Positions 1 through 64,000 of a DNA stretch of 64,000 nucleotides are shown here, one piece after another; the stretch's first letter is position 1; every line of letters begins with the position of its first letter. Source of the stretch: Setoptus koraiensis. Its lineage: Eukaryota; Animalia; Arthropoda. The translations under genes and the position numbers were made by a program. A model generated the notes under the pieces. The model was not told the origin of the DNA. It made no database searches and was given only the letters and a program-made list of their open reading frames with translations. The stretch covers positions 3,658,001-3,722,000 of the forward strand of contig CM106586.1 of NCBI GenBank assembly GCA_048013815.1, given 5' to 3'.

Positions 1-723
1 ATTTAATGGGCACATCGATGATGAATGAAGCGGCTCGGAGTGACCGCCGAACGCGTTTACGAGTCGCGCTTGTGTGAGCCGTCGAACTTAAAACGGTCGC
101 CATTGTCGATGATTGCGTTCGCCCGCACTGGAATAACTCGCAACAATTCGAGCAATTCGTCGGGCGAACTCGGCTTCGGATTCTGATTCGACTTCGGATT
201 CGGATTCTGATTCGACTTCGGATTCGAATTCGAATTCGAATTTGAATCGGAATGGCCGTGGCCGTGGCTGTGCAACTGGCGCGGCGGGACGAGCGCGTTC
301 TTTTGTTCCAGTTCGATGGGGGCGGCAACCTGTCGATTGTAGCGAACGCCCGGCGAATGGCCACTGCCAATGAGAGCTGTCGATTCGATGGCATTGCAGT
401 TCATTATTATCACTTATCGCGCGCACACTTTCGCAGCGAATCACACACACACACACACCGAATCAATCATTGCCCATAATGACGTGAACTGGTGAGAATT
501 CTCTCTATCACTTTTATTTCATTTTATCACTTATTATTGCCATCATCGGCCGACCATCGGCGAACCTGAATACCGCTGAATAGCGCATATAAACGCTGCT
601 TACGAATGTTTAAATACTACATGCATAAATATATAGATATATTCGGATATAGGCGCGCAGGTGAGCCGCTCGAGCAGCCGTTTGGGCCATTTAATTAGCG
701 AGCATTGCGATTGTTTAAATGAT

Positions 724-835
724 GTTCAAATGTCTGAACGTTCAAATGTCTGAACGTTCAAATGTCTGAACGTTCAAATGTCTGAACGTCCAAATGTCTG
801 AACGTTCAAATGTTTGAATGTTTAAATGTTTGAAT
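724..835. repeat. Tandem repeat, 16-bp unit gttcaaatgtctgaac, about 7 copies (last ones degenerate)
   Basis: Read directly; unit ends are self-complementary (gttca...tgaac). Confidence 0.9.
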
Positions 836-1067
836 GTGGCGCTGCAAACGGGCCCAAGTGAATGTTGTTGCCGATGCAATTTCGTTTTATTTCATCTTAC
901 TTTTTGCATTGCATTGCCATTATTCAAGCCGGCACCTGTTGCTGGCTGCATCGAACACAGTGTGTAATGGCCGCGTTAATTATCATTAAATTATTATAGA
1001 TCATTCATTATTGGATTGGCCGCTTGGCGACGTCTCGTGAATGAATTGCCCTCGGTGCATTCTTGGC

Positions 1068-1137
1068 GGCGCGGTTCGGCGCGGTTCGGCGCGGTTCGGC
1101 GCGGTTCGGCGCGGTTCGGCGCGGTTCGGCGCGGTTC
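1068..1137. repeat. Tandem repeat (ggcgcggttc)7
   Basis: Perfect 10-bp unit read directly. Confidence 0.95.
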
Positions 1138-3358
1138 GGGCCGCACCGCGCAAATGCGCAATGCTCAGCGACAGCCATAAACAAGCAACAGCTCGTCGGA
1201 GCACAATTAACGCCGGCTCGCAATTATCCTGTTTGCCATTGTTGTAGCTGTCGTTGTTGCTGTTGCCGTCGCTGTCGCTGTCGTTGCAGCGAGCTCGAGC
1301 GGCCCAGAATTCAGGCGAAAAACTTAAATGGTTGTCTCGTTAATAGATAGCGCCAATTATGATAATTATCTGGCGTGTTGCAACTTGCGCGACCGGCCAG
1401 CGAACCAGCGGCCAGACTGCGGCCATGCAAATGGCCGCACAACAAACTCACCGTGCGGCCTATAACATATATGTGAGCCCTATACCGTGCGTCCGATTAA
1501 TTTCCATCTTTGCGACTAATTGCGACGACTCGCAAACGTGTCGCCGGGCAACACCGGCCAACCGGCGAGCCGCCAATTCGCTCCGGCGAGCACCGACTCG
1601 CCGCAGTTCGGATCGCCCAATCGGCGCTCGAATCGAACGCTCAGTCGGCGCTCTTGGCACTCGATTCGAACGCTCGGCTGGCACTCGAATCCAAGCGAAC
1701 GCTCGGCTGGAATTCGACTCGACTTGGCTCAACTCGACTCGGCTCGATTCGATTCGAAGCGCGAGGCGGCGCGTCGCCGGCGTCGGGTTATCAGGTGGCC
1801 CTAATTAGCCGTGCGTCTCGGCGAGCCGATGCCGAGCGGCATAGCGATCCGTCGATAGGGCGATGCAGCGATAAGCGGCGACAAAGGTGACTTATATAAT
1901 GGGCATTGCATAACAAATATATAGTGAAAAATGCGCAAATTGGAGCGGACGAGCGCTGATTAGATCATCAATAATGACGCATCATGTAACAGGGGCTCAT
2001 GTTGCAGCGAGCGAGCGGCAACGCGAACACAATTTAAATTTATGGCTCTATTTGAGTGAAATAATTTGACTCAAATAGTGTAATCGATGGTGGCGCGATT
2101 AACTCGATGCGTCGGCTGCTATTAGCGATAATGACGGCGCCCAAATCCAATAGTGATTTGCATTTCGCCCAATTAGTCGTCGGCAGTATCAAATTGTGTG
2201 CGATTCGTCTCTGATTGTGTGCGCCGTTGTCGCTCTCGGCGACTCCGCATTGGCGCCTCACTCGCGCCACATTGGCTGAAAAGAACCGGCCCGAAAGAAG
2301 CGGCCCGAGAGAAGCGGCCCGAGAGGAGCGGCCCGAGCGGAATCGAGATGCGGATTCTTTGCGGCGATTCGTCGCAACGATAACAATAATTGATTTTCGT
2401 CGTCGGCGACACTTGCGCGCCTGGACGCGCTCGCTGCGGCGCTTAAACGGCGATTTAATAATGCTCGTCTCATCAACGAGCGTTGCATAATAATGATGGA
2501 ACTCGCTTCTCGGAATTGCTCGCTCGCAGCAGCAACAACAACGACAACAGCAACAACAGCAACAACAACAGCAACAACAGCGACAACAACAATGCCCATT
2601 ATCGTGTGTAAATTAATATGCGCGCCATGATTCATTATGCAATGCGCTAGCTCGGCCGTATTATTGTTATTCTATATTGGCTATTGAGCGTGTATTGCGC
2701 AATACATACTTGCTCAATAACGCTGGCGCAAATTCTTTTTTTTTTTTTCGTTTATCGAGAATAGCGTAAACGTATTGCGCAACATGCAAAGCGTGGGAAC
2801 GTCATGCTGATGACGTCACTGTTCTTGTTGCCTATATCTCGGGCTTGTTGAACATATATAAACAAGATATATAAACAAGATATATAAACAATATGTATTA
2901 ACAATATATATTAACAAGCCTGCATAGGAACGTATAACGAGGATGGCGAGCCAACAAAAGAATTCTCGCTGTGCGCTGTGTGCAGAAAAATACGCCAAGA
3001 ATTTGTCTTGTCGTTGCGACAGGTTCGCAACATCATATTGCGTAACACACTGACTTGTGAGAGATATGTTTGCGCTGGCCAGGCAATTATCGGCCATCAA
3101 CTCATTAGCCGTCGCTGTTATATATTTACGTTATGTATATGTTGTGCATATACGTTGCCATACGAGACGCTCCGGCAATTAACATTCTAGAGCTGAATTC
3201 CGGCGCTGTCGTGACGTTGGGGCGCAGCCCAAGTGCAGCGCCCCAACGTCCGAATGCGTCAGTTGCAACGGCTCGAATGTGGCCCATGTTGCATTTACAT
3301 GTTACTTGTGTTTGGGACTTGCGCCGGCGAGCTTGCCAGTTGGGACCTTTGTTATTGT

Positions 3359-3479
3359 TTGGCGATGTTTTGGCGATATTTCAGCGATATTTCAGCGATA
3401 TTTTGGCGGTATTTTGGCGGTATTTTGGCGATATTTTGGCGATGTTTTGGCGATATTTTGGCGATGTTTTGGCGATCCT
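3359..3479. repeat. Tandem repeat, 11-bp unit ttggcgatatt, about 11 copies
   Basis: Read directly; variants tcagcg, cggt, atgtt. Confidence 0.9.
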
Positions 3480-5011
3480 TTGGCGAAGCGGCACCGGCGA
3501 TCTGGGCACAGCCAGCGGTTGAGGCCATGTGATGCGGCCCTGATACTGTCCTGGCGACGGTGCTATATTGCGTATATCGCTCGCTGCACATATTGCCTGC
3601 ATCATGTAGGCTACCGCATGTGCATTGCGGCCGGGCATGTTGCGTAACGCATCGCACATTGTACATATTGCATCGCCGACTAATTGAGCGTGCATTTGCG
3701 TATGCAAATGTTGTCGTTGTCGGCGTCGTTGTCGCTGTTGTTGTCGCTGTCGCTGTTGTAGTCGGCGTCGTTGTCGGTGTCGTTGTCGCGGCTCGGCGTG
3801 GGCGAGTTTAAGTTTAATGAACTCGGCGCCACTTTGTTGTCGCTTGTTGTCTGGGCGCCAGTGACTGGCTGCGCTTGTCGCGCTGTGTGTCGCATGCCCT
3901 GTCGTCGTCGCCCAAAATCATAACAGTCGCTGCAAAACGGGCCCCACGAAACATAGCGACAAATGGCGTTCGCGCGCGCGCGCGCGCCACTCATTACATA
4001 ATAATAATACTTGTCCGTCTGACGAGCCACCGCCAGCCCGACAGAAGTGTCACAATTCTTGTTGTTTGCTGCTCGTCGTCGTTGTTGTTGCCGCTTGTCG
4101 CTGTTGTCGCTGTTGCCCAATTGCGACTATCTCTTAATCTTAATTAATCTTTGCTGGCTTTCGCTGCTGCGATGGAGTAAACACAACGCGCATCGCAGCA
4201 GCCATTATGTAACATGTTATGTAACTGCTGGCACAAACACAAATTACAGCCACTGTTGTTGTGTGTGTGTGTGTGAGCCCAAAGCAGCGACATGACACAA
4301 CAACACAAACAATGGCCGGCCCAGTCACAGTCGAGCGAGCGTTAATCAACTGATTGCTAATTGAAACCCCCGTTGTAACGATTCGTCGCTTGTGACAACA
4401 GTAATCGAAATGAGTGTTGCGTAACGACAAACCATGTTTAATGTCTTAATCGACGTCGCACACACACACACGCACGCACACACTGATAATCAGTGACTGA
4501 TTCCGGCAGCGGCAGTGTCAAGGTTTGTCGCCCATTGTCCGCTTCTTTTTCCGCTCCTTGTCCCGTTCCTTGGGCGCTGCCAGCGCCCCATTCAGCGTGC
4601 GCGCAATCGCCCTTGGCCCGGCGCGCCGACCCGCCGACCCGCCGACGGGTCGCCGCACCGCGCCGAGCCGCATTCCTCGATCGCGTGATCCCGCACCCGA
4701 CATCCGGTTTCAGCGGGCTCGCATGCGAGCAAACGCAAATGCCACCTGAGCATCTGAGCGTCGTCTCGACTCGTCGCGGTTTGTCGCCGTGACAACTTCG
4801 CTCGCTCACGTTATTCAAATTGGCGCAATCCTAACTCATTCAAATTACCCAACAACCAAATGCTAATGACTTTATCTGCAATTCTCAATTTACCTCTCAA
4901 TTCCCCCTATTTATCCCAATTTATCCCAATTTGTCCCGATTCATCCCGACTTATCCCCATTTACCCCAATTTATCCCGATTTATCAATTAAAAACGCGAA
5001 AACGTGACACG

Positions 5012-8000
5012 ATGAGCGCAGATTACGCCAGACAACAACCAAAAGTGATACACCAAAACAGCGACGCCAATAGTGACCAACAAACCCCAACTAGCACCCA
5101 AAAGGTTCCGCCATTTCACAGGCCGCCTCTGCCCTTCCCCCCAAAAGTGCCCAGACCGCCCCACCCCAACCGGCCGGCCGGTGGTGCGCGGGACCGGCCA
5201 TCTGGCGCCGTGTCCAGCCCGAGTCAGCCGGCATTCATCCAAACTAGTCCAATGGGCAGCAACCCGTGGGCCGCAACAACCGGCCCGACTGCAACCGGCG
5301 ACATGGCGGGCTCGCCGCCATCGCTTTCCACCGCCTCATCTACCGCCATAAACACACTACCAGATGTACAGCCCGATCTCTCCGGCTCGGATCCGATGCT
5401 CCAGCAACCCCCGCCGGCCTACAGTACCTCAATGCAATACCCTCACGGCGCGGAGCCCTCCTACACGGTGCCAACGATTCCTACAACGCAACAGTCGGCC
5501 GCAAGCGGCCCGTCATGTCCCGAGCTGGTCATTCATCAGATGCGCTGGCCGGCCACTTTAGCGGGCGAAACGCGCTACATCCAGTGTCCCGTGTACGCCT
5601 ACTACGATCACACTTCACGAGCCTCGTTCGAGTGCGTGTCCGTCGGCGGGGGCGGCAGCGGCGCGGCGCATTGGGCGCCCGCGGGACCCAACATGAGCAA
5701 GTGCGTGTCAAACTGGGTGCGAAACATTTATTTGCGCCTACAAGACGGCGAATCGTTGCCCGCCATCGCGGCCGAGCTTGCCCAGCGGACACACCCATCG
5801 GCGGCGGGCCCGGCCGCGCAGCACGGCGGTCATCAGCTGATGACGGGGGCGCCGCAAAGGCAGCAGCAGCAGCAGTTGCTGTTCGGCGAGGATCTCATGC
5901 AATTGGGAATGATTGTGCAGCAATTGGTGCAGCGGATGGACAATCAACTGAACAGCATCAGCGACGACAAACAGCGCCTAGTGTTCGTGCGCGAACTCGT
6001 CCAGGTAAGTGGCACCACGAGCGTGACAAAACAAACAATTTCTCGCTGTTAGGAGCGTTACGTAATCCAGTTGCGCCAATTCCGTGCCACTGGCCAGTAC
6101 GTGCAATGTCTTACGTAATCGCTCGGAATTGGCGCTGGCGCAGTGATTCGCGCCAGACGGTCCGAACAGTGGCGTCCGAATGCCGGACATTGGCCGTGTG
6201 CGTGGCCGTCGGAAGCGGCCGAGTGAGTCATAGAGGCCCATAATAGATTACATGTGTCACGAGCGGACATTACGACGCTCGTTGCGGCCGCAATTATTGG
6301 ACTAAAAAACGCAAAGGCAAAAATGGCACGAGATTTGGTTGCGGGCTGCGAGCCGCGAGTTGCGAGCCGCGAGTTGCGAGTTTTGAGCGCCGAACGAAGC
6401 CGAAACAATTATGAATGCGACCGCTCATGTGGAAGTTGTTTATGGACACGACAAAGGGATATTCGCGCCAGACATTTATTTGCCTTCGTTCGGCGGGGGC
6501 CCGCGAGGCCCGCTGGCCGGCGCGCAAACAAGCGAGGCCCGCTGACCGGCACAGCGCACAATGTTTGCCGACCAAGCGACGCTCGTCGGAGCTTTTGTGC
6601 AAAATTGAACCCTCGTGTGCCGACACGAGCGTTCAATTTTGCGAACAGCGGCTCATCATTTGCGCACGGTGCCCATTAGAATATTGCAACTGGACAATAT
6701 GCTGCGGCTGGCGGCGCCAATGTCGCGTTGACACTAATTAATATTGAGCCCTCTATCGACGGCCCCATAATGGCCCACGTTTATTTATGTGTAAGCTCAC
6801 TAAACGTCGGTGTGTGTTTACGGCGCACATTGGGTCGCAATTGGCGACCAAATATTATGTAATGTGCACGTGGAGCGGCCCTTCGTCGGCCAGGATTGAG
6901 TGCGTTCGAAGTTCGGAGTTCGAAGTTCGGAGTTCGAAGTTCGGAGTTCGAAGTTCGGAGTTAGAAGTTCGGAGTTCGATGTTCGAAGTTCGGGGGGCGC
7001 AAAATTGCATTCGAAAGCGACCCCACTGACCTTAATATACTCGCACTTATGCCAAACGCATTTTATACCGTTATTGCGCTTGTACACCGACGCCGACCGA
7101 TTATGTAAGCGGGCTAATGCATCCCGGTCGCACTGTCAAACGGGGGGACTCGGCGAGCGCTGACGCAACGTTGTGGGCCACGTACAACTTTTACGTGCCG
7201 CTGTGCTGTAACGTGCCGCTGTAACGTGCCGCTGCAACGTGCTGTAACGTGCTGTAACGTGCTGTAACGTGCTGTAACGTGCTGTAACGGGTGCAACGGC
7301 TGCATAGTGAAATTGTAAGAATTGGCTGACGGCCCGAAAGTCTCGAGCCGGCCCGCCATCGCGGCTCGGCCCGGCGGCGCCGCACAGCCTGTGCAAGTTG
7401 TCAGGGCCAGGCTGCAGTTGCACAGTGCAAGGCGCCGCTCAAACTTTGAGGCCCAACGGGTCGATTGAATAATAAGCCAGACAGTGCGCGAGTGGCGATA
7501 TTGCCGCAGCAAATCAATTAGCTGACCGCTCGGCGTGACCGCGTTGGCCCGAGCGGCCCAACAATCAGTGTCGAGGCTCTCGAGCGCGCGTCCAATTGAG
7601 AGTCGAATCGAGACTCTCGCGCGAGAGTCGAACTGAGAGTCGAATTGGGGCCTCGAAACGGTCAGTGCTATGTGTGCTCGAAATGGCTTGCTGTGGCCGA
7701 TCGAGCTGCTGGTGCCCATCGAGCGTCCGCTGCAGACCGGCAGTATGCAACGACCAATTTCCAGCAATTTGGCACCATTCCAGCCAATTGCAATTGCATC
7801 GGGCCGGCAGTTGCGTCGGGCCGGCAGTTGCGTCGGGCCGCCAATTGAACGGCTTGCAAGGAATCAATTTGACAACAATGTGACGCAGTGTGCGTATCGC
7901 TGGCCAAAGTGATTTCGCCAAAGTGATGTTTATATGTTATTTACATTGTATTGCAATGCAGTGCGTGAAATTGAATTGAGCGAGCCGGCAACACTTGGCG

Positions 8001-11000
8001 CGGCTCGCTCAATTCAATTGCAGCCAGTGGGCCCCATCGAATTAAGCAATTCGATGGGGCCCGTGGCTGCAATCATTTCGATCGGTTGTGGCGCCACAAG
8101 ATGACTCATGTGAATCTAAATAGCGCACGCAGTCATCAAGTCACGCTGCAAACGCCAACGCTCACTTGCTGGCCCCGGCGCCAATGGGGGCGCCAATAAA
8201 AATAATCGTAAATGCGCGCAAATTCTGGGGCTGCAAGTGCCGGCCCAGAATAATACTGGCCGCATTAACAGTTGAGTGTGTGCCGTTGGTGGGGCCCCAT
8301 TTGCGCAGCTTGGGCGCAGTCAGTCCGCTGTGACGCGCAGTGCGTGAGTCGGGCCGACCGAGTCGCTGCAATAATCACAATAATAATCGATGATAACCAT
8401 GATTATCATGTACAAAACAAGTTGTTTGTTTTCTACTTTGGGCCCCCACTAACCCGGCCCGGCCAAACGGGCCCAAATGCGCCCATAGTTGGATGTTTGC
8501 GTTCGCGTCGGCGTGACTGCCGTTAGTTAATGACAATCAACACTGACATTTATCTCTCTCTGGCCCCACTTGGGCTCCATTTGGGCCCCATTCGGATCCA
8601 CTTAGCGCCTGCGTCCAGTGCAGCAACAACACCAACACGGCCAATATGGTTCGATTCCGGTTCGGGGCCCCAGTCGCTGGGCCAGCGATGATAAGGCACT
8701 CTGACTCAGAGTCTCTGAGTCGCACAGTCTGAGAGTCTGAGATGGGGCCAGTGAGCAAGCAAGCACACGAGAGAGTTGAGGCACAGAAATCAAATTAGAC
8801 CTGGCTGCATCATCGCCTCCTGTCGGCCGACAGGCGCACAACAAGCGCCAGATAAGTTGTGTAAGCCGTATGAGATAAAATGATGATAAAATAAGAGTGA
8901 TAAAATGATTAAGTGTGGCTCATCCAGCCGTGCCAAGCGCGCATGTTCGAGTTAATGAGGGCGCCCTGAATCAATTAGGCGCCCTCTCTCTCTCTCTCTC
9001 TCTCTCTCTGTGGCTCTTTGGGGTCCCTCTCCACTTGAGCACACATCAAACGCGGACTTATCCGCGAATAATGGCGCGACTCGCCTGCATTGGGCCCCCA
9101 TTGGGCACTATCTAGATAATGCCAGCTCATGTAGTGTTTTCCGGCCGTGTTTTCTGGCTGTGTGTACTGGCTGGCTGGCACCAGAAACACCGCCGGCCAC
9201 TGCTACACTGGTACAGTGGCCAGCATTATCCGCTGTAGCTTGCGGCTAATAATCGGGGCCCCAATGCCAACTGACGGTGATATAACGCGCGTTATAATGC
9301 GCGGTGCATGATGTAGGCTGGCCCACAATGAAGTTGTGCGTTGGCGCTGACAGGGGGCTCGCTATTGCTATTAATCAGCCATATTAATCGGACTGTTAGT
9401 TTAGTTAGTTGGGCCGGTCGGCGGATTGGTGACGGGCGGCCCGGGTTGCGCGGCTCCAATGTTGCCGCACGGGCGGCCCAAATGTTGCCGCTAATGAGCC
9501 TATAACGCACGAGGGCAGCAACACAGGGTCGAACATTGCGCCGACACTCCGCCCGACTATCCGACACTCCGCCCGCCCGAATATCCGACAGTCCGCCCGA
9601 CCGCCCGAATACCCGCCCGACCGCCCGAATACCCGCCCGACCAGCGGGCCAACAGGGGATAAAACAGAGATTAAAATATTAATAAATCATCTAATAATGT
9701 AGCCGGCATTAGCTTTGTTGGGTACAAGTTGGCCCCGCATTATGTAGCGCGCCCCTATGGCGTGAGACATAATTATCGCGCCAGTTGTTTGCTGTCAGCG
9801 GCTCACTCAATCTATTGTTGTGCCACATTAACTATTAGATCACATGTGTGGGCGCCCAAGCAGACAGGCGACACATAAACACTAGTTACGTAACTGACAA
9901 AGTAACTGGCTAGGCGCCCTGTCAGATGCTTATCGCTGCTCACCGTTATAGCGCGTTATAACGCGTTATATCGTTGTATTGCCATATCGCTGTATCGCTG
10001 TGAGAGATATCGTTGCGAGCGCCAGTGCGAAATTATCCAAGCAGAAACAAGCGGACACAATAGGGGCGCCCGAGTGCGGGATAATCCCTGCGCTAATTGA
10101 TCGGCGATCGGCGCCACCATCAGCTGACCCGCACCGATGAATTACGAAGCGGCGCCAGTGGCGCGCTGTCCATCGCCGTCATCTGGCCGTGATCTGGCTC
10201 TGATTTCCGGTCATCACAACTTGTGATCGCAACAGACAGTTGTGCCCGTTGTGCCCAACTGTCTGTTGTGACGGCGCGCAACGCTGCACAGCGGATACAT
10301 CGGCCATATATCCGCTCGGCACCTGTCGGCCCGAGCGAGTGCCGGCCCGAGCGAGTGCCGGTCCGAGCGAGTGTCGGCCCGCGCGAGTGCCCGCGCGCTG
10401 ATAGTGCGATGATTGAGAGCGCACCCAATCGACGGGCGCAACTAATGCACGCTGGCGCCCATCAATCAGCACAGCCAACGGGCCCCAAAGGCGGGCGCCT
10501 CGACACGCCGGCACTAGCAACGCCGGCGCGTATACGGGCCCCCATGTATGTGCTACAATAATGTAATGCTGGCGGAGTGCGCCGAGGCCGCGAAAGGCCA
10601 CAAAACTCAACTCAGCTGACTCTCATCGTCATGCCTCTCGTTTCTGTCTCATCCCATATCCACTGCAATCTCGACTGAAATCTCAACTGCGGATCCCGAC
10701 GACAATCTCAAAAATCCCGACGACAATCTCGAAAATCCCGACGCAAATCTGGAAAATCCCGACCAACAGTCGCTCATCGAGCTCAACAACAATCTGGCCC
10801 ACGAACAGCAAACCGAGGCCTGGCTCGAGCTGTCGGCCCAGCAGCGCCAGCGCCAGCAACTGGCCGGCCAATTGATACAATCCATGGAGAACGCCACTGT
10901 GTTGCTGGCCGTCACCCAAAACGGAATTTACAGCCACCATCAGCAGCAGCAGCAATTGTTTGCCATTAGCCAGTATGCGCACCCCCAGCAGCAGCAGGAC

Positions 11001-14000
11001 TTTTACAAGGTGATGCGAAACGTTTACGTAACCATCAAATCTGTGCCTATTCAATTCGACCAAGGTCAGCGCCAGCACAATGGCACAGACCTCTCGACCC
11101 TCATGATGGGGCCCACGACCTCTGGCGGCCAGGCGGTGCAGCTGCATTTTCCGAGCGACATCCATTTGCTGGGAACCGACTGGATGAATCACGACCAGGA
11201 GTTCACGTTGCAACTGGAGCTTGTCGCCACCAATCATGCCAACAATCAAGGTATGTACTGCGTTTATTTGTGCTTGTATTTATGCTTATATTTATGCTTA
11301 TATTTGTGCGATGTTTATATCCACACATAAACATCGGTTTGCACGCCAATATACGCCCTGGCAATATATTATGTTATATCATATGAGGGCGCTATATGAG
11401 TTGGCGATATTTCGAGCGCGGGCCGGCCGCTCGCAGTGAGTTATGACTGTGTGAGACACACAGTCGCTGCAGTAGGCTGGTTCGGTTGGTTGAGGGTTTG
11501 GGGCGCCCCAATGAGGGCGCCCAATGGGGGCTGTGCACATTGTGAGCAAGAACGCCGGAGCACGAGCGAACGGCATTCTTGGCGCTCTCGGGCACGTGCA
11601 GCGTGTCAGCGTTCTTTTGGGCTCCTTTTCGAGTTCTCTTCGAGTTCTTTTCGAGTTCTTTTCATGGGGCGCCCGTTCTCGAGAGAAGTTCGCTCTGCTC
11701 GAGACGAGCGTTCTTTGTTGTTGGCAGCGCCAGTTCCTTGACAAACCTGCAGCCTGCAGAATAATAATTTCATTGTCGACAGCAACCAGATAAAATCTCT
11801 ATTCTCTCTATTTTCACAGCGTGCGCCTCCCATCCAACAGTGTGTGCGTGCGTGTGTGTCGTATCAAACGGTGTGTGCGTGCGTGTGCGTCGTATTCCAG
11901 CGTGTGTGCGTGCGTGTGTGTCGTATTGCAGCAGTGAGTGCGAGGCCAGATAGAAATCATTTCGAACACTCAGTGAGCGGCTATCAGCGGAACAAGCCTC
12001 TTAACTGGGCTTGCAAACAACTCGCCCCATTATAGATTGTCTCTGGCCCGAGTGCGGGGCCCCTGGCCTCGTGTGCAGTCTCGTGCGCTGTGCACAACAC
12101 TTGCGGGCCTCTCAAGCCGCTCTTCGGTTCACGAATCATGGCAAAAGGGCGGCCAGTTCCAAGAAGCCGAACTAGCCGCCGAAGAAACAGACCGACATAA
12201 TGCAGTCCGGATCTGCAGAGCGATCTTATCTGGGGCCCCAAGTGGCGCACACAAATAGCCGCCAGGCAGCTAGGTGCCGCTAGCGCGGGCCAGCGGCCAA
12301 CATAAGAGTAACATGAGATTAATTTTAATTTCATTGAACTTTTTAATGATTAGATTAGTTTCAGGGGAATGGCGGCCAGCAAAGCGAATGCGCCCCAGTG
12401 GCCGGCCGTCACACTGGCCATACGCGACATACGCGCGCAGCCCATTAAGACCGCTGACCAGTGCTTATGGCGGCCACACTGGCCAAACTGGGCCAGTGCA
12501 CAAATGGGCATGATTACATAATGAAGTTGCGTCCATTTCTAGCGGGCTTGTCGCTGCTTGTTTCGCTTGCCAGTTTATCTGGCGCCACTTGTGCCGGTTG
12601 CTGGCTCTCACAGTTACAGTCTCGCTAGTTACTGCCACTTCTCATGCTGGCACCTCTTTTGGGGCCCGTCGGCCCACTGCTAAATAGCACGCTAACGTCG
12701 CCGAACTACCGCTATGACACGCTAAAAGAGCTTCAAAAAACGCGCTCGCCACTCGCTATGGCGCCCGCTCGAATCTCTCTCTCTCTCGAATAGACGGGCA
12801 CGGACAATTTCAAATTGCGGCGCTGGCCAGAAATGAGCCTCAATTATAACTAGCCGGGCCCGTTTGGGCCCCATTTGGGCCGCTCATTTATCTGGCCCGT
12901 GTCGTCCGTGCCCCATTGGCTGGTGTCTCGATATCTGGCCTATATTCTGTTTTATATCCGCTGTTTATAACTGTTATAACTGCTATTACTGTTATATACA
13001 GCCGCCAGCGGTGCCGGCGCACATTACGCAAGTTGCGTAACTAGACGTGCGGATATTTTGTATTGGCAGCTTTTGTGAATCACAGCCGACAACGGACAAC
13101 AGGCAACAGCGAGACAAACAACAACTCGCTGCAACAACAACAACCCCACCAACAGCGAGCGCCTCATCAGCTGACGGTGCCGAATCGATCAGTTATCAAT
13201 GATCTGTCGTTGTTGTTGTTGTTGTTGTTGTCGTTGCTGTTGTTGTTGCTGTTGTTATCAGTCGTTGGTTGTGATAGTTGGCGAGTTGGGGCCAACAGAG
13301 TGGACGAGAAATCGTGACCCAATCTCTTAGTTTGGCACGGCCTCGGGGCACAAATCAAAGTTTGCCAGCTCGATCCAATCTCTGCCGAGCTGCCCAATCT
13401 GGACAACTAATTCTAATTGTTGTGACGCCACTTTGTTGTTTGCAGCGCCCCGTGGGCGCTTTGTCACGGTGACAGTTCTAACTGTGATCTCATCAGCGCA
13501 CTGTCATCATTTGTCCGGTTGTGGTGTCTGGTTCGTCCGCGTCGCTGCCTAATTGAAATTGTCGCCCCTGCCATCCAATTTGGATTGGGCCGGGCCGGCC
13601 AGCCGGTTCGTCGCACCACAAACCGGCCCGACGGGCCGCATCTAGTCTGCGGGTTCTCGAGGCGTGAATATCCGTCGTCGTGCTGTTACTCATGCTAAAT
13701 AATAATAAATAATACACACTTGTCTGACCAATAACTGATCTGTTATAACTCTAATCTATCTAATATCCATACGTGAATATTTGTAAATAGCGCGCGTAGA
13801 CTCCGGACTGCTGAGGGTGGTGTTCAGCATGTTGCGCAACTTCAACAACTACATGTCGCCAAACATGGGCCGCCAATCGCCCGTCCAACAATCAATTATA
13901 AACTCCAACATAGTGGGCGCGTCGCTTGTGGGCGACACAAACAGCGCGCATCAATTGTTTCAGGTTCACCTGACGGCCCCAATCAGATTGGTGCTGAAAC

Positions 14001-17000
14001 ATTTGGAACAGGAGAACGTGTCTAACGCCCGCTGCGCCTTCTGGGACCATCAAATCAGGTAATTAATTAATCAAATCAAGATCAAATTGGCCGATCATCG
14101 CCGTTTATAACTAATTTAACAGACCATTTAATTGATTTATTTATCTTTAACCATTTGATTGATTAATTTATCTTCTGACTGATGACACCAACAACTTGTT
14201 GTGCCTTGCAGCGAGTGGTCAGTGGAGGGATGCAAGCTGCTGAGCAGCAACAAGAGCCACTCCGTTTGCGCCTGCGACCACCTAGCGTCGTTCGCGCTCA
14301 TCATGGATCTCGTCAGCGACAGCCAGCTGCAAAAGGTGAGTTTCCGGCGAATCTACTACCAAATCTCTCGCTATCCACGCACTCGACCGCAACTAATTAA
14401 CTGTCAACTAATTAACTGTCAACTAATTAATCAATCAATCAATTAATCAATCAATTAATCAATTGATGCGTTGCAACGACAGGACTGGTTTCAGCAGCAA
14501 CAAACGCACGACCAGCAGCAGCACTTTGGCCACGCAAACTCGCTGTTGTTGCAGGTCGATTTGCACCAGAGTCGCTTCGTGGTGCTGGTGTCGTGCTCGT
14601 TGGCTTTGTTATTGCTTGTGATACAATTGTTTGCCATTTTGAATAATGCCTACCAAGCCTCAAAGATACTATTATCCATACCTAGCGAATTGCCCCCGAA
14701 TCCCATAATTCACCACCAGCAGCCGGTGAGCTTGCTCCAGCAGCAGCACCTACAACAATTGCCAAACAGATCTCTGGTGTCCGCCACAGGTAGCATATGC
14801 AATCAAGCTGCCACAAATCAGGCCGCTGCGTCGTCGCTGCCGTCGTCGCCCGACACAGCGGCCAGTCACAGTCAGCAGACAACAGCAACAACTGCAACTG
14901 CAACAACTGCAACCGGAACCGGAAATGGTCAGCAGAACGGCGGCGATGCGCCGGCCAGTGCTGCTGCTCAAGGCCAAGTGGCCATAATGAGTTCGCATAA
15001 CAGCAACAACAGCGAGAACGACGTCAATTTGTTGTTGAGCTCGGCCTATTGGCTGGCCAACAACAATGTTTATTTGGCTCAGCAGCCGGTCAGCAAGAAT
15101 TACAGCGCGCTCAAATTTATGCAAGGCGCCAACCGGTTCAACAGAAACTTTCAGGTTCCTCTGCACGTTTGTCTGAAATTGTTGGCCCTGCAATTGCTGA
15201 TAATAACGCTGGTTGTGATGATTAAATCACAGCCGCCACAGAGCATCGACAGCGACAACGCGATGCTGTACGCGCAACAACTCAACAATTATGCAGCCAA
15301 CAACAACTCGGCCAGACAACTGACCACCACGGAGTCGAGCACGATCTCGTCGCTGCTGATCAGCGATTACCTGTCCCAGCAACAGCAACAACAACAACAG
15401 CTACAGCAACAACAACAACAGCAGCAGCAACAACAGCAGCAGCCCACAAACAACAACAGAGCTTGGGCCTCGTGGCTCAACACCTCCTGGTGGCTGTCGT
15501 CCGCAACAAACAGCAACCACGATCAACAACCGTCGAGCCAGTTCAACTTGAGCATTGTGATCCTGTTAATTGTCTATTATCTAATACTCAGCATACTGTG
15601 CTGGCTGCTAGGTGACAGTCTGCAAATGTTCTTAGTTGTGTATAAATTGTTTTATAATTGTTGCGTCTCATCGCGCACCAGCTCACCTGTGCCCAGTGAC
15701 AAGACGCTCTCTTGTTTCCCCTTCAGCGGGCCCTTTCAGCGCCGCTACCCGAAGAGCGCCCCCTTCGCAGCGGCCAGCAGCCACAACTCGGCGGCGCTCA
15801 CCGGCAACAGGGCAACTGTCAGTCAGCTGTACAGCAACAACAACAGATATGACAAACAACCGGAAGCGGCGCTCACTCGTCGCCGTCAATTGTCTCAGGC
15901 GGCCTCGTTGGCATTGATTGGTCAATCGTCGACAAACCATCAGCAAAGCAATCAGCATCATCGACAACTGTCCGCAACTAACGGACATTCGACGGACACT
16001 GTGACGGACACAACGGCGGCCGCTTACGGGCTGAGCGCGGGATCGCCCGCGCCGCGCAGCCCGATGGACGCGCCCAATCAGGCGCTCGTGAGCGAGCGCC
16101 TATACCAGGCAATGACAAACAATTATCAGGTGTATCAGGTACACTCGTCGCCCACTAGCGCCAGCAGCCACGATCAAAAGTCGTCCGGAACCGGCGACAA
16201 TCTGAGCCGCGATCAGCGCCCCCATTCGCTGCACTGGTGCTACATTGTGAGGCGCCTATTGCGCAACCTGTGCTCGCTGTTCGTGCTAATTAATTACGTC
16301 GTGCCGTTGGTGTTGCTGATTGCCATTTGGTTGTATTTGATCCGGTCGCCCACGGGCGCCCACATGAGAAGCAGCGGTCAGCCGCAAGTTGAATTGTACG
16401 ACGCCCAGGCCACCATCAAGTCCATGGCGAGCGCCCTCTTTTTGCCAATTATAGGCTCCATCATGGTGAGTAGCCAGCGATCGATGACTGACTGTGCACA
16501 ATTGAACCAGTCAATTAGTTGGCCAAATCAATTAATTGATACAATCGGCTCAATCAACAATTAGCGAGACGGGCCCAGCAAACAAGCCACTAATCACACA
16601 ATTTCTGCTCTTCGTTCATTATCAACCTAAATAATTTCAAAACGAAACCGTTATCGACCGAAATTATTGTCGAATGGTCAAATGGTCGAATGGTATGCAA
16701 ATTATCGAACGCAGGCCTGCATGGTGCTGGTGGCGCTGTCGGTGGTTCGCGTGGAGCGCCAAAATCAGGAGGTATCACTGAGCGTGTACGCGGGATCCAC
16801 GTTCAAGTCGAGCATGCTCAAGCCCGAATTCGACGCAAGACAGATCAGGTGAGTGGTCAGGCCGATTTAAATCTGATTTCCAATTATCTCGCGCTGCAAT
16901 CGATCGGTCGCAGTGGCGCCCGCTACCAGTAGGCAGTGGCGGTTTCGGATCGCGATAGCATCGGGCGTTATTAACATGTAATGCAGATACAATAAGCGGT

Positions 17001-17510
17001 TATTTTCAATTATTGCCACTGTGCGAGCCGCCGTAAATTTGATTTACGATTTAGTTTGATTTAGTTAGTTTGATTTAGTTGTTGGCTGGCCGTGTAATTA
17101 AGTGAGTTTTGTTTGTGTGCATTAGTTAAACGTTGCCCGTTGGGCAACTTCAATTAATTGATCAAATTGATTTGTTGCGCATACGTTGCGTCGAGTGTGT
17201 GTGTGTGTGTTTGTGGCGGCCACATTACACGTCACTGACACCCCCGATCAACAGCGACACGACACGACACAACAACTTGCGCAACAAGCCGGCAAACGTT
17301 ACGTCACGCCAGCCACCAATGACGCAACAACGCAAACAACATGGTCGACTGTTTAACTGTGAGATGAGATTTGTGTTTCGAGTCGAGTTCTAGTTCGAGA
17401 TGAATGAACTCACAAGACGCAGCGCCCGATTGGAAGGCGAGCAACGACAACATCGCCGACAACAACGACAACAGCGACAACGGCAACGACAACGGCAACG
17501 ACAACGACAA

Positions 17511-17547
<37 letters not shown>

Positions 17548-20500
17548 AAGCCTGAGTGCGTTCGACAGCACACACACACGCGCACACTGTCGGCGCAATT
17601 TGCATAATTAGACATCACTTCCTCTGCCGTTATTGTGTCATTACTTGCAGTGTCGCTTGCACTGCTTGAGATTGCCACCGAGAGAGTGATTTAGTTTGAT
17701 CACGCTCTCACTGTCACAGCGCGCGCATGCTAATTAGCGAGCCGGCCAATCAAGCGCACAGGAGCGCGTTCTCACGATTCGCTCGTTGGTCAGGCCCGCT
17801 GGTTCGTTGGTCTGGTTCGACGGGCCAACGGGCCGACGGGCTGAAATTTCGCGAGCTGGCCCGCGGAACGGGCACGAGTTTTCGCGAGGTCGAATCGACT
17901 CGCACGAGTTCATTCGCTGCCACGTGAGCTCGCCCCGAGCAACACAATTGGGCCACAAAGGGGTGCGCAATTGTGTCGTGTGCACGTGGAGCCAGCACGT
18001 GGTGACACTCGTTGTGTCGTATGGCGCGCGTGTGAGTGGTGAATAACGGCGCCCACCACTCGCGACAGCAACAGCGACAACAACGACATCAGCGACAGCA
18101 ACGGCAACAACGGCAACAGCGACAACAACGACAACAACGGCAACAGCGACAACAACGACAGCGACAACGGGGGCGACTTTGTGACAAATGGCCAGACAAT
18201 ATATTGGTGTGTCATGTTGCGTGGCAGCCAGCGGGTGTGTGTGTGTTGCGGCCCCCACGCGAGTTGTAGTTATAAATGGGCCAGCAAATCAATTGTATCT
18301 CTGTAATATTAGTGTGTTACGTAATATATATCATATATCATACATTGTTGCTTGCCAGCCAATATTGCCAGTTGGCAGCACTTGCGCGCCAAGGAGCCCA
18401 GTCTAATTTGCATAATCATCGACCGCATCAACTGTCTGGCGGTTGTTTGAACAAGACGCACCCTGACGCTGCTGTTTGCTGGCGCTGCCGGCGCCGCTAT
18501 TTGCATATTGGGCCCACCTCCTGCTCGGTCGGTGTGTGTCGTGGCCCCGGCGTGGCGAGTGTCGTGGCCCCGCAATGTAAAATAACGGCGTCGAACATCG
18601 TTTCGAACATATCCAAACGAATCGACTATTTATATACAGTGTGTATATGTTGTCGTGGTGGTGCTGAATAATCGCGCAGTGCGCGATTTCATGCAAGTGC
18701 AGTGCCCAGAGCGCGATTTCGCGATCCAAGTGCGGTGCGCATCGGCCTGGTATCGATGGCTGGCTCCCCCGCGATTGGCGGCCCGCTGATGATACCCGAC
18801 GTCGACCGATAACGAAAGGCGGCGCTGATGAGCCCTCTCTGGGGCGTTCTCGGCCCGCATAATCCCCGGCTGGAGCGGGCCGTCCGTTGTTTGCAGTGCA
18901 GTTGCGCTCTGTAATGTCGGCGGACTTGTCTGTTTATCGTTTGGGGCGCCCGCCCGCTTCAAATGCGCGGATGGGGCGAGCGACGATCGAGCGGCAAACG
19001 GCGATGGAGCGGCGAACGGAGAACGAAATGGCGACGCCCGCTACTCAACTGCAATTGAGCCGGCACGGGCAATTGAGAACGAAACGCCAGCAACACAAAT
19101 AAAGAAACAGAAACGAGAAGCAGAAACGAGAAGCAGAAACGGCGAAAAAGAAACGGCGAAAAAGAGACGGAGAGAAGCAGATAAAAAGAGAGAAGACAAT
19201 CTATTTGGGGATTAGTCGGGGGCCATTGTTTATTTGGGCAAGTGCCGGCCCACTAGACAGGTGATTATTTTGGGCGCCATCTGATTATTTGATATTGCAA
19301 AATGTTTAAAATGTTAGCTAAATCTAAATCTTGGCCTGCCCATTACCATAGCGCTAATGGCGCGCCGGGCGTTCGGGCCCGATCGTTCGCGCGAGCATTT
19401 TTAACAATTTGAACCAACACCAGCGAACCAGTTGTCACGCCAGCGATTACCATTGAAACCATTGAATATCCGGCAATGGCTGGCCGTTGTGCTTCTCGTG
19501 TCGTCTTGCCGGGTCTGTCCGGGTCGAGACAGCTCGCGACGAGACACATGGAGCCTCTATCATGGAGGCTCCATGTGTCGGCTTGCGGTCGGCGATCAAC
19601 CGGGCCGAGGCCATTAAAAGAACGCGCTGAGCGTGTCTCGGAATTGTCATGGTCAGCGACGGATCTGTCCGAACTCGTTAGCCGGACGACGGCCGCTCGG
19701 GCTGGCGAGCTGCACAAACTAACGGCTCAAACTGTACGGCCCAAACCCGCGAAAACCCGCGCAAACTGGCAAGACCAGTGATGGCGATCAGCGAATGGCA
19801 AACGGTGAATAATGAGCGTGTTGTTGTGCGGCGACAACACGCGCAACAACACGCGCAACGGCAATATGCGGCTCATTGCTGGCCCATTTGGGCGCCGGCC
19901 TGAACGGGTTTGAGCGGGTTTGAGCGGGTTTGAGCGGGTTTGAGCGGGCTTGAGCGGGTTTGAGCGGGCTTGAGCGGGCCCAAATGGGCCCGAAATTGCT
20001 CGTGTGCTATTATTATTATTATTTAGAGGTGATTGCGTGCGCAGCGTCTTATTTTGTTAGCTGGCGCCGAATAAATGTGTAGAGGGGCCTGATGCAAATC
20101 TTTGCTCACTCACTCACTTGCCAGCCAGCGCAAACGACAGAGCAAACGACTAAACGACAACCACGCTCTCACTGCACGCCTTTACCACGTGCAAAAGTGC
20201 TTAATTTGCATATATTAATTCTTCTTGGGCGCCCCCTTTAAGCTGGCTTAGTCGCTGCCAGGCTGGCTCGGTGTGCTGGTGCAAGCACGTATTGCCATGA
20301 TAATAATGATAATGGCTCGCTCATTTCAGATATAGCCCATGTGCCAAGTTGGCGAGCCAGAGCTGCAGCCAAAGTCAGATATTTAGTGATGCAGTGAGTA
20401 CGTGCCAAATACAAACACGTGTTGTGATGGCGCGGCCAGCTAAATTGCTGTTGTCGTTGTCGGTGTTGTTGTCGGTGTTGTTGTTGTTTTGCTGGCTTGC

Positions 20501-23362
20501 CGATGTTGCTGGCCGCGCTGATAGCGACAACAACATAGCGCCGTTGCGTAACACTAGCGACGACAACAGCGCCGTTGCGTAACGTACAAACGACGGCTTG
20601 CCAGCGAAAGTTGGCCAACAAGGCGCCAGTGTGGCGCAGGGGCCCAGTATGAACGAAAATGGACGGGCCCGCACTGCATTCACACTGCCTAAATTATATC
20701 ATATAACTTATAAGTTATACGGTTGTATGATATAAGTTATATAATTTGGCCAGGCAACAACCGGCCAGAAACGAGCGGATAAATATATAATATTGAGCTG
20801 TGTATGACGACGACGACGACGACATACGAGAGAGGAATTTAATAAAACACATCATATCGCCCCGTTCGCTTCATTGTTGTTGATGATTCTCTTTTTAGCT
20901 GCACCCGTTCATTTGGGCGCCACTAGCTAGCCGGCGCCCGCTTGTCCAGGCTCGGCTCCGGCAATAGCCGCACTACATGCAGCAGTACTGATGATGGGGC
21001 GCCCGCTCTTTTCATTTCCGGTTCGCCGGCTTGCTCCAAATTCCTGTCGCTGGCGGCCGACTTGCCAGCTCGCCCGACTGACCAACACTGTCCACTAGCG
21101 CCCAACTCTGTCCACGGGCAGCCCTCAGCGGTCAGTGGTAATGGGTTCATCAGCCGCGCTCATCACAATGTAGCCTAGCTTTCCAACGCAACGCATTCTA
21201 ATCGCAACTCAATCAATTCTCCCATGCCCATACCCACGCCAACCGATGCCCACACTGAACCGTGCCCATTTGACCCGATGCCCACATTGAACCTTGCCCG
21301 TGTCGCCCGAATACCCGATGCTCGCGGACGAAAACATCAACGACGGACACATTAACGGACACCATCAATAACCGATACGCTCAACAACAACGACACCAAC
21401 AGAAACTACTGCAAGTCACTGTTGCTGCTGCTGGCCAGCCAGGCCATTTGTTGGTCGCTGTGGCTGGCCATCGTAAGTGACAGGAGTCTGCCGGTGACCT
21501 TGTTTATTTATTTGTTTGCCCTAATCAATTGTTTGCAAGCTTTTATACTGTTCATCAATCAGCGCCATTTAATAGCGCGCACTTGGTTAAATAGTTCGCG
21601 CAATTTACTCTGTTGTTTGTGTTATTATCGTCAACAACAAACAAACAACAACAACAACAACAACACCTTGCGTCATCATTCCGATATGACAGATCATCAT
21701 TCGAGCACCATTAAGAGCGTGCCAGTCACTCGCCAACAACAACAACAACAGCAACAACAACTACAACAGCTGGCCAGTTTGACAGATCAGCAGCAGCGCG
21801 TCAACGATGTCAACAACGGTCTCGATCAGCATCAGCTGATCATGAATCAGTACGGTCTTGGCGCCATGTCGCGCGGCCTATTTCAGCCCGTGCAACAACA
21901 GCAACTGCAGCAGCAACTACAGCAGCAGCAGCACGACCTGCAAAACATTTATCATTTGGAGGTGGGCGCCGGCAACGGACCCATGTCATCTGTGCCGTCA
22001 TCGACGTCATCCACGGCCTCCATCGGCCTGCTGAACCACGTGCCGCCCGTGCACGTTGCCGCCAACGGACAGCCACTGTCGGTGTTGCACGCGCATTCAA
22101 ACACGTTGCATCATCACCTAAGGAAACCCACCTATCAGCTGGCTGCGCACGATTTGCATCAGCAGCAACAGCAGCAATTTCAACAACAACAACAACAGCA
22201 GCACCACCACAGGTCCACGTCGTCGCTGTCCGTGCAGCCGGCCTTGCGGCCGCTCATGAACCTGATACCGAGATTCTTCAAGACACAGTACAATCACGAC
22301 AACAACAACTACAATGGTCAGTACGGCGCCGCAACAGCGACAACAAATTTGCGACCCATTGACAGCAATCAGCTGATGTTTGGTCAGCAATTGGAGCAGC
22401 AACAGCAGCTGTTTCAGCAGCAACAATTGTTCAAGCAGCAACTCTTGCACCAGCAACACCAACAACAGCAGCAACAACTTCAGCAGCAACAACAGCAACA
22501 ACTTCAACAGCAAAACCAGGGAAACGGGAAACCGCCTGTTGATGGTCAGTTAATTAACGCGTCCATATTGAACAATTTGTTCATTAGCGACAACGCGCTA
22601 GTTGCGGCCGCCAACAGGCAACAGCAACCCGCTAGTCGGCTCGCGGCCGGCCCGCAGCACAATGCAGCGGCCGGCCCGTTGAGGGGCGCCGCGCATCCCG
22701 TGCATCACCAATTGTCGCTGTCGAACGCGTCAAACATGTCCACCGGAAACAACGCGCAGCAAATGCTGGCCGCACAGTTCATCGCAAGTCAGCACAATTT
22801 GTTGCATAACAACTACCAGCTAGCCAACTACAACAAATCGTTGGACAACCAACAATCGGACCATCAGCGCCACCAGTATTACACCATCGGCAACAACGAC
22901 GACTCAAGTCGCCTATACGACACCATGTCCAGTTGTGCCCAAAATACCCACACAAACAGTCGGGCGCACAACAGCAACAACAACCATTCCAATTCCACTA
23001 CGTCAAGTTCCATAACTCAGGCGGGTAGCCTGGTGGGTGTGGCAAGTTTGTCGAGTCCCGTGCACAATGCGCCGGTCGCGGACGATCCGTCTGCCGCGCA
23101 ACAGCAACAAACCGCGCCGCGGAACCCGGCCTGCCAGCCGGGCGCCCATCAGCAGCGCACTATTCAGCAGACAGCGGGCAGTTTTCGCAATCAGCAGCAG
23201 CAGCAGCAACAGCAGCTAATTAGCGATCATCAGCAACCGGAACACATTTACGACGTTGCCGCCAGCAACGGGCCCCAAGTTGCGCAACAGAATCAATTTG
23301 CCAATTTCTACCGGATGTCGCCGGCGGATCAATCCATGTTTGCATATCATCACCTCAATTGA
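5012..23362 (+). CDS. Cirl: Latrophilin/Cirl-like adhesion GPCR (HormR-GAIN-GPS-7TM, long Q/N-rich tail); about 1980 aa from the exons found; 5' end probably incomplete
   Basis: Exons joined by GT-AG with matching phases: 5012-6004, 10770-11250, 13791-14058, 14212-14335, 14483-16465, 16715-16848, 21403-23362 (5943 nt, divisible by 3). HormR-like CPELVIHQMRWPATLAGETRYIQCP...WAPAGPNMSKCVSNW; GAIN-like LFGEDL, EAWLELS...LIQSMENATVLLA, IINSNIVGASL...LKHLEQENVSNARCAFWD; GPS WSVEGC...CACDHLASFALIMD; seven hydrophobic helices ending YLFALINCLQAFILF. Gene symbol assigned from remembered family motifs. Confidence 0.85.
6904..6993. repeat. Tandem repeat of alternating 7-mers gttcgaa/gttcgga
   Basis: Read directly. 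Confidence 0.9.
7195..7289. repeat. Tandem repeat, 10-bp unit gtgctgtaac (5 perfect plus degenerate 13-bp variants)
   Basis: Read directly. Confidence 0.9.
7969..8073. repeat. Two abutting inverted repeats (hairpins) in a Cirl-like intron
   Basis: Perfect 19-bp stem 7969-7987/8001-8019 with a 13-nt loop; near-perfect 26-bp stem 8017-8043/8048-8073 with a 4-nt loop and one small internal mismatch. Confidence 0.9.
10693..10763. repeat. Tandem repeat, 21-bp unit atcccgacgacaatctc(a/g)aaa, about 3.4 copies, abutting a splice acceptor
   Basis: Read directly; ends 6 nt before the exon starting at 10770. Confidence 0.85.
19905..19974. repeat. Tandem repeat (cgggtttgag)7 with two cgggcttgag variants
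   Basis: Read directly. Confidence 0.9.
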
Positions 23363-24060
23363 TTGTTACTGAGGCCTTGATCAGTTGCGTCGTTATTAGC
23401 ACCAGCCCCCAGTCGGCCCAATTAGCCAATGAAATGATCTCAAGCACCAATATTTGTATTTTGTATTTCCTATTTTGTATATTGTTACCTATGAATTGAC
23501 TTGTGACTCACAAGTTGTGAGCCGGCAACTGCCACAGGGCCAAATGACAACCACTTATAAATGCACAGATTGTATTTTTGATTGTCGAAGCGAACAAAAA
23601 GTGTACAGTAGGCATGTAAATTAATTGCGGGCTTGTCCCCAAACGAGGCGTTGTTAAGATTATTATGTAATAATTATTTTTGAACTAATGTGAGAAGGCC
23701 AAGTTGCCAAAAGAGAATTTGTCAGGCGTTCAGTGGGCGCGCGCCAATCGACCGCGACCGACCCGCTGAACCGAACTAATCTGATCTGATCCAATCCGAT
23801 ACAATTTCACAATGATATCGGATGATAATTTAAAATTAAAATTAAATAAAACACAAACACTCTGAGCCGATCTCTTTTTGTCCCCCTCTCCCCGTCTCTG
23901 CCGTCTCTCCCCGTCTCTCGCTGCCTCTCCCTGTCGGTCCCCGTCTTTCGCTGGCTCTCGCTGCCCGTACCTGACAGTGTCAGGCTGACACCAACAAGCG
24001 GGTTGACGCAACCGAGTGATTTATTGATCTCATTTCAATATGTACCCACACTCGTGTGAG

Positions 24061-24061
<1 letters not shown>

Positions 24062-24107
<46 letters not shown>
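24062..24107. repeat. (CA)n microsatellite, about 23 units
   Basis: Read directly. Confidence 0.95.
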
Positions 24108-24111
<4 letters not shown>

Positions 24112-27100
24112 ATGATACAGGGGGCAACGGTTGTTGCGCCGTGATTTAAATCGCACAAACAAACAAATACAAACTCACAAACAGTTACAGTCTAGCAGTA
24201 ACAACAAATAGTCCGGCTCACAATTGCAGCGGCAAACTTGCCACGTGCGCACTAATTCGCGCAAATGTACATGAGTGGGCAGCGCGGAGCTGAGAATATA
24301 GTGCACGGGGTGGCACTTAATGAAAAAATAATATGTGTTTGTTGATCGCGCGGTACTGCCGTCTCCGCAATATTGCACAAATATCCCAATAGTGACGCAA
24401 TGGTGACGCAATAGTGACCCAATAGCGACGCGATAGCGACGCAATAGTTGCGCAATAGTTATGCAGTAGCATGCCCAAGCTGAGATTAATGACGTGGAGA
24501 GCGATATGAGACGCCGGCACGAGCAGAAATATTGTTGTACACCATTGGTTATACCATTGGCATATAACAGTCAGTCCAGTTGCTAGGTACTGCGTATTAC
24601 GTAATGCTATGGCCGGCGCTATTTTAGAGAAATCCGAGACGAGCCCAAGTGGATCGCACTAATTCCACTTCCTATCAATGGGAGCAGCATGATAATTTGG
24701 CTCTTGCGCTTGTGTGGCCGCACTTCCGCTGCTTGCAAGCGCCATCCGACATACAGTTACGTAACGTACAAGAATAATGTTTGTTTGTTTGTGTGTGTGT
24801 GTGTGTAAATTCTATTAGTTAGTTTGTTTATGCTGTTACTATAGCCACTGTGGCACAGAGGGGCCCAAGGAAGGCATTAGTTTGTGTGTGTGGTGTAATC
24901 GATACTAGAGACCAGAGTTGTTGACTTAGCCCTGGCCTGCGCTCTCTGGCGCACAGGGGCCCCATGCGACCCTATGCGCGGGCAAAAGCCCATTTGTCGT
25001 TGGCTATCGATTCGCTCAATGATGCAATCGTATCAATATCTTCGTCTGGCTTCTGGCTTCTGGCGGGCCAGCCAGCCAGCTCTGACACAGGAACTGGCCC
25101 CCTCGGCGGCCCAGCACGATTGCATACGATGCTGGCCGTCGTTTGCATTTGAATCGTACGCCACTGGCACTGGCACGATGCAAGCGATTTAACTGGCTGC
25201 CAGTTATCGAGTTTCTTTCGGTCGGACATGGGGCTCCGGCGGCATCAACAAAACCAGCCCAGTGCGCAAACTTGTCGGCCGAACAAACATTATCCACGTT
25301 GAGGGGCCCGATGTGTATACGGCAATGTGTATACGGCCATGTGTATACGGCGATGTGTATATGGCACGGCCAGCAATAGTGAGAGCACACATTTCTGGAG
25401 ACGCTCGGCCGACGCAAACTCATGAGCAAAATAACCAGCCCGGATATTCACTGGTGAATCGGGCGAATGCACTCCGGCCAGCACACTCTGTGTTATGGGC
25501 CCCAAACGGATATTTGGACCATGGAGGCAAAAAGTGATTTTTGTAATACGATACTTTTCTCTCTTTCTCTCTCGTTTTTTGCGTATCACATTTATAATGT
25601 CGGTGGGCATACGCGGGCTACCAGAAACCGGGCGACAATCTGGGCACGGCGACTCGCACAATGGCCACAGCGATCGGTCCGGAATCAATCAGCGAGCTCG
25701 TTTTCATTTGATTTAGCGCCGTCGAGCGTCGGCGCGCCCGCGCAGGGGTCCCCACTTCATCTTGGCGCTATTTTAAAAACCATCGCGTGCTATTTTGAAA
25801 ACCATTGATGCGACATGCAAATGGGGGCCACACAAGCAAACAAATCTTAGCGTTAATGCGGCTCGCTGCCGCATACTTGAAAAGTATCACCCGTATGTCT
25901 TGCGCGATTTGCATATAAATGATATGATATCGCTATATTTGCATCATGTTGTTTCATATTATTTCTCGCGCTCTCTTAATATTGCGCAGCACGTGATTAC
26001 GTGCTTCACATAGCTACACGGCATTTGCCGAGCCGCACTCCATTCTCGCGGCATCTCTTGGCATATTCTTTTGGTAAAGAGCTCGTTCGCTTTTTACCGC
26101 TTGCAAGCAAGCGAGAAGCGAGAGTGGCGAGAGTAAAAAAACTTGTTTTCACTTTGCACTCCAAAGTTTGGGGCCCCTGGCTGGCCGCGCACGCCAGTCG
26201 CAAGCGCGCCAGCGAGGGCCCAAATGTATTATGATGATGATGTACGGTCTAAGCGAAAAAAGAGGCACAAAAGTGGAAAAAAGTGAAAAGGGGAAGGGCT
26301 GCTCGCTGGCAACATGTATAAAATACATATAATGTATGGGGGCGAACAAGTGAAACAAGTGAATTAGACCAGAAGAGAAACCATTGAGTGACAAAACTGG
26401 CTGCAAACGAGCGCATCATCGGGCCGCTCGTTGGCCCGATGACGAGTTAGAATATTGCGACTTCTAATGATAGTCGCAGTTCATTATTAGGCCCAGTTGG
26501 GCCTGGGTTCCATTGCTGGGGCCGCTGGCAAATTTCAGTCATATTATTATTATTATTATTATTAGAACGATTGAAATGCCACGAATGCGAATATTCACCC
26601 TGCAATGGATATTGCCATCTATCGGATGTTTGTCTGCTCAGCCGGAATTGCTGCCAGTCGCTGTCTCAGCTGTATGCTGTCAGCGAAAGTTGCCTCGTCG
26701 GTCGAGGTTGCTGTCGGTCGAGTTTGGTCTCTCCGTAGTGGGGCTCCCACCGCGAGACAGTTGCACGTGCTGCACGACATGTCATGTCGATACTGCTGTT
26801 ATGTAACATGTATTTGTGTTTAGTATTAGCACAATGATGGCAACGTTAATGGCCGTTGCTAATAATATTAACAATAATGATTATAAACCGGGGCCATACA
26901 GCTAAAAACGCGCCATTCATTGACTGTTGCCACTACTAATTTCGTCCATTGTTACATAATCCCTCTCTATCTGTGCGTGTGTGTGTGTGTGTCTATTTGT
27001 GTGGGCCTCCCAGCGGCGGCCCCACAAAGATCACGGCCAACAGTGACATACAAAGTCGATGGCTCGTTACATTATTATATGTTATTGTTAATTCACAATT

Positions 27101-27370
27101 GCAAACGCGCGCGCGCGCGCCCCAAACTCGATAATGAACTTATTTGCACGTGCACAATTTTTCTGTTGTATGCGGCCGAGTGATTACCTACTGCGACTCG
27201 TGCCTCACCACGATACGCACTGTACTGTGCGATATGACATAACACAATACAATACAATATAATGTAATAATCTAATGTAATAGGTGAAGAGGGCCAAGTT
27301 GGTCCCATCATTAATCAGTTTTCTATTCATTAGGCAATATCACACAAACTGCATTGCATGTGCCCCCGCA

Positions 27371-27440
27371 GTAACATTGCATTAGGTAACATTGCATTAG
27401 GTAATATTGCATTAGGTAATATTGCATTAGGTAATATTGC
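27371..27440. repeat. Tandem repeat, 15-bp unit gtaa(c/t)attgcattag, about 4.7 copies
   Basis: Read directly. Confidence 0.9.
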
Positions 27441-29117
27441 GTAATATTACGTTATATCACCGTGATACAATGTTTGCAGGCAACTTTTTCCAGTTCAACA
27501 GCCAAACGTGGCAACAGATAAAAATTTCAGTTGCGTTAGTGGTGCCATTGCACACAATTGCCAGCAGCCCATCGATTTCTGGCAAACAATTTATCGCGCC
27601 CAATATCGGCGGCGGCTATCGCGCTTGTCGGAGCTCGTTGGCACGGGGTGAGCCGCATCGGGCCCAAATGAGGCCCGGCTTACAAGCAAGCGAACGCCGC
27701 TCGTTATTGATTCGTCCAAAGAATGAGCGTGCCTCTGTGCAACTCGTGCACGAGGCCCCCCGGTTATTGTTCGCCCCCGTCATGACGCTCGTAACGAGCC
27801 CCCCCTTCCCCCTTGGCGCCCTTTCAGCACTTTGGCACGCGGGAAAATCTTTTTATTTTAATTCCTATTACGCCTAATACGCGCTGTGTGTGTGTGTGCT
27901 GAATACTCCACACTGGCCCTCTACGGTGCGGTGTCAGAAATAAATGATGGGCCGCCTATAAAATAGATTCGCATTTGAAAATTGCCAACTGCTCGCCGGC
28001 AACTCAAACAGTAGTACCTGAACAGGGCTTGTTGTGCACGAGCACCGCGGCCCGATTGCCCGACGGTGGCCCGCGCAGCCCGACGACGGCCCGATAACAA
28101 CGTGAAGCCAACAATAACTGCTCAACAATCTGACCTGGACAGGCCGAGAGGGGTCGCAAACCGCGGGGGCCGGCCCATCATTGAGGGCCAGCACAGAGCC
28201 GATGATGGCCAGCAATCATTATGGGACCCCTTTTGCAGCGACAATGGCAGCTGTAACTGTGAGTGGGGCCGGTTGAGTGTGCTCAAGATGTTGCTGCTGC
28301 ACACTGTTGTTTGTTGCCCGTTTCCGATGATATTTCTTGGACGGTGATCAATCATTATTACATGCAGTAGAGCAGATACACACATGCAACAACATCGCAG
28401 CGACAACGACGCAACGGCATAGTTAACGGACTATGGAGACGACAACCACCAGCCCAAACGACAACAGACGCATGGCCAAGTTGTGAGTGACGTAACAGAA
28501 GAAGCGAGCGACAGAAACAAGCAAACAAACAATTTCATTTATTTTGTTTGTTGTGTCATCATCGTGTCGTTATTTGTTATCTGTTATGTTGTTGTTGTTG
28601 TTGTCGTTGTTGTCGTTGTTGGTTGGTTGCTGCTGTTGTGCATTGTCGGTATGGATATTTGAAACTAGACTCGATCGGACATAGATGTAACAAGCGACGA
28701 CACGACAGACGTTGTCTAGACTAGGCTATCATAGAGACCACGATGACGATCGATTGGCTATTTGAATTGTCACACACACACACACACACACACACGCGCG
28801 CGAGCGACATCAGCCAATGTCACCGGGCCCCTAATCCAAAGTCTAAAATACAGCCACGTTTCGTTGTGACTAACGAACGCTGGCTGTCATTTTTGCGTTT
28901 GTCGTGTGGGGCATCCTTGTCACTAGCTCGCGTATGAGCCATGTGATTTCGATTGAGCCACACTATTACATAACATTTGGCACTTGCCTGGTGAGCCGAT
29001 CGCCATCACGGGCACAGCAGCAGTTTAGTGGCTGATCCCATTAGGCGTGACTCATTGCCAAGCTGTGTCGCTACAGTTTCATTCTATGGCCCCATAGGAT
29101 CCATGCGAACATTCGTT

Positions 29118-29200
29118 CATTTCGGCTCATTTCGGCCCATTTTGGCCCATTTTGGCCCATTTTGGCTCATTTCGGCTCATATTGGCTCATATTGGCCCAC
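29118..29200. repeat. Tandem repeat, about 10-bp unit ttt(c/t)ggc(t/c)cat, about 8 copies
   Basis: Read directly. Confidence 0.85.
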
Positions 29201-32200
29201 TTTAATCCGTATTGCGCCTAGTTGCTGTTCTGCCAGTCGCTCGGGCGCCAATCTGGGGCCCAAACCGTTGGGCCCAAAATGACTCTGGGGCGCCCTGGTT
29301 GTAGAATCCCAAAGGATAAGCCACACTAATGTCGGCCGCCACCTGGCAGCCTGGCCAGCGTGCCCTGATTGCCGGTGATCAACAACCAGCAGCAGCAGCA
29401 GTAGTTAGTTGCGTCGCTTAATTAACCCCACCCAAACGTTAGTCTGGTGCTCGTGCCGGGCACATCCGCTTGCAATTGACAACAGCGCAGTTGCATTGTC
29501 AGTCGCGAATATACAGTTGCGTATATGATAATATATATATGATGGTGATTAGCTTGATGACGAAACACTGAACCTGTCACTCTGTGGCTCCGTTACTCGG
29601 GGCCAGCACAATTGCGGCAACATAGCTTGGCGCTAGTTTGCACGCCCACGCAATGCTCATTGTCCGGTAGATGGCCGTTGGGGCCAACAGTATGAACAGT
29701 GGTTGTGTAAACGACACCACTGTTCATACACTGTGTTTGGCGTGTTGCTCGTGCAGCTCAATGGTGGTCAGGGGAGCCATGCTCAATTGAACAACAGTGC
29801 AAACAATAACAAACTCAATCTTATGTTTATTAATGTGCCTAGCTAGGCACCAAAATGGCCATTTTCTGGCTGACACCAACATTAAAGCTAGCCAACAGCT
29901 AGTTTCATAACTAACGGTTATATTCAACTAACGCTGTTTGCTATAGTTGTCATACCAATCATGTCTGTATACTGTATATAGTCTGCCTACTGCAAATTAA
30001 TGCAAACGCTCCTAAATTGTTGGCGACTCTCTGCGGCGACAACACAATTTATCGTTCACACTACCAAATCAAGTTGATGCGCCCCAAAAGGGCGCTGATA
30101 ATTATTCAGGCTGCGTATTGCGCTCACCAGCCCCAGCCAGCCAGCCTCAATCGAGGCTCCTGTTTATCGGTGTGTGTAGTGCACTGCCAAATAACTGTTT
30201 TATTATGTGTTCACAACGGCAACAACAGCCTCCATTGTGATGATTATGATGGAGCGGAAGAGGAGGGAAAAATGATTAAATGGTCACTCCGATGAGTGTG
30301 CCACCAAGCTCTCCTCACATACATGAGTCCGAGGCATACCAAGTGCCACCACGAGCATCCAGAACAAAAAAAGTCGGATGGAATTCATTATGAACGCCTT
30401 AATTATGACCAACGATCGGACCTCGCCAAAATAAATTCTAGTCGGAACTCAATCCGGTCAGCTCATTGCTGTTTCGATTAACTTATTGTTGACTCGTCAA
30501 AAAAAAACTACAGTATTATTACTCACAAGTTTGTTACCACTTATCTCGCTTGCCAGAGAAAAAAGCGATACGAGTGGCGCCATCTTGATGGTTGCATCGA
30601 GGAATCATTCCTCGAATCACAACTAACAACTTTGTTTGTAAACTACTCTTTGCAAACATCATTTGCTATCGGTCTGCACTTACAAGCTAAACCTCTTTAG
30701 TGGTGCACTCCGAACTATGACCCAACTATAGCTTTTTGGAACTCTCCAGACACTATTCTAGAATCCGCGTTTTTTGTAGTTTTCGCAATAGTATCATGAC
30801 TTTTTTATCCTTCGAAATGGCCAAACTATCGATGCTTATCCAGCAGCAGCATTGCTGAATCGGATAACTTGAAAATGGGGTGGATATTTCGATTTTCAAC
30901 AAATCATTTTGTTGTTGTTGGTTGGTTTGCTATTGCCCTCGGTGGGTGCGAGTTGCTAATGGTGCACGTTTCGCCCGAATTGTGACCACATAGAATATGT
31001 GGCCACTCGGAAACATCTACTGTATCATAAGAGTAATTTAATTCGAACGAAAGAGATGAATTTCGGTCGTATTTTGCCAGCCTAACATGATGCACATAAA
31101 ACCTACTCAAATTAAATTTAACTTGTTGCTGATCTAACCCGTACTGTTCAGCTATTGTTGTTTGTCGGCCTCGAGTTGACGATTCAATCGTCCTAATCTT
31201 CAAATTTAGACACGTTGCCATAGTCAAGATCAAGGCGTCGTTCTCCCTCGCTTGAGCTGAGAAAGATTCTAGATTCCTCTTAGGAAAATACACGTCCATT
31301 GAGCCGAAAAAGAATATGATGGATGCTCAAGCCACGCTTGATACCATCAAATATAGAAGGGGCATTATTATCAGGAGCAACAAAAAAGTTGGATAAGAGG
31401 AATTTCTTTATCGACGGCATTGCAATTTATCGCATCGGAGTGGCCAATTTTCTCCCAGATCTCAGGAGCGCCGTGAGAGGTTTGTCATTCATATCTTGGC
31501 GTTACATTTATTTGCTTTGCAGCGTCGGCTTTCCAATGTCGTTGTTGTCTGAGCTCGCGTATTAATAGAGCCCTCGGAATCCGCTTTTACGGTCACTGTA
31601 AACTTTAGCATGCTGTGTACGCTCCTAAACGATGAGCAAGAGAATCGCTGGAGAGAAATAGGAAAAATTCCGGAAACTTGGGGAAGCAGATCGCTGCCTT
31701 TCGAACCAAACTTGCTGATGGGCAACGGACAAGCTTATCCTTGCCACGAGCAGCGACAATTCAAAGATCCCCTAGTAACAAGAGTGGTGTCTAAAGAATA
31801 ATAATTGGTAGCCTGTGTCATCGGAAATCAAACGGAATGTGATTTTCTTCGAAATATGGTCCTTCTCACCACCGAGAATCGCTCATTGTCGGAGGTTGTC
31901 ATTGAGTCAACACTGGCTGTCGAGCACAACGCCTCGGAACGAACAATGGAATTTTTAATTTTGAGCTCAATGGTCTGTATGACCATTACACCACCTTACC
32001 TGTGCTTACTGTGTGGCATAATTGTTATTTTTAACACACAAGCACACAGGCACAGAGAGGGGGGCCTTTGTGCGCAGAAGCGCGCGCCAAATTCGAATCG
32101 ATTTCTTTTTGCAGACAATTTGTGTGTGGCAAAGTTGTGCGCATTCGAGGGGGTCTGAACACAATTGGTAGGTCCTCTGCGAAAATCATCATGTTCGGTG

Positions 32201-32414
32201 GTGTGCTGCATAAACAATTTGCACCGTCTAACTTGACCGAGCTGCTTTTTATCACCATTATTATTATTATTATTTAAATATATTATTATTATTACCGATA
32301 TTATTATATTATCCAATTATTGTAACTTTAATTATTGTCTCATTATCATCGTTTTAAATATTTTTAATTATTTTCATAATTCATTATTATTCACACACCC
32401 ACACGCAACATATC

Positions 32415-34370
32415 ATGACTAGCAGATTGGGCCTCACAAACAAATCGGTTCCAGCTGGACAAAAGAAGACAGTGGGCGCCGACGAGGACATGTTCTTGCA
32501 AGCCTTTGAGGACACGCCAAGACTCGACATCAATACGCCTAAAGATTTGGAATGTGAATTCATTCGTACCGTGGCCATCATATCCACTGTTAGTGCCGAT
32601 TGGGATAAACGCGTCGATGCTATTAAACGTTTCAGATCTCTATTAAACTGTGGTATAGCCGATTGTGATGACTTCTTTCCAACGTTGAGAACACTTGAGA
32701 TACCATTTCAGAATAACATCTCAGATTTACGCTCACAAGTAGTAAGAGAGACATGTATAACGCTGGCATTTTTATCCTGTAGATTACAACAAAAATTTTC
32801 ACGCATGGCCGAAGTGTTATTTCCATCACTTGTTAAACTTATACCAAATAGTGCCAAGATTATGTCGACATCGGCCACTGTTGCCATTAGATTTATCATA
32901 CAATCAACGCACAATTCACGCTTGATACCTATTATCAGATATCAATTATCAAATTCGAAATCCAAAGAAATACATCGTGCTTTATGTGAATTCGTTGAGC
33001 GCATCGTGCACACTTGGCCGAGCAACACACTTGAGAGGCACCTCAACGATCTTAAAGAAGTTATCAGATTGGGTATTTGCGATTCGGACGAACAAGCACG
33101 CATTTTTGCACGCAGGGCCTTCAATGGATTTGCGGATTTATTCCGTGAACAGGCCGAACAGCTTTATAACTCATTAGATCTACAACGACAACGAATGCTA
33201 AATAGTGAAAATAACTTAACATCCATGTCCAACCATGGTAGCACCAATTCAGTCAACAACCATAATTCAATGTCATCTTCATCATATCAACAGCAGGTGT
33301 TGCGCAAACCACGTGCCCCAGCAGTATCTCACCAGCAGCCATCATCATTAGCGCTCGGTTCTGTTGAGAATTTATATGGCTTTACGTCGCGTCTACAAAA
33401 GATAAGTCAATCTCGAGTAGCAACAGCGGCATCGTCAATGAACCCACCTCAAAGCCCATATAGCCAGACAGTCATAAATGAAAGTAGACGAGTGGCGGCC
33501 GCCAACGCCAGATCAACAAGCGCCATAGATGTTGCCGCTCAAAGGAGGGCTAAAGTCAGAGCCAACAATCTCAGCAGCATGTATAATAGACCCGTTGCTC
33601 CATCAAGAATTTCGCCCCCTGGTCAATACGCTCAACAGACAGCTGTTTCAAATAATGCTCAAAATAACCATGTTAGTCATCAACCAACTAGCCTTATTAT
33701 GACTTCGCCTACGAATACAGCTGCAGCGGTTGCAAATGTCTTAGCCAGTCCAGGCGTCACAGTTCGCTCGTCACGCTGTCGTATATCTCAATCTCAGCCA
33801 GGCAGTAGATCAACGTCCCCATCTTCAAGATATAGTTACATAACAAACTCTGGACACAGGCGCCGATCTGGTATACCTGTTTCAACTAGTCGAAGTACTA
33901 GTCCCGCCAAAGGTTCATTGCGAGACTCGTCGGAATCAAATTTAGGCGGTGACAACATACAACAAGATGGGGCTGCATCTATTTTGTCTGCACAAAAGGC
34001 CACTCAATATTTAAAATCTTTGATCAATGGCACCAACAACAATGCTAACACCAATAACAATGGTAGCACAGAGGCGGCAATTAAATTCTTGACCAAATTG
34101 ATTGAGCATCAACCTGCGGGCGTTGTATGCAGTCTCTTGGATGATATAATGCCTTCTCTCATAACAGCATATGATAATCCTGAAGCTTCTGTGCGTAAAG
34201 AAGCAGTTTTTGCCATGGTTGCAATCTACAGCAAAGTAGGTGGTGAAAAAATGGAGTCTCATTTGTCGAATCTAAGTTTTAGCAAAAGAAAATTGTTATT
34301 TGTTTATATTGACAAGAAAAATATTCCCCGACCAAGCGCGCCTGTGCAAGAACGAGGCGACATTTCATGA
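32415..34370 (+). CDS. CLASP: CLASP (CLIP-associating protein, Orbit/MAST/chb ortholog), shortened to 651 aa, single ORF
   Basis: TOG2-like region (GADEDMFLQAFED...DWDKRVDAIKRFRSL...DLRSQVVRETCITLAFLS...KLIPNSAKIM...DSDEQARIFARRAF), Ser/Arg-rich middle (SQSQPGSRSTSPS, RRSGIPVSTSRSTSP), C-terminal domain (AAIKFLTKL...YDNPEASVRKEAVFAMVAIY...KRKLLFVYI). Confidence 0.9.
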   Translation: MTSRLGLTNKSVPAGQKKTVGADEDMFLQAFEDTPRLDINTPKDLECEFIRTVAIISTVSADWDKRVDAIKRFRSLLNCGIADCDDFFPTLRTLEIPFQNNISDLRSQVVRETCITLAFLSCRLQQKFSRMAEVLFPSLVKLIPNSAKIMSTSATVAIRFIIQSTHNSRLIPIIRYQLSNSKSKEIHRALCEFVERIVHTWPSNTLERHLNDLKEVIRLGICDSDEQARIFARRAFNGFADLFREQAEQLYNSLDLQRQRMLNSENNLTSMSNHGSTNSVNNHNSMSSSSYQQQVLRKPRAPAVSHQQPSSLALGSVENLYGFTSRLQKISQSRVATAASSMNPPQSPYSQTVINESRRVAAANARSTSAIDVAAQRRAKVRANNLSSMYNRPVAPSRISPPGQYAQQTAVSNNAQNNHVSHQPTSLIMTSPTNTAAAVANVLASPGVTVRSSRCRISQSQPGSRSTSPSSRYSYITNSGHRRRSGIPVSTSRSTSPAKGSLRDSSESNLGGDNIQQDGAASILSAQKATQYLKSLINGTNNNANTNNNGSTEAAIKFLTKLIEHQPAGVVCSLLDDIMPSLITAYDNPEASVRKEAVFAMVAIYSKVGGEKMESHLSNLSFSKRKLLFVYIDKKNIPRPSAPVQERGDIS

Positions 34371-35752
34371 GACATTTGTGAGACGCAACTAGAGAAATTA
34401 ATGTATGTAATTCTCTAGAAAAAGACCACTCCAAGAAATCTACATTCCAAATATCATTGGTATGCTCGGCTATTAAAATGTCGACTATTGGCTTTTCAAC
34501 TTTAATTATTAGCGATTGCACGTCAAAAGTTCTACTGAATAAAGAAATGAGCACCAGACAATGACCACCCTTTGTGAGGTTGTCGATCAAATTTTGTCCA
34601 ATAAAAAACCATTTGATCAAACAGTGAGTAGAGTTAGACATTCAATGTTAAAAGAAAAGATTTCCTGTATCACAGACTGTACAGTTTCAGTTGTCGAGCT
34701 AACGATTAACTTATGCGCGCGACATCTTTCAACAATTCAAGAGTTGAAGTGCTGAAGTGCTGATGCGAGACTCTGATAAAAGTCACTGACTAACTTATTA
34801 TTTTGATAACAATTAAGGCGTAAGAAGGAATCTTCATATATTTCGGAAGAAGCCATGTAAAATATTTTTGTCCTTTTCGAGAACCAAAAAATATTTTTAG
34901 AATAAAACGCTTTTATATGGTTTCGATCGGCAATCGATATTATTATCACTCGACCAAGCATGATGATGATTTATCGACAACAATTAAGTGGATTGTGATG
35001 CCATCACGTTGGAATTGTCAGATATTAAATAGAGAATGAAGGAAATTCATGATAAATTGTTATCTTGTTTCTGTGACATTAAAGTCTGTCTAGTTTTTAT
35101 TAAAAAACAACAAAAAACAAAACCAATCGCTCTTTGTTAGATAGAACGATTGGTTAGAAAGTGGGGGCAACAGATAGGCGGGACAAGGCAAGGCGAAATA
35201 AGCCATTAAGATGGGACGAGATTGACGTTTTAAATATGACCTAAATTACAATAGGAGGGGTGCCGATTGTGGAAAACTGTAAGCCATGAGCTTTCTTACA
35301 GTAATACACGCTTACTAATTAATGTTGCTGTTGTTTTTGTTTGTTGCTAATCTAGTAGTTAGTTGCTGCTGTTAGTCATGGTTCGATAATGAATGTATTT
35401 ATCATCCATTCAATGGTTTGCAAAATACTTTTGTTGCTCAATGAAACAAATTTAAATACCCATACACCTGTTACTTCGCTAGCGCCAAATTGAGAGAGGC
35501 AGATCTCACCACTAAACGGCTTATCCAGTTCTCCATCAAGTCCTCTGGTCTTGATACCACACGCTAGAACATTACAATCTGATGTGAATTTGTGCTCGTA
35601 GAAAGAACAAAAAAAAACTATGAAAGTAACGGTGTGGTAAGTATGTAAATGAATTAATATTGTCAGTATTGGCGAAGAACAAAAAACCTAGATAACCAGT
35701 GCACAGGTATTATTTCGTGAGACGATAGACGCATAATTGTAAGATAGAAGGG

Positions 35753-35784
<32 letters not shown>

Positions 35785-38700
35785 TAGAGGGTAGGAATTA
35801 GATGAGATCTGGCGAGATTAAGCGAGCAAGATAGATGTTTGCTTGATTCTCTGTTGATATGTTAATTATCATCCGTGTGACTAGGGTAACTCATATTCTC
35901 AATCTACTCAAATCATAAGTTGCCATGAGCACGTGTTGAGTCTCAACCTGTTGTTGTTGTGTGCACTGATCAAAATCATGAATTGCCAAGGATTGAAGAG
36001 CCTTGATTATTGGTATCTGATTTTGATTTGATCTTAATCTATCATTAATGAGTGCGATATAATGGAAAGAATAATTTGTAAGAGAGAGAGAGAGAGAGAA
36101 TAACCCGATAATCACACAGACATGTTAGAACATATTAGCATAGGGCGTAAAAATCAACAACTTTCAACAGTGGTGACATCACCCGTTACATTATTACTAT
36201 TATTTTAGTTAGTTATATTTATGCCTTGGCTAGCTCAAATAATAAACATGAACTTTATTCATAGTCTCACTAACCGTTAGTAACTTGTAAGGTTACGCTC
36301 GTTGTTGGTGTCTTCTGTCTGTCTACAATGTCTATAATAATCGATACTACAGATACTACAGAAAGACGGATTTAGATTTTACTCGACAGTGTCGAGTCGA
36401 CACGGGTCCCAAAGCAAACACATGCCCAGAAATGTTTATGAGAGTGCCAGAATTGTTACTTGCTTCTGAGCTCTCTGTCAATGGCATGGAAAGAGCAGAT
36501 AAACAAAAAGTCGTTTGTGCACGTACTAGTATAAGAGTGACTTGATAATCATGATTAGGACAAACAGATTGAATTGAGCAGATGTTAGATGATGCAACAA
36601 GTCATACAAATCGTTCTAAAATGTGTTTACTTTTCTAATTTTAACCATTTTTGTCAAGACTCACACTATCCTATCTGACTGCCTAATGTAGTAACATGCA
36701 GTATTAGTTGTTGTAGTATCAATTCAACAGCAACTACAACAACAACAATGAATATATGAATGAAATCAAAGCCTCCTTGCAAATAAACGAAGCTCACCTG
36801 TCATGCATTCCAAAATCACCTGTCACTTATCTCGGTCGATGTAAGAAAGCGAGAGAGAAATGCGAAACAATTCGCTTGCTCTTCAAATAACTGTTGTTTG
36901 CTATTGAAAAAGGGAATCTGTCAGAGTGCAAACAAAGGAAGCTCGTGATTGTTATTATTATTAGGTAGTTGTTGTTATTGATTGCCGTGATTCAAATGAA
37001 CTTTCTCTTACTAACAAGACTGCTTAGATTATCTCATCTCGAGCTTTGAGTTGTGTGCTTCTTGTGTGAGTGTATCCATAAATTAATTGTTATCTAATGT
37101 TGATTAACATCAGCAACAATTTCGCCTGTCGCACCTCTACTAACAGCCGGCGTGAACAGAATCAGCAGCAAAAAAATGATGTTTCGCAACAAATGATGAT
37201 GGTGATGACGGCATCAATCTGAGTTGTTTGAACCGAAAGGGTCAAGAGCTCAAAATAAATAAACCTTTGTTGATTGTTTCGGATAGCGAGGGTACCAAAA
37301 AAGAATCCACTTCGGGCAGCAGCCAACGTCGCATAGCAACATTCGAAGGGCACACAAAGTGCGACAATATTCAAGGTAAGGTCTCCCAATCTTTTCCCTT
37401 TTTTTGGTATACAGAGCGATACAGATCAATATTGTAAGGTATAATGTTGCCGACATTGATTTGCTCTTAATGAGCCCGTGAGTATTGTTGGGATAAGTTG
37501 GATTAATTTGCCTATAATAGTTTGTGTCGCTGACAAAAAGACCTTTCATTTCATAGCTAGGGGCTAATTTTCAATGTAACTAGTTAATCTGTGAAAAATT
37601 ATTATTGAGATAAACAACTACAGCGAAAATCGAAGCAACATTTGTTTTTATTTTTTTTTATAAGACAAATTGTTGGCACGTATGAAAACAACAAATTTCA
37701 GTTCTAATTGAAAAGAGATTGTCGGTCAATGTCGATGCCTAATTAACTAGCAACGGCACCGCCGCCGCCGCCGCTACGTAATTAATACAATGGATTACGT
37801 GGTGGATTGCACCCACCGTCTGAGAAGGTGAGTAATATCGCCCTCAGCACATATAAAAGCGAAGGGAAAGGTGATAAAGTCTAAAAATATCTTGTTCCCC
37901 TATTAGACAAACTTGTAGGCCCATAACTGCATCCCTCTATCGATTAATAATCACTTTCATTCTTTTGGTAGACTTTCGCCTTCGATTCACCCTTCGGATT
38001 GTTTGCTGTTTTTTCTTGGCCAGCATCACCTGTCGCTGTTGTTGTTGTTGCTACAATAACAATTAGTTGGCAGTTTATTCCGCCTTCTCACGCTTGTTGT
38101 TGTCGAACATTGTTGTTTGTAGGTTTCGCAGAAGAAGGAAACCTGATACATGTTACTAATAAGATTTACTGGTAACACTGTCGATAAGGACTGTTTATTA
38201 GACTGTAACAACAAAACAATTCTTGCAACAAGTTGTTGTTTTGGGCCGAATCATTGGTCAAAGGATAATTAATCATAATCATTCACTAGTCGATCTCACT
38301 CACTTATCTAATCCCCATCTACATATGAATGATGATGGTGGCACCGCTTAGCGAGATTTATTGCAGACAAGTGTTTGTTTGTAACCCACAACGCACACAC
38401 ACACACACACTCAGGTGAGTGAGCCTTTTTTTAGCCTTTTGCAGCCCTTTTAAACTGCAAATTGCTCAGCAAATAACGGCACCCTTTTGCTTTAAATCCA
38501 ATCTGTAGGTTTATCCAGTTAGCCGGCTAGCCAGGTAAATCATGGGCCGACGCTGTTGCTGAAACATTTGTATTTGTATCGATTAGTAGTGGTGGCAAAT
38601 ACCAAATGGGTTGCTCAGTCAATATAAATAATATAACACAAACAAGATGAATAGTGGTGGCGGTTAAGTTGATAAGTTATAAATCAACTTATCTCTGTTG

Positions 38701-41700
38701 ATTGTATTTTTCACCCTTCACTTATTGCCATTTCGCTTCATTTTCCCAATCACTTATTAACGCGAGAAGTGAGGGCGATCACTGAAATTTGAATAATAAT
38801 CTACATTGTCGAAATTACAACTTTCTCGCTCCGGCTCTCACTCTGTTACGTACGCGAAAACAACTAATCAACTGGCTTGGTCTCGATCAGTCGGTGCAAG
38901 TATGCGTATGCAAGTGATGACGAGCACCCATGATTATTAAATGAGTTGCTCTCTCATGGTATAACCAAGTTTAGCCAACCGACACGATGGGCGAGCCATC
39001 TAATTGGTATGACATCAACGATGATGGTGACCCTGTCGGTCACCATTAACCAGTCGATAGGTCAGTTGTGGTGTTTTTAGCTACTATCAATTAACGACCA
39101 TCTAATCTAATTAGATACAAACAAACTCCGCCGTTTATTATTAATATTAATATAAATTATTACTATTATTATTGCTGTCGCGCTGATACATGAGCATGAG
39201 TGTAATGGCAATAATCGGGTCAACTCCGGCAACAATTGATCAATGGGCTCGACGGACGCATAACATGCCAGCCACACGAGCGAAATTGATTTTTTCCAGT
39301 TGGCCCATCGGTTCGTCGCATGGCCGCAATTGGCCCAACAATTGTCTCTGCAATCTACTTATACCACTCATGTTGCCAGAACACAGCGACAACTAAAAAT
39401 CTGATTACGAGAAACATATTCAATTTAAGGGTTGATTGTTACGACGAGTTCAAGTTGATAACATTGAACCGAGCTATCTGGTTAGATGATCGAAATCAAT
39501 AAATTGTAAATGTAAATGAACGATCAACGCCATCTCAAGTCAAGGGTTGCTCTGCGCAAAGTATGAAAGTTTATCTGGCGCGTACCGTGTGCCCAGTCGG
39601 GCCCCAGTGGACGCGACACGACCATTTTGTGATTATTGTGACCATTGTGACCACGATATGACCACTGTGACAACGAGCAACAAGCCGGAAAAGAGCATAG
39701 ATTGATATTTGACGGTTGCGCCGATTATAATCATCTGACATCGAAGCGTCACGGCGTGTAATTTTTCATGTATCGTCTCGTAACAATCGTAGCCATGCGA
39801 GCCACTGGTACAGACAAGTCAGTGACTTATCATCTCAAACAATATTATCTCCCTGTGCCAATCTTATTGTTGTTGGCTCTCTTTATCGAAACAGAGAGTT
39901 TGTTCATTCATACAGTTCATGCAAACAGCGCCAGACAATCACTCTTAACTGGTCGGCACAATTCTTGCAAATTGTTACGGCACAAGGGAAGAGGAAATGG
40001 TCAGCACATTTAATTAGCATTGAATTTCTCGTTTGCTGGACACTCTCTAGTTGCGCCTGTCAGACGCCGGCGGTTGCATTGGGATCCAGATCAATTGAGA
40101 TCGTCTTCAACTATCTGACTTTTTCACTCGTTATTTAGCTGCATTGCGCACTAAACTGATACTATTGTGTAACAAAATTGTTTGGCGCCGTTTCAACTGG
40201 CACAACAGCACAATGTAGCCGATTTGTAACAAGTGCAAGACACAAATTGCGTTCATTATGTTCGTCATTGATCATTGATGGTCAAATAATCAAATAATGG
40301 TAACAGGGTAATTGTAACGATGATCTCAAGCCGAAAAGTGTGCCTCTTATGCTGTCAGTGAGCTGTTTGTGTTTGTAACCCCAAACTGGGCCAATGTTTG
40401 TTGCCTCGACAGTCGAATGTTAACAGTCAATGTTAACTAACCTATTAACTTTTGTGCAACAAATGTTAAAAATTTTGCATGATCTTGCAGAGTGTGTCTT
40501 TGTTTCTCTTACAATGGCGTTGTCGGTTAAGAGGAACGACTAATTTAGTGATTATTTGGAGCTAATTTGATATTATTTTCAGTGTGTGTGCGTGTGTGTG
40601 TGAGTGTGTGTGCGTGTGTGTGTGAGTGAGTGTGTGTGTGTGTGTGTACGCGTTTGTGTGAGTTCCATTGAAATAAAATGAAGCCGAAGTTATGACAAGG
40701 AGATAAGCAACAACAAGTTGCCACTTCTTTCTACATGCACGCACACACAGAGACGGACAGAAAGATAATGAAAGATTGGCGACCTTGAAATCGATCAAAA
40801 TCATCAGAGAGGAGAGCAGCAACCTAATAACAGCAGTGTAATAACAACAACAACGACAACCTGCTCATTCTTATGATTTAATCAAACCTGATTGCTTTTA
40901 CTTAGATTTCTTTGGCCGCTGCCGCTGCTCTTGTTGGCTTCTGCGAATTGTTGCAACCGTATTAACGTATTATGAGATGATAACAGGGACAGAGTGTTGT
41001 TGCTTTTGTTATGGCCAGCACCACCACCACCACCACCACCGCCTATCGTTGGTTGGCGTCTTTTTGTCGTCGTGGTTGTTGCATGTAACGAGTGATCTGA
41101 GATTGCATTTGAACCTGTTGCTGCTGCTGCTGCTGTTGTTGCGTCCAACTTTATTACTGCAACTAATATTATAAATATAACGTTTTCACTTTTCACCTGT
41201 TTTTGCTGCTGCCGCTGCTGCTGCCGCTGTTGCATTGTTAAATGGAGCTGGCTGGCTCTCTCGCTATCTAATTGAATATCCACCAGCAGCCGCCACCAGT
41301 TGTTGCTGTTGTTGTGTTAATCATGAACGAATAATTGCTTGCTATGTTTGTTTTTGCTAATTACAATCCACCAGCCGGCCCAGCGGCCAGCCAGCGAAGC
41401 GATACTAATCTAGATCTCTCGAATTTGGCCCGCCGTCTACCACGCGGTGTCTTTATTAGTTTGATCATTGATAGAGCCAGAGACAGATGGAGAGAGAGAG
41501 AGAGAGAGAGGGAGACACTTGTACAAATACTGTTGCAAACGGCTTAAACCTTAATCTGGCTTAATACGCTCCACGATGGCCGGTCCCGTTACGACAGCAA
41601 CACAATCGGCCATTCAAGCTGGCCCCTATATGTGCGACCACGAGCTTCCAAGACAGAGCTGACATTACGGCGAGATAGAGAGCGAGATAGAGAGTCGTTG

Positions 41701-42980
41701 CACGACCACGTCTCATTGCAAACCAATAGTCGGACTATCATGGGACAGCAGGAGTGCGTTCAAGTGTGTACATGGACACACCACTGTAAACAATGGCCAC
41801 TCATCAATGTTGAGCTCCACCCTCGCTGAGCTAGCTCGCCAGACTCGGTCGAGCGGCCAGCCGGCTGGCCGGCCGACCAAGCGACCGACCGGTCGGCTGC
41901 TTTGCCAGCAAGCTGGCCAGATCGTCGGCCGTTAGTAAGTTTGGATAAACGATTGATTAAACTCAAAGTTAACCCAGTGGACTTATTAGAGAGTAGCCAA
42001 TGAGAATTAGACTGACTGGCTGGCCGATTGTTGTTGCCTTCTCTCACTGACATTTACTGTTTGGGCTTCTAATTCCACAAGCATGCATTCGAAGCCAGTT
42101 GAAGGTGGTCAACTCACCTGGCCATTCTGAAGTCTCTCCATTCTTTCTGTATAATGTATGTGTTTGTGTGTTTACACACACACACACACACTCACACATT
42201 TTTCATTTAATTTGAATACAAACCTATCACTTATGAGATCTATCTCAACCGCTTCTTCGAGTTTGCATGCCTGTATGCGTGTGTGTGTGTGTGTGTCGAG
42301 CTGAACCGATTGAGACCCTTCTGCCTTTGCTTTCACTCTGGAAGTCTTACCATAGAAACACAGACCCAACGATATTAGCTGAAATATAAATATATATTTG
42401 TTTTGTATATATATATATACACACACAAATGCGTTATTAGATAAGAGGCTCAAAAGGCAATAATCTCTATAGAGTAGCCTATTGTTGAGCACATAGGAAT
42501 TCATTCGTTTAGGCCACTCCTATTCCCAAGTCCGTGACATGAACTTGAAATGACTGCCAGCTAACTCGTTCGCCCGTTCGCTGGCAAGCTTGAGGTCTCT
42601 CTGTCACACGTGTATATCGTGCACATAACCGCCTATAATAATAACTATATGATGATGATGAATAACGGTCTCAGGGAATAACGTATCAACAACACGTTTG
42701 TACGTACCACCGACAACTAACCACATACATACATACATACATACGTACATACATACACGAAAAAGAACGGATAAAGGAACGAAGGCACGAGTTGCGAAGA
42801 GAACATAGAGAGCGAAATCATTTAAATAGCGCGAGAGTTCTCGTTTCAATCATCATTCGACAACAAGCCAATAACAATCAACAACAAACAAGAACAACAA
42901 CGAGACAAATCAAGACTTCAAGTCTGACAAACAATAGAAACCAATTTACAAACAAACGAATAAACAAACCCTATTCAAAA

Positions 42981-43748
42981 ATGTACGCCATAGCAGTTGT
43001 CCTCGCCTGTTTAGTCGGTGCCAGCCAAGCCTCATACTTGGCCCCATTAGGCGCCCCATTAGCCGCTCCTCTAGTTGCACCAGCACCATTCACAACAACC
43101 GCACACGTTGGTAACGTAGCAACAGGTGTATCAAGAGCCTACACAAATGTGCCACAATCCCGATTCACCCGCACCGACTGGAACCAACCAGGTGAGTAGA
43201 CTATTGATTGAGTCACATATAAACTTGTAAAATTGTTCTCATCGGTTTCAGAATAAAGTTCGATTGTAGTACTAATCGCTATATCGCAATATCATCGTCA
43301 ATTATTACCCATGAACCAAATGAAACATTAGGCTCACTCATCACAGCCCCAATTCACGCACCAATCATCGCTCCAGTTTTCGGAAACATCGCCGTTCCAG
43401 GCCCAACCCGTTACGAGCAATTCTTAGTACCAGTAAGTTGATTAAACATATCCAAAACATATATATCATATTATTTGGTTCAAGCCAACCAACTGTATTG
43501 TCGCTAGATTAACTGATTAACTAACCAACTTACAACTAATGTTATTTAATCAATTTAAATTCGACTTACAGAACCCACCCAGAGTGCTCCACGAGACCCA
43601 CTACCAACCTGGTGTTGCTCATGTCCCAACTGTCGCCCATGTCCCAGCTGCCGTCCCAGTTGCTGCACCAGCTTACCCAGTGCCAGCCGCCCCAGTAGCT
43701 GCCGCCCCAGCCTACCCAGCTCCAGCACCAGTCAAAGGATACTACTAG
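42981..43748 (+). CDS. Secreted low-complexity Ala/Pro/Val-rich cuticular-type protein, 162 aa
   Basis: Exons 42981-43191, 43332-43432, 43572-43748 (GT-AG, phases 1 and 0, 489 nt). Signal peptide MYAIAVVLACLVGASQA; AAP(V/A) repeats and a GYY end, typical of arthropod cuticle proteins; no chitin-binding R&R consensus recognised. Confidence 0.75.
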
Positions 43749-44194
43749 ATGTCGTAAAGATACAACAACAACAACATCAACACAAACACAAATTGTCTGA
43801 ATGAAACTCAACCATTCTATCACCTGATACACCTGTATGATGAATAAATTAGTTAGTCAGCTATGTATGGGCTATCCTGACGCTTCCGTTGCATCTATCC
43901 TTGTGAGAGTAGCACTCAAGTAAATGGAACCTACTATATACTAAACTATCAGAACCATTGATGAGCTAATTGAAGCTGATTATTTGTGTGAAGTGAGAAT
44001 GTGGCTAGCAAATTGTTGTTCTGTAAAAACTGACCTACATCCCAAGTGTACAAGAATGGCATTGCAAAGTTATTAATATTGATAAATAAAGTCCATATAT
44101 AGTTCTATATATATATATATAATTTTAAATAATATACACACGAATCAACAACAGTATCTAAATACTCGTCCATGTCCCTAGTTAGATATAACTA

Positions 44195-45022
44195 CTACTT
44201 TTTTTTGAATTTCGAAAATTGCAACAGAATGGCAGCTTCTATGTCTTCGGCTGTTTTTGTTTGGCCAAAATAATCAGCTAGGTTACCATTTGGATCAATT
44301 AAATATGATATTATAGTGTGATCTACTATGTAATCGTTGTCTTTATCCTTGGGACCGACACTGTAGTAGACCCTGTAGGCTCTTGTCGCCTTTTCCACTT
44401 GCTCTTTGGTGCCAGTTAGTCCAATGAATTTGGACGAGAACTCTGACAGGTATTTGGCCAAATTCTCTGGCGTGTCGCGTTCCGGATCAACAGAAATGAA
44501 TAAAGGTACTAGATCCACTTTAGAGCCTATTTTCTCAATCACTGTAGCCAATTTTTCTAGCTCCTCTGGGCAGATGTCGGGGCAGTTGGTGAAGCCAAAG
44601 TAAATGAGAATCCATTTTCCGGACCACTCTGATGACTTTCTGAGTTTATTCTGTGTGTCGACAAGTTCGAAATCACCTCCGATAGCTGGTTTCCCGAAAG
44701 AACGGGCCTTTTGCAAGGCTTGTTGCTTTAATTTTTGCTCTCTCAAATATAACGTGTATCCATAGAGGCCGGCGAGTAGGCCTCCACCAATGAGCAACGA
44801 CTTCCATGTGATAGGTCCACCTGTCTTCCAGCTAGAGCCAACAAATCTGCCCTTGAGTGATGGACGTTGTTTACTTGAGTCACAGAACGACCTCGAATTG
44901 TTGGGACACGATCTGACCCATGGAAATAAGACTAAATCCCTGTTGAGTAATGACTGATAACAACCACGAGTATCTGTTCTCTGCACAGTTAACTTTATAG
45001 CCTGCCTCGTGAAAGCAAGCAT
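44195..45022 (-). CDS. SCO1: SCO1/SCO2-family mitochondrial copper chaperone, 275 aa, intronless
   Basis: Copper motif YFGFTNCPDICPEEL, single TM (GPITWKSLLIGGGLLAGLYGY), IGGDFELVD, ISVDPERDT, YIVDHTIISYLIDP. Confidence 0.95.
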   Translation of the reverse strand: MLAFTRQAIKLTVQRTDTRGCYQSLLNRDLVLFPWVRSCPNNSRSFCDSSKQRPSLKGRFVGSSWKTGGPITWKSLLIGGGLLAGLYGYTLYLREQKLKQQALQKARSFGKPAIGGDFELVDTQNKLRKSSEWSGKWILIYFGFTNCPDICPEELEKLATVIEKIGSKVDLVPLFISVDPERDTPENLAKYLSEFSSKFIGLTGTKEQVEKATRAYRVYYSVGPKDKDNDYIVDHTIISYLIDPNGNLADYFGQTKTAEDIEAAILLQFSKFKKK

Positions 45023-45179
45023 AGTGGATAGGTCAAATGGGTGTCAATTTGATGTTGAAGATGTATTTTTATCTCACAGTCGACGATATTTGGATAGACT
45101 TATCAAGCATTTGTTGGGGCCCTTTCTCACTTGAGAATCTCATTTGACCACATGTGCCACAAATTCTTTGAGTTTGAAC

Positions 45180-45189
45180 TGCGCATGCG
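45180..45189. promoter_or_regulatory. Candidate NRF-1/Erect wing site (TGCGCATGCG)
   Basis: Palindromic core GCGCATGCG about 160 bp upstream of the SCO1 ATG; NRF-1 controls respiratory genes. Motif match only. Confidence 0.35.
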
Positions 45190-45322
45190 TCTCAAATTGT
45201 AAAAGTTTAAATTACCCGCACAATCATTTGCTCGTGAAAATGACGTTTTGTCATGTTTTTTACTGCACACAAGGTGGCCCACAATGAGTGATTGTGGAGC
45301 ACCTCGATTGGAGGGAAATATT

Positions 45323-45332
45323 GCGCGCCAAA
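45323..45332 (-). promoter_or_regulatory. Candidate E2F site (TTTGGCGCGC) in the SCO1/PCNA bidirectional promoter
   Basis: gcgcgccaaa on the plus strand matches TTTSSCGC on the minus strand; a second partial site cgcgaaa lies near 45466. PCNA is a textbook E2F target. Motif match only. Confidence 0.45.
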
Positions 45333-45648
45333 TGGCTGCACATCCATTGGGTTTTGTATGAACGACAATACATACACACTTGCATACAGACGCACAGACG
45401 CACATACAAACTAAATCGCCGGCGCAGCAATACACACACACACACACACGTACACACGCACCAACGCGAAATATTCATGGACTGGTATTGTTGTTGTTGA
45501 GCGGCGATCAGTTCGCATCTTCCGACAATACAGTACATATAATTCCCTTGCATCCACTCCTAATCTCATATCAATTCAGAGTTGAATAATTTTTATTGTG
45601 TCATTCTTACGTGATTGATTGTGTCATTATTTTACGAAACATTTATAA

Positions 45649-46608
<960 letters not shown>

Positions 46609-46683
46609 AAAATTCATTATTTTATTTGTATTGCCTTCCTAGATAATTGAAGAAAAATAGCTCATTAAACGTTAGTTAACAAA

Positions 46684-47733
46684 TCATGATAGCTTTTTCA
46701 TCTTGGCTACAAAGAAACCGTCAGTGTTGTGCGTGTGCGGATAAAATCTTCTTGTCATAGACATTGTGGGATGAAAGTGAAGCCCTCTAAAATTCTTGAA
46801 GCCGGCTCTTCCAAATTCTAATCCAGTCTCAACAAGTTTAACTTTTCTTTTGCGGAGGGCGTATTCAATGACCGATTCGTTTTCTTCTACAAGAATGGAA
46901 CATGTGGAGTAAACAAGGTAACCACCTTTCTGTGATTTGGCGTCCAAACAATCAATAGCAGCAAGTAACAATTCCTTCTGCAGGTGACTACACCTTTTCA
47001 CATCTTTCCAGTCTTTCTCAGCCTTTACCGACGGATCCTTTATTGCCACCCCACTACCTGTACAAGGGGCATCTAGAAGCACACGATCGAATCCTGTCAT
47101 AATCTTGGGAAACTTTCGTCCGTCGTGACAACTGATAACGGTGTTGATAACCCCCAAACGATGGCAATTAGCCGAGACAGCTCTGCAACGCTCCCTGCTG
47201 ATGTCATTAGCAAATATAACACCTGTATTTTTCATCAATTGTGCAATGTGCGTAGTCTTACCGCCGGGGGCAGCTGAGAGATCGAGTATTCTATCGCCTG
47301 GTTGTGGCGCCAAGGCCATAACTGGTAGCAAAGATCCTGCTCCTTGTAATATGTAGTGGCCAGCTAAATAGGAAGAGGTCGCGCCAATAGGTACTGGTGA
47401 ATCATATACAATGAGTCCAACCTTAGACCATTCTACCGGATCAACATTCACGCCGAGTGCTATGAGCTCCTGAGCTAGTTCTTTACGTCTGGTCTTTAAA
47501 GTGTTAGTTCTGATTGTTACTGGTCGTTCGGTCTCACTAGCCTCGAGGAATTGCTTTAGTTCTTCTACTGGGAAGAGATTCATCACCAAGCGCATCATGT
47601 AGTCATTGTAACCGTATTTCCAGCAGAGTTCTTGCCTTAGCTTTGTCCGATCGGTGGTGGTGTCTTCAGAGTCCTCAGGATCGCTGCAGTCCGGTTCCGG
47701 CTCCTCGAACGTTTCATTCTCTGGGTCCATCAT
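46684..47733 (-). CDS. NOP2: NOP2/NSUN1 rRNA m5C methyltransferase core with an eIF3b-derived N-terminal 28 aa; 349 aa, intronless
   Basis: ERPVTIRTNTLK, GHYILQGAGSLLPV, RILDLSAAPGGKTTHIA, FDRVLLDAPCTG, LVYSTCS, RRFYPHTHNTDGFFVAK. N-terminus MMDPENETFEEPEPD... aligns with the eIF3b start at 53080. Confidence 0.93.
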   Translation of the reverse strand: MMDPENETFEEPEPDCSDPEDSEDTTTDRTKLRQELCWKYGYNDYMMRLVMNLFPVEELKQFLEASETERPVTIRTNTLKTRRKELAQELIALGVNVDPVEWSKVGLIVYDSPVPIGATSSYLAGHYILQGAGSLLPVMALAPQPGDRILDLSAAPGGKTTHIAQLMKNTGVIFANDISRERCRAVSANCHRLGVINTVISCHDGRKFPKIMTGFDRVLLDAPCTGSGVAIKDPSVKAEKDWKDVKRCSHLQKELLLAAIDCLDAKSQKGGYLVYSTCSILVEENESVIEYALRKRKVKLVETGLEFGRAGFKNFRGLHFHPTMSMTRRFYPHTHNTDGFFVAKMKKLS

Positions 47734-48562
47734 GATCTGTATGTGAGAAATAAATGATTCGTAATTGATAGTAATATCCTAATTAGTTATTTGGTGATTA
47801 TATCGGACTTGTTAATCATAAATGTAATGTAGTAACTAACAAACAACATATTTGCATGTCGCTGATGTTGTGGTATCGCGTAGATTCTTTTTTCGCGTGT
47901 GTCTGCCATGCTTTCGCTGTGTGCAAAATAGCGTTCGTAATGGCGCTAAATACGAATGATCAAGAAATTTTAGTGATCGGGGGAGGTATTCCTCCCACCT
48001 CCCGCTATATGGGCTTGGACCTCCCGCTTCCCACCTCCCCCTCCCAGTTGGTCTCCCTGTTGGAGAAAGCAAAAGAAACGATTGGCCAGCTCCGCGAGCT
48101 GTTATTCACATTCAGTGTTTATTTTGTGCAGTTCGGCCCGTAGTCGCGTGTCGACCAGTCTGTTTACATATTGCTTGCAAGATAAAAAAAATCTCATCTA
48201 CATTAGGCTCTCACTTATTACACCGATCCAATATGTTTGCCTTCTCGAAACAGGCCCTTAAGTTGGCCGTAATGAGGACAGAAGCTCGATGTCAGTCATT
48301 GCTCAATAAAGAATCGATCGCATCAGCTTGGGTGGGATCATATCGTATCAAAGACCCTGATAGTTACGTCAATACCTTCCCACAACCCCGCAGATGGCCG
48401 CGTTATAATGAGATCGTTCAACCACCCCAAACAGACCCAACTGAGGAGAGAAGACCTGCTACGTACTACCACTATCGATCAAATATTAAGTATTCACCCA
48501 AAAAGATGTGGTTCATTGTAAAATTCATTCGAGGAATGTCCGTCGACGAGGCGGTGAAGCAA
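47650..48562. repeat. Copy A of the inverted segmental duplication (eIF3b stub + bidirectional promoter + mRpL22 5' part)
   Basis: 47650-47968 aligns to the reverse complement of 52825-53163, and 48154-48562 to the reverse complement of 52371-52769. The central 185 bp (47969-48153) is unique to this copy. Confidence 0.95.
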
Positions 48563-48892
48563 TTATCATTTGTTGACAAGAAAGGTGCCCAGATCGCCAA
48601 AGAGACTCTCCTTGAAGCTCAAGCAATTGCTGTTAAGAAACACAATTTCGAGTTTAAATCAAACATGTGGATAGAAGAGGCATTGTGCGGAAAGGGCCTA
48701 GTCATCAAGGGAGTCAGAAAGCACGCTAAACAACACATTGGTATAATCAATTATTTTTATGTACATCTTTTGTTCAAATTGACCGAGGGACCTCCGCCTA
48801 GACATTATTATGAGCCACCAAAGGATGGAAACGATCTCTTGAAAGAGTACTTTGATAAACTAAGAAATAGAAAGATACCATTAGGTATTTAA
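48233..48892 (+). CDS. mRpL22: Mitochondrial ribosomal protein L22, 219 aa, intronless
   Basis: NIKYSPKKMWFIVKFIRGMSVDEAVKQLSFVDKKGA, HNFEFKSNMWI, KGVRKHAKQHIGIINYFYVHLLFKLTEGPPP; basic presequence-like N-terminus. Confidence 0.93.
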   Translation: MFAFSKQALKLAVMRTEARCQSLLNKESIASAWVGSYRIKDPDSYVNTFPQPRRWPRYNEIVQPPQTDPTEERRPATYYHYRSNIKYSPKKMWFIVKFIRGMSVDEAVKQLSFVDKKGAQIAKETLLEAQAIAVKKHNFEFKSNMWIEEALCGKGLVIKGVRKHAKQHIGIINYFYVHLLFKLTEGPPPRHYYEPPKDGNDLLKEYFDKLRNRKIPLGI

Positions 48893-49610
48893 CAAACGCG
48901 AGTGTTGCAATAAATCTCGAGTTTCTGAGAAACACATTTTTTCATATTTCGCATATTGATTGCCACATTTATCTTGTTAATAATCTCTCATTTTATTCAT
49001 TTCTTTCTAACTAAACATCAACTGCAAGACTTGTTGTTATTGCCAAAGTAACTTTTCAAGACAAAAATGCTACCTGTTTCAACATCTTTCTGCCTCCTTT
49101 TGATTAATTGAGATAAGCAGAGTATTGCACAATCAACATACGCTTTTCCTACATCATAGTTTTAATGTGTACATTCTCTCTGCTGATACCACAGAACCAG
49201 CTTGAAGTATTTTACGTACCATTCAAAAAGTTGTTGATTAAATAATGACATAGTTGATTTGTTTTCATCCATCTCTTTATCCTAGCTTTAAGGTGCTAAT
49301 GTATTTTTAACAGATAGCTGATAACTATCATGAGACTTCGACGAGACACGTACAAAACTAGAATGTAACGAAAGTCATAGACTACTAACATAATGATTGC
49401 ACTATCTACGTAACATGTATTCTAACTTACCACCTTAAGAGGCTTTGCTAAAAAATCTAACTTTTCTATCAAACTTGTTACAAACACGATTCAACGTCTT
49501 TCGAAAGTTCTGTGCGATAATCATGCATATATCTTTCGTACAAAAGAGTTAAACAATAGTCATTGTTACATTATCTTTGGAGAAGCATCGCAATTTAAAA
49601 ATTTGTCAAA

Positions 49611-50983
49611 ATGAATCGACTAGTTATACTTTGTGCAATAGTTTCAATCATACCTACAGTTTTTTTGGAGGCCCAAGAGACTTTTGTAAGTATAATATAG
49701 CAATTATAGACCGAACTTCCTTATTTTGTTCCAATTCAAACAACTAATTTTTGTTACATTCACCCACTAATCCGAAGAGCGGTGATGAGGATGTTAATTT
49801 AAATAATGAAATTAGTCCCCGCGATGCCTTTGTCCCTGAAAAGTCCGAGCTGTACCGATTCAGTCGTTCATCTGATTACCAAGTATTTGAGCCACAACAG
49901 AGACTAGAGGCCTCATCAGGGCATGGCTCTTCTAGGCAAAGTGAGGGTTCTGCCTCATCGAGTCGCCTTCTATCCTCCGCATCCAGTGACGAATCATCTT
50001 CATCATCGTCGTCATCATCTCAATCATCTCAAACAACAACTACAACTACCACCACTACACAACAGCAACCTCAAGTGACTGCGAGATTGCAAGAGATCAG
50101 AGTGCATACGATACCTCATTCGCAAGCCATACATTATCCTGGCTTTATAGTGGTACCACAAAGTAGTGTTATTAGACAGGAAGCATCTAATGAAGGATCA
50201 AAATCAGCTAGGATTGAGGAGCAGTCGGAGACCTCTCAACAATCGTCGTCTAGCAAGAACAGTGAAGCTGAGACTGTATCAGTGGTACAACCGCCGGCAG
50301 CCACAACTTTCGTGATCAAGCCATCACTTGCTCCAGTTGGCCCCGATTGTGTTCTACATAGACTAATCGTAGAGCGACCTGTGACAGATTCTTTAGTTAT
50401 CTCTGTTCCAAACACAATAAATATCAGCAAGTCGTCATCAAGCTCCTCCTCATCATCTGCACGCATCACCGATGTGACACCTGCTGTTGAACCGCCGGCA
50501 GTCGTTCCACCAGTGTGTTGTTTTGTCAAGAAAACAACTCCATTGGCAAGATTGGTTGTACCACCGCCACCACCACAACCTTCTGGAAGCTTGAAAGAAG
50601 AACATTTCCACCAAGAAAGTAGATCAAGTCGCGAGGAAACACACGGTTTGGGTTCATCTTCCGTATCATCTTCATCTTCTTCATCATCGTCGTCATCTTC
50701 TAAGACTCAGCAAAAGTCTACAGAGACTTCGGCCGCCATCCATCTTGCACCAGTGCCGGCCCCAATCATTGTAGCTGAGGCTCCGAAGCCTGTTGTATTG
50801 GCCGCTATAAAAGCAATACCTGTGCAATCGAACGATCATTACTCAGTAAATGTTGATCATCACTACTCTGGACCAAACGTCAAGTATGGTTATTCAATTA
50901 AGCAATCATCTTCAGAACAACCGAAAATTGACAGCGCTAAATTGATAGCTGGAGACCGCGTTCTATATTTCAGCAAGAAATAA
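49611..50983 (+). CDS. Secreted Ser/Thr/Pro-rich low-complexity protein of unknown function (possibly cuticular), 426 aa
   Basis: Exon 1 49611-49685 encodes a signal peptide (MNRLVILCAIVSIIPTVFLEA) and ends at gtaagt; acceptor AG at 49776-49777 is in frame with the long ORF to 50983 (1281 nt total). Poly-Ser and poly-Thr tracts, PAPIIV/APKPVV segments. Confidence 0.75.
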
Positions 50984-51196
50984 TCAATTTCAAGCATATC
51001 AAATCTTGGCCTCTGTTGCAACGTAATCATCATTCGCAGTAACATTTAACTATATTATGTATTATGCATGTTTGTGTATATCTAAATGAGATCACATTGA
51101 ACTGAGTTTGATAGGTTACGAACATCATTAATAAAGTGTCAGGATTTTAACCTAATATTTTTCTTTTGTACAAAGTATCAACTATGCTTGAATAAA

Positions 51197-52691
51197 TCAC
51201 AGTACTTCGAGATCGACATGTTTCACCCTAGGATGAGTTCGCTATTCATTTGACAGAGTTCATAATTAGTAGGTGAAAAGAAGAGGAATAGAAACAAATT
51301 GTGGAATGAAAGTTAGTTTGAGTGCCATCAGGTGACAAAGTTACTATATTGTAGCAATAGATACTTACTCTCAATTCCTTTTCGATACGGTCGACTTCAG
51401 CGCCTAGTGTATCTACAACATTTTCACCGTGCTTGATAACGAATTTCGCAGCGTCTTTCTCATCCTTGATAAGTCTAATCTCATCAAGGAGTGCACCTTT
51501 ATCAATCTTTTCGATATATCGCTTGGATAATTCACGACCATCAACATCAACCTCAGCTTTATATCTGATAACTCCATTTCCGAGATCTGTTGCTTTCACA
51601 TCATGTATAGCCCGTATGATAACATCTTTTTCTATAATTTGATTGATGGCATTCAATGTATCACTTGGTATAGAACGACCTACCAATGCAACGGTATTTT
51701 TCTTGATAATGAACGTGGCTACTCCTCCTAATAGACTTCCGATGAGTATTGATCCCACGGCATCAAATACGTGGGAACCATAATAAGACGTAAGGGCCAT
51801 GCACGATGCTGCGATGCCGATGCCCAAAACAGCTGCAACGTCTTCCAGTAACACAACTATAACTCCGGGATCTCTATTTCTGGCTATGTAGTCTTTCATG
51901 CTGATTTTGGAATTCCTCGCCCCTATGTTGAGAGCTCTTACTGCCATAAATAAAGTAGCACTTTCGGAAATCAACGAAAATGCGAGTATTGCATACGCCC
52001 ATGATGGAGAGCAAGTCAAGTCAGGTTGCAGCAATCCCTCAATCCCATGATATACCGACAGACCACAACCAACACAGAATATTCCAACACCTGATATGAG
52101 AGGTGCTATATAACGCATTGGATGATAACCATAAGGGTGATCAGGGGTAGGACTCTGCAAGGATTTTCGGATGCCTACAGCTAATATCAATTGATTGGCT
52201 GTGTCGGCGAAAGAATGAATGGCTTCGGCGAATAAAGAATGAGATCCAGTGTAGAACCAGGCTCCAGATTTTGCGACGAAGTTAGCAAAATTTATAATCA
52301 CAGCACCCCAAACAACTCGACTAGAACTTCTAAGTGTCTCCTCTTCTTCTTTGCTCTCAATGGAAGACGATTGCCTTATCGCCTCATCGATGGGCATTCC
52401 ACGAATGAATCTATCTATGTGCCACATCTTCTCTGGTGAGTTCGGTCGATATTTACGATATGCTGCGGATCCTCTCGCCTCGTGTGGCTCAACCTTGGGT
52501 GTTTGAATTATCTCATTATAATGTGGACGTCTGCGAGGTCTCGGCAGCCAATTGTTGTAAATATCAGGATCTTTAATTAAATATGATCCCACCCAAGCTG
52601 ATGCAACTGTGTTATTGTTAAGTGACGACTGACTGCAAGCTTCTGTCCTCATCACAGCCAACTTGAGGGCCTGTTTAGAAAAGGCAAACAT
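51197..52691 (-). CDS. SLC30A9: SLC30A9/ZnT9 mitochondrial zinc transporter with an mRpL22-derived N-terminus; 455 aa
   Basis: Exon 1 52691-51369, 127-nt intron (gtaagt...aatag), exon 2 51241-51197 encoding RTHPRVKHVDLEVL*. Motifs AWFYTGSHSLFAEAIHSFADTANQ, HPYGYH, VVLLEDVAAV, IHDVKATD, YKAEVDVDG, DTLGAEVDRIEKEL. ATG at 52691 preferred over the ORF-track start at 52916. Confidence 0.92.
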
Positions 52692-53163
52692 ATTGGATCG
52701 GTGTAATAAGTGAGAGCCTAATGTAGAAGAGATTTTTTTGTCTTGCAAGCAATACGTAAATAGACTGGTTAAAAATCTATTGAGGCACTTTCTATTTGTT
52801 GCTAACATATGATTCCTGAATGTCATTTCTTGGTCATTCGTATTTAGCGCCATTACGAAGGCTACTCTGCGCACAGCGGAAAGCATGACAGACAGACACA
52901 CGCAAAAAAAATGCATATACGCGAAACTACCGCTACTAAACCATCGGCGGTATGCAAATATATTGTTTGTTTGTTATTACACTACATTTATGACTAACAA
53001 GTCCAATATAATCAATTCTAATTTAACTAAATAGGATATTACTATCAATCAAGAATCATTTATTTCTTACATACAGATCATGATAGACCGAGAGAATGGA
53101 ATTTACGAGGAGCCGGAACCGGACTTCAACGATCCGGAGAACTTTGAAGACACCATAACCGAT
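52371..53163. repeat. Copy B of the inverted segmental duplication
   Basis: Reverse complement shares catgatctgtatgt.agaaataaatgattc, gtaatggcgctaaatacgaatga.caagaaat and tctacattaggctctcacttattacaccgatccaatatgtttgcctt with copy A; central 55 bp (52770-52824) differs. Confidence 0.95.
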
Positions 53164-55252
53164 CAGGAACTTCTGGGTGATCTCTTAAAGCAGAAGCCTC
53201 AAAAATATGACGGCCTTTCAGCGTCCATTGTCATAGACGGTCTTCCTCCAGTTGGTCCAGATAAATTGGAAAAGCTCAAAGGTGTTATAAACAAATTAGT
53301 GACAAAATATGGTACACCTGTCACTACTGACTACCCCTTAGATGACAACGGCAATACTAAAGGGTAAGTATTTTTTAACTGTTGTCATTTGCTATAAGGT
53401 CTTCTAATGCTTCTAGTTGTATTAATAAGAGAATCTTCCTATACTTCTTGTCTGTTCCACTCTTCACAATAGATTCCTATTTGTCGAATTTGAGAACGCC
53501 ACACAAGCCATGGCTGCCGTCAAAGGACTTGAGAGGGGTCACCGTCTTGATAAGCAACATAAATTACAAGTCAATGCTTTCCATGATATCTCTAAATATT
53601 CAAATCTAACCAAGAATTGGACCCAGCCAAAACCACAGGCTTATGTTGACAGAGGAAATCTTAGATCTTGGCTCTTGGAACCAAACTGCTATGATCAGTA
53701 TGGTGTGGTCCACAACGGTGGCATGTCCACTAGTATTTATTTGAACACAAATCCAGAGCCGACAGTGATTAAAACGCGTGAATTATGGACAGAATCTATC
53801 ATCTGTTGGTCACCCAATGGTACATATCTAGCTACATGCCATGCCAAAGGTATCGCCTTATGGGCTGGAGCGGACTTTGGCTGCAAAATACAAAAATTTG
53901 TACATGAAGATGTCAACTTTTTAGACTTCTCACCTAGCGAGCAATACTTGGTTACATTCAGCCCAAATCTGGCTCAGCAGGGAGACCAGCATGCTATAAT
54001 TATTTGGGAGATAAGATCTGGAGCCAAAAAACGTTGGTTCCCAGTAGATGAGGCTCAATGCCCTTGGCCTCTATTTAGGTGGTCCCACGATGATAAATTC
54101 TTCGCCAAGATGAATCAAGATTCGTTGAGTGTTTATTCAGTGAACGAAACACCACCATTCGGTTTATTAGACAAAAAGTCTATCAAAATTAATGGCATCA
54201 AGGGTTTCACTTGGTCTCCAACTGACAACATACTAGCGTACTGGGTAGCCGAAGACCAAAATGTTCCAGCTCGTGTAACTTTAATGGATATGCCTTCGAA
54301 GACAGAACTAAGATCCAAAAATTTATTCAACGTTGCAGATTGTAAGATGTACTGGCAAAAACATGGAGATTATTTATGCGTTCAAGTTCAACGTTATGCC
54401 AAAGCCAGAAAAGAGAAGAACGAGTGGAAATACAGTGGCCTCTACTACAACTATGAAATATTCTATTTAAGAGCCAAGTTGGTACCTGTTGATAGCTTCG
54501 AAATCAAGGAAATTGTGGTCTCCTTTGCATGGGAACCAATCGGCAACAAATTTGGTATTATAGTAGGAGAAACAGCTCAACACTCTGTTTTATTCTATGA
54601 AATTAAAGGTGACAAAGTAGAATTAGTAAAGAGATTCGAAAACAAGACCTGCAATCAGTTGTTTTGGTCACCCGCCGGCCAATTTGTCCTTCTTGCAAGT
54701 CCCCGCGGAGGTATGAACCGACAACTTGAATGGATTGATACATCTGATATGACTGTCACAGCAAAGAATGAGCACTTCATGATGACTGATGTCGAATGGG
54801 ATCCAACAGGACGCTACGTAACTACGATGGTCAGTTATTGGGAACACAAAGCTGATAACTCTTATTGGCTCTGGTCGTTCAATGGTCGATTAATACGAAA
54901 GCACAACCTAGAGGGCTTTTGTCAGTTACTGTGGCGTCCTAGGCCGCCCACCTTACTATCAGCAGAAAAGATTGCTGAGATAAAGAAGAACCTAAAGAAT
55001 TACTCCAATCAATTTGACCTCAAGGATAAAGCAGCGAGCAACCAAGTTTCACGGACCATTTTGGAGAAGAGGAAGAAACTGGTTAGTGAATTCGAGGCCT
55101 ATCGCCAAAGTAAGAGGCAAGCCTTTGAAGCTATGGTTGCAGAGCTACGAAGCATGAGGAACGGAAAGTTATTGAGACCCGACGATGAAGATATTGTACA
55201 GGAAGAAGTTATAGAATTATTTGTAAAAGAGGAAACGCTACCCGTCAATTGA
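53080..55252 (+). CDS. eIF3b: Eukaryotic translation initiation factor 3 subunit B (RRM plus beta-propeller), 687 aa
   Basis: Exons 53080-53363 and 53473-55252 (phase-2 GT-AG; 2064 nt). EEPEPDFNDP...ELLGDLL, IVIDGLPPVG, TKG|FLFVEF (RNP1), LDKQH, WSPNGTYLAT, WSHDDKFFA, EWDPTGRYV, LWRPRPPTLL. Probable 5' intron 52950-53076; an in-frame ATG at 52911 could add 14 aa. Confidence 0.96.
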
Positions 55253-57869
55253 TTAGTATTATAATATGATTAATTCTAACGAAAGTAAAAAACAGATGGA
55301 AACATCTCTACATGATGGGTCATGCCGTACAAACAAAACAGAAAACTCCATGTCACGATATTTACGCAAGTCACTATCACATTATTTATTTGTGAATTCT
55401 CTCACTCCAATATTGTGTCCTCAAGCTGCTGGGTAGATTATTAGATGTGAAAGAATAGTAGATATACCCGTTTGTGTGTTTATCGCAAATGAGATGGATT
55501 GAAGCTAGTTGTTGTATCCGCGCAGCACAGAGAAACGTATTGCACTTGGGCTATATATCTAGACACACTAGATTGGGAATGGTGATTGTCATCGTTGTTT
55601 ATTCATTGCAGCTGCATCTGTATATTCTATATGAACTAGATCTAGCTGAAGTGTAGAGAATTCGAACGGTTCTATGGATAAATACTTATACACTTCCAGT
55701 ACGCTATAGTGTATGTGTGCAAATGTGGTTGTGTGATTATTTGGTAGTGGTTTGGCGTTAGTTTATAGATGATTGTTATTGTTGGAAGTAAAGGAGACAG
55801 CGCGAGTTAAATGGCTGAAACATGATCGAAGCTAGAATGATGCAATGGAGTTTTAAAGCGTTCTATGTCTTTACAAGACTCTAGGGTATGGTTAGTGATA
55901 CCTTCATTTCCACTATTCACAACAGTTCAATATCACCGTTCAATGGCTCATCATAATTGTAATTGCTGTAAACAACAATGTCGTCAGTGTTACAACAGTT
56001 TTCGTTGTATACTGACACTGTGGTGTGACAGAAAAGACTTGGTAATGCTCTTTAGTTACCCCTACCGCACCACTACAGTACTAGCATGAAATTTCTGTAT
56101 GATAATGCTAGAAAACTGCTGCTTTAATATCGTTATCAAACCCGATGTGATGGCCGTCTGGGTATCAAGTATGCCAAGCTAGTCTTCGACGCTTTTGATT
56201 GTTCAAGTGCTTGTTCAATTGATGTTTATCAAAGAATATGGGTAGATGTATATTAGCTGTAGGAGCTCGTTCGCCAATAGCGAACAAAGATTTTGACAGA
56301 TCGAATGATACAGGCAAACATCACACGGTCTCTTTAAACCTCGTCAATTCTGTGCCTCGTGCTGAGCAGAACTCAACTTGGCCATTTAAAAATAATTTAT
56401 GAGCCTTGTACATTCATTGTGAAAACGCTCAGACACTTCATGCATTATTCGAGAAATATCCAGGAGCAGGACTATTCATGAATTTCTAGTATACATTGGA
56501 TAGGCATGGAAATTTCACCACGAAAATTCTGCACAGTTCGCGGTGCGGATGGGCGACCTTTAGAGGCAGTTTACAACAGCGCTGTATCAAACACACTGGC
56601 GGGGAGAGAGAGAGGAGCAGCAGCATTTATCCAGTGGGAAACAAATACACACGAACAAAAACACACAACATGTAGGCAAAAGTTAAATAACAAGTGCGTG
56701 AACAACAACAAAACGTAGTTAGCAGGCTTTGCTATGGTGCCTTTGAATGTTGACTAGCTCGTAGCATAGGTGTCTATCGGGAGAGAAAGAGAGAGCAGCA
56801 GCAGCAGCAACAGCGGCAGCTCGTTAAGTCTGAGAAGGTTTCTCTAGTAGGCGCAAAGCGTCAGAATATCCACTGCTCTGCACTAGCTTACATAATAATG
56901 TATTTTCAGTTTGGAACGTGAATGCTACGCACAAAGCGAACTGAGAATCTGTGCAAAACGAGCTCGGTGTGCGTGAACACAAGAGTGAGGGTCCTCTCTT
57001 TGCCACAGTATTGTGCAGTGTAGATTCTTTCTTATCACGTAGACTGTTGTGGCTAGACACGAGTAGAATAAATCTGCTACAAGCAGCATCTCATGACGCC
57101 CTCCTAAGAATGAACTACCTGACGATGACGATTCAAACCCAATGATTCGATATCAAGTTTCGTGACACATGATCATTTCTTCATGATTATAGTACTAGTC
57201 AACAATATAATCTACTGTATGTATTATGGCAAGATTGCGCACCATCTAATATCTGTTCTACTTTTTATGCATCAACTTGGTGCACTGTGCACCAAATTCG
57301 TTGTGTGCGTGTATGGTATTGCCAGAGGTGGCGTAGAACATTTCCAACTATTGGAATCTTTGATGCTCCCTTCATCTTCGCAACTCTCACTTTCTCACTG
57401 TGTCCCCTACTCTGCATCTCCCTATAGCTTCACTATAAATTTATACTGTTCTATACTGAACCGTATGTATTGGCTTCCGATAACGCGCACACACACACAC
57501 ACACACACGCACACACACTCACTTGCACAAACACACACACACACCAACAACACACAAGCACTCTTGCACTTCTCTAGATTCGAGTTGCTGTCGGGCCATT
57601 AGAATCGGATTTCCATTATAATATATTCGCCACACAACTGTCTCTTTGCCATTTGTAACATCATCATCATCATTATTATTATTACTATACATATATATAT
57701 ATAATATATATATAGTTGAGATAATTATCATTGTAATTACTATTTTATAAAACCACCATCATTATTCTCTCACACATACACACACAAACACACGCACACA
57801 CACACACTCACACTGCTCGCACACACACACACACAGACACACATCCAGCTAGATAAGGCACAAACGAAT

Positions 57870-58070
57870 ATCAGCCATTATTATTATCATTATTATTAGT
57901 ATCATTCTCATTAATATTATTGCTACTCCTATATAACTATTATTATTACTATTACTATCATCATTATTACTATTATTATTATTATTATTACTATTATTAT
58001 TATTACTATTATTATTATTGCATAACTATTATTATTATTATTATTACGTAACTATCATTATTATTAAAAC
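57870..58070. repeat. Compound (TAT/TAC/CAT)n triplet array just upstream of Pka-R1, preceded by (CA)n tracts
   Basis: Read directly; ends about 55 bp before the ATG at 58124. Confidence 0.9.
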
Positions 58071-58123
58071 AACCACCTTTGTAATATCATCGATATTAAT
58101 AATATTCATATTACCAAAGAAAG

Positions 58124-59182
58124 ATGGCCGACGCCGCAATTAAGGATTGTGAACGTTATGTAGAGCAGCACAAAATTCAAGGAATACTTAGAGATTGTAT
58201 AATACAATTGTGCGTACACAAACCAGACAATCCCATCACCTATCTTAAGCAATATTTTGAAAAATTGGATAGAAGCGAACAAGATGAATTATCGCCTACG
58301 CCCACTGTACAAGCCAGAACAAGAAGAGGAGCAGTATCGGCTGAGACTTATTCAGAGGACGACGCAGCGAATTATGTTAAGAAGGTAGTACCAAAGGATT
58401 ACAGAACCACGTCTGCCCTATCTAAGGCCATAGAGAAGAATGTCTTATTTGCCCATCTAGATGAAAGAGAGAAAGGCGATATATTTGACGCTATGTTCCC
58501 GGTTTTACACAAGGCTAACGAACTCATAATTAAACAAGGAGACGAGGGAGACAATTTTTATGTAATAGATGAGGGTGAAGTAGACGTCTATGTCAACAAT
58601 AATTTAGTCACATCAATATCAGAAACAGGAGCTTTTGGTGAATTAGCACTTATTTATGGTACGCCTCGTGCAGCAACAGTAAAAGCCAAAACAGATGTCA
58701 AGTTATGGGCCATCGATCGGGACACTTATCGTAGAATATTGATGGGTAGCACGATTAGAAAACGTAAATTGTATGAAGAATTTTTAAGTAAAGTTTCTAT
58801 ATTAGATAGTTTAGATAAATGGGAACGTCTAACCATTGCCGACGCTTTAGTACCAATAACGTTTGAAGATAACTGCACAGTAGTTCAGCAAGGCCAAGCA
58901 GGTGAAGATTTCTACATTATTGAGGAGGGCAAAGCTATAGTTTTACAACAACGAAATAAAGATGAACCTCAGGTTGAAGTGGGACAACTTGGATCGGGTG
59001 ATTATTTTGGAGAGATCGCTTTATTATTTAACCGACCTAGAGCGGCAACAGTGCGCTCCTCTGGCACCCTCAAGTGTGTCAAGCTCGACAGGGCAAGGTT
59101 TGAGCGATTGCTCGGTAACTTAGGCGATATTCTCAAACGTAATATGGAGCACTACAATTCTTTAATATCGTTATCTGTTTAA
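58124..59182 (+). CDS. Pka-R1: cAMP-dependent protein kinase type I regulatory subunit, 352 aa, intronless
   Basis: Dimerisation/docking region ([18 protein letters not shown]...[12 protein letters not shown]), pseudosubstrate RRGAVSAE, two cNMP pockets [15 protein letters not shown] and [15 protein letters not shown]. Confidence 0.97.
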
Positions 59183-59386
59183 GACGAACCAAAGATATAT
59201 AGTTAATAAACATAAATACATACAAACATTTAAACATATGTGTAATGTGAATGCACAAGAGCTTAACGACGGAAAATATATAATTGTATATATATAATTT
59301 GTCCCAGCCTATTGACTGAGGTAAAAACCAATCGCAATGTGGGTTGTTGATACTATGAACAATTTGTACGATTTCTTACTGGCTTA

Positions 59387-60322
59387 TTACTGATAATAAT
59401 GTTTATTTTGTTGTTGAAATTCGTTAGGGTTGTGCATGGTGATATTTTCTATGTGCTCATTGGCTGGTCGTATTGTGATTATGAGATTAGATGAATTGGC
59501 GACCATCATGTCAGTGACCTGATCTAATGTCTTACCTTCAGTAATTTCGATTCCATTAACCTCTAATACTTCGTCATTAACGGCCAACAGGCCAGTGCTT
59601 TCTGCCAGTCCACCGGGGACTAGCCTACTGATAAAAATCCCACACACTGTTACAATTTCGCCTTGTTGTGTCACGCGCTTGTAAGTTCCATCTCGAATAT
59701 AAAAGCCCAATGGCTTATCGGAGCCCCTTCTGACCAATCGAACACGACGACAAGCCTTGGGAACTGTGTCCACATCAATAATGGAGGAGACTTGCCTGAA
59801 ATCTTCCGGTCTGCCTATGGACGGTCTATTACCATCATGATCTGTCGATGGTGAAATCAAACTGGATAGCACATTAAAATTTTGCTTCTTTCTCCTAGTG
59901 AAACTATGATTATTTTGGATAACTCCCTCCTTTTCAATGTATAGTTTTAACAATGGACGGATGCTATTGGTGTTGCGGGCTTGGAATGACGATAATACAT
60001 ATCTAATTGTTTTGGCGAAATTTTCATCATTATTTATTGGAAGGAAATAATCTTCGTGGTCAAGATAGAAAATATCAAAACTTATTGCCTCTAGTTGATG
60101 GATGGTCTGGATTTTCTTTTTAAAATTTTTAAAACTCTGAATTTCGTCTGATTTGAGCGCATACCGGCGGAATTCGACCCCGATCTAATAAGGAAAGATT
60201 ATTTTGGAAAGCATATATTGTTGGATATGATATGTAAATTGGAATCGGTCTAACGCTTTAGAGAATTCTGCAATGCAACATGTACTTACCTTACTTTTGA
60301 TGGATATAATATTGGTGCTCAT
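59387..60322 (-). CDS. par-6: Polarity protein Par-6 (PB1, semi-CRIB, PDZ), 276 aa
   Basis: Exon 1 60322-60290 (MSTNIISIKSK then gtaagt), 105-nt intron, exon 2 60184-59387 (IGVEFRRY...LPINNDENF...PLLKLYIEK; IGRPEDFRQVSSIIDVD; RRVRL...KPLGFYIRDG; GIFISRLVPGGLAESTGLLAVNDEVLEVNG). The PB1 part is missed by the ORF track because it has no in-frame start codon. Confidence 0.93.
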
Positions 60323-60634
60323 TTTGAAGCTATTTAAATTATTTGTTAAATTATAATTGAATGTTCTATTTTTTGTCTAAATAAAAACAACTTGTTGGTA
60401 TAAATAATTTCATCGTATTATTAACATGAAATTGCAGTCAAATCAGAACACATCACAGCAGCATTCAAGATTTATTCTTGAGACGCATCCAACAATACTG
60501 ATGGATGGTAGGGGCTGGTACAGGTGGTCTAATAGCAAGAACACAGGTGAACACAAAAGACTCGTTTGAGTAACTCAAGCTACATTGAGCAGCGGCAACA
60601 GCAGGCTAGTTGGAGAAATTTCATCCGTCAAAAT

Positions 60635-61243
60635 TTATTTTAATAATAATTTTCTACTTTGTTTATACTCTTTTGCACCTATAAGAAACATTGTTAAAGA
60701 GGACATTACTAATGCAGATAATATACCTTTGGTATAAGGTTTGAAAGCTGTAATTAGAAAGTTCCTTGTTATAGATCGTGATTCTTTATCGGCCCAAAAT
60801 CTTTCCGGGATAATTAAAATGCCGGCATGATGTGCAGCCGCAAAAGACATTCCAAAGCACATTATGCCTGCATATAAATTGCATATCTGGTGAGCTAGAA
60901 TCGAACGCACTCCATAGCGGAATTGGCCTTCATCGCGATATGGTCTCGTCAAATTTCTATGCACTAACTCAGAATGGGACACGTAGCCCGCATATGTAGT
61001 GGGTAAAACTGCCGCTGACAGTGTTGAAAGACGATGGACACCATATTTAAATAGATTGAAGGCTCTTCTAGAAACTTTCCAAAAGTATAAGCTTGATGTT
61101 AATACAACTACGGCAGAAAGATGGGGTGCGTACTCGATGAGAATCCTTTCACGCAAAGAGGCCTGCCTCAGTCTCGCGGCGTAACTCAATAGTAATCTCT
61201 CGTGATCCTCTAAGGTGATATTCTTTTTTTGATTTATGACCAT
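60635..61243 (-). CDS. TMEM126-like (DUF1370) mitochondrial inner-membrane protein, about 202 aa
   Basis: First in-frame ATG at 61243 (MVINQKK). Four hydrophobic segments with TMEM126-like spacing (RRAFNLFKYG...LSAAVLPT...H..LV). Recognition from memory, divergent. Confidence 0.55.
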   Translation of the reverse strand: MVINQKKNITLEDHERLLLSYAARLRQASLRERILIEYAPHLSAVVVLTSSLYFWKVSRRAFNLFKYGVHRLSTLSAAVLPTTYAGYVSHSELVHRNLTRPYRDEGQFRYGVRSILAHQICNLYAGIMCFGMSFAAAHHAGILIIPERFWADKESRSITRNFLITAFKPYTKGILSALVMSSLTMFLIGAKEYKQSRKLLLK

Positions 61244-62127
61244 GATTGGTAGGCTGAAAATTAAACCGAGATTGTAGAGGCTAGATTTGATATGTTGGAC
61301 AATGTGCTCAGGCCTCAAGCTTACACAGGGCGGCTCAAATGTACACAGTGTTTGTAAACCTCTGTAACATACAACCCTGTGATAACACGATATATTGAAT
61401 CTACAATAGCTTTACTCATTATATTTGTCCAATAACAAGCCTATCGGCGATATCGTTGATGTGCATGCGAACTTTATCATCTGGAATTGCACAATTTGTA
61501 TTTAAACTGTCTCTGTTCTACTTGTGTGCTTACACCTGTGCACTCGATAGATGCATAAAATTTAGTTCAGACATCGTGTGTAGAGGGAGCTTGTGAATGA
61601 CAGCAATCAAGTACCGGTAAATATCATTTCGAAAAGCGACATCTGCAATAGAAATTTTGAAATAGACGTGTTTCTGTATTTCAGTGCAGTGCCCAAACTC
61701 ATGCTACCACCCTATATTTGTGATCTGTTTGTGTGTGATTGTGTGCATAACTTCATGCATGCATTATATAGGGTGCAGCAATCAAATCATACAAATCCTA
61801 CAGTTTATTCTGCAAGGCTTCCACAGGGCATTTGGTGAAATGAGCATATAACGCTACGCAGGCACAGATCGTGCGTCATCATTCACTATAACGAATATAC
61901 TGTAGTAAAATCAAGGCACACAAAAACCGTATGATAGGAGGCACACATAGATTTGATGAACTTTCTGTGCTTATGTGCAGCACACTATGTTTTTTAAGCG
62001 AGTTGCTTGATCTTAGCAACCTATATATAGTTTCTGTATCGAACATTCACAGTAAACAACGTCAACAAATGATTATCATGAAGGGCCACAATAAGAACTT
62101 TGCAAGGAAAAATCATTTGGATCAACA

Positions 62128-64000
62128 ATGAAATATAATAAGAGATCACCATCACCACCAGGATGCAAAACTAATCGTTCTGATAAATATTCGATGAAAG
62201 ATGTTACAGGAAATATTCAGTCTGATGCTACAAATACAACCATCGATGGACCCCCACAGGAATCAACAAAATCATCTAAGATGCCACCAGACCTATCCGA
62301 TAATATAATCTCCAATACCCGCTCTTTTGATAGCAATAATAATAACAATAATAATAATAATAATAATAACACTAATCATAGCAGTAGCAAGAAACGTAAC
62401 ACAGCCAGTTTAAGTACCTCATTAAGGAGACTATTTTCCATCACATTTAGAAGAGACAGGCAGCCTCATTTGAACACCAAAGATTATCAGCACAACTCGG
62501 CAACCAAGTCTAGACTGTCAAACAAAAATCCGAATACAGCTAAAGAATCAACTGCGGATGGTGATACTCAGTATGACCAGAGTGTTAGATCTAATAGCAC
62601 TTTGTGCATATATAGCAATATAGCAACAACGAGCTCCTCTTCAAGTGCTTCACTGGATACAACAAACCAAAACTCCATCAAGAAAATCATTGAATGTCCA
62701 CTATGCGTCCTCCAAGTGTCAGATAGATCCGCACCTTACCTAGCAAGCTGTCGTCACAGAGTTTGTCTTGAGTGTATGCAACGTTATATCAAAAACGAAA
62801 TCAATCATAGCAGGTTAAACATAACGTGCCCGGTATGCTCCGAATCTATTCATCCTAATTCAATCAAAACCATTCTTAATGATGAAAAATATTATCTTAA
62901 GTATGAAAGTTTTATGCTCAGGAGAGTTTTGGCCGCGGAGCCTGATGCGAGATGGTGCCCTGCACCAGATTGTGGATATGTTGTGATTGCAAGTGGTAGG
63001 TTTCCTAGTAGCTCTTTTATTTACAATTGTAATCCAACAGTCATACTAACTACCTATTATTCTACCAATAACTATAACAGGTTGCGCCAGTTGTCCAAAG
63101 ATTGTTTGTGGCAAGGATGGTTGTGATACATCATTCTGTTATCATTGCAAGCAAGAATGGCATGCCAATCAGACTTGTAACGCTGCTAGAATTCAAAGGA
63201 ATATGAAAATCAACTACAGTGATCCAGAGTCTTCTACAAAGATCGAGAAACTATCACAGAATAATCGAGCTAGTCAACAAGCACCTATTAGAACCGACGA
63301 TATCAAAGAATGTCCAGTTTGCACTAGTAGCATCATCAAGATGAATGATGGATCATGCAACCATATGACATGTAGCATATGCGAAACTGAGTTCTGTTGG
63401 CTATGCATGAAAGAAATAACTGACCTACATTATTTCAGTCCGTCTGGTTGCACATTTTGGGGCAAAAAACCTTGGAGTCGTAAGAAGAAAATATTGTGGC
63501 AGCTAGGGCTGTTAGCAGGTGCTCCAATTTGTATAGTTCTAATGGCTGGTATAGCTGTCCCAGCCATAATCATCGGTATCCCAGTATGGTACGTAGCACT
63601 GCTAGAAAATCTTCCAAGTGCGCTCAACCTTTTTATTCGTTTTACTGACCCAACTTCTAATCACTTGAATGTAACTTGAATTCTTTTTCAGGGCCGGAAG
63701 AAAATTGTATAGTAGACTGGCTAGAGAACCAATGAGCAAGCGTAGGAAGCATGCTATAATTGTTGGTGGAGTTTTATTATCTATGGTAGTCTCTCCTCTT
63801 ATATCCGCTGTAGCCCTTTTCTTTGGAGTGCCAATTCTATTAGGATACGTCTATGGTGTTGTACCCGTTTCGCTCTGTCGCTCGGGTGGATGTGGATTAT
63901 CATACACTGAAAGTATAGAAAACTTTCAACATGAGCTGCAAAATCCAGTCCAAAAACAATCTAACAAGGGTAAATATAATATTGATATCAATACACTCCA
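62128..64000 (+). CDS. RNF19: RBR E3 ubiquitin ligase RNF19 (Dorfin-like), 3'-truncated by the window end
   Basis: Exons 62128-62995, 63081-63588, 63692->64000 (phases 1 and 2). RING1 CPLC...CRHRVCLEC...CPVC; [19 protein letters not shown]|CASCPK...[10 protein letters not shown]; RING2 IKECPVC...DGSCNHMTC...FCWLC; [21 protein letters not shown]; [18 protein letters not shown]. Confidence 0.94.

Follow-up and report, generated by a model that had tools for sequence, protein, structure and literature searches.

A mitochondrial presequence is usually seen as belonging to its own gene and drifting slowly with it, and to our knowledge almost all documented presequence takeovers concern plant genes that had newly left the mitochondrial genome. 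The closest described systems are plant presequences copied from other nuclear genes: that of rice rps11 from atp2/coxVb (Kadowaki et al. 1996), that of Arabidopsis sdh3 from hsp70 and that of carrot rps10 from hsp22 (all listed in PMC2631504). RPS14 and SDHB of rice and maize share one presequence through alternative splicing (cited in PMC2631504). A precedent of another kind comes from Drosophila inversions, where staggered breaks leave inverted duplications at the breakpoints (Ranz et al. 2007, PMC1885836).

In the window (the whole 64-kb stretch of gall-mite DNA that was analysed), SCO1 is a single intronless open reading frame of 275 codons on the minus strand (44195 to 45022), identified from the ORF list, Pfam and its orthologs. 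It matches the SCO1/SenC family (PF02630, E 4e-47, residues 115 to 247), contains the motifs CPDICP (CxxxC) and DHT (distal His), and is 60 to 71% identical to about 50 eriophyoid SCO1 proteins, that of Aceria tosichella among them. M1 is the sole methionine codon of the frame, with a stop codon nine codons upstream. Proteins of this family are anchored in the inner membrane and have a stop-transfer-type segment; the membrane anchor found here, KSLLIGGGLLAGLYGYTLYL, aligns with the anchors of the orthologs, and an N-terminal extension is present but foreign. The native part, delimited by BLASTP to ortholog P0002 and by Pfam, begins at residue 41 (44195 to 44902, minus strand) and comprises a linker (NNSRSF..), the anchor (about 44744 to 44803) and the SCO1/SenC domain (44282 to 44680).

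Ahead of this native part, the alignments confirm what can be read as a diverged copy of the 5′ UTR and first 38 to 40 or so codons of mRpL22, with SCO1's own presequence gone. mRpL22 is a 219-codon ORF on the plus strand (48233 to 48892; Pfam Ribosomal_L22), and the donor-type segment, made up of its 5′ UTR (−105 to −1) and codons 1 to 38, lies at 48128 to 48346 on the plus strand within a cassette that we call copy A. The corresponding 5′ UTR and leader within copy B (52584 to 52796, minus strand) head ZnT9/SLC30A9 (Cation_efflux), where a motif scan of all six frames placed the third leader copy at 52691 on the minus strand; the first 107 residues of ZnT9 are mRpL22-like. The two cassettes form an inverted duplication (47649 to 48584 versus 52349 to 53164), and blastn and tblastn found no copy of the leader in the 64-kb window besides those of SCO1, copy A and copy B. 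The preliminary description had proposed that three mitochondrial genes have one leader in common, and this was borne out for SCO1, mRpL22 and ZnT9.

The SCO1 leader occupies codons 1 to 38 (MLAFTRQAIKL...QSLLNRDLVLFPWVRS; 44909 to 45022, minus strand; tblastn against the whole window, E 8e-8). BLASTP of these residues against mRpL22 residues 1 to 36 found 20 of 38 positions identical and 27 of 38 positive, with two gaps of one residue each (E 4e-8), a likeness for which the 17 identities in 27 residues counted in the preliminary description were a conservative figure. Aligned with the mRpL22 head by Smith-Waterman, the leader scored 87; 5000 shuffles averaged 17.9 and peaked at 39, and the background on real presequences (n=237) reached at most 28 against 118 SCO1 and 30 against 119 ZnT9 N-termini. 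By these comparisons the likeness is real and lies far above that of shuffled or unrelated real presequences. At the DNA level, sensitive blastn aligned 44910 to 45127 with copy B (52585 to 52793) at 62% over 218 nt (E 8e-16), and 44898 to 45074 with copy A (48180 to 48351) at 65% over 179 nt (E 1.5e-14), so that the earlier claim of homology between the SCO1 and mRpL22 heads stands for both protein and DNA.

The mRpL22-derived 5′ UTR abuts the SCO1 ATG and measures 105 bp (45023 to 45127, minus strand), as given by an ATG-anchored alignment and by the extent of the blastn match to 45127. Over −105 to −1 the anchored sequences align in register with z scores of 5.2 against mRpL22 and 7.2 against the ZnT9 copy, a score equalled by none of 3000 shuffles and none of 15 real promoters from the window. 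Past this point (−160 to −106) the anchored alignment shows no homology and does no better than chance (z about 0). When 300 bp of upstream DNA alone were aligned locally and without an anchor under stringent scoring, the result was not significant (z 1.5 to 2.0), the upstream significance emerging only under softer scoring or ATG anchoring. The upstream similarity, earlier put at about 130 bp, holds to −105; the earlier extent was about 25 bp too long, and its 'aaatga.attc' block is unsupported.

The direction of the transfer can be read from other mites. About 40 other eriophyoid mRpL22 proteins (59 to 72% identical, including that of Fragariocoptes setiger) carry PLLNK.lvA.AWVGSYRIRNP just ahead of the L22 domain. 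The eriophyoid uL22m motif LLNK..lvA.AWVGS is present in the SCO1 leader, where it reads LLNRDLVLFPWVRS, and SCO1 has no L22 domain according to Pfam. Against the L22 heads of other species the leader scores 39 to 46 by Smith-Waterman (background maximum 30). The N-termini of SCO1 in related mites were also examined, and the heads of about 50 eriophyoid orthologs are unrelated, basic and MASILAR-like, none of them with an mRpL22-type leader. Since the motif is kept in about 40 mRpL22 proteins and no such head occurs in about 50 SCO1 orthologs, the leader belonged ancestrally to mRpL22, and the transfer ran from mRpL22 to SCO1. By the same comparison, SCO1 gained it in the lineage of this genome, after the split from every SCO1-bearing relative in the databases. 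A phmmer search with SCO1 residues 1 to 110 against 1.84 billion representatives returned no match at E 1e-3, a degenerate 32-nt pattern for M[FL]AF[ST][KR]QA[LI]KL had no match in JGI metagenome contigs, and the runs of two further organisms, which belong to the same study, matched at 80% likeness only in conserved coding stretches of PCNA, of NOP2 and of the SCO1 3′ part, with nothing over the SCO1 head.

The junction is sharply defined. BLASTP of SCO1 against ortholog P0002 begins exactly at SCO1 residue 41 and P0002 residue 29 (NNSRSFCDSSKQ versus NNSTSNNDTSKQ), and mRpL22 similarity stops at SCO1 residue 38, or 39 if TGT derives from TAT; codons 39 and 40 (C, P; 44903 to 44908, minus strand) can be assigned to neither parent. 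Hence about 28 ancestral codons were replaced in frame by 38 to 40 foreign ones. Neither SCO1 nor mRpL22 contains an intron, in this genome or in relatives, so that exon shuffling is ruled out and the SCO1 head is a DNA fusion. A search for a relic of the old SCO1 head in 43000 to 49000, by tblastn with 11 ortholog N-termini and by blastn with the 5′ regions of contigs L007 and L006, found only noise. The SCO1 orthologs listed from mites and insects already have a basic N-terminal extension of their own, and the case is therefore one of replacement and not of first acquisition.

The gene neighbourhood has been broken repeatedly. In the window, SCO1 and NOP2 are separated by PCNA, which is encoded on the strand opposite to both (45715 to 46608, plus strand; exon 1 45715 to 45935, intron 45936 to 46028, exon 2 46029 to 46608), and the L22-derived piece sits between the PCNA upstream region and the SCO1 body. 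In another eriophyoid (Logan SRR29548331, L007:294-2398), NOP2 is followed by SCO1 in tandem, 173 bp apart. Similarity to this NOP2 begins at residue 29 of NOP2 in the window, past an eIF3b stub. A more distant mite has SCO1 and mRpL22 on separate large contigs, and there mRpL22 adjoins mRpS2, eIF3b and a gene for a 410-residue serine-rich protein. Because NOP2 and SCO1 are adjacent in the first of these mites, PCNA stands between them here and SCO1 is located elsewhere in the distant mite, the SCO1 5′ flank is a rearrangement breakpoint, and the 11 kb from SCO1 to eIF3b has been broken at least three times. The preliminary description had inferred a locally active process of duplication and fusion; the position of PCNA between NOP2 and SCO1 and the A/B inversion agree with a repeatedly broken neighbourhood, but a local process as such is not established by them. 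The serine-rich ORF downstream of mRpL22 (49751 to 50983), for which no Pfam family is on record, has a counterpart of 44% identity in the distant eriophyoid (L004/L005:13939-14802), where it likewise follows mRpL22 at a distance of about 3.3 kb, a piece of conserved neighbourhood that outlasted the local rearrangements.

We consider it probable that the front end of mRpL22 was copied as DNA onto SCO1, replacing its presequence and 5′ flank. About 225 bp of the mRpL22 front (the 5′ UTR from −105, the ATG and the first 38 to 40 codons) would have been duplicated as DNA and joined, flipped and in frame, to SCO1 at what is now codon 41, ousting about 28 original codons (the presequence) together with the original 5′ flank. 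This would have happened probably with a local rearrangement that also set PCNA between SCO1 and its former upstream neighbour NOP2. The copy now forms the 5′ UTR of SCO1 and holds the sole ATG of the gene, and it would also serve as the N-terminal signal for mitochondrial targeting. Both the DNA-level repair at a breakpoint and the timing of the event are what we infer from the arrangement of the locus.

The two copies face opposite ways, that of SCO1 on the minus and that of mRpL22 on the plus strand, an inverted orientation that recalls the duplications at Drosophila inversions (PMC1885836): in both there are two inverted copies of an ancestrally unique gene end, a few kilobases apart, in a repeatedly broken region. 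A single staggered-break inversion between the two copies was considered and does not readily yield the gene order of the outgroups. Undoing it predicts divergent SCO1/NOP2 and PCNA/mRpL22 pairs, and the outgroup order is a NOP2-SCO1 tandem (L007) with mRpL22 beside mRpS2 and eIF3b (L004/L005), so that adjacency would be kept and orientation would not. Unlike the staggered-break duplications (PMC1885836), then, undoing the inversion would not restore the NOP2-SCO1 tandem, which would call for more events or another mechanism.

The plant takeovers (PMC2631504) also bear comparison. As there, the putative targeting sequence of SCO1 has been copied from a second nuclear gene with a mitochondrial product, the donor still has its original, and the orthologs of the recipient (SCO1) lack the sequence of the extension while those of the donor (mRpL22) have it. 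Unlike the plant recipients of that account, which had freshly moved from the mitochondrial genome and had no presequence, SCO1 is an old nuclear gene in which a working presequence was replaced. It also differs from the plant cases in that it is found in an animal, includes the 5′ UTR, involves no introns and has as donor a neighbour 3 kb away. With RPS14/SDHB (PMC2631504) it has in common that one targeting signal serves different mitochondrial proteins; however, there one DNA copy is shared as RNA, whereas here there are three DNA copies, each with its own transcript.

A close parallel is the ZnT9 head in the same window. The donor module and the neighbourhood are the same, and in both cases the copy is flipped relative to the donor, in frame, and gives the start codon. 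ZnT9's copy, in contrast, is far longer: its cassette of at least 815 bp takes in 107 codons, all of the bidirectional intergenic region and the head of eIF3b. It is common to a relative in ENA metagenome data (ERZ28604231 scaffold_1002, L001), the single close relative that came to light; ZnT9 there is 93% identical in its body and also mRpL22-headed, and of the three genes that scaffold bears ZnT9 alone. SCO1's copy extends only from −105 to codon 38 to 40 (about +120), with boundaries and substitutions of its own. The scaffold of the ENA relative is interrupted by an N gap (L001:424-437) in the part derived from L22. Its 5′ UTR can hardly be aligned with that of the window, whereas the promoter further upstream is about 90% identical. 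The SCO1 head carries neither the ZnT9-specific derived states nor those common to the present copies A and B. The different boundaries and the missing states support a SCO1 capture separate from the ZnT9 event, and on these grounds the independent capture proposed in the preliminary description holds.

It is quite unlikely that the SCO1 head was taken at second hand, from the copy B lineage borne by ZnT9. Such a source would account for the closeness of SCO1 to the middle of copy B, noted earlier and valid for −105 to −61 (29/45 identities to copy B versus 25/45 to copy A), for the 64% identity to copy B versus 55% to copy A over 125 upstream columns, and for the codons AGG (R6) and ACT (T12), which are common to SCO1 and the ZnT9 head of the ENA relative. 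These shared states are best read as ancestral, however, with copy A having diverged in −105 to −80 and A and B having been homogenised later. The coding part of SCO1 is nearer to mRpL22 (66%) than to the ZnT9 of the window (61%), and at +73 to +92 SCO1 has the ancestral LL, like mRpL22 and the outgroup L22 proteins, where both ZnT9 heads (window and ENA relative) have a derived S. Given the retained LL, the SCO1 head probably came from mRpL22 itself or from a cassette of very early date.

The preliminary description had also called the SCO1 copy older, and on divergence this finds no support: synonymous differences are saturated in all pairs (pS 0.49 to 0.68), even between the orthologous ZnT9 heads of the window and the ENA relative, and the apparent youth of A and B stems from homogenisation. 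Dating by synonymous divergence was dropped because of the saturation. Copies A and B are 94 to 96% identical in a tract from about −80 to +50 (48150 to 48285 and 52640 to 52775) and about 75% identical elsewhere. Within the tract, five coding sites group mRpL22 with the ZnT9 of the window against SCO1 with the relative's ZnT9, no site supports another grouping, and the TTGACCTAT block before the ATG gives the same grouping as the five sites. The informative sites counted were those of the coding part and this block; the UTR count was held unreliable, as the ENA UTR is at about random identity. The tract bears the signature of a gene conversion between the inverted copies, which would have occurred after the split from the ENA relative. 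Since SCO1 keeps the unconverted states, its copy can be said, on these sites, to predate the homogenisation of A and B. At one site L is kept in SCO1 and the other three copies have S or T, which hints that the SCO1 copy may be earlier than the original A/B duplication; branch lengths in the UTR hint the opposite way, in a comparison where the relative's UTR is too diverged to trust.

As for the function of the leader, we infer that it directs the mitochondrial import of SCO1. Over its 38 residues it has six basic and two acidic residues (D17 and D29), a net charge of +4 that equals that of the mRpL22 head, and its dN/dS against the other copies is 0.15 to 0.33, a value obtained from 36 codons with saturated synonymous sites. 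Its helical hydrophobic moment is 0.26, compared with 0.35 to 0.52 in ancestral SCO1 presequences, and the SCO1 orthologs all keep a basic N-terminal extension of 30 to 60 residues. The lower amphipathicity, the presence of D17 and D29 and the inner-membrane anchoring with a stop-transfer-type segment known for the family would agree with the L22-derived stretch being a dispensable appendage, one that gives SCO1 a start codon and an expression context and leaves targeting to internal signals such as the membrane anchor. We give this explanation a low probability, considering the six basic residues and net charge of +4, the restrained non-synonymous divergence, the basic extension of 30 to 60 residues in all orthologs, and that mRpL22 and ZnT9 have no N-terminal extension for import other than this stretch.

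The leader appears to be transcribed with the gene. In run X7, an identical unspliced contig covers 44869 to 45112 (minus strand) and runs without interruption from the 5′ UTR, of which it includes 90 nt or more, through the leader to the end of SCO1 codon 51. The run is of no recorded type and was judged RNA-like from a PCNA contig lacking a GT..AG intron of 93 nt (spliced joint 45935/46029) and from an intergenic depth of 0. This PCNA contig continues through NOP2 on the other strand (45632 to 47846), the convergent 3′ ends overlapping or abutting. The run also contains a 767-nt contig just 80% identical to the 3′ part of SCO1 (44259 to 44432), which may stem from a paralogue or from a second mite present in the sample. 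Contigs of the runs are cut at (CA)n-type microsatellites in the SCO1-PCNA intergenic region (45390 to 45460) and further upstream (40560 to 40720). The mRpL22 contig (48149 to 48895) starts at −84 and the 5′ end of the SCO1 contig is at −90, within about 4 nt of homologous positions in the alignment; these ends suggest a start site common to both genes, although at a depth of about 3.5 contig ends are poor markers of transcript ends. A capture of the mRpL22 promoter, as proposed at first, finds no firm support, since the homology ends at −105, about 15 bp past the 5′ end of the RNA contig at −90. What was certainly copied, going by the alignments, is the 5′ UTR and the leader.

This end of the homology bears on the nature of the template. 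The copy might have been templated by the 5′ part of the mRpL22 transcript (as cDNA or by RNA-templated repair), bringing no promoter, and it is consistent with this that the similarity ends within about 15 to 20 nt of the contig ends (−84 in mRpL22, −90 in SCO1) and that nothing similar lies upstream of −105. However, contig ends do not map transcript starts, and the block AGAAAG.GCC.CAA at −105 to −90, common to SCO1 and both ZnT9 copies, is at the edge of a conserved promoter block and may itself be promoter DNA. The ZnT9 sister event, moreover, copied the whole intergenic region and was thus at the DNA level. We regard an RNA template as very unlikely and retain the copying of the mRpL22 front end as DNA, in a comparison where the intronless SCO1 and mRpL22 give no discriminating intron.

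Presequences are alike in composition and the stringent unanchored upstream alignment was not significant, but it is extremely improbable that the likeness of SCO1 and mRpL22 reflects chance or the convergence of amphipathic basic presequences, given the BLASTP E of 4e-8, a score of 87 against a maximum of 28 to 30 for 237 real presequences and 105 bp of non-coding DNA aligned in register, or that SCO1 was the donor, given that LLNK..AWVGS is kept in the L22 of about 40 other mites and missing from about 50 SCO1 orthologs.

With the mRpL22 front end as the source, an ancient and essential animal gene for cytochrome oxidase assembly gave up a presequence that worked and took over the one of a gene for a ribosomal protein. 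The case is well delimited, with an exact junction (residue 41), a known donor and direction, dozens of outgroup sequences and the same donor for a second recipient (ZnT9). Together with ZnT9 it forms a natural series on the interchangeability of presequences and on how compact genomes tolerate breakpoints inside genes; SCO1 alone would be a further member of such a series and no new principle. A wider generalization seems doubtful to us: that this streamlined mite genome of two chromosomes routinely survives breaks in its very small intergenic regions by pasting the flipped 5′ UTR and first codons of a neighbour onto a decapitated gene, that the mRpL22 head would have been reused at least twice independently, that presequences of old nuclear genes would be interchangeable and turn over at the time scale of a genus, and that a subset of such events, SCO1's included, may have been RNA-templated.

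Elsewhere in the window, positions 725 to 837 form an imperfect palindrome; it spans about 110 nt with 73% self-complementarity and has no relation to the SCO1 head.

Follow-up and report, generated by a model that had tools for sequence, protein, structure and literature searches.

The SLC30A9/ZnT9 gene of Setoptus koraiensis begins with a piece of another mitochondrial protein gene, mRpL22 (uL22m). The whole is best explained by an in-frame capture of the mRpL22 5' end by ZnT9, with the borrowed leader serving as presequence, a reading to which we give a probability of about 0.7. The window analysed is a stretch of 64,000 nucleotides (GCA_048013815.1 CM106586.1:3658001-3722000), and all positions are counted from its first letter. 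The chimera is a real, selected gene, and presequence capture by partial duplication is already known. The parts of the gene and its donor are as follows.

52692-52769, minus strand: copied mRpL22 5'UTR ahead of the ZnT9 start codon, about 95% identical to 48154-48232.
52371-52691, minus strand: mRpL22-derived head of ZnT9, codons 1-107, from tblastn to 48233-48610, codon alignment, a partial Pfam match and dN/dS against the related contig L009.
52317-52370, minus strand: junction and native ZnT9 segment before TM1 (SSSIES-KEEEETLRSSSR), placed where the mRpL22 DNA similarity ends, at 52370.
51369-52316, minus strand: transmembrane and C-terminal domains of ZnT9 (remainder of exon 1), from Pfam, 50-60% identity to named arthropod SLC30A9 proteins, pLDDT and dN/dS.
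51242-51368, minus strand: ZnT9 intron of 127 nt, GT..AG, exactly skipped by an RNA contig of run X4.
51197-51241, minus strand: last ZnT9 exon of 15 codons (RTHPRVKHVDLEVL, stop), which the X4 RNA contig links to exon 1.
48233-48892, plus strand: donor mRpL22 (uL22m), a single exon of 219 aa, from Pfam Ribosomal_L22 (E 1e-18), orthologues and an RNA contig.

The minus strand has a single long ORF (52916-51246) at the ZnT9 locus. The ATG at 52691 opens the reading MFAFSKQ..., exon 1 runs on to the intron with its donor GT at 51368, and splicing at 51242-51368 restores the C-terminal end HVDLEVL seen in orthologues, giving a product of 455 residues. The head is made up of presequence-like residues 1 to about 20, the N-terminal extension of uL22m and the first strand and helix of the L22 fold. 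Downstream of it the frame enters SSSIESKEEEETLRSSSRVVWGAVIINF without a stop, as an earlier note on this DNA had described, and continues into the Cation_efflux domain (PF01545, E 8.1e-34, residues 130-337, profile positions 4-198 of 198). The expectation that a profile scan would find both domains in one ORF held for the transporter and in part for the ribosomal domain: Ribosomal_L22 (PF00237) matches residues 78-114 over profile positions 2-38 of 104 with 19.7 bits, below the Pfam gathering cut-off of 28, whereas the donor gene reaches 67.8 bits.

The transporter core of the chimera is intact. Its named best matches are all arthropod SLC30A9/ZnT9 proteins, with 45-62% identity, and the TM2 motif HxxxD reads HSFAD and the TM5 motif V/IxxxD, which ZnT9 has instead of HxxxD (PMC11335279), reads VLLED by pattern inspection of the translation rather than by alignment to the human protein. 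Like canonical ZnT9 of human, fly (ZnT49B) and worm, which are mitochondrial proteins with predicted presequences (PMC11335279), it combines a cation-efflux core and a TM2 H-x-x-x-D with a ZnT9-type C-terminal domain ending in HVDLE(V/I)L, and a mitochondrial presequence is expected. It differs from them in that the NF[IV]T...RRSP block is absent, as in all eriophyoid orthologues, and in that leader and N-terminal tail come from uL22m. The first 107 residues are homologous to uL22m (presequence, mitochondrion-specific N-terminal extension, strand 1 and helix 1), and several uL22m-invariant residues are replaced. Two thirds of the L22 domain are missing, and the chimera cannot be a ribosomal protein.

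A tblastn search of the window with the first 125 residues of the chimera found one other place, 48233-48610 on the plus strand, with 60% identity over 126 columns (E 4.8e-44), so that the similarity first seen by eye is significant in a formal pairwise alignment. In a global codon alignment 71 of 107 residues and 236 of 321 bases are identical between head and mRpL22, with one indel, a 9-bp (3-codon) in-frame deletion that sets the 107 head residues against the first 110 of mRpL22; the hand count of 71 identities with a three-residue deletion is thereby borne out. The DNA similarity ends at 52370 in the head and at 48563 in the parent, which makes the head coordinates of the earlier note accurate to the base.

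The direction of transfer can be read from the uL22m orthologues. The mRpL22 of the window is 59-72% identical to those of other eriophyoids, the best named relative being that of the eriophyoid mite Fragariocoptes setiger (72%), and about 45 further relatives were obtained from sequencing-run and metagenome assemblies. The N-terminal region of mRpL22 is conserved from about residue 25 (LLNK..A.AWVGSY..., FP.P.RWPRYNE, SPKKMW, DEA.KQ), while the first 20 residues or so vary across species. The motifs conserved over residues 25-110 in 43 eriophyoid uL22m orthologues are carried by the ZnT9 head, and mRpL22 is therefore the donor and not the reverse. At 48 positions the residue is conserved in at least 80% of the 43 orthologues; 46 of these are retained in the parent, 33 in the window head and 37 in the head of L009, and nine are altered in both heads, with the same replacement residue at six. 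Parent and head are separated by an omega of 0.22 with dS near 1, and the duplication is therefore old. Recent gene conversion was considered for the identical first 18 residues of parent and head and was rejected, with 6 synonymous differences in 20 codons.

The 5'UTRs show another pattern. Those of mRpL22 (48154-48232) and of the chimera (52769-52692), about 80 nt each, are about 95% identical next to synonymous sites that are near saturation. Both window copies read ...TTACACC... where L009, a second related sequence (L001) and the copy at SCO1 read ...TTGACC.... Gene conversion is a likely cause of the 5'UTR similarity; in the sequences compared the pattern suggests a short conversion tract between the two copies in this lineage, or else a regulatory element common to both.

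No other L22-headed fusion was found in a search of 5.8 billion proteins with the head alone (candidates of 243-772 aa, none at E 0.01). Against a representative library of 1.84 billion proteins the 107-aa head retrieved one eriophyoid uL22m and no other L22-headed protein. Two repeat proteins matched by the 107-aa head (P0242 and P0243) were rejected as compositional false positives.

The earlier note had also connected the capture of the leader with the loss of the XPA-like N-terminal domain of ZnT9. The domain is indeed not visible at the locus, as tblastn of the Limulus and Halotydeus ZnT9 N-terminal domains against the window gave nothing below E 0.7. This null result is uninformative on a lost exon, because the eriophyoid orthologues are without the domain too: the motif pair NF[IV]T and RRSP is present in 77 of 89 other arthropod ZnT9s and in 0 of 31 from the eriophyoid clade. 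The connection thus fails, since absence from 31 of 31 orthologues means that the loss predates the head swap and is independent of the capture. Among the orthologues compared, the missing block is a clade-wide loss and no argument against ZnT9 orthology.

The native N-terminal regions of eriophyoid ZnT9 are poorly conserved and comprise 26-163 residues before the motif EEE.LRSS.RVVW, which in the form EEE.LRSS(G/S)RVVW is common to the pre-TM1 segment of all eriophyoid orthologues. Judged from these regions, what the mRpL22 piece took the place of is a short, variable native leader and not the XPA-like domain. Three orthologues (P0004, P0009 and P0021) are single ORFs through to HVDLEVL, and the junction is therefore an in-frame exonic fusion rather than exon shuffling at an old intron. 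One subgroup of the eriophyoid orthologues (P0002-P0031) has a common motif, KR..FP.SY.PY.R, in the N-terminal region.

The fusion junction is common to three related species. An exact match of the window ORF is absent from the protein collection; the best ZnT9 match, however, belongs to a 90%-identity cluster that includes P0241, an uninterrupted ORF of 491 aa that starts MFAFTKQ and has precomputed Pfam matches to Ribosomal_L22 (faint) and Cation_efflux. The 6-kb contig encoding it, L009, is 86% identical in DNA to window positions 56239-50395 and collinear with them in gene order: eIF3b, the divergent head-ZnT9 gene and then a serine-rich gene. The metagenome scaffold L001, about 82% identical, has the same junction, with a 10-N scaffold gap within the head. 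Both retain the three codons deleted in the head, so the deletion is specific to the window lineage. DNA contigs of three sequencing runs span 48214-52710 without differences; two of these (X2 and X3) are apparently a single data set deposited twice. With difference-free contigs and the junction present in two other species, the sequence is not an assembly artefact. Although listed under different organism and study codes, runs X2 and X3 agree in every contig, depth and size and therefore lend no independent support to each other.

The start codon is conserved. In L009 and L001 the frame is closed by stops 5-6 codons before the ATG, and the sequence context of the ATG matches that of the parent. 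An in-frame extension of 75 codons upstream of the ATG (to 52916) was rejected because of these stops: the extension in the window is fortuitous, and MFAF... is the conserved start.

Between the window and L009 the head (codons 1-107) has dN 0.113, dS 0.556 and omega 0.20, and the core (codons 125-441) dN 0.018, dS 0.586 and omega 0.031 (Nei-Gojobori). For the head, neutrality is rejected (binomial p 1.4e-6); the difference from the core is likewise significant (Fisher p 9e-7), nonsynonymous change being about 7 times faster in the head. As dS of the head equals that of the core, what is constrained is the protein rather than the DNA. In the comparison with L001 the omega of the head was 0.08 over 70 codons. 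Among simulated neutral copies the frame stayed open in 1.7% at the observed substitution level and in 9% with half the changes. The view that the preserved frame is a sign of selection for translation is upheld by these figures. The codon comparisons show a head under purifying selection at the protein level, looser than that of the core, and indicate that it is translated.

The head and its upstream region form part of an inverted duplication of about 0.9 kb, which comprises the first 28 codons of eIF3b, the intergenic promoter, the mRpL22 5'UTR and 107-110 codons of mRpL22. A further, older copy of the leader lies nearby.

47649-48563, no strand assigned: copy A of the inverted duplication, with an eIF3b-derived stub heading a NOP2-like gene, the promoter and the native mRpL22 5' end, from blastn and RNA contigs at 47500-47846 and 48149-48895.
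52370-53164, no strand assigned: copy B, with the mRpL22 head, the intergenic promoter and the native first 28 codons of eIF3b, from blastn.
44943-45074, minus strand: older third copy of the mRpL22 5'UTR and leader, heading SCO1 (CDS 44195-45022), from blastp and DNA alignment.

In blastn copies A and B align at 47649-47968 / 53164-52825 with 82% identity and at 48154-48563 / 52769-52370 with 76%. They flank mRpL22, the serine-rich gene and the body of ZnT9; complete mRpL22 lies at the copy A end and complete eIF3b at the copy B end. One distant relative has a linked group of eIF3b, a Ribosomal_S2 gene, mRpL22 and the serine-rich gene, and in three other distant eriophyoids ZnT9 stands beside CAP and a small LYR-like gene, not eIF3b, which indicates that ZnT9 was relocated in the window lineage. 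A single inversion was tested by synteny, and the ancestral order with ZnT9 opposite NOP2 was not recovered in the available distant relatives. From the arrangement of the copies we infer that an inversion cut the eIF3b/mRpL22 promoter by a staggered break and so left the inverted duplication.

In Drosophila, inverted duplications at inversion breakpoints result from staggered breaks and sometimes give rise to chimeric genes (PMC1885836). The present case is similar in that two inverted copies flank a segment and the full genes of the original divergent pair lie at different ends. It differs in that both stubs head other genes (ZnT9 and NOP2-like), which requires that these lost their own 5' ends.

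The start of SCO1, MLAFTRQAIKLTVQRTDTRGCYQSLLNRD, matches the first 36 or so codons of mRpL22 (blastp E 8e-8), a score that none of 20000 shuffles reached. At the DNA level this copy has 68% identity across 134 nt (window E value 1.5e-6), and SCO1 itself is identified by Pfam SCO1-SenC (E 4e-47). With this copy, three mitochondrial genes within 8 kb have one leader.

The proposed sequence of events is as follows. A partial duplication would have copied the 5' end of mRpL22, that is the promoter shared with eIF3b, the 5'UTR, the start codon and 107-110 codons, most likely together with the inversion that left 47649-48563 / 53164-52370. The copy would have joined ZnT9 in frame, within the exon, just upstream of EEE.LRSS.RVVW before TM1, and replaced the short, variable native leader. 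Since then the copied promoter would drive ZnT9, with translation beginning at the mRpL22 ATG at 52691. The stretch of residues 1 to about 16-20 would act as a matrix-targeting presequence through which the protein is imported into mitochondria. The next 85 or so residues (uL22m N-terminal extension, L22 strand 1 and helix 1), too little for the L22 domain to fold, may form a mostly disordered tail on the matrix side, the last helix of which would merge with the helix before TM1.

Composition and structure prediction are consistent with this. Residues 1-16 include three basic and no acidic residues, the first acidic residue being E17, and the first 20 residues have a net charge of +2 and a hydrophobic moment of 0.40, modest values from crude composition measures. 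AF2 places a helix at residues 5-14, gives the head a pLDDT of 39-56 with no packed fold, and joins the remnant of L22 helix 1 to TM1 in one helix (residues 101-148), with the core above 90. The N-terminus of the head thus looks like a presequence, and in the model the head is probably a borrowed presequence, by which the protein would be imported, followed by a mostly disordered matrix-side tail.

RNA contigs of the one RNA run (X4) cover ZnT9 at 51164-51781 only, with depth 1-3. At this depth the run has no contig over 51834-52818 and thus none over the head, whose transcription is predicted. The mRpL22 RNA contig is unspliced and runs over 48149-48895; by homology with its start at 48149 the ZnT9 transcription start would be near 52774.

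The alternatives concern the status of the gene, the role of the foreign residues and the presence of the head in the protein. The chimera may be translated but be a spare, sub- or neofunctionalised paralogue, and not the only mitochondrial zinc exporter of the cell; a canonical native-leader ZnT9 would then lie elsewhere, perhaps next to CAP and the LYR-protein gene, its position in the three more distant eriophyoids. ZnT9s 77-78% identical to the query do occur in other samples (P0034-P0036), but these samples are different ones and the proteins look like those of other species, and the core omega of 0.03 is as expected of a sole essential copy. We regard a spare paralogue as unlikely.

The residues behind the presequence could have a role of their own. 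That the uL22m extension and L22 fragment bind mitoribosomal partners in the matrix, or form a new regulatory N-terminal domain in place of the lost ancestral one, would agree with the 26 of 30 identical residues at 78-107 between window and L009, with the omega of about 0.24 in the post-presequence part, lower than a pure spacer needs, and with the nine conserved positions changed in both heads, six identically, and then kept. It is very unlikely given the low pLDDT and unpacked fold of the head, the presence of 37 of 104 L22 profile positions and the loss of about a quarter of the uL22m-conserved residues, and N-terminal regions with an influence on import efficiency commonly have an omega of about 0.2. 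A wider version, likewise very unlikely though a little less so, is that these 85 or so residues are a separately selected matrix module (a mitoribosome-biogenesis contact or a regulatory N-terminal domain) and that, with SCO1, the mRpL22 5' cassette is a reusable one. The cassette of promoter, UTR and leader would in that event co-regulate and co-target several mitochondrial genes in the lineage, and the partner contacts of the module would place a zinc exporter beside mitoribosome biogenesis.

That the head is a decaying leader or promoter remnant outside the protein, which would start downstream (Met 89 or 99) or from an upstream exon spliced near 52355, could be drawn from the gap in the X4 RNA contigs, from the gene caller's start of the L001 orthologue (P0001) at MPIDEAIRQ, though this follows the scaffold gap, and from a pyrimidine-rich stretch ending in AG that inspection of the sequence places at the junction, but is highly improbable because omega is 0.20 with dS undiminished relative to the core, because the frame is open in three species with the sole indel in frame, which few neutral copies would achieve, because a start at residue 99 would leave an acidic N-terminus (net charge -5 over the next 20 residues) only about 25 residues before TM1, unlike every orthologue, and because the space upstream is occupied by eIF3b, whose RNA contig begins at 52947.

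Capture of the mRpL22 5' end by ZnT9 has its closest parallels in plants. The usual view of mitochondrial presequences is that they arise or drift where they stand, and the documented leader captures by DNA duplication are mainly in plant genes newly transferred from the organelle. Examples mentioned in a passage of PMC2631504, citing Kadowaki et al. 1996, are rice rps11-1 from atp2, Arabidopsis sdh3 from hsp70 and carrot rps10 from hsp22. As in these, the DNA for the N-terminal targeting part of one nuclear-encoded mitochondrial protein was duplicated and joined in frame to the gene of a second mitochondrial protein, and the donor remained intact. Unlike the plant recipients, which were newly derived from the organelle and without a signal, ZnT9 is an old nuclear animal gene that had a leader, so that a signal was replaced. 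The ZnT9 copy further differs in bringing about 85 mature donor residues, the 5'UTR and a bidirectional promoter, and the mRpL22 leader was captured twice, by ZnT9 and by SCO1.

An old, essential animal transporter has thus had its leader swapped for that of a ribosomal protein, together with the donor promoter and 5'UTR. The gall-mite ZnT9 would be a clean animal example of one mitochondrial protein taking the targeting label of another, and the fusion has been retained over a synonymous divergence of at least about 0.6 in three species. As a natural swap experiment it suggests that a uL22m leader and about 85 foreign residues are compatible with the insertion of a six-helix inner-membrane transporter. 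SCO1 as the older and ZnT9 as the younger capture make up a dated series in which the reshaping of captured leaders can be studied. The loss of the ZnT9 N-terminal domain is a separate trait of the whole eriophyoid clade and is notable for ZnT9 biology.

Some further features of the neighbourhood were recorded. The NOP2-like methyltransferase gene (46684-47733, minus strand) starts with the first 28 codons of eIF3b (47650-47733), and an X4 RNA contig runs unbroken over 47500-47846, which shows that the eIF3b-derived stub is transcribed with it. In each copy of the inverted duplication the 5' ends of eIF3b and mRpL22 are separated by a promoter of about 0.4-0.5 kb only; in a distant eriophyoid (L002) a Ribosomal_S2-domain gene lies between the two, at 6571-7263. 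The segment 47968-48154 of copy A has 186 bp, against 56 bp in copy B. There the DNA contigs of all runs break, the depth of run X1 rises about threefold and the loose ends are CCTCCCGCCTCCCGG-like repeats; a small dispersed repeat was probably inserted in the copy A promoter. The Ser/Thr-rich gene between mRpL22 and ZnT9 (49539-51142, plus strand, ORF 49751-50983) is expressed and has no Pfam match. An RNA contig bears out its 92-nt intron at 49686-49777, two low-complexity spots near 50000 and 50680 have very high contig depth, and the gene adjoins mRpL22 in L002 too, with 44% identity.
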